A DNA stretch of 63,446 bases, filler included, from Octopus bimaculoides (Eukaryota), in assembly GCF_001194135.2 (NCBI RefSeq). It is 4 parts of 4 records of this genome, joined end to end, with 100 filler letters (N's around TTAATTAATTAA, not from the genome) between each part and the next. Parts side by side here need not be neighbours in the genome. Positions count along the whole stretch, not along the records: positions 53,373 to 59,646 come from NW_026312452.1; 3 more parts are not named here. One strand, written 5' to 3'. How positions within the stretch are numbered: position 1 is the first letter of the stretch; each line of letters opens with the position of its first letter. Made by a program: the position numbers and the translations under genes. The notes under the pieces were generated by a model, which saw only the letters and a program-made list of their open reading frames with translations, did not search any database and was not told the origin of the DNA. Below, piece by piece: positions 1-63,446 of this stretch.

Positions 1-617
1 ATATATATGCATATATATATATATATATATTTATTTATATTTATATTTATATATATTGGTGTGTGTCATATTTTCATTCTAGTCTACGTAAAACCTGAAG
101 CATGTCGTTGAAATATTGCTTCCTTCAATTATTTAATTATGGATATAAATATAAACATATTCGGGGAACTTTATATTTTTGTTGTCTGGAAGAAGTCGTA
201 GTTTAAGTGACTATGGTATTGACATATTTTACTACTTACTATGCAGTTGTAAGTTGTTCTACTTTCTTAGTTCAGGTACGTGTTCATGTTCAGTTTAGAT
301 ATATCATTTGTACTTCTCCAATAAATATAGTAAATCAGAAAACTGATTATAAATTGGTGCACTAAGGAGAAGAATGCATCTTTCTTATTCCTCTGTGTAC
401 CATAGCGAAATGTTTGAAAAAGACGTTTAGAGGGAATGATTTTAAAACGTACAATTAAAAAGAAAGACGTGAGGAGCCTGCTAATAGTAATGGTTCAATA
501 GGGAATCAGAAGTGTGTTGTGGAAACGAATTTCAACTATCTTACCAATTAAATATACGCATTGCTTATCTTTGTATCTTGTTATTCATTGAGTTGATATA
601 ATCAATAAACAAAAACG

Positions 618-663
618 TAATAGTAATAATAATAACAACAATACTACTACTACTACAACAACA

Positions 664-727
<64 letters not shown>

Positions 728-765
728 GTAATAATAATAATAATAATAATAGTAATAATAACAAC
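618..765. repeat. (AAT)/(TAC) trinucleotide microsatellite
   Basis: Read directly. Confidence 0.95.
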
Positions 766-978
766 ATCCGTATCATAAAAGTACTAATGCTGAGTCAAGT
801 AAAATGAATCATTGCAGGGTGCATGACTCAAAGTCGCAAGCATGGGTTTGTGTTTAAGAAGCGTGTTTCCATTCACGTATTTGGAGGTTCAGTCCCATTG
901 CGCAACACCTTGGTAAGTGCCTACTATCAATGCGCTGTAAGTAAATTTAGTATTTGGAATCTGTGAGGAAACTGGTTG

Positions 979-1010
<32 letters not shown>

Positions 1011-1028
1011 TGTATGTANNNNNNNNNN

Positions 1029-1060
<32 letters not shown>

Positions 1061-1062
<2 letters not shown>

Positions 1063-1845
1063 TATCGGTGCTGGTCGGTGCTGGTCGAGGATGTTGAAGT
1101 CGCTCCTTTCTTCTCCTGCGTTTTGCCTCCTCATTCTGTTGTCTATTCTGCTTGAAGGAACTGGCTCCATTGCGGATCGCACTCCTGCAAGCTGTCCTAT
1201 GCATGGCAATCTGTTCCTATATGGATGGCTGGATGTTACCTTGGACCAAGATCCGTTTGAGCTGGTCTTTAAAACGGAATTTCGGACCTCCTCTGGGTCT
1301 TGTTCCGATTGCAAATTCTCCGTAGAGCATGATTCTTGGGAGACAAGAGGGCTCCATACGCTGAACGTGACCTGTCCAGCGGAGACGATGGCGAAGAATG
1401 GTGGCTTGGGCACTTGGTAGTGAGGCGCAGCGAAGAACCTCATTGTTGGTAAATTGATCTTCCTATTGTATATCGAGGATCTGTTGTAGCTTCGATTGCT
1501 GGAAGCATTGAAGTCACTGCGGAACAACGTCCAAGTCTCCCAAGCGGAGAGTAGATTTGACAGGACAATGGCACGGAAGACCATGATCTTTGTTCGGATG
1601 GTCAGCGCGTGATTGAAGAATGCACTACGGCTGAGTCTGCCGAAGGTGGAGTGGGCCGCCCCCATCTGGTTCTCCACGTCCTTTTCACGCGTGGGGTTTT
1701 CGAAAGGATACTTCCAAGGTAAGTGAAATGTTCAAGTTCTTCTAGGGGTTGGCCGTTGATGCTAATGTTTGTGGGTGGACAGTTTTGGCCTCGTCCAGGG
1801 TGGATCAGTGTCTTTGTCTTTAATATGTTTACTTGCATCCGGAAG
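1061..1845 (-). mobile_element. RTE-clade LINE 3' fragment (frameshifted)
   Basis: INGQPLEELEHFTYLGSILS, AAHSTFGRL..TKIMVFRAIVLSNLLSAWETWTL, and a C-terminal EAKRRRRKERL match the RTE ORF end. Confidence 0.85.
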
Positions 1846-1929
1846 CGTTCGTAAGCCGCGTTGTATATATGTAAATGTATGTAAACGCGCGCGTGTGTGT
1901 GTGCATGTGAGTGTGTGTGTGACTCTCTG

Positions 1930-1960
<31 letters not shown>

Positions 1961-2282
1961 TTGGTGGTTGCTTTTGTTATTCCTCACCCCACTTGAAAGC
2001 AGATTTGTTCCGATTATCTCCGCGTAATATAGTAGTATGGCAAAGCGACCATTACAATAAGTGCCATACTTTAAAAACTTAGAGTATGTGTGCCGGTTTG
2101 TTCGAGTAAAACCTTCAAGACCGTTTTCTAACATGGCTGCAGTTAAATGATTAACACACACAAAAGATGAAAGATAAAGGTTCAAACCATTAGATATGTT
2201 TTTTAAAACTTTTTTAAGGGGCTGAGTCTGTTGACTTGTATTGGGAATTTTCCGTGTTTTGCACTCATAGTTGTTTTCATCC

Positions 2283-2436
2283 CTAGTCCACGGAATTACA
2301 TCGAGCCCACTGATCAGCTGGTACTTATTCTATCGTCCCCAGCGGTGAAATTTAAAGTCAACCTCGGAGGAATCTGAACTCAAAACAAATACCGCTAAGC
2401 ATTTTTGTCGGGCATGCATTTTCGTCTGGCTCGCCA
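2283..2436 (-). mobile_element. SINE family B fragment
   Basis: Reverse complement of the family B core. Confidence 0.6.
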
Positions 2437-2949
2437 CATTCTTATTGCAAAATAATATCACAATTACCGATATTGATTTTTTGCATTGGCATGAGATAAA
2501 ACATCGATTAACCTCACTCCCTATACATAGCTCATTCATCTCGGAAAGCTCTGCAGGATTTAATAACAAGAAACGAAATGAATATGACTAAATATTGCAA
2601 TAAAGTACTTAATCTGTCTCTGTGGCGTTGCGGATTTGTTACCTTCGTAATAGTAATACTGATGCTAATTTATCCATCAATACCAAGGCCTAAATTGTGC
2701 AGAGGGAGATCATAATTAAATCGATCACAGTAAATTTGAGGTAGTATGTTATTAGCCTTTCGGCCAATAAATTTGAAGACAATTCCGTTAGTAATATTAG
2801 CAATATCACTGATTCTAAAATATCGTTATGATAGTATAATATTTACACTTGGAATATAGAAACTTCGCAGTTATAGACCGTTAAATGAAGGATCTTGAAT
2901 CCGAAAGCTCCTACGGATCAACAACAAGATAACTTTGTCTGTCTATCTA

Positions 2950-2953
2950 TTTT

Positions 2954-3004
<51 letters not shown>

Positions 3005-3027
3005 GTCTGTCTGTCTGTCTGTCTGTC
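2950..3027. repeat. (TATC)n/(TGTC)n microsatellite
   Basis: Read directly. Confidence 0.95.
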
Positions 3028-3299
3028 TAATCTAATCTGCCAATACGGTTAAGCGTTAAAACATGTAACAACTAGGCTTATACTGCCTAATGCCCATTAC
3101 ACTATTCTGATATGAATTTTATTGACATTTAACTGAAACGGGGCTTATATTCACACTCTAACCATGTTGCTGGAGATACAACACAGCCTTATGATAATTT
3201 TTCCGTCTTTTGAAAATCATTTATGCTTTGTGAATAATTTCTCACCTAGGCACCACAGAAAACGATTAACACCATTCAAATACTGTTTTCTTTATCGTG

Positions 3300-3700
3300 C
3301 GGTTTGAACAAGGGAAGTTGACGGCTGCATCGGAAATAAATAGGGATAAGAATTCCAGAAAGGAACAGAAATCTGAGACGGGAGATGTAAATGCACAAAA
3401 AGAAAGACTAGTATGGTTGAGTGAGCCTGAGTGGAGCGCGTATGATGATACGGCTTGAGAGATGCTGATACCGTTGTTGTAGTAGCAGAAGAGACAGAAT
3501 ATGGCATAAGCATAGTATTGTTGTAATGCAGTCTTAGGTGTTTCTGTGTTACGAGATTATATTGTGATGGATATGAAAGCAATCCTACACTGTGGATTGT
3601 ACTTTGTACATAGTAAACACTGTATCAGGATAGACGTATGTTCTGGGTACTGAGAGGAAGTTTTCAAAATGTAATTTTAACAATGTGCAAGAACGTATGT
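3300..3700 (-). mobile_element. Highly decayed CR1/L2-like LINE 3' end
   Basis: Remnants such as TMYKVQ.., HHTRSTQAHS, and PFWNSYPYLFP resemble the C-terminus of CR1-group ORF2. Confidence 0.4.
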
Positions 3701-4979
3701 ATACTGTATCGTCAGAACTTGTAAAGCCAAAAGTTTGTATCGATTTTTAGGTTTTTAATAGATTACTGTTAATGTACATAGAATGCATTAGCAAAGATAA
3801 TTTCATTCGCAAGTGTAGTGAAAGTGTAATGAAGTTGTTGAAATAGAAATAGTTCGCTATTGTTTCTGAGAAATAGTTTACAACTTTCTATTCGTTGCGT
3901 TAGTGTAGGTTAGTGGCATAATATTTCGTTTGTTATATTCTTGCTGTTGTTGTAGCCACCAGTGGGTCCTGAATGAGAATATCTATTTTCAGATGTATTC
4001 AATACACAACCATCACATCTTATTGTATATTAGACCTTCCTTTTTTAATTGGTCATAGTGTGATTTATAAAGATTTAGTTGATTTTTATATCACGAGGCT
4101 ATCTCTATGAGTAGATTATGTCTACTGTGTGTCACTAGATAAAATGATTTAGCTCTTTTCGAAAATGTTATGACAGAATGTTTGAATCACTTTATTGGTC
4201 ATATTAACTTATTTTGAACGGATACACAATAACTATATTTAGAAGATAGGAAGGGCATATTTGGCGTAATGATAAGTAAAATAGCTTCAACTGAAAAATC
4301 AATAGCAACTTCTTTTGTCAGTCACTCTTGCCACAGCACACCAAAATAATATTGATATTATGATTCACAACGAGCTCTATTGGTTAGGCATCAGATAAAC
4401 ACTGCAGAATCGCAATGTTTCGTATCCTGTTACATGCACATCGACCAATCGATGACGGCTGCACTTAACTCCGATCTCAGTTAATGTAGCCACAGGTAGA
4501 TAACATGTACGTAGTAGGAACTCTATGTAATTAGCAATGTTTAGCTAGCATCCTTTTGGGTGTCACACTATCTTTGTTGCATATAGTTCTATTATTATAT
4601 AACTCATGTGGATCAATACGAATGAATACTGTATTTTATTAGAATTGTACTGATGCCGTTCCACCAAACTCAACAGGTATACAAAATTATTCTTGTAAGC
4701 ATTTACATCGTAGAAGATCCGTACCAACAATTTAATATAATTTATTTTAAATTTCAAATTATTCCATTAGCTGTCTTTTATTTTCTTTTAATTGTTTCAC
4801 TCTTCGGACTCGGACCAGACTGAGGCACTACTTTAACGTCTAGTACTTAGTGTATTGATAGTTTTTACCGAATCGGTAGGTTACAGGGACGTAAACAAAC
4901 CAACACCATTTGTCAGGCGTAGAACAGATAGAAGTACAATGACATACACGCACAGAAATATGCACACGCATAAACACAA

Positions 4980-5021
<42 letters not shown>

Positions 5022-7384
5022 ACACACGCACACACAAACACACACACACATACACGATGATCTTAAACACATTTTCCGTCCTACCATGTTTCACACACAT
5101 ACATAAATAATTGCACACACACTCACACTTACACACACACATACACACACGTGTACAAGCGTATAAGTCTAATGTGAGTGGTGATTGGGAAAGATGAATT
5201 TCTAATATGTTACAATCGTGTTACTCTATTTAGACTGGTCTAGTATTGTTGTATGGAGTCCGATTTGATAACTTGAATCACCTTATAGTGAAAATCTTAG
5301 TGCTTATAGTTTGAATCATTGTTACTGTCTACTGCGTCTTGGTACAAAATAAGTAGAATTCTGTTCTGTATCAGTGTTCAACTTGTACCCGAATGCCTAG
5401 CTAATATTAAGAACAGACTCTTCTATTTAAGCTTCGTTGAGGGTAGACATAACATGTTCCTTCAGGTCACCTTATACGTGTAGAGTATTTTTAAATTACT
5501 TTTTATATAAAGATTCGTGGCACGTATTTCGCAACAAATTTTACGGATGCCAATTACAAAAGTGCAGGCCTTACCTAAAGCCAGATGAATGGATGTATAT
5601 CAGCAATTATTGAAATGACACAAACGACTCCATCAATATCTCTAAGCCTTATATAGCTTACTTTATTGTTCTTATTTATATAGGTTTTGTTGTGTTATTA
5701 TGAAGCTTCAAATATCCACAAATATGCGCTTACAGTCAATACAGTACAAAATATATGCATATTTGAATAGACGCCTTATTCTTTCATAATTATGTAGCGG
5801 TTAGAGCTAGCTATAAACTTTTCTGTATCACATTAATAACTATTCTTCAGAAACTATGAACTGATAAAGATACCATTTCATATTTGATCCATGCAGATTC
5901 AGTGAATTTTCAATTCATTTGTCAAGTAATTCAGTTTACATAATCGGATTTGGTAACAGTTTGATTATCCTCATTTGATTACTTGAAGGCAGATTAAGAA
6001 CAAGGCCAGTTCCCGTTCAATTAGTTGAGTTTAAAGTAAATGATTCCGTAAAAAAAGTAAGAATAACAATAATTAGCACCCAGAAATTTAGATCAGAAAT
6101 CATAATGAATTCCTTTGAAAATGTACCGAGCAAATATCTCCAATTCTTATCTATTCAGAATCAACAAGAAATATCATTTTTCATAGTAATGACAAAATAT
6201 TTCTAACAATCTGATAACGAAGGACAAATTTTAACATATTTAAAATAACATCATCACCAAAACTAATTCGTATTTCAGGAATAGAAAGCATACGGATATC
6301 ACAGCTATAATTCACGTGAATATATTATATATGCAGAAAGAGAATAAATTTATAAGTGTTCTGAAAGTAAGTAAATTCGATAAATTTAGACAACCTTTAG
6401 CTTTTTATACTACTGTGAGTGTAGTCTTTTGTGAAACCGTTTCCTTGCCTAACAGAAGCATGGACATATTTTCTTGTTTAGTATTGTCTTGACAGAATAG
6501 CAGCTGTTGATGTTCTTCTTCATTTTCAATATCTCAGAAACTTTGAAAACCTGACGTATTACTTTTAATAGAAATTTTGACAAAGATTCTCCATAAATTT
6601 TTGTCATTTTATGCGATATTTGTGCAAATTTATGTGCTTCTGATTTTAACGATAATTCTGTAGGACTCAGCGTTATATTCATCAGAATTGAAGATTACTA
6701 AAAATTGTGAAGGTTCGTGCATAATATAGCTTCTCATTTCAGTTTTTGGTTGTAACTTCTTTTATTTATAGTTATTTTATTGTATTTATTCATTATCTGA
6801 TTTTAATGTCTGTGTTTTCGGCTCCGCTACAATCTCCTCTCGCATTATACTTTTATTGCATCACTAATTAACTCATTCCTTTGTCGTGCTAGTGCTGTAG
6901 CGAAAACTTTGAATATCGAGCTGAAATAATGAATTGTCTTTTGGTTGCAGCGATAATTTTAATTTTACACAAATTCGCCTGTTGGATTTGTAAGATAAGA
7001 TGAGGCACGATGTTTGGTGTTGCACTTTTTTTTAAATGTATCATTTTATTGATTTTTGTTGTAGCACGTTTCAGCTTGCTTCGCTTTTCATTTATAAATA
7101 CAGAGAATATTTTCTCGTGCAAATCACAGCTATAACTAAAACCAGAACACAATATATATTCGATACTTAATATTGAACGCTAAGTCAAGTTTATGGCCTT
7201 CCGGTAAATGACAGAAAGTAAATTGCCCAATCACATTTATAAATTTTAATTACAAATATTTTTTTAAAAATGTATATATAATTAAAAGCTTAAATTATTC
7301 AATCGCTAATTTATGTTTTTCTTTTCATATTTTATGTATGAGTGCAATACATGGTAGTTTGATCCATATTGTTCACCACATTAT

Positions 7385-7812
7385 ATTTCCGTCATGTGAC
7401 TCAGTCCATGCTGGAGCACCGCTTTGAAGAAAGTTTAGTCGAATGAATCGACCCAACTACTTATTATTTTTTAAAGCCGTGTACTTAATCTATCGGTCTC
7501 TTTTGTCTCGCCGCTGTCTTGCAGGGACATAAACACAGAAACACCTATTGTCAAGCGGTGGGGAACAAACACAGACACAAAGACACACATGTACACACAT
7601 ACACATGTACACGCACACACACGCGCACACACAAACAAACACAGACAGACAGACACACATATATGCGACGGGCTTCTCCCAGGCTCTCTCCACCAAATCC
7701 ACTCGCAAAGATTTGGTCGGTCCAAGGCTAGTGTAGAAAATACCCAAGATGCTAATCAGTGAGACTGAACCCAGACCTATGTGTTTGGGAAGCAAGTTTC
7801 TTACCACACAGA
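7385..7812 (-). mobile_element. SINE family A
   Basis: ccatgctggagcaccgc..., CA-rich middle, caaatccactcgcaagg...gcaagtttcttaccacacag. Confidence 0.75.
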
Positions 7813-7902
7813 AACATCAGATGATTGAGTTTCATTTTTCACCGTAAGAGAAAACTATAAATTAGCTTCTGACAAGATCAATAAGAACATGAGACCAAGG
7901 CG

Positions 7903-8360
7903 GCGAGCTGGCAGAAACGTTAGCATGCCGGGTGAAATGCTTAGTGGTATTTTGTCTGTCGCTACGTTCTGAATTCAAACTGCGCCGAGGTCGACTTTGC
8001 CTTTCCTCCTTTCGGGGTCGATAAACTAAGTACCAGTTACGCACTGGGGTCAATGTAATCGACTTAATATCTTTGTCTGTTCTTGTTTGTCCCCTCTATG
8101 TTTAGCCCCTTGTAGGCAATAAAGAAATAAGAAACGTTAGCACCCCAGAAAAATTGCTTAGCAGTATTTCGTCTGTCTTTATGTTCTGAGCTCAAATTGC
8201 GTCGAGGTCGACTTTGCATTTTATCATTTCGCGGTCGATAAATAAAGTACCAGTTGCGTACTGGGATCGGCATTTTGTCTGTGTTTACGTTCTGCGTTCA
8301 AGCATCACTAGCGTTGACCTTGCCTGTCATCCTCTCTCGAAGCACTACAGTTGATGTTAT
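7903..8360 (+). mobile_element. SINE family B, tandem/partial copies
   Basis: ggcggcgagctggcagaaacgttagc...gaggtcgactttgcc...aagtaccagtt recurs 2-3 times. Confidence 0.75.
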
Positions 8361-8478
8361 CGACTTAGACCCTTATTTTAAACTGCTGACCTTGTGTCAA
8401 AATTTGAAACCAATATTGCTCGCCACAGGAGGACATAACTGATTTAATCCACTTCAGTACTAGAATCCCACTCATATA

Positions 8479-8722
8479 CAGTAATCCTTCGACTACCGTG
8501 GGTGTTATGTTCAAAGAACACCGCGATGGATGTAAATCTGCCAAGTAGAAGCAGTATTGTGTATATTTTATCATTAGTTTAAAAATTTGTATATATTTAT
8601 TTTGTTATAAATGTATACAACACCACGGAGGAATCGACGTAAGCTTAAATAATAAACCGCGATAGGTGAATCGCGATAGGTGAATCACGATAAGCAAACT
8701 GCGATATGGCGAGAGATTATTG
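8479..8722. mobile_element. Tigger/pogo-type MITE
   Basis: TA-flanked imperfect TIRs (CAGTAATCCTTCG... / ...CGAGAGATTATTG) and subterminal CGCGATAGGTGAA repeats. Confidence 0.65.
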
Positions 8723-9095
8723 TATTGAAAACCATATAGGCTTGATGCAGAAATTTCTCTCACAGCGTCAAATAAGATCAGATTCCACTTTGGTTGAAAC
8801 CTAGTCTCGTCGAATATGCTCACATTTCCTACATCTTGGTACATATTTTAGTCGTCATTAGGCTGCACTAATTAAACTAATATTGTTAAATCTAGAACAT
8901 GAAAAAGTTGTTGTGAGGGAGAAAAACCAGCAATATGCAGCATGTCATCCACAAATGATTAAAGTTTGGTAACATGTACCATCGCAAAGAATTGTGCAGT
9001 CGGGTGCAGATATTGACGCTGTCTCTTTTCTCCCCCCCTCTCTCTCACTCTCTCTCTCTCCCTCTCTCTCTCTCTCCCCCTCTCTCTCTCTCCCT

Positions 9096-9152
<57 letters not shown>

Positions 9153-9332
9153 ATCCATCAACATATTCAAGATGTTCTAGCAAACAGCAGAGCAGATTGA
9201 TGCAACGCACAATGATGTGCCATGTTCGTGAAAACAAAACGCTGCTTGGTTCAGATATTCTGATCAGGAGCCGAATACTCTAACCACTGGGCTCCGCGTC
9301 AGTTGTAGAAAACGTCGTCTACGACAACAGAA

Positions 9333-9365
<33 letters not shown>

Positions 9366-9369
9366 GCTG

Positions 9370-9416
<47 letters not shown>

Positions 9417-9435
9417 GCTGCTGCTGCCGCTGCTT

Positions 9436-9482
<47 letters not shown>

Positions 9483-9567
9483 GTTGCTGCTACTACTGCT
9501 CCTGCTGCTGCCACTACTACTACTACTACAACTACCACTACTAATAATATTACTACTACTGCCGCAG

Positions 9568-9603
<36 letters not shown>

Positions 9604-9998
9604 GTACTGCTGCCGCTGCCGCCGCTTCTGCTGCTGCATCTGCTATTACTGCTTCTGCTGTTACTACTCCTACTACTGTTGCTGCTGCTTCTACTACTAC
9701 TACTACTACTGCTACTCTACACCGTTGCTGCTTCTGCTGCTGCATCTGCTGCTGCATCTGCTGCTGCATCTGCTGCTGCATCTGCTGTTACTGCTTCTGC
9801 TATTACTGCTACTATTAGTAGTATTAGTAGTATTAGAAGTAGTAATAGCAGTAATAGTAGTAGATCTACTACTACTGCTCTTTGTGGTATGGGTGGTGGT
9901 GATAGTAGTTGTGCTACTACTTCTCCTACTACTGTTACTACTACTAATCCCCCTCCTCCTCCTCCTCCTCCAGTTCCTCCTCCTCCTACTACTACTAG
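9333..9998. repeat. Long compound trinucleotide repeat (CTA/CTG/CCT, with a 12-bp GCTGCTGCATCT sub-array)
   Basis: Read directly; it explains the poly-L/V/A/Q ORFs. Confidence 0.95.
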
Positions 9999-12900
9999 TT
10001 CAAAGTTCATTTACAATTAATATATCACTGCCTTAAAGACAAAGAAATTTATATCTATCATTGTATTCAGTACAAAATCAACGGCAGCGAAGACCATTGA
10101 AACATTAAACTATACTTAAATGTTCTTAGATGTATGAGCTATTTTAAAATAACCCTCCTGAATGCAATTATCGAGAAAATTATACCGATTAAACGTAGAG
10201 TTGAAAATCCAGACAAGAAAAAATCATGCTTACAGTAAGGAAAAACCTAAACCACTCCAATACGTTTTATCTTTCCTGTGTTAATAGAGTAGGTTCAATA
10301 GATTTCAATGAAGGAAGGTGATATAACACGTTTGAATGTAATCGAAAGACCGAATTACATAAAAAATGTTATAATTTGATAGTTTTCGAAAAGAGGACGT
10401 TATAGATTTAACAGACGACACTGTCTCGTGAATAACTCATTGAACCTGAAGCAACCTCCCCATTTAGCTTATTGTTTAATGTTGTAAATTATCGGATCGT
10501 TAAACCACAACTGAAGATTTTGTTCCATATGAGATTGAAGTGAAAGATAGACAGGCAAGGGTTTTCATGTTATTCATTGTTTGCCTATAGAAATATTTTA
10601 ACTCAGCATTGCAAGATCAACATTTATTCATTGCCCTCATTGTTTAAAGCGATAAACTGTTTACATTCATGGTACTTAGTTTTAGCTATTTGCTGAGCTA
10701 GCGTGTGTTAAGCGACGGCATTGTCTATATCAAGTAGCTGTGTGTTGATGTTAAAGTTTGGTCAGTTGAACTCTGCCACACATTTCTGTTTCACATCAGA
10801 ATCAAGTATTGTGACTTGCAATGTCCATCAGTGATTCTAATCTACTGAATATATAAGATTTCTTCTACCTCCTTTTTACAGTTCATTGACATGGAACTGT
10901 TGTTTAACAAAATTCAAAGCAAGGTAAAGCTTCTTCCATGCAACACCTTTGTTTAGTAATTCCGCGATATTGATTTTTGACCATTTATACTGGCTATCAT
11001 ACAGGAAATAATACAAAAAATAATATAATTAAAGCGATAGGTGAATATTAGAACAACATTTTTATTGTTTTAATAATGATAGAATACAACATTTCCGTGT
11101 GAAAGTAAAATAATTTGGAATAGCTGCCTAGTATTTGTTAGATGTATACGACTTGACGATGAAACGATATGACCTAATGATATGTTACGGATATATCAAA
11201 TATTTGTAAATCAGATTCTTGTCTATATTCTGTCAAAACAATAATTCTCACTGAAAACAATATTCCGCATGAAAGCGGACAGCAATAATAGTATATAACT
11301 TTTGTACTTTTAATCTGTTTTGAAGTCTATTAAAATCTATTTGAGCGCCGTCTGAAGATGACGTTTCTTTCAAGTGGATATTGTGATGTCAATTGTAACT
11401 TGGATCTGAGCACAGATACGTGATATGTGGATCTAGAATATCAGTCAGTAAAATAAAAATGATAGGAGTAATTCGATTATATCATCCAATGATTAGAAGT
11501 ACATTACTGCGCTGAATAATGGCACACATTACTTGTTAAAAGCCACAAAAAATATCCATCAACATCTATTAAATATTAAGAAACAAAGCAGCGACAGCTC
11601 ACGAAAATGTCAATAAAATTCCTTACAAGTAGTGCATTGAAGTTTTAAAATTGATTGCTCCGTTATCTAACGAAGGTTATGTAATTATAAAGTCTCCCTT
11701 AATCTCTAACTCGCCATAATTTTATTCACATTAATGGAGCAAAACATCGCCTTAGGAATATTCATAGCTAATCAAAAGATGACAAAATAATCCAAAATAA
11801 AGTCATATCACCCGGCTCTAGAAAGAGTTAGAAAAGCGCACACTTAAAATGATGCATAAACGTTACGGAAAATGGAGCGTACACAATACTACGTCATAAA
11901 CGAGATAAAACAAAAATCAAATATTACCACGAACACTCGCAGATATAGTAGTAAAGGCCCAAATAGTTTCACTACAATAAGTGTATACTAGATTTACACT
12001 CTATTCTGCAAATGCTATCAGCACAGCATATATTTATAAGATTAAAGACAAAATCTGAACTTTTCCATGCAGAACAGATTCGTGGAAAGCTTTCTTGTGT
12101 GGTTATTTTACATTATCCAATCAGTGAATAATCTTCAGGAATTTTTTTTTATCGCTGGGAACTGGTTCGAAGTAGACTGCCAGGAGGAAAGTATCTGGGG
12201 CAAGCATAGGACCAGACTGGCCAGCATCAAGCAGATATTTTTGACTAAAAGTTATTGCTCCTAGGTTGGAAAGTGTTAACCACTGAACGGTGTTATTCGA
12301 TCTAGGTTTAAGCTGTTGATGCTACTCTACGTATAAAAGTGACTAGTTACGCTTGTTGCTGTATCTGATAAGTAAATACGCACGGAAGTGACTGCATTTA
12401 CATTAATTCTTGGGTCGTATGCGCAACTTTGACAAACAAAACTAAGAGACATAATTACCTTTATCTTTCTATGTTGATTGTTGCATTTCAGAATATGTTC
12501 CTATAATTTTCTAAAGTCTTTCTATTATATTCTTTCTACATATTTACTGTTCCTATTTCATAATGATGGCATAATTTCAATGGGAAAACCTAAACGCAGT
12601 GGTACATGTAGATGTATTCTCTCTTGCATGCTAAAGGGCAGACAAACAAGATGGTTAACTTTTACTTGCATCGTGTCCGTATTTAGTAACTTATTTTTAA
12701 GCAATAGCATATGATTTATTCTGTAAGTATTAGTATAATACGTCAACAATATTCCTTCTTAATGAGTTCTTTTGATTTTGTGCGTTGTATCAAGAGAAGT
12801 AATGTCATCATGTCTATCATCTACTTATCCAAGCACTCAAACATTCCTATTTCTCAACCAAAGCTCGGAGTCTATCGACCTACCGACCAATCTAACACAC

Positions 12901-13506
12901 AGCCTACATGAGTAGATCAACAGCAAAAAGCCATCTATAATAAACATTCTAAGTTCCACCGACGTCAGCAGTAGATTTCGAGCTAATTTCTAGCTTTTCA
13001 CTCAATTAAATTATATTAGTAGCTATCTAGAAAGAAACACTAGTTAGCAGACTACAGGACAGTTTGCAAAATTTGTGTAGTGTACAAGAACAGCGCTTCC
13101 AGAATCTACCACTTCTTTTGCGTGGGGTGCATCAAGGAACCTTACTTTTACAAACACTTTTTCACTAAATACATAAACAGCATTCACATGCCTCCACAGC
13201 GATGCAGATGTAGATGATATCACACTCAAATTCTCCCGATACTGCACCACTGATACTTTCCTATTTAAATCACAGAGATCCGGCCTCGCAAGTATTATCT
13301 TCAAAATCGATTATCTCTCTCTCTCTCTCTCCTGTTTCCAACAACATCAGAGCATCTCGAATACATTCAGCTATCACGCCCAAGAGCATAAAATTACAGC
13401 ACACTCACGTACGTACACACACAGCAGATAAAATTAGAAGTTGTTAAATAAAAACCGTTTCACAATTTTATAAAAAAACAGAGAGGGCATTAAGGAATAT
13501 ACTTAC

Positions 13507-14050
13507 AGGGAGCTTATGCCCTTGTTCTGAGTGCTGCGTAACTGGTCCTAGCGGAAATTCTTTTCAGTTCAGAAGAACTGGATTATCCCTGGCTCAGCAG
13601 AATGTTTCATCTTGTTCAGGAGCTTCTGTGGCTTCATCAAGCGATTCACCTTGGCCTTGGCGTTCTCAATTTATTCCTTGTGCCTTTTGTATGAGTCATG
13701 GTAAAGGTTCTCATCCAGGGCCAGCTTCATGTCCCTGACTCTAACATCCATTTCCCTCGCTAAAGCCCAGATTGCTGTGCTCGACTCTTTCATCATCTTG
13801 TACCGCAGTCTTTGGATGAATACGTGCATGTGCACGCAGTCAGAACAACGCCAAGTGTGTCCTGTCCTGCTGGCTGTAACTGCTTAGTCTCCCTTGCAGC
13901 TGTCCATATCATGACTTTCAGCTTTTACAGTGTCCACAGAGAATTGAGCAGCAGTCGCGCTGTTGGCATTTTGATGCTAGGCACGAATCCTCAGGATACA
14001 TGTAACACTTTTCCAGTATCCAGATAACTTCTACGCCTGCATGTCAGCTG
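13507..14050 (-). mobile_element. maT/DD37D-type Tc1-mariner transposase fossil (N-terminal half)
   Basis: Translation FIQRL..STAIWALAREMDV..SYKRHK..KAKVNRLMKPQKLLNKMKHSAEPGIIQFF*TEKNFR*DQLRSTQN matches the first catalytic block (FFSDEKNF.QDQ..N.QN) with stops. Confidence 0.75.
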
Positions 14051-15081
14051 ACCTCCTCTCGACTACGAATTTAATCTTTATTCTCACCAACGCCGTTAAC
14101 TGTTTACGAAAACATCACGTTGTTCCTGAATAAAGGAGATATAAACAATCGTCATATTTAGCCCGAATACCCGGGTGTTTTCAGCAAAATAAATCGCATT
14201 AAAGCACATTACAAATTCAATCTGTGAGAGGAACAGTGAAAATATGCAAGACTTTTCATAAGTTTACAATGTTAAATTGACTTCTTTTTCATCTACATTC
14301 CAACGATTGAGCTTCGTATCTTTGTTAGAAACTGGCTCCTTCTTCAGAGGAAGAATCTAAATACTATTGAAAACAGAAGAGAACATACATACATACATAC
14401 ATACATACATACATACGTACACAGAGACAAACATACATACATACATACAGAGCACAATGATTGAGTAGTAAATGTCATATCTTTAATTCTGATAAAGTGT
14501 TTCTTGATATTTCTAAAAATACACTTTTAATTTTATTGGGATTCAATGATATTTCGATTGAATGGAATTGAATAATTGATAATCGATTTACATCATAAGT
14601 ACGATATATAAAAGTGACTGTCATTGATGTGTTATCGGGGAGGAGGATGTTTTCAAAGGTTCCGAAACTCTGTGGTCATTTGCTTATCAGTTTGATTCAT
14701 GTGGCAAATGAGTCGCTAGTTCGATCTCTCTGTATTTGGTTTTCAAGATGTTTACATCCAAAGTAAAATTCTGGGGAAACAAACGAAGGCCTATTTATTT
14801 CAGCTGGTTCCGCATCTGCTGTAGACTTTTACTCAGCGTATGTGGTATGATGATAAGATTATCGCTGGGGCGAGGATTTCCACACAGAATTTGTGATGTG
14901 CAAAGAGCCGGAATTATATACCATAGGACATCTTGTTCCGACACTCTTCTAAATCTCTCAACCCATCACCCTGATTAGGGCAGGCTTATCATTTTTATCA
15001 ATTTCGAAAGAATGAATGGGTGAGCTTGACTGCGACAAATTTGAACTCAGAGTGCTGCAACCGTATGTGAAATTAGAATAC

Positions 15082-15124
<43 letters not shown>

Positions 15125-15134
15125 NNNNNNNNNN

Positions 15135-15181
<47 letters not shown>

Positions 15182-15239
15182 GGGCTTGAAGGGTTTTGTA
15201 AAAAGAAAGTCGACCCAAGAATATACTTCTTTTAAAGCC

Positions 15240-15605
15240 TAATACTAATTCTATCGGGCTTTTGGCAAACCGCTAAGCTACATAGACATAAACATACCAA
15301 CACCTGTCGTCTAGCAGCGGTGGATAGCAAACACGGACACAGACATACACGCGCGCGCGCACAGACACACGCACACACACACACACACACACACAGACAT
15401 ACACGCGCGCGCACACACAAACACACACGCACACACACACACACACACGCACAAATGTATATGTGTGTGTGTGTATGTTTGTGTGACCGATAGAATAAGT
15501 ACTAGGCTTTCAAAGAATAAGTCCTGGGGTCGATTTGCTCGACTAAAGGCGGTGCTCCAGCATGTCCGGAGTCCAAATGACTGAAACGAATAGAAGAATA
15601 AAAGA
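15240..15605. mobile_element. Two oppositely oriented SINE family A fragments around CA/TG repeats
   Basis: 15240-15345 is minus-type body; 15485-15605 is a plus-type 3' end. Confidence 0.65.
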
Positions 15606-18600
15606 AAAGAAAGAACACCTATGAATAATAGCATGTAAAATTGGGTTGCAAAACGGTTTAAGATACAAAAATTCGAAGGCATTGTATAATTAGACACAAA
15701 TAGAGGTTATAGATTTTTCTAGTCCCAGCAAGACGTTATTTGTCCAAGATGATTTGATTGTTCCAATACTACAATATTTACCTGATGAAAATATACTGAT
15801 AGGCAAATATATTGATAGGCTTTGTATTATTATTTTTCTCCACACAAAACAAATGAAGGATCTTTAAAGCAGTCTTTCTCAACAATTTTTTTATTATGAA
15901 GCCTTTCGATTTCTGATTTCTTTTGGTGGACCCTCATATGCATTCCCTGTTTAAAAGTAACTTCATAGATAGTCCTTTAAAATTTTCTATTTTGCTTTTT
16001 GCACATTCATTTGTATTGGGTTGCACTCACAGATAGAATATATTTCAGTGTCCGGAAATGTGTTGGACTATAAGCTCGAAAGTAAGAAACGTTGTTGTTT
16101 CTTGGAATAAATACGTCCAAAGCAAACTGTTTCCATGGACCCCTAAACTACTACCCTCGATCGCCGATCTAATATTTTGCTTGCGTGAACACCCAAATAA
16201 CTTATATGTTCACCAGATGAGAACCAGTACTTTAGAACACCGCAAAATATGCCAAGTGGTAGGTCTTTCTTCTCTTACTTTGCGAGCTGAAACACCGCCT
16301 TATGTCACTACACATTTCATCTTTGCGCGGTCCATAAAGTAAAGTATTAGTACAAGATAGATAAATTTGATTAATAGCATGTCCTAAATTTCTGGCTTTA
16401 TGCTTACGTCTGAAAAAACTACTCCATTCCTTAAGCCTCTCTACAAATTGCTTTTATTTTTCTATCTAATTCTACATCTCTTCAGGAGTATATTTTAGGA
16501 TTAATGTCACACTTGTCAGCTATTAAAAATCTAATAAAAGCATCCATTGAAATATCATTATCAAAATTCTTATACATTCGTCCATGATATGAAGTTCCAT
16601 TTATGTAGTGTGTTTACGAGTTACATTCCCATGTGAATGTTATTCAAAATGATGTTTCACACTATAACGTTAAATTCCTTTCTAAATTGATCATACCCTG
16701 TTTTATTTATAAAACCAANNNNNNNNNNNNNNNNNNNNNNNNNNNNNNNNNNNNNNNNNNNNNNNNNNNNNNNNNNNNNNNNNNNNNNNNNNNNNNTATA
16801 TGTACATATCTTCCTTTAGGTACATTTGTGATTTACTCTGTATGTTTTTATTTTCTTTCAGCCGAATGTTGTTTAAGTGAAACGATAAATTTGCGACAAA
16901 AATCGAATTTATGGTCGAAGGAAAACAAAAATTGTAATTGAAAACATAAAGGAAAATAGGGAGAAACATTTCAGCTTGTAATAGTGTATAGACAAATGAA
17001 TCGTGAATTGTCTTCTTACGACTGGAATGAGAACGCCATGGTGCTGCACGACTGCAGAGAAATCTATACAAAAGGAACATGATATTTAGAAAACAAACCA
17101 TTGATAGCAACGCATTTACCTTCATAAACAGCAACTCTAGTATTGTGCGCAGAAAATGTTTAAATCAGCATGGAGTCGTTGATATTAACTAAATAATAGA
17201 GAAGTAAACAAAAGAATCAAAATATCCCTCTAGTGTAACAGAGTTTTACATGAACGTTTCAAAACAGCCAATAAAAGGAATTTCAAGCAAGAGACAATCA
17301 AAAGATAATCATCACGGACGATTTTTGATAACCAAAAGTTCCAAAGAGCTTATTTTCGACGTGAGCATCTAAGACGAATTAATTTCTAAATTTCTCCCTT
17401 GTTTCCGATGAGGGCTGGTGATAACGGATATGACTGACGGTATTAAAGTCAGTTCCCATCAGACAATCTAATTGGTTTTCTGACTGATAAACGATATGAA
17501 AGAACTTTGCAGGGAAAGAAGAGAAGGTAGGGGAGGAGGTGGGAGTTACCTACCTAGAATTTATGTTTCTCATTTAATGTTTCACTCGACAGTTTATATG
17601 TTCTCACTGAGAGTCCTTCCTTGATTTACTGTATTTTTCTTATTTTTCACTTTTATCGTTTATTCTGCAGTGCGCCATGGGTAGAGGAAGCTAACATCAC
17701 CAATGCATATTGAATGTTATTTGATAAAGGGCCAACAAGCATCATTCTATCTATCAGTACTGTGAGAAATCGCACAATTTAGATAAAGTAAACCTAAAAG
17801 ATAAGCAGAAAAACAAAGCGGAAGTTTAACACCCCCACCAAAAAAAAAAAAGAAAGTAAAAAACAACTAAACAAGCAAAAGCTACATTATCATAAAAAGC
17901 AACAATAAAAAGAAAGAGATGATTAGAAACATGCGGATACTGAGATGTAAAATAAAAATCAATGTAGTAGATCAGAAATGTAGTTTTAAAAATTATATCT
18001 CAAACGAACCTTTTCTTTCTTTTTTTTGCCTATCACTTGCAGACATCATGTTACGGTGCCAGTTGATATTTTTATTTCTTACATTTGAACTGCGATCCTT
18101 CACACAGTTATTATCTATAACCAACAACTACCACCACCACCACATACAAACATACATTATTCGTGACCCCCGACAGAGGATTTCTTATCTGATATCAATC
18201 CAAAGTAGCATACAATCAGTAAGTAATAACGAGACGGAAGAAGGCCAGCTGCAACTGATATGAATATGATATTCCGCCATTACATAGCATCACAAGTTAA
18301 GACACGAGCTGTTAGTACAAAAACTGTACCATTTGTCTGACCTCCCTGTTTAATTCAATTACAAGAAGGTTCGGTTAATTATGGGACGTTTTATTGTATA
18401 ATCACGTATCTCTAATACAAGTGTTAATCGAAATTTCTCAAGTTCATCTCTTCTTAATGTTATGAATTAATCGAAATTTATGGTTGTAACATCTCTTTAT
18501 ATAAGGTCATATTATCAAAATTGTTAGACATAAATTGCGATTGGTTTCTTAGACACAAATAACCTTTTGTAAGTTAAGTAAAGCAAGCCAAGGATTTCAT

Positions 18601-21544
18601 TCCACATTGTTATTGGATTTTGGTTCATTGACAACAAAGATACGAGAAGAAAAATCTTTATGAAACACCAAAGTAAACACACCTTAGGCGACAACACTTA
18701 TATATGTTCTTTTTCATTTGCTTTATTTCTTTTCTGTCTCGCATCCCACTCTATCGGAAAGTCAATAGCGAGAACCATTAGATTGTTCAAGCTTGCAGCA
18801 TAGACGTATTAAACTCCACAAACTTACTAGTAAATGCACTAAAGATTTTCAAGTCGGTGCTCCTATAACGAGCAGCCTATCGCTGTGTCTCTAGTTACTG
18901 GAAATATGACGGGAGGTCTGCCATGACGCCTTCAAAGCGTGATTACGAAAACGGATCAATGAAGAAATATCTAATCTGAACTGATCTTATAATATAAAAG
19001 GCTGATCACAGAATACCAAAACTGGTAAGACATATCAAATACTCCTTGATCATATTTACTGGAATGTGCCAAGGAAAACGAATTTGTAAATGTTATAATG
19101 TTTATGCTTAAAGTACTAAAACATAAATTATAAACGGTGTGATACAAAATGTATGTCATTATTCCATATTATATCCATTTAAGTCATTCCTATCAATTCA
19201 CCTAATTACAATTTTGTTTCTATATCATAAACAATGCTTATGATCATTCATAAATTCAATAATAATCAGTAATAAGTTAGACCGCACATAACTGCAAAAA
19301 TATCCAGGTAGATAGCAAGCTCTAGTGTAAAATATTCGGTACATCGCCCACTGTAGCAATACTCACTACACTCTGTGTAAATACTTAAGTAGCATTTTAT
19401 AATATATCTACAAAGGCAGACGACTTCGAGTAATGGAAGCTATTAAAACATGACGACTTAACCTTCCTCAATACTTGCATTAAAGGTGCGCTTAAAAGGG
19501 TTTCAGTTGAAATACAAACAAAAGAATTTCCGGATGGTAAAGATGAATAGCACGTCATGGCGCTCGTCCACAAAACTAGAAATAATTGCTTTTGTCTAGA
19601 TAAAATAGACGTTTTATTTTGGAAGGGAGAATATACAGGTAATACTATTTACATGCAATAAATACTTTCTTCTCTTTAAATAGCGATTTCTTTTGCCTAG
19701 GCATTATGACTTTTTCATGGATAAAAATTGCTAAAAATGTCTCTAGCATAAGACAATTTATTGATCGATGATCACTATATATTATTTTATTATCTAGAAT
19801 CTAAATTTTCTAAAATAATTTGCTTGTCTAGCAGCAACTGACAGTTTTGTCAGATGATAACATACAAACAAGTCCCGTTTGTCAGCATTCATTGATTGTA
19901 TCTCAGGTATCTACTCTTTTGGATGAACGAGTTTATCAGAAATCTGTTATTCAGAAACAGTTAGCTGCATACAACTACGTAACCTCGTTGGAACGGTTTC
20001 TCCTTACGTCATCTGATAATAACATAATTCATATCAGAGTTTAAACTACCGTCAGCATATTTTGAACGCTATATTGTGATACGTATAATACAGTACTGGT
20101 AAGGTTAACAAAAATTACATCCATTCGTCGTTCATGCTTAGCAGCTACTTTATTTAGGTTACCGTGTATTGACGAGCAGACATAGCCTCTCTCTCTCTCT
20201 CGGTCACGTTACCATTCACTCAGTGGCAGAGAGAGAGAAAGGCTGTTGCAGCAGTATTCGGCCGATAAATAGTACATTGAAACAGCATAAACAAGCACTG
20301 ACTTCGACACCCGGGCCAGGCATTGAATCCACAAACTTATGATTAGACAATGAATACCCTTACCACTTGGCCACGTGATTTCGCACTGGGGATTTACATG
20401 GCATAAATATCTAGTGTTCGGTAATCCAGTAATCCAATAATTTGCAATAACAATAAAGCAACATTTTAATTACAGTTGATATTTCAATTACAGATAATGA
20501 TATAACATTGGGAGAAGCTTCAATAGAAACTTTTGACGTACACTGGAAGCCAATATATGCATAACAACTAATTATTTTTCCGTTGGAATTAACTATATTC
20601 GGTGCTACCGGCTATCAACTCATACATCAATGTTAACGTGCTACCGCTACTTATAACGATAAGTTGATTCAACTCTGTCGTACATGCTTAAATTTATTCA
20701 TACTTGGCTGCTCAGAGATGAGAGTCATTGACAACCCCGACGACATCTTAAATGGCCGTAAAGGTAACAACTTTAAAAATGATCTATCACAGCCTTTCAT
20801 TTCTAAATTTTCTTGGCCTTGTTAATCTTATTATTTCCTTTAGTCACAATAAACTAATTATGAAAATATTGAGAGACTTTCTATTCTCCTCTAAGTTATA
20901 TAGTTACGAAACCACCAAAAGGTACTCAGTAACATTAAAATTAAAAGGCTTTCAATGATTTGTACAACTGGTGTCTAATACCCCCTTGTAAAGCATAACG
21001 AAGAAAGAAGTTGTTGTGTGAAACATTACATAAAAAAACGATTCCACATTAAATCGCTCATTAAAATTACACAGTGCAGTGACTACTACTACGGCGGGCG
21101 ATGGACGGAACATATTAAACTAGAGTTTGCATGCGGTCTAACTTATTCCTGATTATTATTGAATTTATTTATGATAATTACCATTTTTTAAGATATAGAA
21201 ACAAAACATCTAATTACGGCTTTGGTATTCATTGTTACTGTGAAAATGCTGCTAACTTTGACCAACAAGCAATTAGTTTCGAATTTGTTTTACCTATATA
21301 TGGATCCAGTTTCTCTGGCGGTTATATTCTTCCCTGGACGGGATGGCGGTCCGTCACATGATTACGCACTTTTACAAGTTGCATGGACTGGGGAGAAGTG
21401 AAATGAAGTGTTTAGCTAAAGAACACAACGCGTCGGTCGGTCAACAAATTGAAACTACAATCTTACGATTATAGATTCAACGCAATGACCACTAAGACAT
21501 GCGCCACTGAATATTAATACAATAATATAACATTGGTTTCTAAT

Positions 21545-21750
21545 TTTTGCACAAGACCAGTAATTTTGATGGAGATGCTGAGTCAATTAGATCGAGCCCC
21601 GTGCTCAACTGTTACTCAGTTTCCCAACCCCGAGAATATGAAAGGCAAAGTTGACACGGGTGGCATTTGACCCGAGAATGTAAAGATGGATGAAACGCCG
21701 TCAAGCAGTGTACCTGGCATGCTAGCGATTCAGCCGGCTTGCCGCCTTAA
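21545..21750 (-). mobile_element. SINE family B fragment
   Basis: Reverse complement of the family B core. Confidence 0.6.
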
Positions 21751-22904
21751 TTTATTAATATAATATTATGAATTCAATTATTTTAATAATTATATTCATG
21801 AAATATATATTACTTGTGTACTTGTAGAGTTGAAAAGAAAGTAATTAAGGAAATCAATGTAATACTATATATTCCGATTTTTAAAATGTTATACTCACAC
21901 CAACACATGCAAAGACAGACACACATACGCACATAACTATATGCATACATGTAAATGCTCACAAACAACATTGCCACAAACACCAAACTTACCTTGCAGA
22001 AAACTACAAAAAGGATGATTCACAAAACACTACCAAACTGCATATAAACACTGAAAAACACATACTAACGTCACCATACACATATATGTGGATATACAAT
22101 GTAACATATTTTCAGAAGCCCTCTCAATGCTCAATGTCGTTCATTGGTTTTATTATTTCTTTTCGTTCCGTGTTCATTCGCTTTATGTAATAACAACATT
22201 AATAACAGTGGTAAAAATAACAATATTAGACTGCATGACGAAGAGAATTGAAGGAAACAACGCGGTTGTAGTGAGGTTAAAAGCTAATATCTTAGCAGTA
22301 AATTTAATAATCTATATATAGATTCAGTACAGGTTAGTAGAATTTCAAACTTGCTCATACCGTGTGCTTCTGAATTATATCAACAGATTTTAGCTTCTCT
22401 GCTCAGCTTTTCAACTTTTTTGTGTTCCATGTATGTGTTTTTACAATAGATAGACTGCACCAGGGAATTATGGAAATACAGATCAAACTGAATGCCGATG
22501 TCAGTTTACATAACAATGACACTTTTTTTGCTAACAAATTCGCAAAATTATTGAATAAGTCAGCTGTTGCTTTGATGTATTTCACATGCAATATTTTCTG
22601 CTAAAAAGACAGAAAGATATAAATCTCACGTCAAGTATATATTGGAAGAAGTCTCAATCTAAGAAGAAAAAAAACGCCTCCGGTAGCAGTAAATTTCTCT
22701 CGAATGATTTAGAATATTTAATGCTTTAAAAATCATAAACAAATATGCCTTGTGAAAAACATGTGATGTATATGCAAATAAAGAAATATGAATATGCGGC
22801 ATTCATTCTTTGTCTGACTGATTTAGTGTGAAAGTATCTTTCTGTCGTTCTCTTTACTTTTCATTGTTACTGGATCTGAAGGAAATGGCAATACACATTA
22901 CCTT

Positions 22905-23230
22905 AACAAAATCTCCAAATTTGAGACTGACGTAATTAGTGTTTCGTTTAAACTGTTGCAAGTGGATATATGGAAGAGAATATGAATACGATAAAGTTCC
23001 AAGGGATTGCGATCTGGGAAGTAAGGACTGCACGTGGATGACGCTTTGGTGTGAAATGTCAGAAAGTATCATTTACGTAAGAGGGATTGTTCCATTGGGG
23101 ATGAATGTAAGCATATCGTTGATTCATAGGAGGAAGAGTATAGGTAGCAGTATCCTAAAACCGAAGCGTGGCAATATGTACCGGAGAGAGATTCAATGGT
23201 ATGCATTGTGATAATGTTACAGGAAGCAAT
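22905..23230 (-). mobile_element. Decayed CR1/L2-like LINE 3' end
   Basis: SLLPRSQSLGTL..HLQQFKRNTN resembles the CR1-group terminal motif SF.PR...LWN.LP...NLQ.FKR.VN. Confidence 0.45.
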
Positions 23231-23241
23231 CAAGTCAAGTG

Positions 23242-23303
<62 letters not shown>

Positions 23304-24515
23304 NNNNNNNNNNNNNNNNNNNNNNNNNNNNNNNNNNNNNNNNNNNNNNNNNNNNNNNNNNNNNNNNNNNNNNNNNNNNNNNNNNNNNNNNNNNNNNNNN
23401 NNNNNNNNNNNNNNNNNNNNNNNNNNNNNNNNNNNNNNNNNNNNNNNNNNNNNNNNNNNNNNNNNNNNNNNNNNNNNNNNNNNNNNNNNNNNNNNNNNNN
23501 NNNNNNNNNNNNNNNNNNNNNNNNNNNNNNNNNNNNNNNNNNNNNNNNNNNNNNNNNNNNNNNNNNNNNNNNNNNNNNNNNNNNNNNNNNNNNNNNNNNN
23601 NNNNNNNNNNNNNNNNNNNNNNNNNNNNNNNNNNNNNNNNNNNNNNNNNNNNNNNNNNNNNNNNNNNNNNNNNNNNNNNNNNNNNNNNNNNNNNNNNNNN
23701 NNNNNNNNNNNNNNNNNNNNNNNNNNNNNNNNNNNNNNNNNNNNNNNNNNNNNNNNNNNNNNNNNNNNNNNNNNNNNNNNNNNNNNNNNNNNNNNNNNNN
23801 NNNNNNNNNNNNNNNNNNNNNNNNNNNNNNNNNNNNNNNNNNNNNNNNNNNNNNNNNNNNNNNNNNNNNNNNNNNNNNNNNNNNNNNNNNNNNNNNNNNN
23901 NNNNNNNNNNNNNNNNNNNNNNNNNNNNNNNNNNNNNNNNNNNNNNNNNNNNNNNNNNNNNNNNNNNNNNNNNNNNNNNNNNNNNNNNNNNNNNNNNNNN
24001 NNNNNNNNNNNNNNNNNNNNNNNNNNNNNNNNNNNNNNNNNNNNNNNNNNNNNNNNNNNNNNNNNNNNNNNNNNNNNNNNNNNNNNNNNNNNNNNNNNNN
24101 NNNNNNNNNNNNNNNNNNNNNNNNNNNNNNNNNNNNNNNNNNNNNNNNNNNNNNNNNNNNNNNNNNNNNNNNNNNNNNNNNNNNNNNNNNNNNNNNNNNA
24201 TATATATATATGAACCAAAAAAAAAAAAACAAACGAAGACTGTATGTATGTATAAATCTATTAATCTATTTTCGTTTGAGCATTTATTTGAATGTAAGAA
24301 ACATACAAACGTATATATATGCAAGCCAATATATGTGCAAAATCACAAAAGTATGTCTACTAACGTTGAAAGAGATTAATCTTACCCTATTCCAGTAACG
24401 ATGAATTCTAAAAAAAAACTATAATAAAAAACAGACGACTAAGAACATAATACTGAAACAGTCTGACGCATCTCGTATTTGTATACTCATGCAGCTGGGT
24501 GCGCATGCACACAGA

Positions 24516-25722
24516 CGAGGTGGTATTAAAATGTTTCCGGAGTGGTTATGTGTAATAAAAAAATAGCTTATAGACCGCCGTCTCCTTCGAAATAGTTCCT
24601 TTGCGCCACAATACACCGGTCCCAGTGTTCCGGCCACTTTTGTAATCCGGCCCGAGAAGACATTATCCATAAGCAAGTCGAGGATCTTCCGCGATTCGCT
24701 CTGGTTCTCAATAATGGTGTCAAAACGGTAACCTTCCAGCAGCATATTTATCTTGGGGAAGAGACGGAAGACCCCAGGTGCTAAATCTGGCGAGTAGGGC
24801 AGGTGCAGAAGCGATACCATGTTGTTTGGGCGAGATACTTGAGAGTGAGGAGAGCTCGGTAACAGGGTACATTGTGGTCGTCGGGAATCCAGTTCTTCGC
24901 GCTCCACGGAACCGGTCGCTTTTACCGAATGTCTTCTGTCAAACTCTTCAAAATGTCGCAGTAGAACTATCGATTGACGGTCCGGGCCTGGGGGACGAAT
25001 ACTTGATGCACAATACCACATGCTCTTGATTGAGTTGCATTTCTGTCGTGTTTTCTTTGACCGAGGAGATGAAGGCCTCTTACATTGTGGTGACTGCTGC
25101 TTCATCTCAGGATCGTACCCATAGATCGAAACCCCGTCACCGGTGATAATCTTTGACATGTAGGATGGGACATCAGCGGACTCTGATGGAAATCTTGACA
25201 GACTTCGACGCGATATTCTTTCTGCTCAGTGGTCAGCATGCGTGGACAAACATGGCAGAGAAACGCGGCATGTTCAATTCAGACATTAGGATTGTCTACA
25301 CGGATCCATGCGACAGTCCAGCAGCATCATTAATGTTGTTGATTGTCCTCCAACAATCTAATGTTCAAGCTAATAAACTTTCTCTATATTTCCGAGAATA
25401 ACGTTCGATACAGATCTTACCAGAACACTCATCGCCTCGTCACCGTGAGCTTCTCGATGCGTGATCGATGTTTCTGTAGCAGACATCCCAAGTTTAACAC
25501 AAAATTACTTCACGTTACTTCTTTGTTTCAACTTCCTGCTCATGACAAAATCGCAGGCTACAGCTTCCACGTGATCACAAAAACACAAATTTCACAATTT
25601 GCGAAGTAAACACAGCGATGTCACTCATCAAGGCCACTGCTAACTCTCACTGAGCACGCAGTGTTGTGCTGCCATCTGTTGGCGCGCTACACAACTAGCC
25701 CCAGTTTTATTTTGAACGTCCT
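24516..25722 (-). mobile_element. Mariner (DD34D) fossil, near full length
   Basis: KIITGDGVSIYGYDPEMKQQS, HLPYSPDLAP, and an N-terminal (E)QRSNVK..VKLGMSATET; frameshifted, with degraded TIRs. Confidence 0.85.
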
Positions 25723-25765
25723 TTTCTCAGCACACTAATTGACATATATCCATTAGTCCCCAAAA

Positions 25766-25808
<43 letters not shown>

Positions 25809-27340
25809 CATGTGAACACAACTTTATGCATAAATAAACGATACTAGACTATTCCACTCTGCTTATGCTTGGAACTCTCGTAGAGTACATGGAAATATAT
25901 ACACAGGTCTCTTTCTCTTTCTGTCTCTCTCTGTCTCTCTCTCCTTCTCACTCACTCACTCTCTCTTTCTTCTCTCACTCTGTGTGTGTGTCTCCTGAGT
26001 GATTAGTTTAGGAGCTAAATGCCATGCTTGAACATCTAGTATCTTGTATACAGCCGTTGTACCTATTATGTTTTGCCTGGTATTTCATAGACAATCAACA
26101 AAATAAAAGAGTCGTGATTATTCCACGTGGTTCTCCCATTATTATATGATATCAGTTATAACTCCTTCAGTGGTGTAGGGATATCAAATTAGATACATAG
26201 TCTTTGTTTAACTTTACGAGCATAGACTAATGTGAAATCGTTGCTATTGTTTTAGGTCCAGCGTTGAAGTGGTAGGATGTCTAATACTGGATTATCCTAA
26301 TTAATGTTGGATTTATACATTCCCATTACATTTTTATGTTATGGAACCATAATACAATTGTATTCTGTAAATATGTTTGTCTTCTCTTGTGTGTGTGTCG
26401 GTGGGTGTTTTTGCATCAACGTTCTGAGTAAGATTTAGAAACAAAGATAGATGGACAGATAGAAGATAGCCTTTTGCATTTCACAAAAGGACAGCCGTAA
26501 ATAATGAAGATAGTGAATTCTGCTTTAAAACGCAAAACGCTACCTGAGAGCCAAGATGTAGAATCATTCGACTGGACTTAATGAACGTTCCAAAAATTTG
26601 CCAAATTTCGAAATATGCACAAAATCTAAACCACTTTAGAGGAGAAAATACATGTTTCGCTTGATGAAATACATTCTTTACAACGTAGATACTAAATACA
26701 TAGCCGTTATCCAATAATATTTCTAACATTTTATAAATAATTTAGCATCAAGCCCTTCGCCACCAAATCAAGATACCAAGGAAATTGCTAATACCTTAGA
26801 GTGCATCGCCTCAGAGAACCTCGCAATTACGTTTAATGACTATAAATTCTCTATCTTTAGCAACCGTAAATATACGTTGAATAAAGTAGCAAAACGTAAA
26901 TTAGGAACAGTTAACAAGCAAATTCTCGAGATGGTAATTCTTAGAATAAACAATACAGTACCACTTGCATGATGAAATATCAGTATAGAACTTTTAGTAT
27001 GATTATGTGTGATGTCTACAACCAACATCTTTGGATATTCAATCAATATACATTCCTGATTTTCAACATTCTATCATTATGACCCTCACTTTTCGAAAGC
27101 TCGTCGTCCGAAAATACAACCACGTGAATGAACGAAAGGAACATTAAGCATGCAAGAAAATCTCTTTTGTTTTTGATAGTTCAACGGAGGCAAAATGAGA
27201 AAGATGCGAATTATCCGATACCTCTAAAGATATCCAAAATGTGCAAAATAATAAGAATTTATAATCCAAACCTTTTCCAAAAAATTATAAAAATTTTTTT
27301 TTTTTTTAATAATTTCACATATAATTTTATTTTATATTAT

Positions 27341-28000
27341 CTAAATCTATGAACAATATTTGGAATACAGGACAATATAATGGATTTTATACATAATTAT
27401 TATGGAATTACTACAGAAGACTTACCAAGGAGGCATATATGAATTTAAAGATTCTCATACTAAAGTGTACTTACCAAAATCAAAAGCAGTAATTTTTAAT
27501 TTATATTTCAAACAAACACCATTTTCCCATGTTACTTCATAATTGGCCGCAGCTCTAAGCTGAAACTTAAAAAAAAAAAAAAAAAAAAAAAAATTCGTAA
27601 AATTGTACAAATTTCACATTTGAAATTTTTGTGGAACAGAAGAGTTATCTATAAATGCTTATCAATATAGGATTCCATTATTCTATATTATCTAAGTCTA
27701 TAAATTATATTTGGAATACAAGAAACTATAATGGATTTTACACATAACTGGATTATTACAGGAGACTTACCAAGGAAGCATATATAGATTTAAAGACTCT
27801 CATACTAAAGTGTACTTACCAAAATCAGAAGCAGTAATTTTTGAATTTTAATTTATATTTCAAACAAACACTATTTTCCCATATTACTTCATATTTAAAA
27901 AAAAATTACCATTCGATAAATTATACAAATTTCACATTTTATATCTTTGAAGAGCAAGAAGATTTGTCTATAAATGCTTATCAATATAGAATTTCCATTA
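27341..28000. repeat. Local tandem duplication (~350-bp unit) including the candidate exon
   Basis: 27341-27690 and 27691-28000 align (e.g. gacttaccaagga.gcatatat..ctaaagtgtacttaccaaaatc). Confidence 0.85.
27475..27559 (-). CDS. Candidate 85-nt coding exon, cadherin-repeat-like (LRAAANYEVTWENGVCLKYKLKITAFDFG)
   Basis: Long poly-T tract and TTTCAG acceptor, GTAAGT donor, open phase-0 frame. The peptide fits the cadherin pattern L...(D/N)YE....Y.L.I.A.D.G. Confidence 0.5.
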
Positions 28001-28288
28001 TAGGGACAGCACTTCTGCGAAACGATCGTAAGGCGCTTTGTAAATTCAATTCGAAACTTTTAAACTGTCATATTTATTATCATATATTTATACTTATACA
28101 TATTAACATTTATTTCTGCATATTAATATTTCTAATACAACAATTATTTTACACACGTATATATTTCTCTGAAGAATTTTCTAATATTGATTTCCTGATA
28201 TTTATAATAATATATTATATAATATATTATATATATATATATATNNNNNNNNNNNNNNNNNNNNNNNNNNNNNNNNNNNNNNNNNNNN

Positions 28289-28300
28289 TTAATTAATTAA
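28289..28300. other. Probable artificial scaffold-join pad (TTAATTAATTAA between N runs); also 53317-53328 and 59691-59702
   Basis: An identical six-frame-stop 12-mer sits inside N runs three times. Confidence 0.85.
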
Positions 28301-28344
28301 NNNNNNNNNNNNNNNNNNNNNNNNNNNNNNNNNNNNNNNNNNNN

Positions 28345-28678
28345 GGCTATAGCCAACACTGCCAGATATTTTGAGCATCTCTGCAGTGATTCCTGATGGG
28401 CCGGGGCTTTCCCGGTCTTCATACTCTTAATTGCTTTATGTACCCTGTTACTATCAACTTGGATAGCTGGTCCCTCTATTGGGTCGACATACGGCAGGCT
28501 CTCTTCCTCCCATTCATTCTCTTTATTAAGCAATCTATCGTAGTGGCATCTCCAGACCTCTTTCTTTGCATCCTCATTTAGTGCAAGCGTACCATCATCC
28601 ATGCGAACACATTTCTCTCCTACAACATCACTATTCTCTCTCCTACACTGTCTTGCAACACGAAATACCTCGATAATC
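28345..28678 (-). mobile_element. RTE-type LINE internal fragment (upstream of RT core)
   Basis: DVVGEKCVRMDDG..KKEVWRCHYDRLLNKENEW..VHKAIKSMKTGKAP. Confidence 0.8.
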
Positions 28679-29012
28679 ATCGTCATCATCATTTAACATC
28701 TGTTGTCCATGCTGGCATGGGTTGGATGGTTTGACTGGGTTGGCATGCTGGAAAGCTGTACCAGCCTCCAGTCTGACTTGGCATGGTTTTCTATGGCTAG
28801 ATTCCCTTCTTAATGCCAACCACTCCAAGAGTGTAATGGATGCTTCTACATGCCACCAGCACGGGTGCCATTTGCGTGAACTGGTATCTGCCACAAATGT
28901 GATTTTGCTCAACTTGATAGGTTTTCTTCTCAAGCACAACATAATGCCAAAGGTTTCAGTCATTGCCTCTGCAAGGCCCAACACTTGAAAGGAACTCAGT
29001 CACTTTGCCTCC
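28679..29012 (-). mobile_element. LINE 3' end with (GAT)n tail
   Basis: Same terminal module as 29750-29925 (ttacactcttggagtggttgg...aaaccatccaacccatgccagcatgg...ttaaatgatgatg). Confidence 0.7.
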
Positions 29013-29925
29013 ATGAGGAATATGTATATGTACAGGCTTGGAAAAAATGAAACTAGTATGATCCACTGGATGTGTAATATCAGTGTGCACACACGACAGA
29101 GTGTAAGCACCCTGAGAGAAAAGTTGGGCATAAGAAGCATCAAATGTGGTGTGCAAGAGAGACAACTCTGCTGGTATGGTCATGTGTTACATATGGATGT
29201 AGACAGCTGTGTGAGGAAGTGCCACTCCCTAACTGTGGAAGAAACCTGTGAAAGAGGTAGATCCAAAAAGACATGGGATGAGGTGGTGAAGCATGACCTT
29301 CAGACATTGAGCTTCACAGAGACAATGAAAGAAGACTGAGACCTTTGTAGATATGATTGAGAAGACTTGGCAAGTAAAGTGAGATTACAGCCATGGCCAA
29401 TACCAGTGTCACATAACCAGCCCATTTAAAAGTATCTCTGATGCATCGGGCGATATGGTATGCTTGAGAAGACCTGTTGAGTCAAGTAAAGCCAAAATCA
29501 TAGCTGTGGCCAGTGTTCCCTGACTGGCTCCCATGCCAGTGGCACATAAAAAGCACCATCTGAACATGGCCAATGCCGGTACTCCCTGACTGGCTCCCAT
29601 GCTGCTGGCACATAAAAAGCACCATCCGAATGTGGCCTATGCCAGTAACCCTGACTTGCTCCCATGCCGGTGGCATGTAAAAAGCACTATCTGAACATGA
29701 TCGATGCCAGGATCATGTGACTGCTCCTGTGCTGGTGGCACATAAAAAGCACCCACTACACTCTTGGAGTGGTTGGCATTAGGAAGGGCATCTAGCTGTA
29801 GAAACATTGCCAGATCAGATTGGAGTCTGGTGCAGCCGCTGGCTCTCCAGACCTCAGTCAAACCATCCAACCCATGCCAGCATGGAAAACGGACGTTAAA
29901 TGATGATTATCATGATGATGATATA
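29013..29925 (+). mobile_element. RTE-type LINE 3' end with tandem ~60-bp repeats in the 3' UTR
   Basis: WMCNISVH..REKLGIRSI..WYGHVLHMD..GRSKKTWDEVVKHD, then four gtggcacataaaaagcacc-containing units and a (TGA)n tail. Confidence 0.85.
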
Positions 29926-30354
29926 TATATGCTAAATGAATAAATATTCAAAAATATTTATATAACTATGATTATTAATTATTATCATTAGTAAAATGAA
30001 TAATAACAGCAATAATATAGGTGGCCAATAAGCAAAAGCCAATAAATGGCAACTCCAAAAATTTATAATTAATTTATAATTATTACAGAGCACATGTGGT
30101 GCCAGCATTGTTGTGAAAATCAGAGTTGAAAAATCCTCTAAGAAAACCACCAATCACTGGAAAAATAACAAGCACAACAGAAATTGGACTATGAGCAAAG
30201 AACTTAACTTACTATCCTGGCAGAAAGCTGTAGAATGAGGAAATAGATACCCCTAGAATAATTGCTTTCAAATTTTGAGAGTTTACCTCCCTTAATTCTC
30301 TTCAGCAGGTCTTACTATATACCTGGGGTTATGATATGAAGTAGCAACCATGTA

Positions 30355-31602
30355 TTGGGTTGTCTGGAAAGTTCGTGCTGATTTTTAAAGGAAAGAAAAA
30401 GGTCAATAAATACTTGCCATTACATTTTTAATCAACCAAATATGAACCATTTTGTTGCACAATGCGTCTCCATCTTTCCTTTAACTTGAAAATACGCTCT
30501 TCCCAGAATTGAGGTGGTTTCATGGCAAAGAATTCATCAAGGTATCTTTTTACGTCATCCAAGGAATTGAAATTTTTACCATTAAGACTATTCTGCCAAA
30601 ACCTGAATAAGTGGAAATCCGAAGGAGCAATATCTGGTGAATTTGGAGGGTGGGGTAACACATCCCAGCCGAGCTGCAGCAATTTTTGTCTGGTTCCCAA
30701 AGAAACGTGCCGTCTTGCATTATCATGTTGGAAAACAACACCCTTCCTGTTGTCCAATTCTGGATGTTTCTCTTGAATTGCTGCTTTTAACTCATCCAGT
30801 TGTGTGCAGTATTTCTCAGAATTAACTGTCTAGTTACTTAGGAGAAGCTCATAGTACAGGATTCCTTTCCAATCCCACCAGACACAAGGCAAAATTTTTT
30901 TAGGGTGAAGACTCGCTTTTGGAGTGGCTTGTGTCGCTTACTCCAAGATCGCTTTCTCTGAAGATTTCGATAGATAATCCATTTCTCATCACCTGTCACA
31001 ATTTGCTTTAAAATAGGTGCGTTTTCATTCCATTTATAAAGCGAATCACAGATGGAAATGCGATCCAAAAGGTTCTTCTCATTCAACTCATGTGGTACCT
31101 AAACATCGTAGCGATTTGTGTATCCAAGCTTTACCAGGTGCTCATGAACGACTGATTTCTCGGGTTGTGCAATGTGGGTTATTCTCAATTAATGACTTGA
31201 TTTGGTCATCATCTGTAGTGGATGGTCTGCCTGATCACTCTTTATCAATAAGGCTACAATCTCCAGCTTGGAACTTTGCGAACCACTTCCGTACAGTTCT
31301 TTCGGATAAAGAAACATCACCGTAAACTGAGTATGTTTCTTTGGTTGCTTGTGAGGCATTTTTCCCTTTACGGAAAAGGAAAAGCATCAAGTGCTGAAAA
31401 TGAACTTTATTATCTTTCATTTTAAAGGGTTACAGAATTAACACAGGTTATAGGAACATAAACCTTCTTCCATGAAAAGATAGCTTAAACTGGGCTCTAA
31501 ATGGAAGTCTAGTCAAATCCTATTTTAGGGACTCAGCCATGTTCTAAAATAAGTCAAAAGGTAAGCTATTATAAATCGACACGAACTTTCTGGACAACTC
31601 AA
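30355..31602 (-). mobile_element. Full-length mariner (DD34D, Hsmar1/cecropia-like), frameshifted transposase
   Basis: TIRs TTGGGTTGTCTGGAAAGTTCGTG / CACGAACTTTCTGGACAACTCAA with TA on both sides. Motifs IVTGDEKWI, FQHDNAR, HPPNSPDIAPSDFHLFR. Confidence 0.93.
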
Positions 31603-33683
31603 TATTAAAAAATGCTCAATTTAAATTTACAATATCCTTCTTATTCTCCTCCACCTCAATGTAATTATATAATAATAACAATATAAACTATGACTCACTT
31701 GGACAGTATGTTCATGTGTTGGATTATTACTTTACAGTCCTTGACCTACTTCAACTTGTTTTGCAGTATGCAGAGTCTGCCAACTTTTAGCAAATTTATT
31801 GTTTAGTTATTGAGTGAGTTGTTTAGATTCAGGTCAATCCTGATTGGGCAGATCTATGCTCAACAGTATTTCGTCCATGAACTTCATGTCTTTTCTCTAT
31901 GTTAGGAAACCAAGACTGTATTATTCAATGTGCCCTTTTCTAAAACAGACTATTGGCTGCTTTGTCTCTCATTTGCCCATGTTAATAATGGTGCTGTGGA
32001 GGTAAATGTAAGTTTTAAGTAGTAGTGGTTATAATAATTTAATTCTGGCCTGGTGTTGCGTTCAACTTCTATCAAGAGTATAACTTTGAATCGTTTGAAT
32101 AAAATCAGACAGAATTGCTTTAGATACATTACATGAAAAGTTCATATTTTATTTGTGAATTCCATTCCACTGGGCTCATGTTACTTCTATTCAGAAATTT
32201 CCTTTCCATGCATCTTTCTTCCTTTTTATCATCCTTGTTCTGTCCAATTCCTTTTCCTTTTCCCATGAATCACTGTGCCCAATCCATCATTCTCTGAACT
32301 TCAGCTCTGTGGAATTCTCTCTTTGATCATGTCTTACTTGCAGGTGTTGACTTACAAAGGTTCGAGAAGAACATAAATGGCATCAATCTCACCAGTTTAG
32401 GAGGGCCTATGATGTTCATGAATACTACCGCTTCCCCCAGCAATTAAAAACAAAAACAACAAAAATGTCTTGTGATTTAAGGGGCTTATTAATGCAAACT
32501 ACATTCTAGGTAGCTACTAGTATAGAGTTCACAGTTTCTGATGACAATTTCAATCCTGATGACTAATTCAAACAATATAATTTAACAGTTCATTTTCCCC
32601 ACTTTTTTTCTGCTTCTCACCATTCTGGGATATGAAATATAAACTCATGTCCCTAAGGAAGTTGGAATGGCTGTTGTTTAACTACAGGTCACTCTTAATT
32701 TAATTGATGTATGACCAAAGTCTTTCCAAATGGTACAACCCACTGCTTTTATCTGACACTGTACTGTTATGACTACACAATCCAATGGGACCTTCCATTT
32801 TCAACATGGTAGGCTGTAAGATAAAGAAACTTTTGACTGATGTTTCTAGCAGCTCACATGCCTACATAGAGGCTACCTTAGTATGACAGTGTACTTTCAT
32901 TACATACATATACAATTATGTGTGTGCATGTAAGTGTACGTGTTTGTTGACTGTACTTTTGTTATTTACTGGACAAATATGATTAGATAGTCCTACAGAA
33001 GAATATAGTCGATAAATAAATTCATAAAATTCTTGTAAAAGAGTTTTATCCCTTTTTGAATTTATTTATCAAATATATACATGGAATATATTCAATGTTG
33101 AATTTTTATTCCTGTCTCNNNNNNNNNNGTCTGAGGCTATAGTAGAAGACACTTGCCCAAGGTGCCACGCAGTGGGACTGAACCCGGAACCATGTGGTTG
33201 GTAAGCAAGCTACTTACCACAGTATTCAATATATATATATTTATACACACATACAAACACATACGCCTATATACACATACGTACATATACATGTGCACAC
33301 ACATACACACATACGCATATATATATATATATATATTCAAAAAGGGATAAAACTCTTTTACAAGAATTTTATCAAGAAGCCAGTGTGTAAAAAATTTTCA
33401 TAAGGGAAATTTCTATTCCCAAGAATATAATTATTCGTTTATATTTATATAAAGGGCATTAGGTACTAAATGTGGTTATTTTGAGAAGTCCACTGTGTAG
33501 CGTTATTATTTTCTGTAATAATGCCCTTTATATAAATATAATAGAAGAATATAGTCAGGTAGATATACAGGTAAATATAGACAGGTAGTTATACAGGTAA
33601 ATATATTAATGTAGATCTACAGCTAAATATAGTCAGGCAGACCTTATTGTACAGGGGATTGAAAACCAAAATCACAAAACAAT

Positions 33684-33890
33684 TAAGGTGGTGAGCTGGA
33701 AGAATCATTAGGATGCTGGGCAAACTGCTTAGTGACATTTCATCTGAGTTCAAATGCCACTGAGACTGACTTTGCTTTTCATTCTTTTGGGGGTCATAAA
33801 ATAAGTACCAGTTGAGGACTAGTGTCGATGTAATCAACACTTCCCCCTCCCGTGAACTTCCTGGCCTTGTGTCAAAATTTCAAACCAATA
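33684..33890 (+). mobile_element. SINE family B
   Basis: ggtggtgagctggaagaatc...ttgctttcattc...aagtaccagttgagg. Confidence 0.65.
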
Positions 33891-34959
33891 TTACAGGACA
33901 GTTAAATCCAATACTACCTTATCACCTAGGAGCATATTATCAGGCAATATTTTATCAACTCAGGAAGTTCAGGTATTCAGCAAAAGTATTGAACTTAGAA
34001 CATGTTTGGGTGGAGCTAAACAATATAAACCACCAAGTTTGTCTTCTTCTTGTGTATACCACTTCACTACATTATCTTCTTGTAAGTAATTTGTTTGTGT
34101 ATCTAGAAAAAGAAGCAAACTTTTACATATCAAGATTTAATAGCATTGTTTTAAAATAATAGAATGTCTAGATAACGTTGACTACAATGTTTGAAATAAA
34201 TGTTTATGGCCCCATCACCAGAATCAAAATGTGAACAGATAAAAATTACCCAACAACAAAAAATCACCAATGAAACAATTAAAACTACTTGAAAGTTATA
34301 AAAGTAGTGAATGAAAACAATGTTTATTCATTCACAGCAAGGTAGTAAAATAAAACAATAAATATTATGAATTAATTGTCAATTGATAAATTTATTTTCA
34401 AATCAAAATATCAACCAGTGAAAAGAAATTAGTGTAATATTGACAAGTTAACTGCTGTGTTCTTTTCACTTCTTGTGCATATTTTCTTAAATATTTAAAG
34501 ATTTGGTGCTTCAAGAAGAAAAATAAATGTTATAAAATAATATTTGAAATTTTACAAGTGAATAGAAAGTTAAATTATCAATATTTGAAAGGATGTTTTA
34601 ATATCACAGCTGGCTGAGCTAGTAAAGAGGAGCTTCAGTTGGATTATTAGTTGATGGTTTTGCATTCCATTATCAGTATTTCACTATATCTAAGACACAT
34701 AGTTATCCCTGTTTTAGATTGCTTAACTATAAACATGCTATCAGTCAATAGCAAGCTTATAGTTATTGATAGGAATAGAAGATAGAGAAGGTAGATAAAA
34801 ACTGCTAAAATATTCAGCCTCAGCCCAAAGTCCTCAATTATCATTGTAATATATGCCAATAGATTCAGTCTTTGGATCTGATTATCAACAGTGTGCTTGT
34901 GTGTGTATCTGATGGCAAGTATGGAACAGTTCTCCATGTGTAAAATGCACACTAAAATT

Positions 34960-36030
34960 CATCATCATCATTTAACATCCACTCTCTATGCTGACATGGG
35001 CTAGATGGTTTGACTGGAACTGGCAAGCTAGAGAGCTGCACCAGATTCCAGTCTGATTTGACATGGGTTTCAATGGTTGGATGCCTTTCCTAACACCAAC
35101 CACTTCAGGAAGGTAATGGGTGCTTTTATGTGCCACAGGCATAGATATCATTTACCTGACACCAGCAACGACCATGACTATGATTCACAGGTGTCATTTA
35201 CATGGCACTGGCAGCAACAATGATGATTCATGGGTGCCCTTTCCATAGTACCAGCAACGACCACAACTAATATTCATGGGTGTCATATACATGTCACTGT
35301 CAACAGCCACGACTACAATTCACAGGTGCCACTTACAAGGCACCAGTGACATCCCAACTCTGACTACACAGATGTCATTTACATGGCACTGGCAATGGCC
35401 ATAACTTCCATTTCATGAGTGCCATTTACATGACACTGGCATGGCCACAACTACAATTTCACTTGACCTGACAAGTCTTCTCATGCACAGCATATCACCA
35501 GAGGTCTTGGATACTTGTCATCACCTCCATAAGGCCCATCATTCGAAGATCATACTTCACCACCTTGTCCCATGTCTTCCTGGATCTACCTCTTCCACAG
35601 GTTTCCTCCACTGTTAGAGACTGTTAGAGATCAGCACTTCGTTACACAGCTGCCCTCATCCATACACATCACATAAACACATCAGTGCAGTCATCTCCCT
35701 TACACACTACATCTGTTACCTGTTTTCTCTCAAGACACTAACACTCTGTTGTACATGCACATTGACATTGCACATCCAGTGAAGCACACTAGCTTCATTG
35801 CTTTCAAGCTTTTGCATGTCCTCAGAAGTTACAGCCCATGTTTCACTGCCATGTAGCATAGCTGTACCCACACAGGTATCATACAGTCTTCCTTTCATTC
35901 TGAAGGAGAGACCCTTTGTTACCAACAGAGGTAGGAGCTCTCTGAACTTTGCCCAGCCTGTTCTTATTCTCACAGCTCCACTCTCAGAGCATCCACCTCC
36001 ACTACTGACTTGGTCACCTAGATAAAGGAA
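34960..36030 (-). mobile_element. RTE-type LINE 3' end, same family as 29013-29925
   Basis: RIRTGWAKFRELLPLL..KGRLYDTCV.TAMLHGSETWA, followed by 3' UTR repeats and a (GAT)n tail. Confidence 0.85.
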
Positions 36031-36648
36031 GTTATCAACTAGCTAGAGCTTAAGATCAAATATACACAAAAAGAATCGTTGTTTTAAAGCCTTTTCCTCT
36101 TAGTTTTCGCTGTGGTCATACTTTAGGTGTGTATACTTATATGAGTAGGTAAAGTATATATTTCATTGTCTGTGACCTTCAATATTACACTGATGAGTTG
36201 AATTAAGACTGAAATACATATATATAATTGGAATGTTTTGGTAATTATTACTATGAAATAAATATGCAATAGATTCTCTTGTTATAACAAAATGACAGAT
36301 GAACCAATTAAAAAGATTGAGCCTTCTATATTGAAGTAATCCCATCATTTAATAACAATTTAAAGTAAGTTCATATATGTGTGATGGAAGTTACAAATTT
36401 GTTGAAATGAAGTTGACAATCAGGATTAGAATAACATATGAAGTCTCTCCATATTTTTGCCATCATTATTAGAACAAACTTATACAAGAATTAAAGCTAA
36501 TCTACTATTTCTATCATTTTACTATTTTCCTCTCATTTGCAGTACTTTAATTTTATCTCAGTGGTTTCTAGGCAATGGGTTTGACAAAAATTGGATTGTG
36601 CTATAATCCTAAAAGAATGGCAAAGATAAAATGTTTTAATTGTGAATC

Positions 36649-36838
36649 TTTTACTTGTTTCAGTCATTAGATGGCAGCCTTGAAGAATTTTTAGTTGAGT
36701 GAACTAACCCCAGTACTTATTATTATTATTTTTTTTGTTTGTTTTTAAACCTGATACTTATTTTTTATCTCTTATGCTGAACTGCTAAGTTACAGGTACA
36801 TAAACACACTAACACCAGTAGTCAAGCACTGGTGGTGG

Positions 36839-36873
<35 letters not shown>

Positions 36874-37003
36874 GGGCTTCTGTCAGTTTCCGTCTACCAA
36901 ACCCACTCATAAGGCTTTGGTTGGCCCAAGGTGCCATGCAGTGAGACTGATCCCAGAACCATGTGGTTGGGAAGCAAGCTTCTTACCACACAGCCATGCA
37001 TGC
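36649..37003 (-). mobile_element. SINE family A
   Basis: Shared head (gtgccatgcagtgagactga..cttcttaccacacagcc) and body. Confidence 0.8.
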
Positions 37004-37105
37004 ACTTTTTACCTGCTGAGTCTAAAGGAAGGAATAGTGCTCACAATCTAAATAAACCCTCCTAAAATAGTGAGATTGATGATGCTGTCATTGTTCTGTT
37101 TACAG

Positions 37106-37185
37106 ATGAACATTTAAAGCGAAAACAAGAGCAGGAAGAAGATTCCAAAAGAATAATGTTCTGGAGAGGAAAACTTCTCATAGTG
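37106..37185 (+). CDS. Candidate coding exon, unknown protein ((D)EHLKRKQEQEEDSKRIMFWRGKLLIV)
   Basis: Acceptor ttgttctgtttacag, donor GTG|GTTAGT, a single open frame, and a protein-like charged helix. Confidence 0.55.
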
Positions 37186-38089
37186 GTTAGTGTAGGACTG
37201 GGAGAGGATTGGATACAACAAAGGTGATGTGAGTGTAGAGGGGAGAAGGTAGGACTCCAACCAGCTTTAAGGAACAGATGTTATTGTAGTTATGATAGTA
37301 GAGGCAAAGAGAAGACATCAGGCCTGTGAGTCAGTGACCAATGAAATATTTGATGTTCATGTATGTTATACAAAGAAAAAGACAAAACAAAATAAAAATG
37401 CATTATTAGACATTAGGGCTACATCACAACAGTTACTACAAGCAGAATTGGAGGGATGTTTCTCCTTGAAAAACAAGAAATGCCAAGTAATAATCCCCAA
37501 TGGAATTATATTCTTTAAATAAACATTTGAAAGAGTTTTACTAACTTTTGAATCAGCCCAGTTATTGATGATTTAGTCAGCCTGGGAGCCACAGTGAGTC
37601 AGTAAATTAGAAAACAATATGAATGTTTGAATTTTTGAGATTAATTATTTTAGTTAATTTCTGAAAAAAAGTTTTTTTTTAATTTATATATTAATAAAGG
37701 CTCATGGATAATTATTGATTGGTTAAAATAGGTTTCATCAGTAAAAATTAGGAAACAATTAATTTAAAGTATCAGGGTTTTAAAGAATAGGAACCACAAA
37801 CAGGCTGAAAATCTATAATTGGTATCATTCTTTACATATGGGCTACCACAATTTTGATTGACACTGTTGGTTTGCAAATCTATTCTCTTATCTCAGAAAC
37901 TTTTGACAGAGCTAGGATGTCCATATGTTTTTGTCAAGGCTTACAAACCAAAATAAAATTATTATTATTATTGGTATTTTTGTTTTGATTTTCCTTTTAA
38001 CAAATCCATTATAGTTTAAGTTTCCTTTATTCAATAAGTTATATTTTTGACATTTTTTGTGTTATCTAATAATTATTTCTGCTGTAGGT

Positions 38090-38290
38090 ACAAAGCCTTG
38101 AAAACTTTTTTGGGGAAGAGGGGCTATTCAATTACATCGACCCCAGCATGTTGCTGGTACTTATTTCATTGCCCCTGAAAGGATGAAAGGCAAAGTCGAC
38201 CTTAGCAGAATTTGAACTCAGAACATAGCAGCAGATGAAATACCTCTAATTATTTCACCTGCCAACAATTCTACTAGCTCGCCACCTTTT
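38090..38290 (-). mobile_element. SINE family B
   Basis: ggatgaaaggcaaagtcgacc...tttgaactcagaac...gctcgccacc. Confidence 0.7.
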
Positions 38291-38389
38291 TGTGTTATCT
38301 AATAATGAATAGTTCAACAACATAAAGATCTGAAATACGATTCAAATCTACAATCACATACAAGTTTATAATAAAACAACTTCTTTCAG

Positions 38390-38425
38390 ATGTCAGCAGT
38401 GGTAGTGTCTATAATAGCTGGAAGG
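38390..38425 (+). CDS. Candidate 36-nt exon (MSAVVVSIIAGR) completing a hydrophobic segment
   Basis: Acceptor aacttctttcag, donor AGG|GTAAAA. Phase-compatible with 37106-37185, giving KLLIVMSAVVVSIIAGR. Confidence 0.45.
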
Positions 38426-39865
38426 GTAAAATACATTCAAATACTACAATATTTATATAGATTTTATTTTCACATGTTAACTTTTTGGTTACTATTAGGT
38501 AGATATTCCTTTAGATAAGAATGGCAGTGAGGTGTCCATTCAATAACTTCTTACTATGTCAAAGCTATATTTTTTCTTCTTCACATTAACAACATCTGCC
38601 AATAGATTTCTAAAAGAATTCTTTATGTCTATTCCAATAATTTCTGTTTTACTAAGACTCTTGTAGAATTTTTAGGAATCAAATATATTTTTGCGTTTAT
38701 AATTTTTCTTGTTGCTTTTGGTGTGTAACCCTAATTTAGCATTGATCAAGGAAACATAGTTTAAGGCATTCAAGCCATGACATTCCTGCTTTATTATTTC
38801 TTGGAAAAGTGTACCATGGACTACATTATCCAATGTGTCCTTCTTTTTTTAAGTCAGCAGAATAAAGTTTCACTGCTATTTCTTGTAGGTGGAGCAACTA
38901 CATAGAAGCTCTATCATTAGCTCCCAGAAGAGAATTGACTCCTCATTAGAATTTCATTTAACCATTTTTAGTTTTATTATTTTCTTAGTTCTGACATTCT
39001 TTATTTCAGCATTGCTCTTTAAATATTTCCATTGTCATCTTGCTTCAATCTATTTCACTCTGCCAACAATTGTCTGTTATATCAGCCACAAGTTTTGTCA
39101 TCCCTCATTAGTATCGAATGCCACTTTAATTCTTTTTTAAGTTGCTGAACCTCTAAGAAGGAGCAAAGCCCATGTCACTTGTAGACCTTTCAAAACTGGT
39201 GAGGCCAATGTAGTCAGTGTCCTATTAAAATTGCTGCAGAAAAGACATGAGCAGGGAGGAAATTGCAGAAGGCCAATGTTCTGGGGATGAAGGATTGGGA
39301 ATAGTAGTTAGTATATAAGTAAAACAGGGGTTTGAAGGAAGCTGAGGGATAGAGAAGTGAGTGGATAAAGAATGCCTAAGTCATGGAGGTACAAGACCAG
39401 CCAGTTTCAAGGTATTTCTGTTAGAAAATTGCTGCCTTGTCAAAACATTGAACTTTTTATTACAGCCCAGCTTCATACACATTCTCGTACTCATTAGAGC
39501 AATATTGTTTATCATCTATAATCTTTTATCTATTAGAGTAATTAGAGGAATCATAGCTACCTTATTAAAACATTGTACATTTTATTACAGTCCAGTTTCA
39601 TACACATTTTTATTCACATTACAACAATATAGTTCATTATTTGTAATATTTATTTATTTATTACAATAATTAGGGAAATAATTGAACAAATGTTGCTCTC
39701 ATAACTCTAGTTAGGAATTAAATGTAGACTGTGTTAACCCTATTTTCATTCTGTAATAAATTAATTTTAGCCTCACAAACATTTCCAGGTTGCTGGTTGA
39801 TGTTTGGAAGATTTTAAAAGAAATGGAAATATTTTGTGTAGAAATAAAATAATTGTTCCTATTTA

Positions 39866-40320
39866 GGTACAAGGCCAGCAGATTTAAAGGATAGGGTTAG
39901 CTGATTACATTGCTTCATCCCAGTATTTGACTGGTACTTTATCATCTGACCCTGTAAGCATAAAAAGTGAAGTTGACCTCAGAAAGATTTGAACACAGAA
40001 TGTAATAACTCAGAATAAATACCACAAAGCATTTTGTGTGATCATGGAAGATTCTGATAATCTACAGACACGAAACAGTAATAATGGTAATTATCCTTGT
40101 TATAAGGTGGCGAGCTGGCAGAAATGTTAGCATGCTGGACACAAATGCTTATCAGCATTTCATCTGTCTTTACAATCTGAGTTCAAATTCTGTCAAAGTC
40201 AATCTTGCCTTTCATCTTTTTGGATTTGTAAAAATAAGTACAAGTTGATCACTGGGGTCAATTAACCAACTATCCCATCCCCCGAAATTGCTGGCCTTGT
40301 GCTAAAATTTGAAACTAACA
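39866..40320. mobile_element. Two head-to-head SINE family B copies (minus 39866-40070, plus 40104-40320)
   Basis: Family B core present in both orientations. Confidence 0.65.
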
Positions 40321-40717
40321 CCTTGATTGACTGACAGATAAAGATTGACTTATGATTTTGTTTTGAGTTCAAATCCTGTCACAGCCAGCTTCCCAAATCA
40401 TCCTTCTAGGGTCAATTAGAACTGATTTTAGTTCTAAGCAAACATGCAGTTTGTCTTAATCAGCTTTGCATTCCTTTCTGACATAACTCCCAAAATTGTC
40501 TTGGGTTGAGGTAATGCTATTACTATTATAGTTGTTATTATATTATTGTTATCATAGTTGTTTAAGATGGTGAACAAAACACTTTATAGTATTTTTTCTG
40601 ACTTTATATTATGAGTTCAAATCCTATAGAGGTCTAATTTGCCTTTAATCCATTGAGAGTCAATGAAAATATAATACAGGTTAAGTTTTGATTTAATTTA
40701 CTAAAGAATTTGTTAAG

Positions 40718-41205
40718 AACTGCTGTGTGGTAAAATGTTTGCTTCCCAGGCCCACTGCACAGCACCTTGGGTAAGTGCTTTCTACTATTGCCACAGGCTG
40801 ACCAAAGCCTTGTGAGTGGATTTGGCAGATGGAAACTGAAAGAAGCCTGTCATCATCATCATCATCATCACCATTTAGTGTCTGCTTTCCATACTGGCAT
40901 GGGTTAGATGGTTTGACTGGAACTGGTAAGCCAGAGAGCTGTACCAAGTTCCAGTCTGATTTGGCATTATGTGTGTATGTGTCATTGTGTCTGTGTTTGT
41001 CTCCTCCACCACCAAAACCACTTGATAACTGGTCTTGGAGTGTTTGTGTCCCTGGAACTTAGTGGATTGGTACAAGAGACCAATAGAATAAGTACCAGGC
41101 TTAAAAAGAAAATAAGTATAGTAGTGATGTCAATTAGTTCAACTTAAATTCCTGAAGGTGGTGCCCCTGCATGGCTGCAGTCTAATGACTGAAACAAGTA
41201 AAAGA
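40718..41205 (+). mobile_element. SINE family A interrupted by an inverted LINE tail (~40851-40965)
   Basis: Head 40718-40850, then reverse-oriented catggg ttagatggtttgactgg module, then SINE 3' part ending gactgaaacaagtaaaag. Confidence 0.7.
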
Positions 41206-42097
41206 TTAAAAAAAAACTGTTTGTTAAATTTCTCCATGGTGCTTATTTCTCTTTTTTTTCCATTTGATTCTTATGATGCCACAGTTTGAAATTTTTTTTT
41301 TTTTTCCAAGATTCATTTCATTATAGTTGATGTTGGAAGATTTTGTGTAAGAAAAATGACTATGAATAGAATATTTAGACATCAAGTGTATTTCTAAAGC
41401 ACCTGTATTCTTCTTGCATTACATGAAATCCAAGACTAGCTGTCACTAATCCACAAAGCTTCAGCTGTGTCAGAAACTGCCAAAATTTATATCTTAATGG
41501 CAGATCTCATAAATGTAATGAGCAATGTTTTAAGCTGGTGCTAATCTCTGGAGCAATAAAACCATACAAAACAGTTCATCTTCCTCTTGCAAGTTTAACT
41601 GTCAACTACAACACACATTAAGATAGTTCAAAGTACACACCAGAGATGTAAAATGATTTTAGAACATTATAAAGCATGATTCGCCTGAAGTATAGCCTTG
41701 ATAACATAACAGTGTTGGTAATAAGCTGGTGTTAAGGATAAACTGTCTAAAATATATACATGGTAAATACATATCTACATGGTAAAATTCAATAATATGT
41801 TTTTGGATATTATGTTCAATATTCAATAACGAGATTGCCAATAGGCTCAGAAAAATGTTTACAAGACCCAATCTAAATATTATGATTGTTGATGTAAGAA
41901 GTTGATGAATCAGATCTGTTATCTGCAAATCTTATGTCTTCAGTAAGGTCATTTGTAGGAAAGTTGGAAGAATGTATAAAGCAAACTGACCTGTCAGAAG
42001 GAAAATATTTTATAGTGAATACAGCTAACTAGAAATGCTATTCAAAAACACCACTGAAACATACACATGCATTCTATATGTTATATAGGTATATATA

Positions 42098-42134
<37 letters not shown>

Positions 42135-42304
42135 NNNNNNNNNNNNNNNNNNNNNNNNNNNNNNNNNNNNNNNNNNNNNNNNNNNNNNNNNNNNNNNNNN
42201 NNNNNNNNNNNNNNNNNNNNNNNNNNNNNNNNNNNNNNNNNNNNNNNNNNNNNNNNNNNNNNNNNNNNNNNNNNNNNNNNNNNNNNNNNNTGTTTATTTC
42301 TGTC

Positions 42305-42344
42305 TTCCTTTCTGTTGAAGAGCATAAGCTCGAAACGTAAAGGA
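42305..42344 (+). ncRNA. Degenerate minimal hammerhead-like motif
   Basis: CUGUUGA-A-GAGC-AUAA-GCUC-GAAACGUA-AAGGA. Core A6 is mutated. Confidence 0.35.
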
Positions 42345-42431
42345 CTTTCTCACTTTCTGAGTGTTAAACTAATACATCTGTTTGTTGTTTACACACCTGT
42401 CTTCGTCTTTTGCTTTTTTGTAAATTCTCAC

Positions 42432-42464
<33 letters not shown>

Positions 42465-42860
42465 GAGTAAGCACATAAATGTGAAACAAAGTGGAAAATA
42501 TAGTACTCGAATACCAGAGGTAGAGTAATATGCTTTATTAAAAAGCAGCAAAAATATTTAAAAAACTGTTACTCAGAGTTTCACATTCCCGTTCGTCAGA
42601 CAGTTTTGTTTAGAGTGGAACAGAAATAAGATTATAAGAAAATATAAAATTAGTTTAATGGATACACATTTGAAAATGGTTTTGTTTCATTGGTCCTTTC
42701 AACTAATGGTCTTAAAGCATGCAATGAACAAAATTCAGTATAAAATCATTTTATTATAAAATTGAAGAAAACTTTAATCCGAAGGAGAGAGTCTAAATAC
42801 ATAAAGTAAATAATTATATGTAAAATGTAAATCAATTAATATATGAAAAGTTATATCCAT
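42465..42860 (-). mobile_element. Penelope-type terminal repeat (pLTR) fragment
   Basis: 42466-42558 is nearly identical to 46401-46492 upstream of the Penelope ORF. It also contains the hammerhead at 42562-42607 and an AATAAA downstream on the minus strand. Confidence 0.65.
42562..42607 (-). ncRNA. Minimal type I hammerhead ribozyme in a Penelope-type 3' repeat
   Basis: AAAACUGU-CUGACGA-ACG-GGAA-UGU-GAAA-CUCUGAG-UA^ACAGUUUU: 8-bp stem I, intact core, palindromic stem III. Confidence 0.75.
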
Positions 42861-43366
42861 TTAAAGAATTAAAAGTTTAAAATGTTCATGCTGAATTATA
42901 TATACATTTAACAGCATATTCCCATACTAAACCATCTATAATATACATATATACACTAAAACATACAGGCACATGTACATAGTTATATACATATATAGGT
43001 GAGATATAAATATATATACAAGTACATATATATATATATGTACACACACATGCACACGCACAAAATCTCCTGGCATATGCATATACAGGTCAGTTGTTAC
43101 AGATGAAATAGAAAGTATACATTAAGTATAGGGAGGAGGAAGAGAAAAGGAAAAAAGAAAAAGAAACAGAAACAGAAAACAAGTGAGAGAAGAGAGAGAA
43201 AAAAAGGTTCAGGACATAGGATGCGAAGTAAAGACCTTAGCGAGCATGAAAAAGATGCTTCATAAATTTTGCACAACAAATGCACACATAAAATTACATA
43301 TATATATATATACAATACATGCTCACATAAATATAAGTATACACACATATACATATACATCTATGT

Positions 43367-43397
<31 letters not shown>

Positions 43398-43602
43398 CAT
43401 ACACATATATTTACACACATACACACCTGCACATACATGTGCTTACCTACAATACATGCAAACACATAAAAATAAATATATAGTGACATCTACATCATAA
43501 CGCATGTATAAAAACAATTTTAAAAAAGCTGCTCAGTGTATATAATATTAAAAATTCGGATGAGACAGCATTACAAAATGCTGCACCATATATGAAACTA
43601 TC

Positions 43603-44010
43603 CCTTTTACTCTTTTACTTGTTTCGGTCATTTGACTGTGGCCATGCTGGAGCACCGCCTTGAATCAAACAAATCAATCCCAGGACTTATTCTTTGTAAG
43701 CCTAGTACTTATTCAAGTGGTCACTTTTGCCGAACCACTAAGTTACGGGGACATAAACACACCAGCATCAGTTGTCAAGCGATGTTGGGGGGACAAACAC
43801 AGACACACAAACATACATACACACATACATATATATATACATATATATGACGGGCTTCTTTCAGTTTCCGTCTACCAAATCCACTCACAAGGCTTTAGCC
43901 GGCCCGAGGCTACAGTAGAAGACACTTGCCCAAGGTGCCATGCAGTGGGACTGAACCTGGAACCATGTGGTTTGTAAGCAAGCTACTTACCACACAGTCA
44001 CTCCTATGCC
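43603..44010 (-). mobile_element. SINE family A
   Basis: Reverse complement of the 53849-54268 type. Confidence 0.85.
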
Positions 44011-44279
44011 TATCTATAAATTTGATGTAATAATTGAATAGGTATGTAAANNNNNNNNNNNNNNNNNNNNNNNNNNNNNNNNNNNNNNNNNNNNNNNNNN
44101 NNNNNNNNNNNNNNNNNNNNNNNNNNNNNNNNNNNNNTTAAAGAAAGAGCTGAAATATATTCAATATCGTTGCGATGCAAAATAACCATACACTGCAAAG
44201 ACAAATTCAAAAGTGGTAGCCAAAAATATTTTGAAAGTCAAAACATATTACCCATATGGTATTTTTTCAGTTGACATTA

Positions 44280-46345
44280 AAATTTTGTTGCATGCCTGCA
44301 GGAATTTAAGAGCTCACGTCTCTAGTTCAAGGCGTTTTTATCCTGGAATAGGATAAAGAATTTTTCCGAAAGGCAAAAGTCACATTTCATAGGTCTTTTA
44401 TAAGCTCCATGTCTGTAAGCTGGTGCTTTATCTAAGATTTTTCCATTTTGCATTGAAAGGATGGGCTTCATTCTCTTCCAGTTCCCAGAATGCTTTGCAA
44501 GACTAGTCGCTGTCCTGCTTTTGGGGTACCAGGAAGAATTTCTGTGAGAATAAAATCGAGCCTTGAAAGAATTTTCTGAAGCCCCTGTATATGTTTTATA
44601 TTCTTGTGAGCCTTCTATTTGCACTTTGGCTCTATAAACACTACCTTTTATGAGACATTTTCCTTCCAACGGACAGCAGGTCTCATCTTTGAAGTTACAA
44701 TTCCTTGGATTAGAATCAACACTGCTGTTATCTGTAATAATTTTAGTATTGAGCTGGCTAATAAAAGAGGCAAAGTTTTGCAACAAGAATAGCTAGTCTT
44801 CAGCGTTCTCCTATTAAATATTCTATTGAACTTATGGCTAGGATGAAAATGCTTAGAGACTAATTTTAAGAATTCCCTACCTATATTAGTTTTTATGGCC
44901 ATATTGAATGCTGGGTTAAACCACAAAACTCTCCTAGTTCTAGTTCAATGTTTCATATTATTGCTAGCTTTTACTTGATTATACTGGATCTTCTCCAAGA
45001 ATCCACTTTTCCTTAATGTGTTATTTTAATAGGGTGCAGCATTTTGAAATGCTGTCTCATTCGAAGAAATTGATGATAGTTACCTATTTTCATTACTAAC
45101 TAGGTTCCTAAGAATAATGGGTGGATGATTAAATTCTTTGCTAATATAACGTAACTTTTCATTAGGCTTACGGTAAGGTTTAAATTTATCTAACTGTAAA
45201 TCTAAATTGATATAAAAAAAAATCTATGCTTTTAAGATTACTTTCTATTGTAATCTGCAAGCCCATCCTTTGGAATAAAGCAATCAGATCCTTCCTAAGC
45301 TTATCTAATTCATAGCCATTTAAATTGTGGGTGACTATAAGGCCATCATCCCTATATAATCCTGCATTTATAAAAGGGAATTCTAGATTTAGATTATGCA
45401 AAATATAAGCTTCTATAAGCACACATAACTCAGCCCCACTGTATGCCCCCATCGATTTCCTTGAATGCAGGATAATATCTATTTCCAAGTCATCGATGGT
45501 GACATACTGCTTGGCGAAGTCTAATGCTTTTAGAAGCAAAATCCTGGATATTGATGGGTAAAAGTCAACAATATCAAACTGTGTAAATTTGCAGTTATGC
45601 TTATGGCTAATCCCTTTAAACCAATCTATCACTGACTTGCTATTTTTCCAAATCCATAGATTTAATTCACTATCTAGCTTACTTAAAATATGATCTAAAA
45701 TGTATTTGCTAATAATACCTATTTCAGTTTTAGCAGGATTAATCAGTCTACATTTAGGGTTTCTATTAAAATTGGCTTTATAGTCTTTTAGTGTAATAAA
45801 GGAGTGGCGTGGTGGTGGGGGGGGATATTCTATCCTATCACTAACTTTAAGATTGTTAGCAATTCTTCTTGCCTCCAAATTCACCTCTTGTATAAATTTG
45901 TGTTGTCTTTTTTGTATGTGTCTGTGACGCTGTTCGAAATTAGAAGCTTATAAACGTCCTTATCAACTGCATATAAGTTTTTTGCCTTATCAGAGTTCAT
46001 GAAGATCTTATTCGAGTTCTTTATGTCTCTAATTTTATTCTTCATATCTCTCTGTAGTTGGTTGCTGAATTTATGGAATTTAAGTTTTCTAACGAAGAGC
46101 TCTTTTCCAAAGGCTTCTATTTCCAGAATAGGTGGTGGATTTTTGGAAGATTTAAGTTCGTATTTGCTTCCATTAGTTTTCTGCTTTGTATCAAAGAAAA
46201 AGGCTTTTCATCTCAATCTTCAAATAAACTCTTCTGTTTTTTTTTCTATAAGACTTTTGAGCTATTGCTTCTGTGTAGGGATGGGTATATGTTTTAGACA
46301 AAAATCTAATGGGTAAAGTTCCATTTCTTTCAGCTGTTTCTTCTT
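44280..46345 (-). mobile_element. Penelope-like retroelement, decayed RT + GIY-YIG ORF
   Basis: ORF pieces contain FITLKDYK..NPKCRLINPAKTEIG, FDIVDFYPSI, MGAYSGAELC, GLYRDDGL, WFNPAFN, and CPLEGKC..VYRAKV..YTGASENSFKARFYSH. Confidence 0.9.
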
Positions 46346-46400
46346 CCTACTTGAGTAGAGTCACTCAAACTTCCTAAAAAAGGAGTGGGTTACACCAAAG

Positions 46401-46492
46401 TAAGCACATAAATGCAAAACAAAGTGGAAAAAATAGTACTCGAATACCAGAGGTAGAGTAATATACGTTATTAAAAAGCAGCAGAAATATCA
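46401..46492 (-). repeat. Second copy of the Penelope-type terminal repeat segment
   Basis: Direct repeat of 42466-42558 (taagcacataaatg...gtactcgaataccagaggtagagtaat). Confidence 0.7.
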
Positions 46493-46584
46493 CAATATGT
46501 CTATATATGAATATAACCATGTAGATGCGTCTGTATGTTTTAGTGTCACCCATACCAACGTCTCTTCATTGAACACTAAACTTG

Positions 46585-46978
46585 GCTTGCGAAGACCTGT
46601 TGGGGCAAGCGAAAGCGAAATCGTGATGGCACCTGTACCAGTAGATCACTAAGAGCACCGTCTGAGCGTGATTGTTGCCAGAGCACCAGCTCCCTGGCTT
46701 CCGTGCCGGTGGCACGTAAATAGCACTATTTGAGCGTGATCGTTACCAACGTCGCCTTCCTGGCACTTGTGCCAGTGACACGTGAAAAGACATTCGAGCG
46801 AGTTCGTTGCCAGTACCGCTGGACTAGCTCCTGTGCAGGTGGCACGTAAAATACACCATTTCGAGCATGGCCGTTGCCAGTACCTCCTGACTGGCCTTCG
46901 TGCCGGTGGCACGTAAAAGCACCCACTACACTCTCGGAGTGGTTAGCGTTAGGAAGGGCATCCAGCTGTAGAAACTCT
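46585..46978 (+). mobile_element. LINE 3' UTR of the same family, cut by a gap
   Basis: Repeated gtggcacgtaaaagcac units followed by cccactacactctcggagtggtt...ggaagggcatccagctgtag. Confidence 0.7.
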
Positions 46979-47974
46979 NNNNNNNNNNNNNNNNNNNNNN
47001 NNNNNNNNNNNNNNNNNNNNNNNNNNNNNNNNNNNNNNNNNNNNNNNNNNNNNNNNNNNNNNNNNNNNNNNNNNNNNNNNNNNNNNNNNNNNNNNNNNNN
47101 NNNNNNNNNNNNNNNNNNNNNNNNNNNNNNNNNNNNNNNNNNNNNNNNNNNNNNNNNNNNNNNNNNNNNNNNNNNNNNNNNNNNNNNNNNNNNNNNNNNN
47201 NNNNNNNNNNNNNNNNNNNNNNNNNNNNNNNNNNNNNNNNNNNNNNNNNNNNNNNNNNNNNNNNNNNNNNNNNNNNNNNNNNNNNNNNNNNNNNNNNNNN
47301 NNNNNNNNNNNNNNNNNNNNNNNNNNNNNNNNNNNNNNNNNNNNNNNNNNNNNNNNNNNNNNNNNNNNNNNNNNNNNNNNNNNNNNNNNNNNNNNNNNNN
47401 NNNNNNNNNNNNNNNNNNNNNNNNNNNNNNNNNNNNNNNNNNNNNNNNNNNNNNNNNNNNNNNNNNNNNNNNNNNNNNNNNNNNNNNNNNNNNNNNNNNN
47501 NNNNNNNNNNNNNNNNNNNNNNNNNNNNNNNNNNNNATATATATATATATATATATACAAATAATCATAAAATGGAGAAAACCTCAGATTAACAAACACA
47601 TCGATTACACCACATTTATAGCTTATTTTTTAATAAGCAAAGTATGTTATAACAAATAGGTGATGCAACAAATCTTACGGCCGTTTTCGCATACGTTTCC
47701 AAATGCTGCCGATAAATAATTGTGAAAATATAATTCTTCATCTTCATAGGACATTCAGATCAAGGCATTTTCTGATTATTTGCATTCGGTTTCTGATAAA
47801 CTCTTATTTATCCTGTTGTTACCTGCACTCTACAAGCATAGTGTTCCTGCACTCCAATGCCTGGGGTTAGCATAGGTAATGGATACTGATAGTACATACA
47901 GATATTTTATCCTTTAGTCAGTTATTACAATTGCTAACTCTGTTTACACTGTATATATATATATAAATAAAAAA

Positions 47975-49220
47975 CAGGTGTTTGATAAAATAATGGAAAC
48001 ACCTTAAAATTTCACACAAATTAATTTTAATATGGGGTAGGACTGCCTTTGACAGCAATTTCAGCTTGAATTCTATTAGGTATGGACTTGTACAAAGTTT
48101 GAATTGTTTCCAAGGAAATTTTTGTCCATTCTTCAGCTAAAGCAGTCTCCAGTTCTTGTATTGATGATGGTGGATGATATTGCCTCCTTACTTGCTTTTC
48201 TAAAATGCACCATAAATGTTCAATAACATTGAGATCTGGGGACTGTGGTGGCCAGATATGATATTCAACTTCACTAGAATGTTCCTTGTGCAATTCAGTA
48301 ACAACTTTAGCTGTGTGAATTGATGCATTATTATCCTAAAAGATAGCGTTTCCCTCCGGAAACAGTTCCGCAACCATAGGATGAATTTGATCAGATAAAA
48401 TGCTTAAATAGTCTTGATTATTAATTCTGCCATGAAAGGAAACCATTGGGCTAACAGATTTCTAAGATATAGCCCCACCCCAGATCATCACAGATCCTCC
48501 TCCATATTTAACAGTTGGAAGAAGGCAGTCTGGGTCAAATGCTTCTTTTGGCTGTCTCCACTGGTATACTCGGCTGGTGGTTGTAAATAAGGTAATGGAT
48601 GACTCATCCAAGAAAATAACATTCTTCCACTGCTCTAGGGACCAATTCTGTAAGTTTTTATTCCACTCTAAACACTTTGCAATGTTTGTTTTTGAAAATA
48701 GTGGTTTTCTGATTGCAGCCTTCCTGTGAAATCTGGCTTTGTACAGCTCTCCGTGAACAGTTTTGTAAAAACTGTGTTCCCGGGGTGGTCTTTATACTCT
48801 GCAGTAATTTTGAGAGCTGTACTTTTTTGTGATCCTTGCTAACAATTCACGTAAGAGTCTGACAGTCCCTATCTGAAAGTTTTGGTTTCCTTCTGGAATT
48901 GTTTCGACGAGGGGGTTTTCGAAACAGCACTTCTTGATACACCAAACATTTCTGCTGTTTTCGTTACACTAGCACCTGCCATATGAGCATCAACAATTCG
49001 ATCTCTTTGAAAGTTCGATAGATTTGTCAGTTTAATGATTTTTTATTACTTTTTTCTGATCATATCTGAAAAGAAACACCAATTTTAGCAAAACATATTA
49101 AACAACACTAATAATAAATAAAAAAAACATAAAAATAAACAAGCTTTTGACGGTTTTATAGATATTTGAAAATCATGAGGCTATGATGCTAGGTGTTTCC
49201 ATTATTTTGTCCAATCCCTG
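47975..49220 (-). mobile_element. Full-length Tc1-like (DD34E) element, decayed
   Basis: ~30-bp TIRs CAGG(T/G)..T.GA.AAAATAATGGAAACACCT at 47975-48004 and 49191-49220. Motifs WPPQSPDLNVIEHLW and N-terminal LSNFQRDRIV..AGASVTKTAEMFGVSR. Confidence 0.92.
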
Positions 49221-49228
49221 TATATATA

Positions 49229-49920
49229 CAGGGTGTGTAAGACATTTGAGGACAGATTTATGTTTATAAAAAAAAAAACGATATATAATAACAGATCATA
49301 ACTTTATTTATCAAAAAATGCTATGAGAATAAAACTAAACCTTCTTTTCTATAATGTTATTCAATAAAACCACCTTCAGCTTCAACAACTGCTTCTATAT
49401 GAGATCTAAATCATCCACAAGCTCGAATCAAGTGGTCCTCATTCATTTTGAACATTACTCTGACTATGGCATCTTTCATAGAATCTTTGGTGTTATGGGG
49501 GTGTTCATTGACCTCTCTCTCAACAACGCTCTACGTGTAATAGTCCAATGGATTGAGATCTGGGGAATTAGGAGACCAAATGTTAGGGGTTATGTGATCA
49601 TGAACATTTTCAGCCATCTATTCCTATATTACTAGAGCCATGTATGATAGTGCAGTGTCTTACTGAAACACATATGGCCTTCCATTGCATACATCGTTTA
49701 TCCAGAGCTTAACAATTATTTCCAGGACCTTAATGTAGGCGGCAGAGTTAACTCTAAGGCCTTGTGGAAATAAGTAAGGAGGCATCACATGTCCCTCATT
49801 ACTGACAACCTCTAGAACCATGACAGTTGCTGAAAATTTTGTATGCATAACACTTGGAACTTCAGAAGGGTCTGCACATAACTATCTGTCATTTCTTCTG
49901 TTAACTTTTTGATCTTGGTC
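49229..49920 (-). mobile_element. maT/DD37D-type element, 3' half
   Basis: HTKFSATVMVLEVVSNEGHVMPPYLFPQGLRVNSAAYIKVLE..KLWI..NGRPYVFQ. Terminus CAGGGTG follows a TA run. Confidence 0.85.
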
Positions 49921-50799
49921 AAAGTTTTTCTTGTTTTACATCCTCATAACTTAGTACTTCAACAAAAAGACCATTAGAATAAGTACCACTCTTAAAAAAA
50001 TAAAAGTCTTAGGGTTAATTTATCTGACTAAATTTCTGCAGGGTGGTGCTCCAGCATGGTCACAGACTGAAACAAGTAAAAGACAAACGATAAAAGAAGA
50101 CTAGATAAAATGTTTGACAAGTAGTGGAAGAGTTATGCATAAGAAAAATATTCATCGAAACGAGTTGTTTCTAAAATGTCTAGTGGATCTAGTTAAATTG
50201 ATTCACAGAATCTGCATTTTTTTTTTAAAGGAAGTAAAAAATCTAAAATTCGGTTATATTGATATAGTTTTCCACTCTTATTGCTGTGAATCCATGATCT
50301 TGTGGAGAAAAAATTTGAGGAAAAATTTACAAAGGTTTAAAAATTTTTTAAAATGTATTCTTAGCTGATAGTGAGACAGCAGTGTCAACTTTAAGGTTGT
50401 ACCCTGTGAAATTTATAGTTTAGTGTCTGTGAAACAACCTGTTACCTGTGTTTACTTTATACATATTTCAGTATTATGTATACCTGTCATGTACATCATC
50501 ATTAATATATAAGTGTATGTGGATGTATGTATTCATATATAATTTTATATGTACATGTGAATCAATTTAACTAGATTCCATGCACACACAACATACAGTC
50601 ATGCACACATACCCACACACACATGAAAGCACATATATACCCCTCATACACACAACACACATACATGCACACACATATATGCACACATACACACATGCAC
50701 ACACACAACACCCACACATACATACACACATATACATGCATGCACACACACACATGTGTGGCCCAGATGCAAGTGAAGTGAAACACAACACAACATGCT

Positions 50800-50847
50800 G
50801 TTGTCATGGTAACAAGCTGTTAATGCCTCACTATCTGTTGATTGGCT
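50800..50847. promoter_or_regulatory. RFX X-box-like palindrome plus inverted CCAAT box
   Basis: GTTGTCATGGTAAC at 50800-50813 and GATTGGCT at 50840-50847. Motif match only. Confidence 0.35.
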
Positions 50848-51561
50848 AAAATTACCCAAATTTCCAAAGTTTAATTCCAAATAACATCAGATTCTTTAAT
50901 TTATGAGATAAAATAATTGGTTGATCGTAATTAAACTTCAGAGTTGCATCGATACACCAAAGCTGAAAGCAATCTGAGTAAAATTAAAGGGGGCTGATTT
51001 TGTGAATCAATTTAAGTAGATCCTGTCTTACTCATGTTAACATCAGTAACATTAGGTTAAAAATATATCCAAAACAGGTATTTTAGTCTATCAATATAAT
51101 ACTGAATACCATAAAATTTATAAATATTTATATTTCCAATAAATGAAATACAATTATCAATAACCAACATAAGCTTGGTGTTTTTGGTGATTTTTTTTTT
51201 GTATGTTTGGATAGATTTGGGATAAACTTAACCACATTTCATCTTCAAATTCTATCTCTCTCCTTCACTCTCTTCTCTGCCTCTAACTTTTCTTTCTTCC
51301 TCTTCCTCTTTCCCTCTCTCTCATTACATTAATATTAATTAATAAACCACTACTAAAGAACTTTCTTCTTTAAAAGAAATCTGAAATGTGTCAATGGCCA
51401 AATCTGCAGGCTTTATTTAAAATCCATGATTGATAGATTTAGAAGCTAATTCTTCTTTTGTTGATGATTTTTATATTTTTATTTACATTTTCTAAAAAAC
51501 ATTTACTTATTTATTTAAGCCCTTAGAAGCAAAGTGTAATTTTTTATTCCATACAATAACA

Positions 51562-51960
51562 GTGTATGTTTGACAAATGTTGCTTCCAAGAAATTTTCTT
51601 CACCTTCCTTAACATCCTGTTATTTGTTCCATTTAGTTTACTTTCATATATATTCAGCATTCAGATCCATATATCAATATACTTTCTATTGCACCTCTAA
51701 AAAGAACTGTATTTTGAGGTCATTAGATAGGTTTCATTCCCATAGTGCAGACATCTTGTTCACTACTGACCTTGTCAATTCAATTCTTACTCTCTTTGAA
51801 CTTTCTACCCACAATCCCAAATACTTCAAGTTATTTACATATTTCAAGTTTTCACCGTTTGATTATATAATTTCTTCTTATGGTTGATTGAAAAACCATA
51901 AACTCTGTCATTAATGTGTCGTACATCTATTTGAAGTTTCCTCAACTCACTGAAGCAGTA
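51562..51960 (-). mobile_element. Decayed RTE LINE fragment (inverted part)
   Basis: Remnants TEFMVF..NGENLKYVNNLKYLGLW, FRGAIESILIYGSECW, and NRMLRKVKKISWKQHL. Confidence 0.7.
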
Positions 51961-51974
51961 GTTGAAGTAGAAGA

Positions 51975-52210
51975 ATGTTTCTTGGGAGCAACATTTACTG
52001 AACAGTGAATAATATGGAAATATACTATTACTAATAGGAACCATGAAACAACGCAGACTTAAACAATGAACTATTTTTATAGCAACCAGTCAATGGCAAA
52101 AGAAGTGGCAGATCTTATCAAACTGATGTGCAGCAGTTGCTGAAGGATGCAATCTTTGAAATAAATTGTGTTGCAAAGTTGATGGAGGACCAAGAAGTGT
52201 TGATGTATAT
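51975..52210 (+). mobile_element. Decayed RTE LINE 3' fragment (sense part)
   Basis: SWEQHL.NSE*YGN..IGTMKQRRL..QPVNGKRSGRSYQT..QQL..LMEDQEV. Confidence 0.7.
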
Positions 52211-52589
52211 ATACAAGTGTGCTCAACATGACAAGACAAAAAAAAAACACCTTTTTTTTTTTCTAACATATTTTACTCAAATAAATTTAAAGGCACAAAT
52301 TACTTCTTCACCTAACTACAGATGTATTTTGAAATACATGAAAATTCGGCTGAATATAATTTCAGTCTGTATTTCTTTGCCATTTTTTAAAAACATGGTT
52401 TAATTATTATTAAAACACATTGATATACATTTTGTGATATAGTTGTGTGTCACAGTATATCATTTAGAAACTACTGAGCTATATTATATCCACATTCTTT
52501 CAACAAACATGAACAATGAATCTGTGATGTTATTGCATAAATCATATCAATACACAGGAAATATTGAATTCTATGAATTCTACGCTCGC

Positions 52590-52738
52590 CCATTGGGTAT
52601 TAGGAAGGGCATCCAGCTGTAAAAACCCTGCTGTAGCACACAATAGTCTAGAGTAGTTTTCTACTTGGTCAACTCCTATCAATTGTCCTACCCATGCATG
52701 CATAAAAGATGGATGTTAAACGATGATGATGATGATGA
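52590..52738 (+). mobile_element. Isolated LINE/SINE tail module ending in (GAT)n
   Basis: taggaagggcatccagctgtaaaaac...cccatgcatgcat...ggatgttaaacgatgatgat. Confidence 0.6.
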
Positions 52739-52919
52739 TATATATATAAATAGGAAAGTTGGTTATACATCATTAGATGTATACCTGACTTTCCTATATG
52801 AAATTAAAGAATATAACGGAACGCTGAACTCCAGACTATCAACTTAAACAACATTTATTCAGGTGGTTAATATATACATCTTTAGCTCTTGTTTGATGTT
52901 ACTACTTCTGTGTGTGTGA

Positions 52920-53200
52920 GCATTGTTGTTGGGACGTTGGTATGTAGATGTAAGCGAGCTGTCGAGCGTAAGTTCGAAAGATGAAGAGAGACAGCTAAAC
53001 ACGTCCATGCTCAATCGCTGGCCAGCAAGAAATAGACAGAATAGAAGCGGGAACGCTTGGTTGTTGAATTCCACGCATGCGCACAGCGTTACTACAGGGC
53101 TCCCTTGCCAGTGCGGAACCGCACGATAATATGAAATCTGTTGGAACGCCTGAGGCAGGATGGCCACCGAAAACCACCCACAAGATGTAGCACAAAACAC
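52920..53200. promoter_or_regulatory. CpG-rich non-repeat patch with an NRF1-like motif
   Basis: Many CpGs in an otherwise CpG-poor scaffold, and CACGCATGCGCA at 53072-53083. Confidence 0.3.
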
Positions 53201-53848
53201 ACACAAAGAAAAATCAAAGAAATGAATGTACACTTGTGAGATATATGCATGCAATGTTTCTGAAAGGAAAGANNNNNNNNNNNNNNNNNNNNNNNNNNNN
53301 NNNNNNNNNNNNNNNNTTAATTAATTAANNNNNNNNNNNNNNNNNNNNNNNNNNNNNNNNNNNNNNNNNNNNGCTGAGAAATCAACACTTAAAAGCCATA
53401 ATTTTAAGGAGCGATAAAAATTGTATGCCCTTTAGAAAATCCGTGTTTAAATAAAAATATAGTATATCAGTGTAAGGTAATAATTAATGAGCATAATTAT
53501 TATTATGTTGGTTCATCTGCTACAAGTTGGAAATCTATATTTCATAATCATTCTCATTCAAGTACAGAAGAAAAAGTAATTCTACAAATCTTAATAAATG
53601 CATTTGGGATTTAAAAGATAAGAACATTAAGTATGAATTACAGTGGTCCATTATTAGTTATGCACCATTGTACAATATTAGTAATTCTAAGTGTGATCTT
53701 TGCCTTGAAGAAATGTATTATATAATGATTTCTCAATTAATTTTATTGAATTTTAAAGGAAATTTTACAATAAGATGTTACTACAAATTTAGAAAGACAT
53801 TCAAATATTTCAATTATCAATTGAAATATAATAATGTTAATTCTTATA

Positions 53849-54010
53849 GGCACAGGAGTGACTGTGTGGTAAGTAGCTTGCTTACCAACCACATGGTTCT
53901 GGGTTCAGTCCCACTGCGTGGCACCTTGGGCAAGTGTCTTCTACTATAGCCTCGGGCTGACCAAAGCCTTGTGAGTGGATTTGGTAGACGGAAACTGAAA
54001 GAAGCCCGTC

Positions 54011-54062
<52 letters not shown>

Positions 54063-54268
54063 ATGTGTGTGTCTTTGTACCCCCACCATCACTTGACAAC
54101 CGTTGCTGGTGTGTTTACGTCCCCGTAACCTAGCGGTTCGGCAAAAAGAGACCGATAGAATAAGTACTAGGCTTACAAAGAATAAGTCCTGGGGTCGATT
54201 TGCTCGACTAAAGGCAGTGCTCCAGCATGGCTGCATTCAAATGACTGAAACAAGTAAAGAGAGTAAAG
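53849..54268 (+). mobile_element. tRNA-derived SINE (family A), full length with an internal (TA)n
   Basis: The head has A-box-like TGACTGTGTGGT and B-box-like GGTTCAGTCCC. The body is shared with 43603-44010, 36649-37003 and 7385-7812. Confidence 0.85.
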
Positions 54269-54659
54269 AAGGAGAAAGGTTAATATAATGAGCAAATAGC
54301 TAATTGTTGTGATGTAAAGTATCTAAGTATCTATTTATCATAACACAGAATTCTTATCTTTATTTTTTATTCTTTAGTTATCCAATGTCACCAATAGTTG
54401 TATACAAGAAAAGCCTTCTTTAGATTATGTTCCATTATCCATTGACATCACCAATAGTCGAATGCACAAATAGGTTTTCTTAAATATGTTTGTTTTTTAT
54501 TTTTATAAAACATTTTCGTTATCCAATAACATCACCATTTTTTGAATGAATGTCTTTTGGTGGAATTCGATTTAGGCATTCTTTGTTAGTGGTAAATATT
54601 TCAGATATTCAGTTTGAATTTCACGCATATTAATTTTAATAATATTTCATATATATATA

Positions 54660-54690
54660 CTAGCTGAATAACCCGACATTGTCGGGCAAT
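54660..54690 (-). mobile_element. Helitron-like 3' terminus
   Basis: Minus strand shows a CCCGAC-AAT-GTCGGG hairpin, 8 nt, then CTAG followed by T. The 5' end was not located. Confidence 0.45.
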
Positions 54691-56138
54691 TTTACCATAG
54701 AATGCCTTATATAAACTTTTGTTTATTCCATGTTCAGACCATATCTTTCCCGACAGATTGGCCTCCTAATTATGACAGACTTGTACAATTTTTCACAAAA
54801 AGCTTCATAAAGGATTTTTTTTCCTTTTTAAACTATTTACATGACTGTTTGACTGTTTTACATGACTATATTCATTAAAATTTATTAAAACTTCAGAAGT
54901 TCTTGCAACTTTGGTCATCGTAATGCTTTGCATCATTTGTTTAATAAAAATTCCACCTCCTAATGATTTTGATTTTATTTTATAATAGACAGTTATCATA
55001 CAGAAAATACTAGCTTCCAAATTCTGTTTTCTGATTAGGTAAAATTGATTAAACTTTGAACCTCAGTAACATTTTTCTGAAATTTTATCTATGTGTATAT
55101 GTAAATATGTATATATATATATATATATATAGGTGAGAAAGTTGGTATGTGAAAGCACGTGGTTGGATGTATAAAAGATAATAAGAGTGAAAAAACTACA
55201 GAAGGCTTGTGTTACATGGTTAAAGTATATATTTAGATTATGTCAGAAAAATGTTAGAAAAATGTTAGAAAAATGTTATAAAATCTTTTTGGTATATAAA
55301 CATTGTATTTTGAGAAATNNNNNNNNNNNNNNNNNNNNNNNNNNNNNNNNNNNNNNNNNNNNNNNNNNNNNNNNNNNNNNNNNNNNNNNNNNNNNNNNNN
55401 NNNNNNNNNNNNNNNNNNNNNNNNNNNNNNNNNNNNNNNNNNNNNNNNNNNNNNNNNNNNNNNNNNNNNNNNNNNNNNNNNNNNNNNNNNNNNNNNNNNN
55501 NNNNNNNNNNNNNNNNNNNNNNNNNNNNNNNNNNNNNNNNNNNNNNNNNNNNNNNNNNNNNNNNNNNNNNNNNNNNNNNNNNNNNNNNNNNNNNNNNNNN
55601 NNNNNNNNNNNNNNNNNNNNNNNNNNNNNNNNNNNNNNNNNNNNNNNNNNNNNNNNNNNNNNNNNNNNNNNNNNNNNNNNNNNNNNNNNNNNNNNNNNNN
55701 NNNNNNNNNNNNNNNNNNNNNNNNNNNNNNNNNNNNNNNNNNNNNNNNNNNNNNNNNNNNNNNNNNNNNNNNNNNNNNNNNNNNNNNNNNNNNNNNNNNN
55801 NNNNNNNNNNNNNNNNNNNNNNNNNNNNNNNNNNNNNNNNNNNNNNNNNNNNNNNNNNNNNNNNNNNNNNNNNNNNNNNNNNNNNNNNNNNNNNNNNNNN
55901 NNNNNNNNNNNNNNNNNNNNNNNNNNNNNNNNNNNNNNNNNNNNNNNNNNNNNNNNNNNNNNNNNNNNNNNNNNNNNNNNNNNNNNNNNNNNNNNNNNNN
56001 NNNNNNNNNNNNNNNNNNNNNNNNNNNNNNNNNNNNNNNNNNNNNNNNNNNNNNNNNNNNNNNNNNNNNNNNNNNNNNNNNNNNNNNNNNNNNNNNNNNN
56101 NNNNNNNNNNNNNNNNNNNNNNNNNNNNNNNNNNNNNN

Positions 56139-56470
56139 ACCTCATCTACAGGTTCCCTCAACTGCTAGGGTGTGGCACTTTTTCACACAGCTATCCTCAT
56201 CCATTCTTGCCACATGACCATACCAGCACAACCGTCTCTCTTGCACACCACAACTGATGCTTCTTATGTTCAACTTTTCTCTCAACGTACTTACACTCTG
56301 TCTAGTATGCACACTGACATTACACATCCATCGGAGCATACTGGCTTCATTCCTTGTGAGCCTACGCATGTCTTCAGCAGTCATGGCCCATGTTTCACTG
56401 CCATGTAGCATGGCTGTTCGTACACATGCGTCATACAGTATGCCTTTTACTCTGAGAGAGAGAGACCCAT
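56139..56470 (-). mobile_element. RTE-type LINE ORF 3' fragment
   Basis: LRVKGILYDACVRTAMLHGSETWAMTAEDMRRL..WYGHVARMDEDSCVKKC. Confidence 0.85.
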
Positions 56471-56763
56471 TGTTGCCAGCAGAGGTAAGAGCTTGTGTGA
56501 GTGTGTGTGTATGTATATGTATGTATGTGTATATGTATGTGTGTATATATATGTATGTGTATATGTGTAGATATATATGTATGTGTATATATATATTAAT
56601 GGTTATCACCAAGCCAACATGGCAGTCCAAAAAATAGGACGAATGCTGCCGCTGATTAGCTCCAAGCGGTCATAGCCTCTAGCTAGCTATGTGACACACG
56701 AACCTGTATCCATTATAACCTTCGAACAGGGTAGGTCAGCAGCTTTCCCTTGCTGGTTTGGCA

Positions 56764-56805
56764 TCTGCAGACTAGTTTCGGGGTATTGCCCCTTGTCAAT
56801 GCAGA
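56764..56805 (-). ncRNA. Type I hammerhead ribozyme, copy 1 (U3-A8 core variant)
   Basis: Minus strand reads UCUGCA-UUGACAA-GGGG-CAAUA-CCCC-GAAA-CUAG-UC^UGCAGA: 6-bp stem I, core, 4-bp stem II, palindromic stem III, GUC triplet. Predicted cleavage between 56770 and 56769. Confidence 0.85.
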
Positions 56806-57123
56806 GCAGCCGAACCCAGCAGGCATCGCTACTGACCGTCTGTATGAAGGATTATTTACCTAAATTCAGTGGAATACATCCACTGGTTTTTAAAAATAGA
56901 AATATTGATATTTCTAATTCTCTCTAAAGGAGACTACGGCAACAGTACTGGATATTAATAGTTATCACCAAGCCCAGCATGGCAGTTCAAAACATAGGAC
57001 GAATGCTGCCGTTGATTAGCTCCAAGAGGCCATCGCCTCTAGCTAGCTATGTGACACACAAATCTGTGTCCATTAAAATCTTCAAATAGGATTGGTCAGC
57101 CACTTCCCCTTGCTGGTCTGGCA

Positions 57124-57165
57124 TCTACAGACTAGTTTCGAGGTATTGCCTCTTATCAATGTAGA
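57124..57165 (-). ncRNA. Type I hammerhead ribozyme, copy 2 (U3-A8 core variant)
   Basis: Minus strand reads UCUACA-UUGAUAA-GAGG-CAAUA-CCUC-GAAA-CUAG-UC^UGUAGA. Same fold as copy 1 with compensatory pairs. Predicted cleavage between 57130 and 57129. Confidence 0.85.
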
Positions 57166-57861
57166 GCAGCCAAACCCTGCAGTTGTTGCTACTGACCGTC
57201 TGTACGAAGGATTATTTACCTAAATTCAGTGGAATACATCCACTGGTTTTCAAAAATAGAAATATTAATATTTCTAAGTCTCTCTAAAGGACACAGATTC
57301 ATGTGTCACATAGCTAGNNNNNNNNNNNNNNNNNNNNNNNNNNNNNNNNNNNNNNNNNNNNNNNNNNNNNNNNNNNNNNNNNNNNNNNNNNNNNNNNNNN
57401 NNNNNNNNNNNNNNNNNNNNNNNNNNNNNNNNNNNNNNNNNNNNNNNNNNNNNNNNNNNNNNNNNNNNNNNNNNNNNNNNNNNNNNNNNNNNNNNNNNNN
57501 NNNNNNNNNNNNNNNNNNNNNNNNNNNNNNNNNNNNNNNNNNNNNNNNNNNNNNNNNNNNNNNNNNNNNNNNNNNNNNNNNNNNNATATATATATATATA
57601 TAAAATTTATTAATAAGGGTAGAAATTGATATTAATCAATTAAAACCAGTGGTCTAGCATATTAAAAAAAATCTGAAGATTAAAATTATATTACATACAA
57701 AAATAGGAGGAATGACCAGCAAAATTGGTCTCCTATATGCTAGAAATAGATGCCGAATCATCTTACCATGAAAAATATTTTCTCAGTAAAAATTTAGCAA
57801 CACAGCAGACTGTAAGAGGGCAAGACAAATGAAAAAATACTAAATAAAAAAAACGATTAAC

Positions 57862-57926
57862 CTACATACCATGGTTTCACCAGTTAAAATTTACATAAGT
57901 AAATATCTGCAGGATCATCAGTGTAG
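57862..57926 (-). ncRNA. Type I hammerhead-like motif in left inverted-repeat arm
   Basis: CUACA-CUGAUGA-[long stem II]-GAAA-CCAUGG-UA^UGUAG: perfect 5-bp stem I and palindromic stem III, but U.U at the base of stem II. Confidence 0.55.
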
Positions 57927-58380
57927 TATGTCGATTTATAAAGTATAATTTCCAGAACTAGACACAAGACGTCCATCCGAAAGGGAGCACGTGTAGAGTT
58001 CTACAAATTACATTCAGTGTATCCTTTCAAACGTCTTCAATCTGGCGCGCTAAGTCCGGAAATAACTCTGCAGTTAATAAATTTTTGTAGCTAATTTACC
58101 TGTTTGAGAACATTGTTATTTAAAATTTATTAATAAGGGTAGAAATTGATATTAATCAATTAAAACCAGTGGTCTAGTATATTAAAAAAATCCGAAGGTT
58201 AAAATTATATTACATACAAAAATGATTTATTAACTGCAGAGTTATTTCCGGACTTAGCGCGCCAGATTGAAGACATTTGAAAGGATACACTGAATGTAAT
58301 TTGTAGAACTCTACACGTGCTCCCTTTCGGATGGACGTCTTGTGTCTAGTTCCGGAAATTATATTTTATAAATTGACAGA

Positions 58381-58445
58381 CTACACTGATGATCCTGCAG
58401 AAATTTACTTCTGTAAATTTTAACAGGTGAAACCATGGTACGTAG
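58381..58445 (+). ncRNA. Type I hammerhead-like motif in right inverted-repeat arm
   Basis: CUACA-CUGAUGA-UCCUG..AAAUUUAC-UUCU-GUAAAUUU..CAGGU-GAAA-CCAUGG-UA^CGUAG. One mismatch in stem I next to the core. Confidence 0.5.
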
Positions 58446-58616
58446 GTTAATCGTTTTTTTTATTTAGTATTTTTTCATTTGTCTTGCCCTCGTACAGTCT
58501 GTTGTGTCGCTAAATTTTTACTGAGAAAATATTTTTCGTGGTTAGATGATTCGGCATCTATTTCTAGCATATAGGAGTCCACTTTTGCTGGTCATTCCTC
58601 TTATTTNNNNNNNNNN

Positions 58617-58659
<43 letters not shown>

Positions 58660-58691
58660 TTGTGTGTGTGTGTGTGTATAAATGTATGTAT

Positions 58692-58988
58692 GAAGGCGAG
58701 GTTGTGAGTTCGATTCCTGTACCAGGCTGTGTGTTGTGTTCTTGAGCAAGACCCTTTATTTCACGTTGCTTCAGCTAACTCAGCTGTAGAAATAAGTTGC
58801 GACATCACAGGTGCCAAGCTGTATTGGACTTTGCCTTTCCTCTGGATAACATCAGTGGTTTGGAGAGGGGAGGCTAGTATGCATGGGCAACTGCTGGCCT
58901 TTCACAAACAACCTTGCTTGGACTTGTACCTCAGAGGGTAACTTTCTAGGTGCAATCCCATGGTCATTCATGACCGAAAGGGGTCTTC
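58692..58988 (+). mobile_element. tRNA-derived SINE (family C) with a CORE-like block
   Basis: B-box-like GAGTTCGATTCC followed by tgtgttcttgagcaagaccctttatttcac. Confidence 0.6.
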
Positions 58989-58999
58989 TTGTGTATGTA

Positions 59000-59139
59000 T
59001 AAATATATATATCATCATCATCATCATCATCTATATATATATATATATATATATAATCTGTGTGTGTGTGCGTCTGTGTATATATATATATATATATACA
59101 AATATATATGTAAATCTCTCTCTCTCTCTCTCTCTCTAT

Positions 59140-59185
<46 letters not shown>

Positions 59186-59356
59186 ATATGTATGTATGTA
59201 TATTTATGTATATGTATATATATATGTATATATATGTATGTATATATATATGTATTTATATATATGTATATATATGTGTGTGTGTGTGTATAAATATGTA
59301 TATTTATATGTCTGTGTATATATATATGTATACATATATCTCTGTATATATATATG

Positions 59357-59402
<46 letters not shown>
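59000..59402. repeat. Compound (TA)/(TG)/(TC) microsatellite
   Basis: Read directly. Confidence 0.95.
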
Positions 59403-59405
<3 letters not shown>

Positions 59406-59462
59406 TAGATATCGGTGGCAATTTTTTTCTTCCTCCGTTTTTCCCTTCTTTGGACTTTCTTT

Positions 59463-59497
59463 GTTTCCGACGAGGAGCTCTGCTCGAAACGTCAAAT
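59463..59497 (+). ncRNA. Degenerate minimal hammerhead-like motif
   Basis: UUU-CCGACGA-G-GAGC-UCU-GCUC-GAAACGUC-AAA. Core U4 is mutated. Confidence 0.35.
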
Positions 59498-59602
59498 TCT
59501 CTTTCTTTCCTTTCCCAAGCATCTAGTAACACAATCTGCATCACGTCCTCACGTTGCTGTTTTTTGTTGTTGTTTTTTTTTGTCTTTTTCCTTTTTTGAA
59601 CC

Positions 59603-59646
<44 letters not shown>

Positions 59647-59799
59647 NNNNNNNNNNNNNNNNNNNNNNNNNNNNNNNNNNNNNNNNNNNNTTAATTAATT
59701 AANNNNNNNNNNNNNNNNNNNNNNNNNNNNNNNNNNNNNNNNNNNNTTTTTTTTCCCCCTTCCATATTAGTAACCACACAGTTCATTATTTAGAGTGGT

Positions 59800-60175
59800 A
59801 AAGGCGGCGAGCTGGCAGAAACGTATTTCATCTGCCGTTACGTTCGGAGTTCAAATTTCGCCGAGGTCGACTTTGGCTTTAATCCTTTCGGGGTCGATTA
59901 TAAAAGTACCAGTTACACACTGGGGATCGATATAATTGACTTAATCCATTTGTCTGTCCTTGTTTGTCCCCTCTGTGTGTAGCCCCTTGTGGGCAATAAA
60001 GAAATAAGAAACGTTAGCACGCCGGATGAAATGCTTAGCAGTATTTCATCCGTCTTTACATTCTGAGTTCAAATTCCGCCGTGATTGATTTTGGCTTTTC
60101 ATCCTTTCGGGGGCGATAAATTAAGTACCAGTTGCGTACTGGAGTCGAAATTTCGGGCCTTGTGCCTAGTGTAGA
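59800..60175 (+). mobile_element. SINE family B, two tandem copies
   Basis: Same motif set as 7903-8360. Confidence 0.8.
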
Positions 60176-61141
60176 AAAGAATATTGACNNNNNNNNNNNN
60201 NNNNNNNNNNNNNNNNNNNNNNNNNNNNNNNNNNNNNNNNNNNNNNNNNNNNNNNNNNNNNNNNNNNNNNNNNNNNNNNNNNNNNNNNNNNNNNNNNNNN
60301 NNNNNNNNNNNNNNNNNNNNNNNNNNNNNNNNNNNNNNNNNNNNNNNNNNNNNNNNNNNNNNNNNNNNNNNNNNNNNNNNNNNNNNNNNNNNNNNNNNNN
60401 NNNNNNNNNNNNNNNNNNNNNNNNNNNNNNNNNNNNNNNNNNNNNNNNNNNNNNNNNNNNNNNNNNNNNNNNNNNNNNNNNNNNNNNNNNNNNNNNNNNN
60501 NNNNNNNNNNNNNNNNNNNNNNNNNNNNNNNNNNNNNNNNNNNNNNNNNNNNNNNNNNNNNNNNNNNNNNNNNNNNNNNNNNNNNNNNNNNNNNNNNNNN
60601 NNNNNNNNNNNNNNNNNNNNNNNNNNNNNNNNNNNNNNNNNNNNNNNNNNNNNNNNNNNNNNNNNNNNNNNNNNNNNNNNNNNNNNNNNNNNNNNNNNNN
60701 NNNNNNNNNNNNNNNNNNNNNNNNNNNNNNNNNNNNNNNNNNNNNNNNNNNNNNNNNNNNNNNNNNNNNNNNNNNNNNNNNNNNNNNNNNNNNNNNNNNN
60801 NNNNNNNNNNNNNNNNNNNNNNNNNNNNNNNNNNNNNNNNNNNNNNNNNNNNNNNNNNNNNNNNNNNNNNNNNNNNNNNNNNNNNNNNNNNNNNNNNNNN
60901 NNNNNNNNNNNNNNNNNNNNNNNNNNNNNNNNNNNNNNNNNNNNNNNNNNNNNNNNNNNNNNNNNNNNNNNNNNNNNNNNNNNNNNNNNNNNNNNNNNNN
61001 NNNNNNNNNNNNNNNNNNNNNNNNNNNNNNNNNNNNNNNNNNNNNNNNNNNNNNNNNNNNNNNNNNNNNNNNNNNNNNNNNNNNNNNNNNNNNNNNNNNN
61101 NNNNNNNNNNNNNNNNNNNNNNNNNNNNNNNNNNNNNNNNN

Positions 61142-61177
<36 letters not shown>

Positions 61178-61984
61178 TAAAGAGAAAGAGAGAGACAATA
61201 TGAAAGAAAAGGCGAATGAAACAAAGTAGGCGGTGACGGAAAAAAAAAATGAGGACACGAGTTTCTAGAGGTGATGAAATTGTAAAGGAAATATGTTTTT
61301 CTTGATAGACAAAAGAGCGCACCTGTCAAATGACTTTTAACCGGAAGTCCTGGACGGAAGTCTGAAAGAAGACGTTACAAGATATGAGAAAGACCGAGAG
61401 TGATTGAAAGGGTGTGAGACGGGGAAGGCTACATATTGATAAATAAGCCAGCTAGATTGTTAGATAGGGAGGTGGAGTCGGAGCTTCATTTTTCTGTCAT
61501 TCACTCATATATCATTTTTTTCTCTTCCTCTTGTAATTTTAGTTAGTTGTTTCTTTCCCCCCCCCACACACACACACAAGCCCGCATACATACGCACGCA
61601 CACACACACACACTTTCATTCTTCTTCTTGCCCTTATGCATACACACACACACGTCATCCTTACAGATACACTTTCTGCTTTCTCTTACTCCCGAACTCT
61701 ACTCTCTCTTTCTCCGTCTCTATAACTTCCTTTATTTTCACCTTCCCTTCTTTCTCTCAGCTCCCTACACTTGTTTTTCTCGCTCACTTTTATCTCTTGT
61801 TTCCTTTCTTTGTCAAAAAGTATTTTTAATTTATGATTTTTCCCATTTAAGACATATTTTCCGTTTCGTTTCTCCTACTCTCTCATTTACTCATTTACTT
61901 TTTTCAGTCATTTGACTGCGACCATGCTGGAGCACCGCCTTTAGTCTAGCAAATCGACCGCAGGACTTATTCTTTGTACACACA

Positions 61985-62081
<97 letters not shown>

Positions 62082-62951
62082 NNNNNNNNNNNNNNNNNNN
62101 NNNNNNNNNNNNNNNNNNNNNNNNNNNNNNNNNNNNNNNNNNNNNNNNNNNNNNNNNNNNNNNNNNNNNNNNNNNNNNNNNNNNNNNNNNNNNNNNNNNN
62201 NNNNNNNNNNNNNNNNNNNNNNNNNNNNNNNNNNNNNNNNNNNNNNNNNNNNNNNNNNNNNNNNNNNNNNNNNNNNNNNNNNNNNNNNNNNNNNNNNNNN
62301 NNNNNNNNNNNNNNNNNNNNNNNNNNNNNNNNNNNNNNNNNNNNNNNNNNNNNNNNNNNNNNNNNNNNNNNNNNNNNNNNNNNNNNNNNNNNNNNNNNNN
62401 NNNNNNNNNNNNNNNNNNNNNNNNNNNNNNNNNNNNNNNNNNNNNNNNNNNNNNNNNNNNNNNNNNNNNNNNNNNNNNNNNNNNNNNNNNNNNNNNNNNN
62501 NNNNNNNNNNNNNNNNNNNNNNNNNNNNNNNNNNNNNNNNNNNNNNNNNNNNNNNNNNNNNNNNNNNNNNNNNNNNNNNNNNNNNNNNNNNNNNNNNNNN
62601 NNNNNNNNNNNNNNNNNNNNNNNNNNNNNNNNNNNNNNNNNNNNNNNNNNNNNNNNNNNNNNNNNNNNNNNNNNNNNNNNNNNNNNNNNNNNNNNNNNNN
62701 NNNNNNNNNNNNNNNNNNNNNNNNNNNNNNNNNNNNNNNNNNNNNNNNNNNNNNNNNNNNNNNNNNNNNNNNNNNNNNNNNNNNNNNNNNNNNNNNNNNN
62801 NNNNNNNNNNNNNNNNNNNNNNNNNNNNNNNNNNNNNNNNNNNNNNNNNNNNNNNNNNNNNNNNNNNNNNNNNNNNNNNNNNNNNNNNNNNNNNNNNNNN
62901 NNNNNNNNNNNNNNNNNNNNNNNNNNNNNNNNNNNNNGATTCTGAAACAAT

Positions 62952-63002
62952 TAACCCTAACCCTAACCCTAACCCTAACCCTAGGGTTAGGGTTAGGGTT
63001 AA
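62952..63002. repeat. Interstitial telomeric-type repeat in inverted arrangement, (TAACCC)5(TAGGGT)3
   Basis: Read directly; palindrome centred on CCCTAGGG at 62979-62986. Confidence 0.9.
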
Positions 63003-63314
63003 AGCAAATTTAAAATGAAAAAAGCAAATAAAACGAAGGTATGGAGATTAAATACGCTTTACATCGCTTAATCAGCCAAAGGAGTAAATATAAGCAACTG
63101 AATACTTGTCAGTGATTGATTGAAATTATCGAAATAAGACAATTTTTTACATGAAATAAATTCGAATACAAAAATATTTTTCTGTTCTATAACACAAAAT
63201 AGATAAGTATACGAAGTTTGAAAGTCTTTCCGTACCAAAAACACTACGTAAAACATTAATGAAAAATGTGGCCCCCGTTTTAAAATAGATCCAATTCTTC
63301 CTTCTGTTTGCCAA

Positions 63315-63446
63315 CGAGAGAGAGAGAGAGACAGAAAGAGAGAGAGACAGAAAGGGAGAGAGATATAGAAAGAGAGAGAGAGACAGAAAGAGAGACAGAG
63401 AGACAGAAAGAGAGAGAGACAGAAAGAGAGAGAGAGACAGAAAGAG
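63315..63446. repeat. (GA)-rich compound repeat (gagagagacagaaa units)
   Basis: Read directly. Confidence 0.9.

What the first reader, a model, noticed from the sequence alone, without database searches (positions are those of the whole stretch)
56595..57317. Retrozyme-like tandem array: 360-nt units each carrying a self-cleaving hammerhead
Seen: two ~360-bp tandem units (about 89% identical by hand count), each with a complete type I hammerhead on the minus strand. The predicted cleavage sites (56770/56769 and 57130/57129) are exactly 360 nt apart, and the unit has no coding capacity. Established: tandem 150-400 bp repeats with type I hammerheads (newt satellite 2, Schistosoma Sm-alpha, cave-cricket pDo500, bivalve non-LTR retrozymes) give multimeric transcripts that self-process to monomers and circular RNAs. 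Inference: this is a cephalopod member of that class, producing a 360-nt monomer/circRNA mobilised in trans. I cannot tell whether this family is already catalogued.
Basis: partly seen in the sequence, partly recalled or inferred. Interest (0 to 1): 0.9.

Follow-up and report, generated by a model that had tools for sequence, protein, structure and literature searches.

The report
Hammerhead-ribozyme tandem repeat (retrozyme-like)
This is a two-unit remnant of a very abundant 360-bp repeat family whose RNA carries a self-cutting hammerhead motif with a rare but known paired change in its catalytic core; it fits a known class of animal mobile elements, and no cutting or RNA circles could be shown here.

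Summary
TRF finds a 360-bp tandem repeat at 56593-57291, 1.9 copies, 89% identical. Each unit carries a type I hammerhead-shaped motif on the minus strand, with predicted cleavage after C at 56770 and 57130, exactly 360 nt apart.

One correction: the core is not the canonical CUGANGA. It reads UUGAYAA, so U3 and A8 replace C3 and G8. This covariation is known in nature and reported active in vitro. It likely explains why Rfam reports no hammerhead here, though that was not tested.

A relaxed descriptor finds only these two motifs, none in 300 shuffles and none in 46 Mb of random sequence. All five differences between the two copies inside the motif are compensatory or fall at the free position N7.

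The family is read thousands of times over in genomic reads of one organism. It keeps U3/A8 in four other organism labels checked. About 40% of copies carry a 5-nt duplication that lengthens helix III.

RNA evidence is weak: low depth, both orientations, 8-13 times lower RNA/DNA ratio than neighbouring repeats, and no read ends at the cleavage site.

Verdict: a new member of the known non-LTR retrozyme class. Activity, circular RNA and the cephalopod origin remain untested.

The parts
56596..57291 (-). Tandem array of two ~360-bp units (unit 1 56596-56954, unit 2 56955-57291). The ribozyme-bearing strand is minus.
   Evidence: TRF period 360, 1.9 copies, 89% matches. blastn 89.0% over 337 nt.
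56748..56822 (-). Hammerhead domain of unit 1: GGC-UGC-UCUGCA / UUGACAA / GGGG-CAAUA-CCCC / GAAAC-UA-GUC| / UGCAGA-U-GCC. Helix I is 6 bp plus a distal extension, helix II is 4 bp, helix III is 2 bp.
   Evidence: Sequence read. RNAfold -29.8 kcal/mol, z -2.75. Descriptor hit with helix I 6 bp, helix II 4 bp, loop 2 of 5 nt, helix III 2 bp, loop 3 of 2 nt.
57108..57182 (-). Hammerhead domain of unit 2: UCUACA / UUGAUAA / GAGG-CAAUA-CCUC / GAAAC-UA-GUC| / UGUAGA.
   Evidence: RNAfold -26.8 kcal/mol, z -3.06. Descriptor hit. Relative to unit 1 it has compensatory pairs in helix I and helix II and a change at N7.
56769..56770 (-). Predicted self-cleavage site of unit 1: after C17 (56770), before U1.1 (56769).
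   Evidence: Position of GUC relative to helices I and III. Not shown experimentally. No read-end pile-up in RNA.
57129..57130 (-). Predicted self-cleavage site of unit 2: after C17 (57130).
56770..57129 (-). Predicted 360-nt monomer released by double cleavage. It folds into a strongly self-paired branched structure whose two ends pair through the extended helix I.
   Evidence: MFE -116 kcal/mol, z -4.36, 0 of 100 shuffles as stable. GC 43.3%.
57285..57317 (+). Inverted fragment of the unit (reverse complement of unit positions 56683-56715) that ends the array at the assembly gap.
   Evidence: blastn 87.9% over 33 nt in inverted orientation. Followed by the N run 57318-57585.
56494..56595 (.). 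(TG/TA)n microsatellite abutting the array on the 3' side of the ribozyme strand.
   Evidence: TRF rows 56494-56596.
56142..56490 (-). Neighbour, not part of the element: a 5'-truncated ORF fragment that looks like the C-terminal part of a LINE reverse transcriptase (my reading of the sequence). It belongs to an even more abundant repeat family.
   Evidence: ORF 56142-56630 minus. 130 unnamed homologues, best 85% identity. No Pfam hit. DNA read depth about 21,000-29,000.

Best explanation
The locus is a short, diverged remnant of a non-LTR retrozyme-type repeat family: two units, 11% apart, cut off by an inversion and an assembly gap. Each ~360-nt unit encodes on the minus strand a type I hammerhead with the canonical metazoan layout:
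- helix I of 6 bp, followed by a 3-nt bulge and a distal stem;
- helix II of 4 bp, capped by CAAUA/CAACA;
- a very short helix III with a palindromic sequence (ACUAGU);
- a core in which the C3-G8 pair is replaced by U3-A8.

Proposed mechanism (inferred from the class, not shown here):
1. Read-through or own-promoter transcription of arrays gives multimeric minus-strand RNA.
2. Hammerheads cut after GUC. Short-helix-III copies probably act as dimers through the ACUAGU palindrome. The ~40% of copies with the UAGUC duplication can form a 4-bp helix III, which may allow cleavage as single motifs.
3. The 360-365-nt monomers carry 5'-OH and 2',3'-cyclic phosphate ends and are closed by a tRNA-type ligase.
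4. They are copied back into DNA in trans by a retroelement reverse transcriptase, with Penelope-like elements the favoured candidate.

This particular copy is probably inert.
For: Shown here:
- Tandem 360-bp repeat.
- Hammerhead topology in both units with cleavage sites 360 nt apart.
- Motif absent from 300 shuffles and from 46 Mb of random sequence.
- All five differences between the two units inside the motif are structure-neutral: helix I G-C to A-U (56802/56767), helix II G-C to A-U (56791/56781), and N7 C to U (56795).
- Across thousands of genomic reads of organism C, the only sites varying at 3% or more within 56748-56811 are a distal-stem base, the same helix I pair (5.5% and 6.4%), position 11.1 C to U (G-C to G-U), loop 2, N7 and the helix I bulge. 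No core position varies.
- U3 and A8 are also fixed in organisms A, B, E and F.
- Read depth is about 6,400 over the motif when only 1.9 Gb of a genomic run is sampled, so there are thousands of copies. Tandem-junction reads at a 359-nt step are present.
- The monomer is strongly self-paired, z -4.36. GC is 43%.
- Family RNA is present in raw reads and in transcriptome contigs of four organism labels.

From the literature:
- U3-A8 covaries with C3-G8 in natural hammerheads, and such variants are active in vitro (PMC3088659). The variant also occurs in Schistosoma PLE hammerheads (PMC4209133).
- Class definition and life cycle: PMC7229834.
- PLE link: bioRxiv 10.64898/2026.07.22.740005.
Against: - No Rfam hammerhead model matches, even at E<=10.
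- The family consensus in organisms A, B and C has a G-U pair instead of G-C at 10.1-11.1. Its effect on catalysis is unknown.
- Helix III of 2 bp with a 2-nt loop is not stable on its own.
- The hammerhead region is no more uniform among copies than the adjacent 108 nt (8 of 64 sites against 14 of 108 variable at 3% or more). Constraint is therefore seen only in the pattern of changes, not in their rate.
- The RNA/DNA depth ratio of the unit (about 0.02) is 8-13 times lower than for the neighbouring LINE-like fragment (0.17-0.27) and the right flank (0.25).
- Reads lie in both orientations, and no read ends accumulate at 56770|56769.
- No Penelope-like element or any other reverse transcriptase with a demonstrable link to the unit is in the piece.
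Confidence: 0.65

Rival explanations
1. Ordinary satellite or dispersed repeat that merely carries a dead hammerhead relic. Under this reading the U3/A8 core, the G-U at the base of helix II and the 2-bp helix III make it catalytically inert. The family would then spread by DNA-level mechanisms (unequal crossing-over, segmental duplication) or as a passenger of other elements, without RNA self-processing.
For: - Rfam sees no hammerhead.
- RNA representation is low, in both orientations, and mirrors the genomic subfamily proportions (5-nt insertion 38% in DNA, about 40% in RNA), as expected from passive read-through.
- There are no read ends at the predicted site.
- The hammerhead region is no more conserved than neighbouring sequence.
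Against: - U3 and A8 change together and stay fixed in five organism labels. A decaying core would show scattered single changes.
- All variable sites avoid the core or are compensatory.
- U3-A8 variants are reported active in vitro (PMC3088659).
- Poly(A)/cDNA libraries are expected to under-sample non-polyadenylated, highly structured or circular RNA.
Confidence: 0.22
2. Pseudo-LTR of an autonomous Penelope-like element rather than a free-standing non-autonomous retrozyme. The tandem and inverted arrangement and the microsatellite junction would then be the footprint of a PLE insertion whose ORF is lost in the assembly gaps.
For: - An inverted unit fragment lies 5' of the array, and a (TG/TA)n microsatellite lies at its 3' end.
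- Tandem/inverted insertions and a microsatellite insertion bias are described for PLEs (PMC8557442).
- PLE pLTRs carry type I hammerheads, including U3-A8 variants (PMC4209133).
- N gaps lie on both sides.
Against: - The period is 360 bp with no ORF between the two hammerheads. PLE hammerheads sit about 3 kb apart around an RT-EN ORF (PMC4209133).
- Hundreds of genomic reads join units at a 359-nt step.
- The motif has the canonical layout (helix I 6 bp, helix II 4 bp, palindromic helix III), not the PLE 'min-HHR' layout (helix II 7-8 bp, helix I 4-5 bp, no helix III) (PMC4209133).
- No RT or GIY-YIG ORF is present in the piece.
Confidence: 0.08
3. Chance resemblance: a hammerhead-like string that arose at random in a repeat and was amplified with it.
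For: The two motifs in the window are not independent, because they are copies of one another. Large genomes contain some chance matches to relaxed descriptors (noted in PMC3088659).
Against: - 0 hits in 46 Mb of composition-matched random sequence and 0 in 300 shuffles.
- The motif also has the class-typical extras: 6-bp helix I with bulge, 4-bp helix II, palindromic helix III, tandem ~360-bp context, and a self-paired monomer.
- Compensatory changes are present.
Confidence: 0.03

Closest known systems
Metazoan non-LTR retrozymes (coral, mussel and axolotl repeats with type I hammerheads; Cervera & de la Pena 2020, PMC7229834)
   Same: - Tandem 150-450-bp non-coding units; the mussel family is 350-390 bp.
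- One type I hammerhead per unit.
- GC below 50%.
- Thousands of genomic copies.
- Strongly self-paired monomer.
- Arrays ranging from dimers upward.
   Different: - The core has U3-A8 instead of C3-G8.
- The family is split about 60:40 between a 2-bp and a 4-bp helix III.
- High expression and circular RNA, which are hallmarks of the described families, were not seen in the three cDNA libraries examined.
Newt/salamander satellite 2 and axolotl HHR_Amex1/2
   Same: - ~330-350-bp tandem units.
- Very weak helix III with a palindromic loop, implying cleavage as a dimer of adjacent motifs.
- One axolotl family also has a weakened base pair at the foot of helix II (PMC7229834).
   Different: - Canonical CUGANGA core in amphibians.
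- Different unit sequence. No sequence homology was tested or expected.
Schistosoma Sm-alpha hammerhead
   Same: From my memory of the published Sm-alpha sequence, not tested here: a 6-bp helix I followed by a UAC bulge, and a 4-bp helix II capped by CAAAUA. Here 53% of family copies have a UAC bulge and loop 2 is CAAUA/CAACA.
   Different: - Sm-alpha sits in a SINE-like element and has a canonical core.
- Loop 2 here is one nucleotide shorter.
Penelope-like element pLTR hammerheads (min-HHR), including the U3-A8 variant of Schistosoma Cercyon (PMC4209133)
   Same: - Type I topology.
- Proposed action as dimers.
- Natural U3-A8 covariation.
- Association with tandem/inverted insertions.
   Different: - PLE min-HHRs have a long helix II, a short helix I and no helix III.
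- They flank a ~3-kb RT-EN ORF. Here the layout is canonical and the period is 360 bp with no ORF.

Membership tests
Hammerhead ribozyme, type I | Three helices around a junction, with helix I open and helices II and III closed | tested here: met
   Both units: helix I 6 bp (plus distal stem), helix II 4 bp with a 5-nt loop, helix III 2 bp with a 2-nt loop.
Hammerhead ribozyme, type I | Conserved core C3 U4 G5 A6 N7 G8 A9 ... G12 A13 A14 ... A15.1-U16.1, H17 | tested here: inconclusive
   11 of 13 positions match. C3 and G8 are replaced by U3 and A8 in both units and in the family consensus of five organism labels. The pair is preserved. Natural U3-A8 covariation, active in vitro, is documented (PMC3088659, PMC4209133).
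Hammerhead ribozyme, type I | Match to the curated covariance models (Rfam Hammerhead_1 and relatives) | tested here: not met
   No hammerhead hit at E<=1 on the piece or at E<=10 on 56595-57317 alone.
Hammerhead ribozyme, type I | Mg2+-dependent self-cleavage 3' of H17 | not testable with these tools
   Needs in vitro transcription. RNA reads show no end pile-up at 56770|56769 at depths of about 40-140.
Non-LTR retrozyme | Tandem repeat of about 150-450 bp with at least two consecutive units, each carrying a type I hammerhead | tested here: met
   Period 360, two units, two motifs 360 nt apart. A canonical-core descriptor such as that used in bioRxiv 10.64898/2026.07.22.740005 would presumably miss it because of U3-A8 (not tested).
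Non-LTR retrozyme | Non-coding, low GC, no LTR/PBS/PPT | tested here: met
   GC 43.3%. ORFs of 78 aa or less, not conserved between units and without homologues. No tRNA-like part. No terminal repeats other than the tandem units themselves. PBS and PPT were not searched for specifically.
Non-LTR retrozyme | Many copies in the genome, shared by related species | tested here: met
   Depth about 6,400 over the motif from 1.9 Gb of genomic reads. Thousands of contigs with word depths up to about 10^5 in four other organism labels.
Non-LTR retrozyme | Abundant unit-length linear and circular RNA | tested here: inconclusive
   RNA is present but sparse, in both orientations, with RNA/DNA ratio about 0.02 against 0.17-0.27 for neighbouring repeats. 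Transcriptome contigs hold only fragments. Short reads cannot tell circles from tandem transcripts. The library type may exclude circles.
Non-LTR retrozyme | Highly self-paired monomer RNA | tested here: met
   -116 kcal/mol for 360 nt, z -4.36.
Non-LTR retrozyme | Co-occurrence with autonomous Penelope-like elements, or homology to their pLTR | not testable with these tools
   The source genome is not searchable here. Pattern scans of the metagenome and prokaryote collections found nothing.
Penelope-like element (pLTR with min-HHR) | RT plus GIY-YIG ORF between the repeats; min-HHR layout | tested here: not met
   No such ORF in the piece. The period is 360 bp. The layout is canonical rather than minimal.

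The most novel reading that the evidence does not exclude
A whole, very abundant retrozyme family, probably of octopods, works with a U3-A8 hammerhead core and so escapes Rfam models and canonical-core descriptors. This would imply that published counts of animal hammerheads and retrozymes undercount such families. Within this one family, a 5-nt duplication (UAGUC) would switch helix III between a form that needs a dimer and a form that can fold alone, giving a natural pair of slow and fast self-cleaving alleles.
Probability: 0.3. Interest if true: 0.55.

Novelty: new member of a known kind. Interest (0 to 1): 0.4.

Why it matters
If the family is active, it extends circRNA-forming retrozymes to another animal lineage. 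It would also be a case where the family consensus, and not a stray copy, uses the U3-A8 core.

That bears on method. Surveys that require CUGANGA, or that rely on Rfam models, would presumably miss thousands of copies like these.

The 60:40 split in helix III length gives a ready natural experiment on monomeric versus dimeric cleavage.

If the family is inactive, this is one more hammerhead-bearing satellite relic and of little consequence.

Tried and rejected
- Rfam scans at permissive thresholds found no hammerhead. The only hits were sub-threshold miRNA matches on TA/TG microsatellites, which are artefacts.
- The 78-aa ORF of the unit was used as a handle to pull related contigs from the protein collection. 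Nothing was found.
- The exact-product look-up of the neighbouring ORF was not on record.
- Pattern scans for the hammerhead in metagenome and prokaryote genome collections gave 0 hits, as expected for an animal repeat.
- I tried to name the organism through homologues of the neighbouring ORF. There were 130 hits, all unnamed metagenome proteins. Pfam gave no hit.
- Long-read (Nanopore, PacBio) runs that could show array lengths or unit-length RNA: none could be listed.
- A tRNA-derived SINE origin was rejected: ARAGORN found no tRNA-like part.
- Cofolding two hammerhead domains did not yield the expected helix III dimer. It gave a helix I swap instead. The bare ACUAGU duplex alone is -4.8 kcal/mol. 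I do not rest anything on these folds.
- I tested whether the hammerhead is more conserved among copies than its neighbourhood. It is not.
- Literature searches linking hammerhead or retrozyme with octopus or cephalopod repeats returned nothing relevant. The supplement of PMC7229834 has no cephalopod entry.

Full report
**1. What is in the sequence**

Tandem Repeats Finder reports one long-period array in the piece: 56593-57291, period 360, 1.9 copies, 89% matches, no indels. A direct comparison gives 89.0% identity over 337 aligned bases, with one single-base indel near 56614.

The array is bounded as follows:
- On the left it abuts a (TG/TA)n microsatellite (56494-56595).
- On the right, unit 2 stops at 57291. 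The next 30-odd bases (57285-57317) are an inverted piece of the unit, the reverse complement of 56683-56715 at 87.9% identity.
- A run of 268 N (57318-57585) follows.

The real length of the array is therefore unknown, and the inversion could be genuine or an assembly artefact.

**2. The hammerhead**

Read on the minus strand, the two units are:
- Unit 1: GGC UGC UCUGCA | UUGACAA | GGGG CAAUA CCCC | GAAAC UA GUC^ | UGCAGA U GCC
- Unit 2: GGC UGC UCUACA | UUGAUAA | GAGG CAAUA CCUC | GAAAC UA GUC^ | UGUAGA U GCC

This is the type I topology, with helix I open:
- Helix I has 6 bp, followed by a 3-nt bulge and a distal stem.
- Helix II has 4 bp and a 5-nt loop.
- Helix III has only 2 bp (AC/GU) and a 2-nt loop.
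- The cleavage triplet is GUC.

RNAfold recovers helices I and II in both copies (-29.8 and -26.8 kcal/mol, z -2.75 and -3.06).

The 5' core box is UUGAYAA, not CUGANGA, so position 3 is U and position 8 is A. In the active hammerhead C3 pairs with G8. [quoted passage not shown] Cervera and de la Pena found the same variant in about 1,300 Schistosoma motifs (PMC4209133).

The change is therefore a known, pair-preserving covariation and not damage. Together with the minimal helix III, it probably explains why no Rfam hammerhead model matches, even at E<=10 on the 723 bases alone. I could not test that explanation directly.

**3. Chance**

I wrote a deliberately relaxed descriptor with these requirements:
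- C3-G8 or U3-A8;
- helix I of at least 5 bp;
- helix II of 4-6 bp with a 4-8-nt loop;
- GAAA;
- helix III of 2-6 bp with a 2-7-nt loop;
- H17.

It finds exactly these two sites in the piece. It finds none in 300 dinucleotide-preserving shuffles and none in 46 Mb of random sequence with the piece's dinucleotide statistics. A re-run confirmed that the scanning code recovers the real sites. The two sites are copies of each other, so they count as one event, but that event is far from chance at the scale of this window.

**4. Signs of constraint**

Within the motif the two units differ at five positions:
- 56802 and 56767 turn a helix I G-C pair into A-U.
- 56791 and 56781 turn a helix II G-C pair into A-U.
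- 56795 is N7, the one free core position.

Genomic raw reads of organism C were laid on 56736-56836 at 80% likeness or more. The depth was 5,000-6,000 reads. Within 56748-56811 the only sites with 3% or more alternative bases were:
- 56750, in the distal stem;
- 56758;
- 56767 and 56802, the same helix I pair, at 5.5% and 6.4%;
- 56780, position 11.1 C to U, at 93%, giving G-U at the foot of helix II;
- 56785, in loop 2, CAAUA to CAACA, at 94%;
- 56795, N7, at 5%;
- 56807, in the helix I bulge, UGC to UAC, at 53%.

No invariant core position varies. In contigs of four other organism labels (A, B, E, F), only 56780 and 56785 vary at 5% or more, so U3 and A8 are fixed there too.

There is a caveat. 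The adjacent 108 nt outside the ribozyme are just as uniform, with 14 variable sites. The family is simply homogeneous. The argument for selection therefore rests on where the changes fall, not on how few there are.

**5. Helix III polymorphism**

In organism C, 38% of genomic reads carry AGACT inserted after 56768 (2,455 of 6,421 and 1,987 of 5,187). In RNA reads the share is about 40%.

On the ribozyme strand this reads GAAAC UAGUC UAGUC UGCAGA. That allows a 4-bp helix III (ACUA/UAGU) with a 3-nt loop. The window's copies have the short form, whose ACUAGU is a perfect palindrome. Two neighbouring motifs could then pair into a 6-bp intermolecular helix III (-4.8 kcal/mol for the bare duplex). 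This is the arrangement proposed for newt, axolotl and PLE hammerheads (PMC4209133, PMC7229834). RNAfold gives neither short hairpin a negative energy on its own.

**6. The family**

From 1.93 Gb of sampled genomic reads (about 1-2% of each run), combined depth over 56702-56781 is about 6,460 in X42 and about 5,200 in X43. For any genome in the gigabase range this means thousands of copies. The exact number depends on a genome size I cannot cite.

- Reads joining 56960 to 56602 (a 359-nt step back) show that other loci are tandem too.
- Most copies diverge from the window's beyond 56811 (3,609 loose ends with one consensus).
- A variant lacking 40 nt is common (joint 56811 to 57212).

The window's two units therefore belong to a minority subfamily. 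At positions 11.1 and loop 2 it resembles the consensus of organisms E and F.

The 360-nt monomer between the two cleavage sites folds to -116 kcal/mol (z -4.36). Its two ends pair through the extended helix I. GC is 43.3%.

**7. Expression**

Three paired-end cDNA runs of organism C contain family reads, and transcriptome contigs of organisms A, B, C and D contain fragments. The signal is weak.

| Region | RNA depth, X21 | DNA depth, X42 | RNA/DNA ratio |
|---|---|---|---|
| Unit, 56702-56781 | about 137 | about 6,460 | 0.02 |
| LINE-like fragment, 56142-56461 | about 4,800-5,840 | about 21,400-28,600 | 0.17-0.27 |
| Right flank, 57662-57741 | about 107 | about 426 | 0.25 |

Both runs were sampled to the same number of letters at 80% likeness. 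Other points:
- Both mate orientations are equally represented.
- The subfamily mix mirrors the DNA.
- No molecule ends accumulate at 56770|56769.
- The only nearby flag is 6 molecules beginning at 56772 in one run.

This looks like passive read-through. It does not exclude circles, because such libraries may not capture non-polyadenylated, tightly folded RNA. Short reads also cannot tell a circle from a tandem transcript.

**8. Classification**

The features published for metazoan non-LTR retrozymes are (PMC7229834):
- tandem 150-450-bp units;
- a type I hammerhead in each unit;
- GC below 50%;
- no LTR, PBS, PPT or ORF;
- many copies;
- a self-paired monomer.

All are met except abundant linear and circular RNA, which is unresolved. 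PBS and PPT were not searched for specifically.

[quoted passage not shown] It is met in substance, although a canonical-core descriptor would presumably not fire.

The locus is not a Penelope-like element. The piece has no RT or GIY-YIG ORF, the period is 360 bp, and the motif is not the PLE 'min-HHR' layout. The inverted 5' fragment and the microsatellite junction do recall PLE-type insertions (PMC8557442). That fits the proposal that animal retrozymes are non-autonomous PLE derivatives. This is one locus next to an assembly gap, so I treat it as a hint only.

**9. Taxon and novelty**

The runs' organism names are coded, and the homologues of the neighbouring ORF are unnamed. 'Cephalopod' therefore stays unverified.

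In the searchable literature I found no report of a hammerhead-bearing repeat or retrozyme in cephalopods.

I rate the finding as a new member of a known kind. The mildly unusual points are a U3-A8 consensus core and a length-polymorphic helix III.

Noticed in passing
56142-56490 (minus strand): An ORF fragment (GILYDACVRTAMLHGSETWAM...) that I read as a 5'-truncated LINE-type reverse transcriptase C-terminus. Its repeat family is 4-5 times more abundant than the hammerhead unit in genomic reads and is well represented in RNA. It has no Pfam hit and 130 unnamed homologues, the best at 85% identity. It is interrupted by the N run 55319-56138.
   Followed up: partly
56258-56408: RNA reads of all three runs show a joint that skips 149 nt inside the LINE-like fragment (24, 34 and 71 reads, ends GC..TA). 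It is not among the DNA joints that were displayed. It could be a deletion variant of the family or a processing event.
   Followed up: no
loose ends at 56689, 56771, 56780, 56793, 56803: About 40-110 genomic reads at each of several different positions of the unit run on into the same perfect palindrome, AGGTTCGTCCATCGATCGATGGACGAACCT. This suggests a small palindromic element or fold-back junction repeatedly associated with family copies.
   Followed up: no
56775 (loose ends): 719 genomic reads continue as ACTAGTTTCAGGGTGTTGCCCCTTGTCTAG. On the ribozyme strand this would read CUAGACAAGGGG, so in a roughly 12% subfamily the sequence 5' of A6 differs and U4 may be lost. Agreement is only 0.75.
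   Followed up: no
56811 to 57212 (joint): A common family variant lacks 40 nt (56812-56851 in unit coordinates). It is supported by 332 and 407 genomic reads and is also seen in RNA.
   Followed up: no
57586-58540: The right flank is also repetitive, with genomic read depth 60-950 where a single-copy sequence would give about 1. It has a higher RNA/DNA ratio than the hammerhead unit. Nothing in the piece looks single-copy.
   Followed up: no
54003-54083, 56510-56599, 58628-59415: Sub-threshold Rfam hits to mir-297, mir-1277, mir-3149 and similar families all lie on TA/TG microsatellites. They are low-complexity artefacts.
   Followed up: yes
57285-57317 and N run 57318-57585: The array flips into an inverted unit fragment exactly at a hairpin-forming stretch of the unit (GACACAGAUUUGUGUGUC), just before the assembly gap. 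This is either a real head-to-head junction or a fold-back assembly artefact. Contigs of organism A also show several 'opposite strands' joints within the unit.
   Followed up: partly
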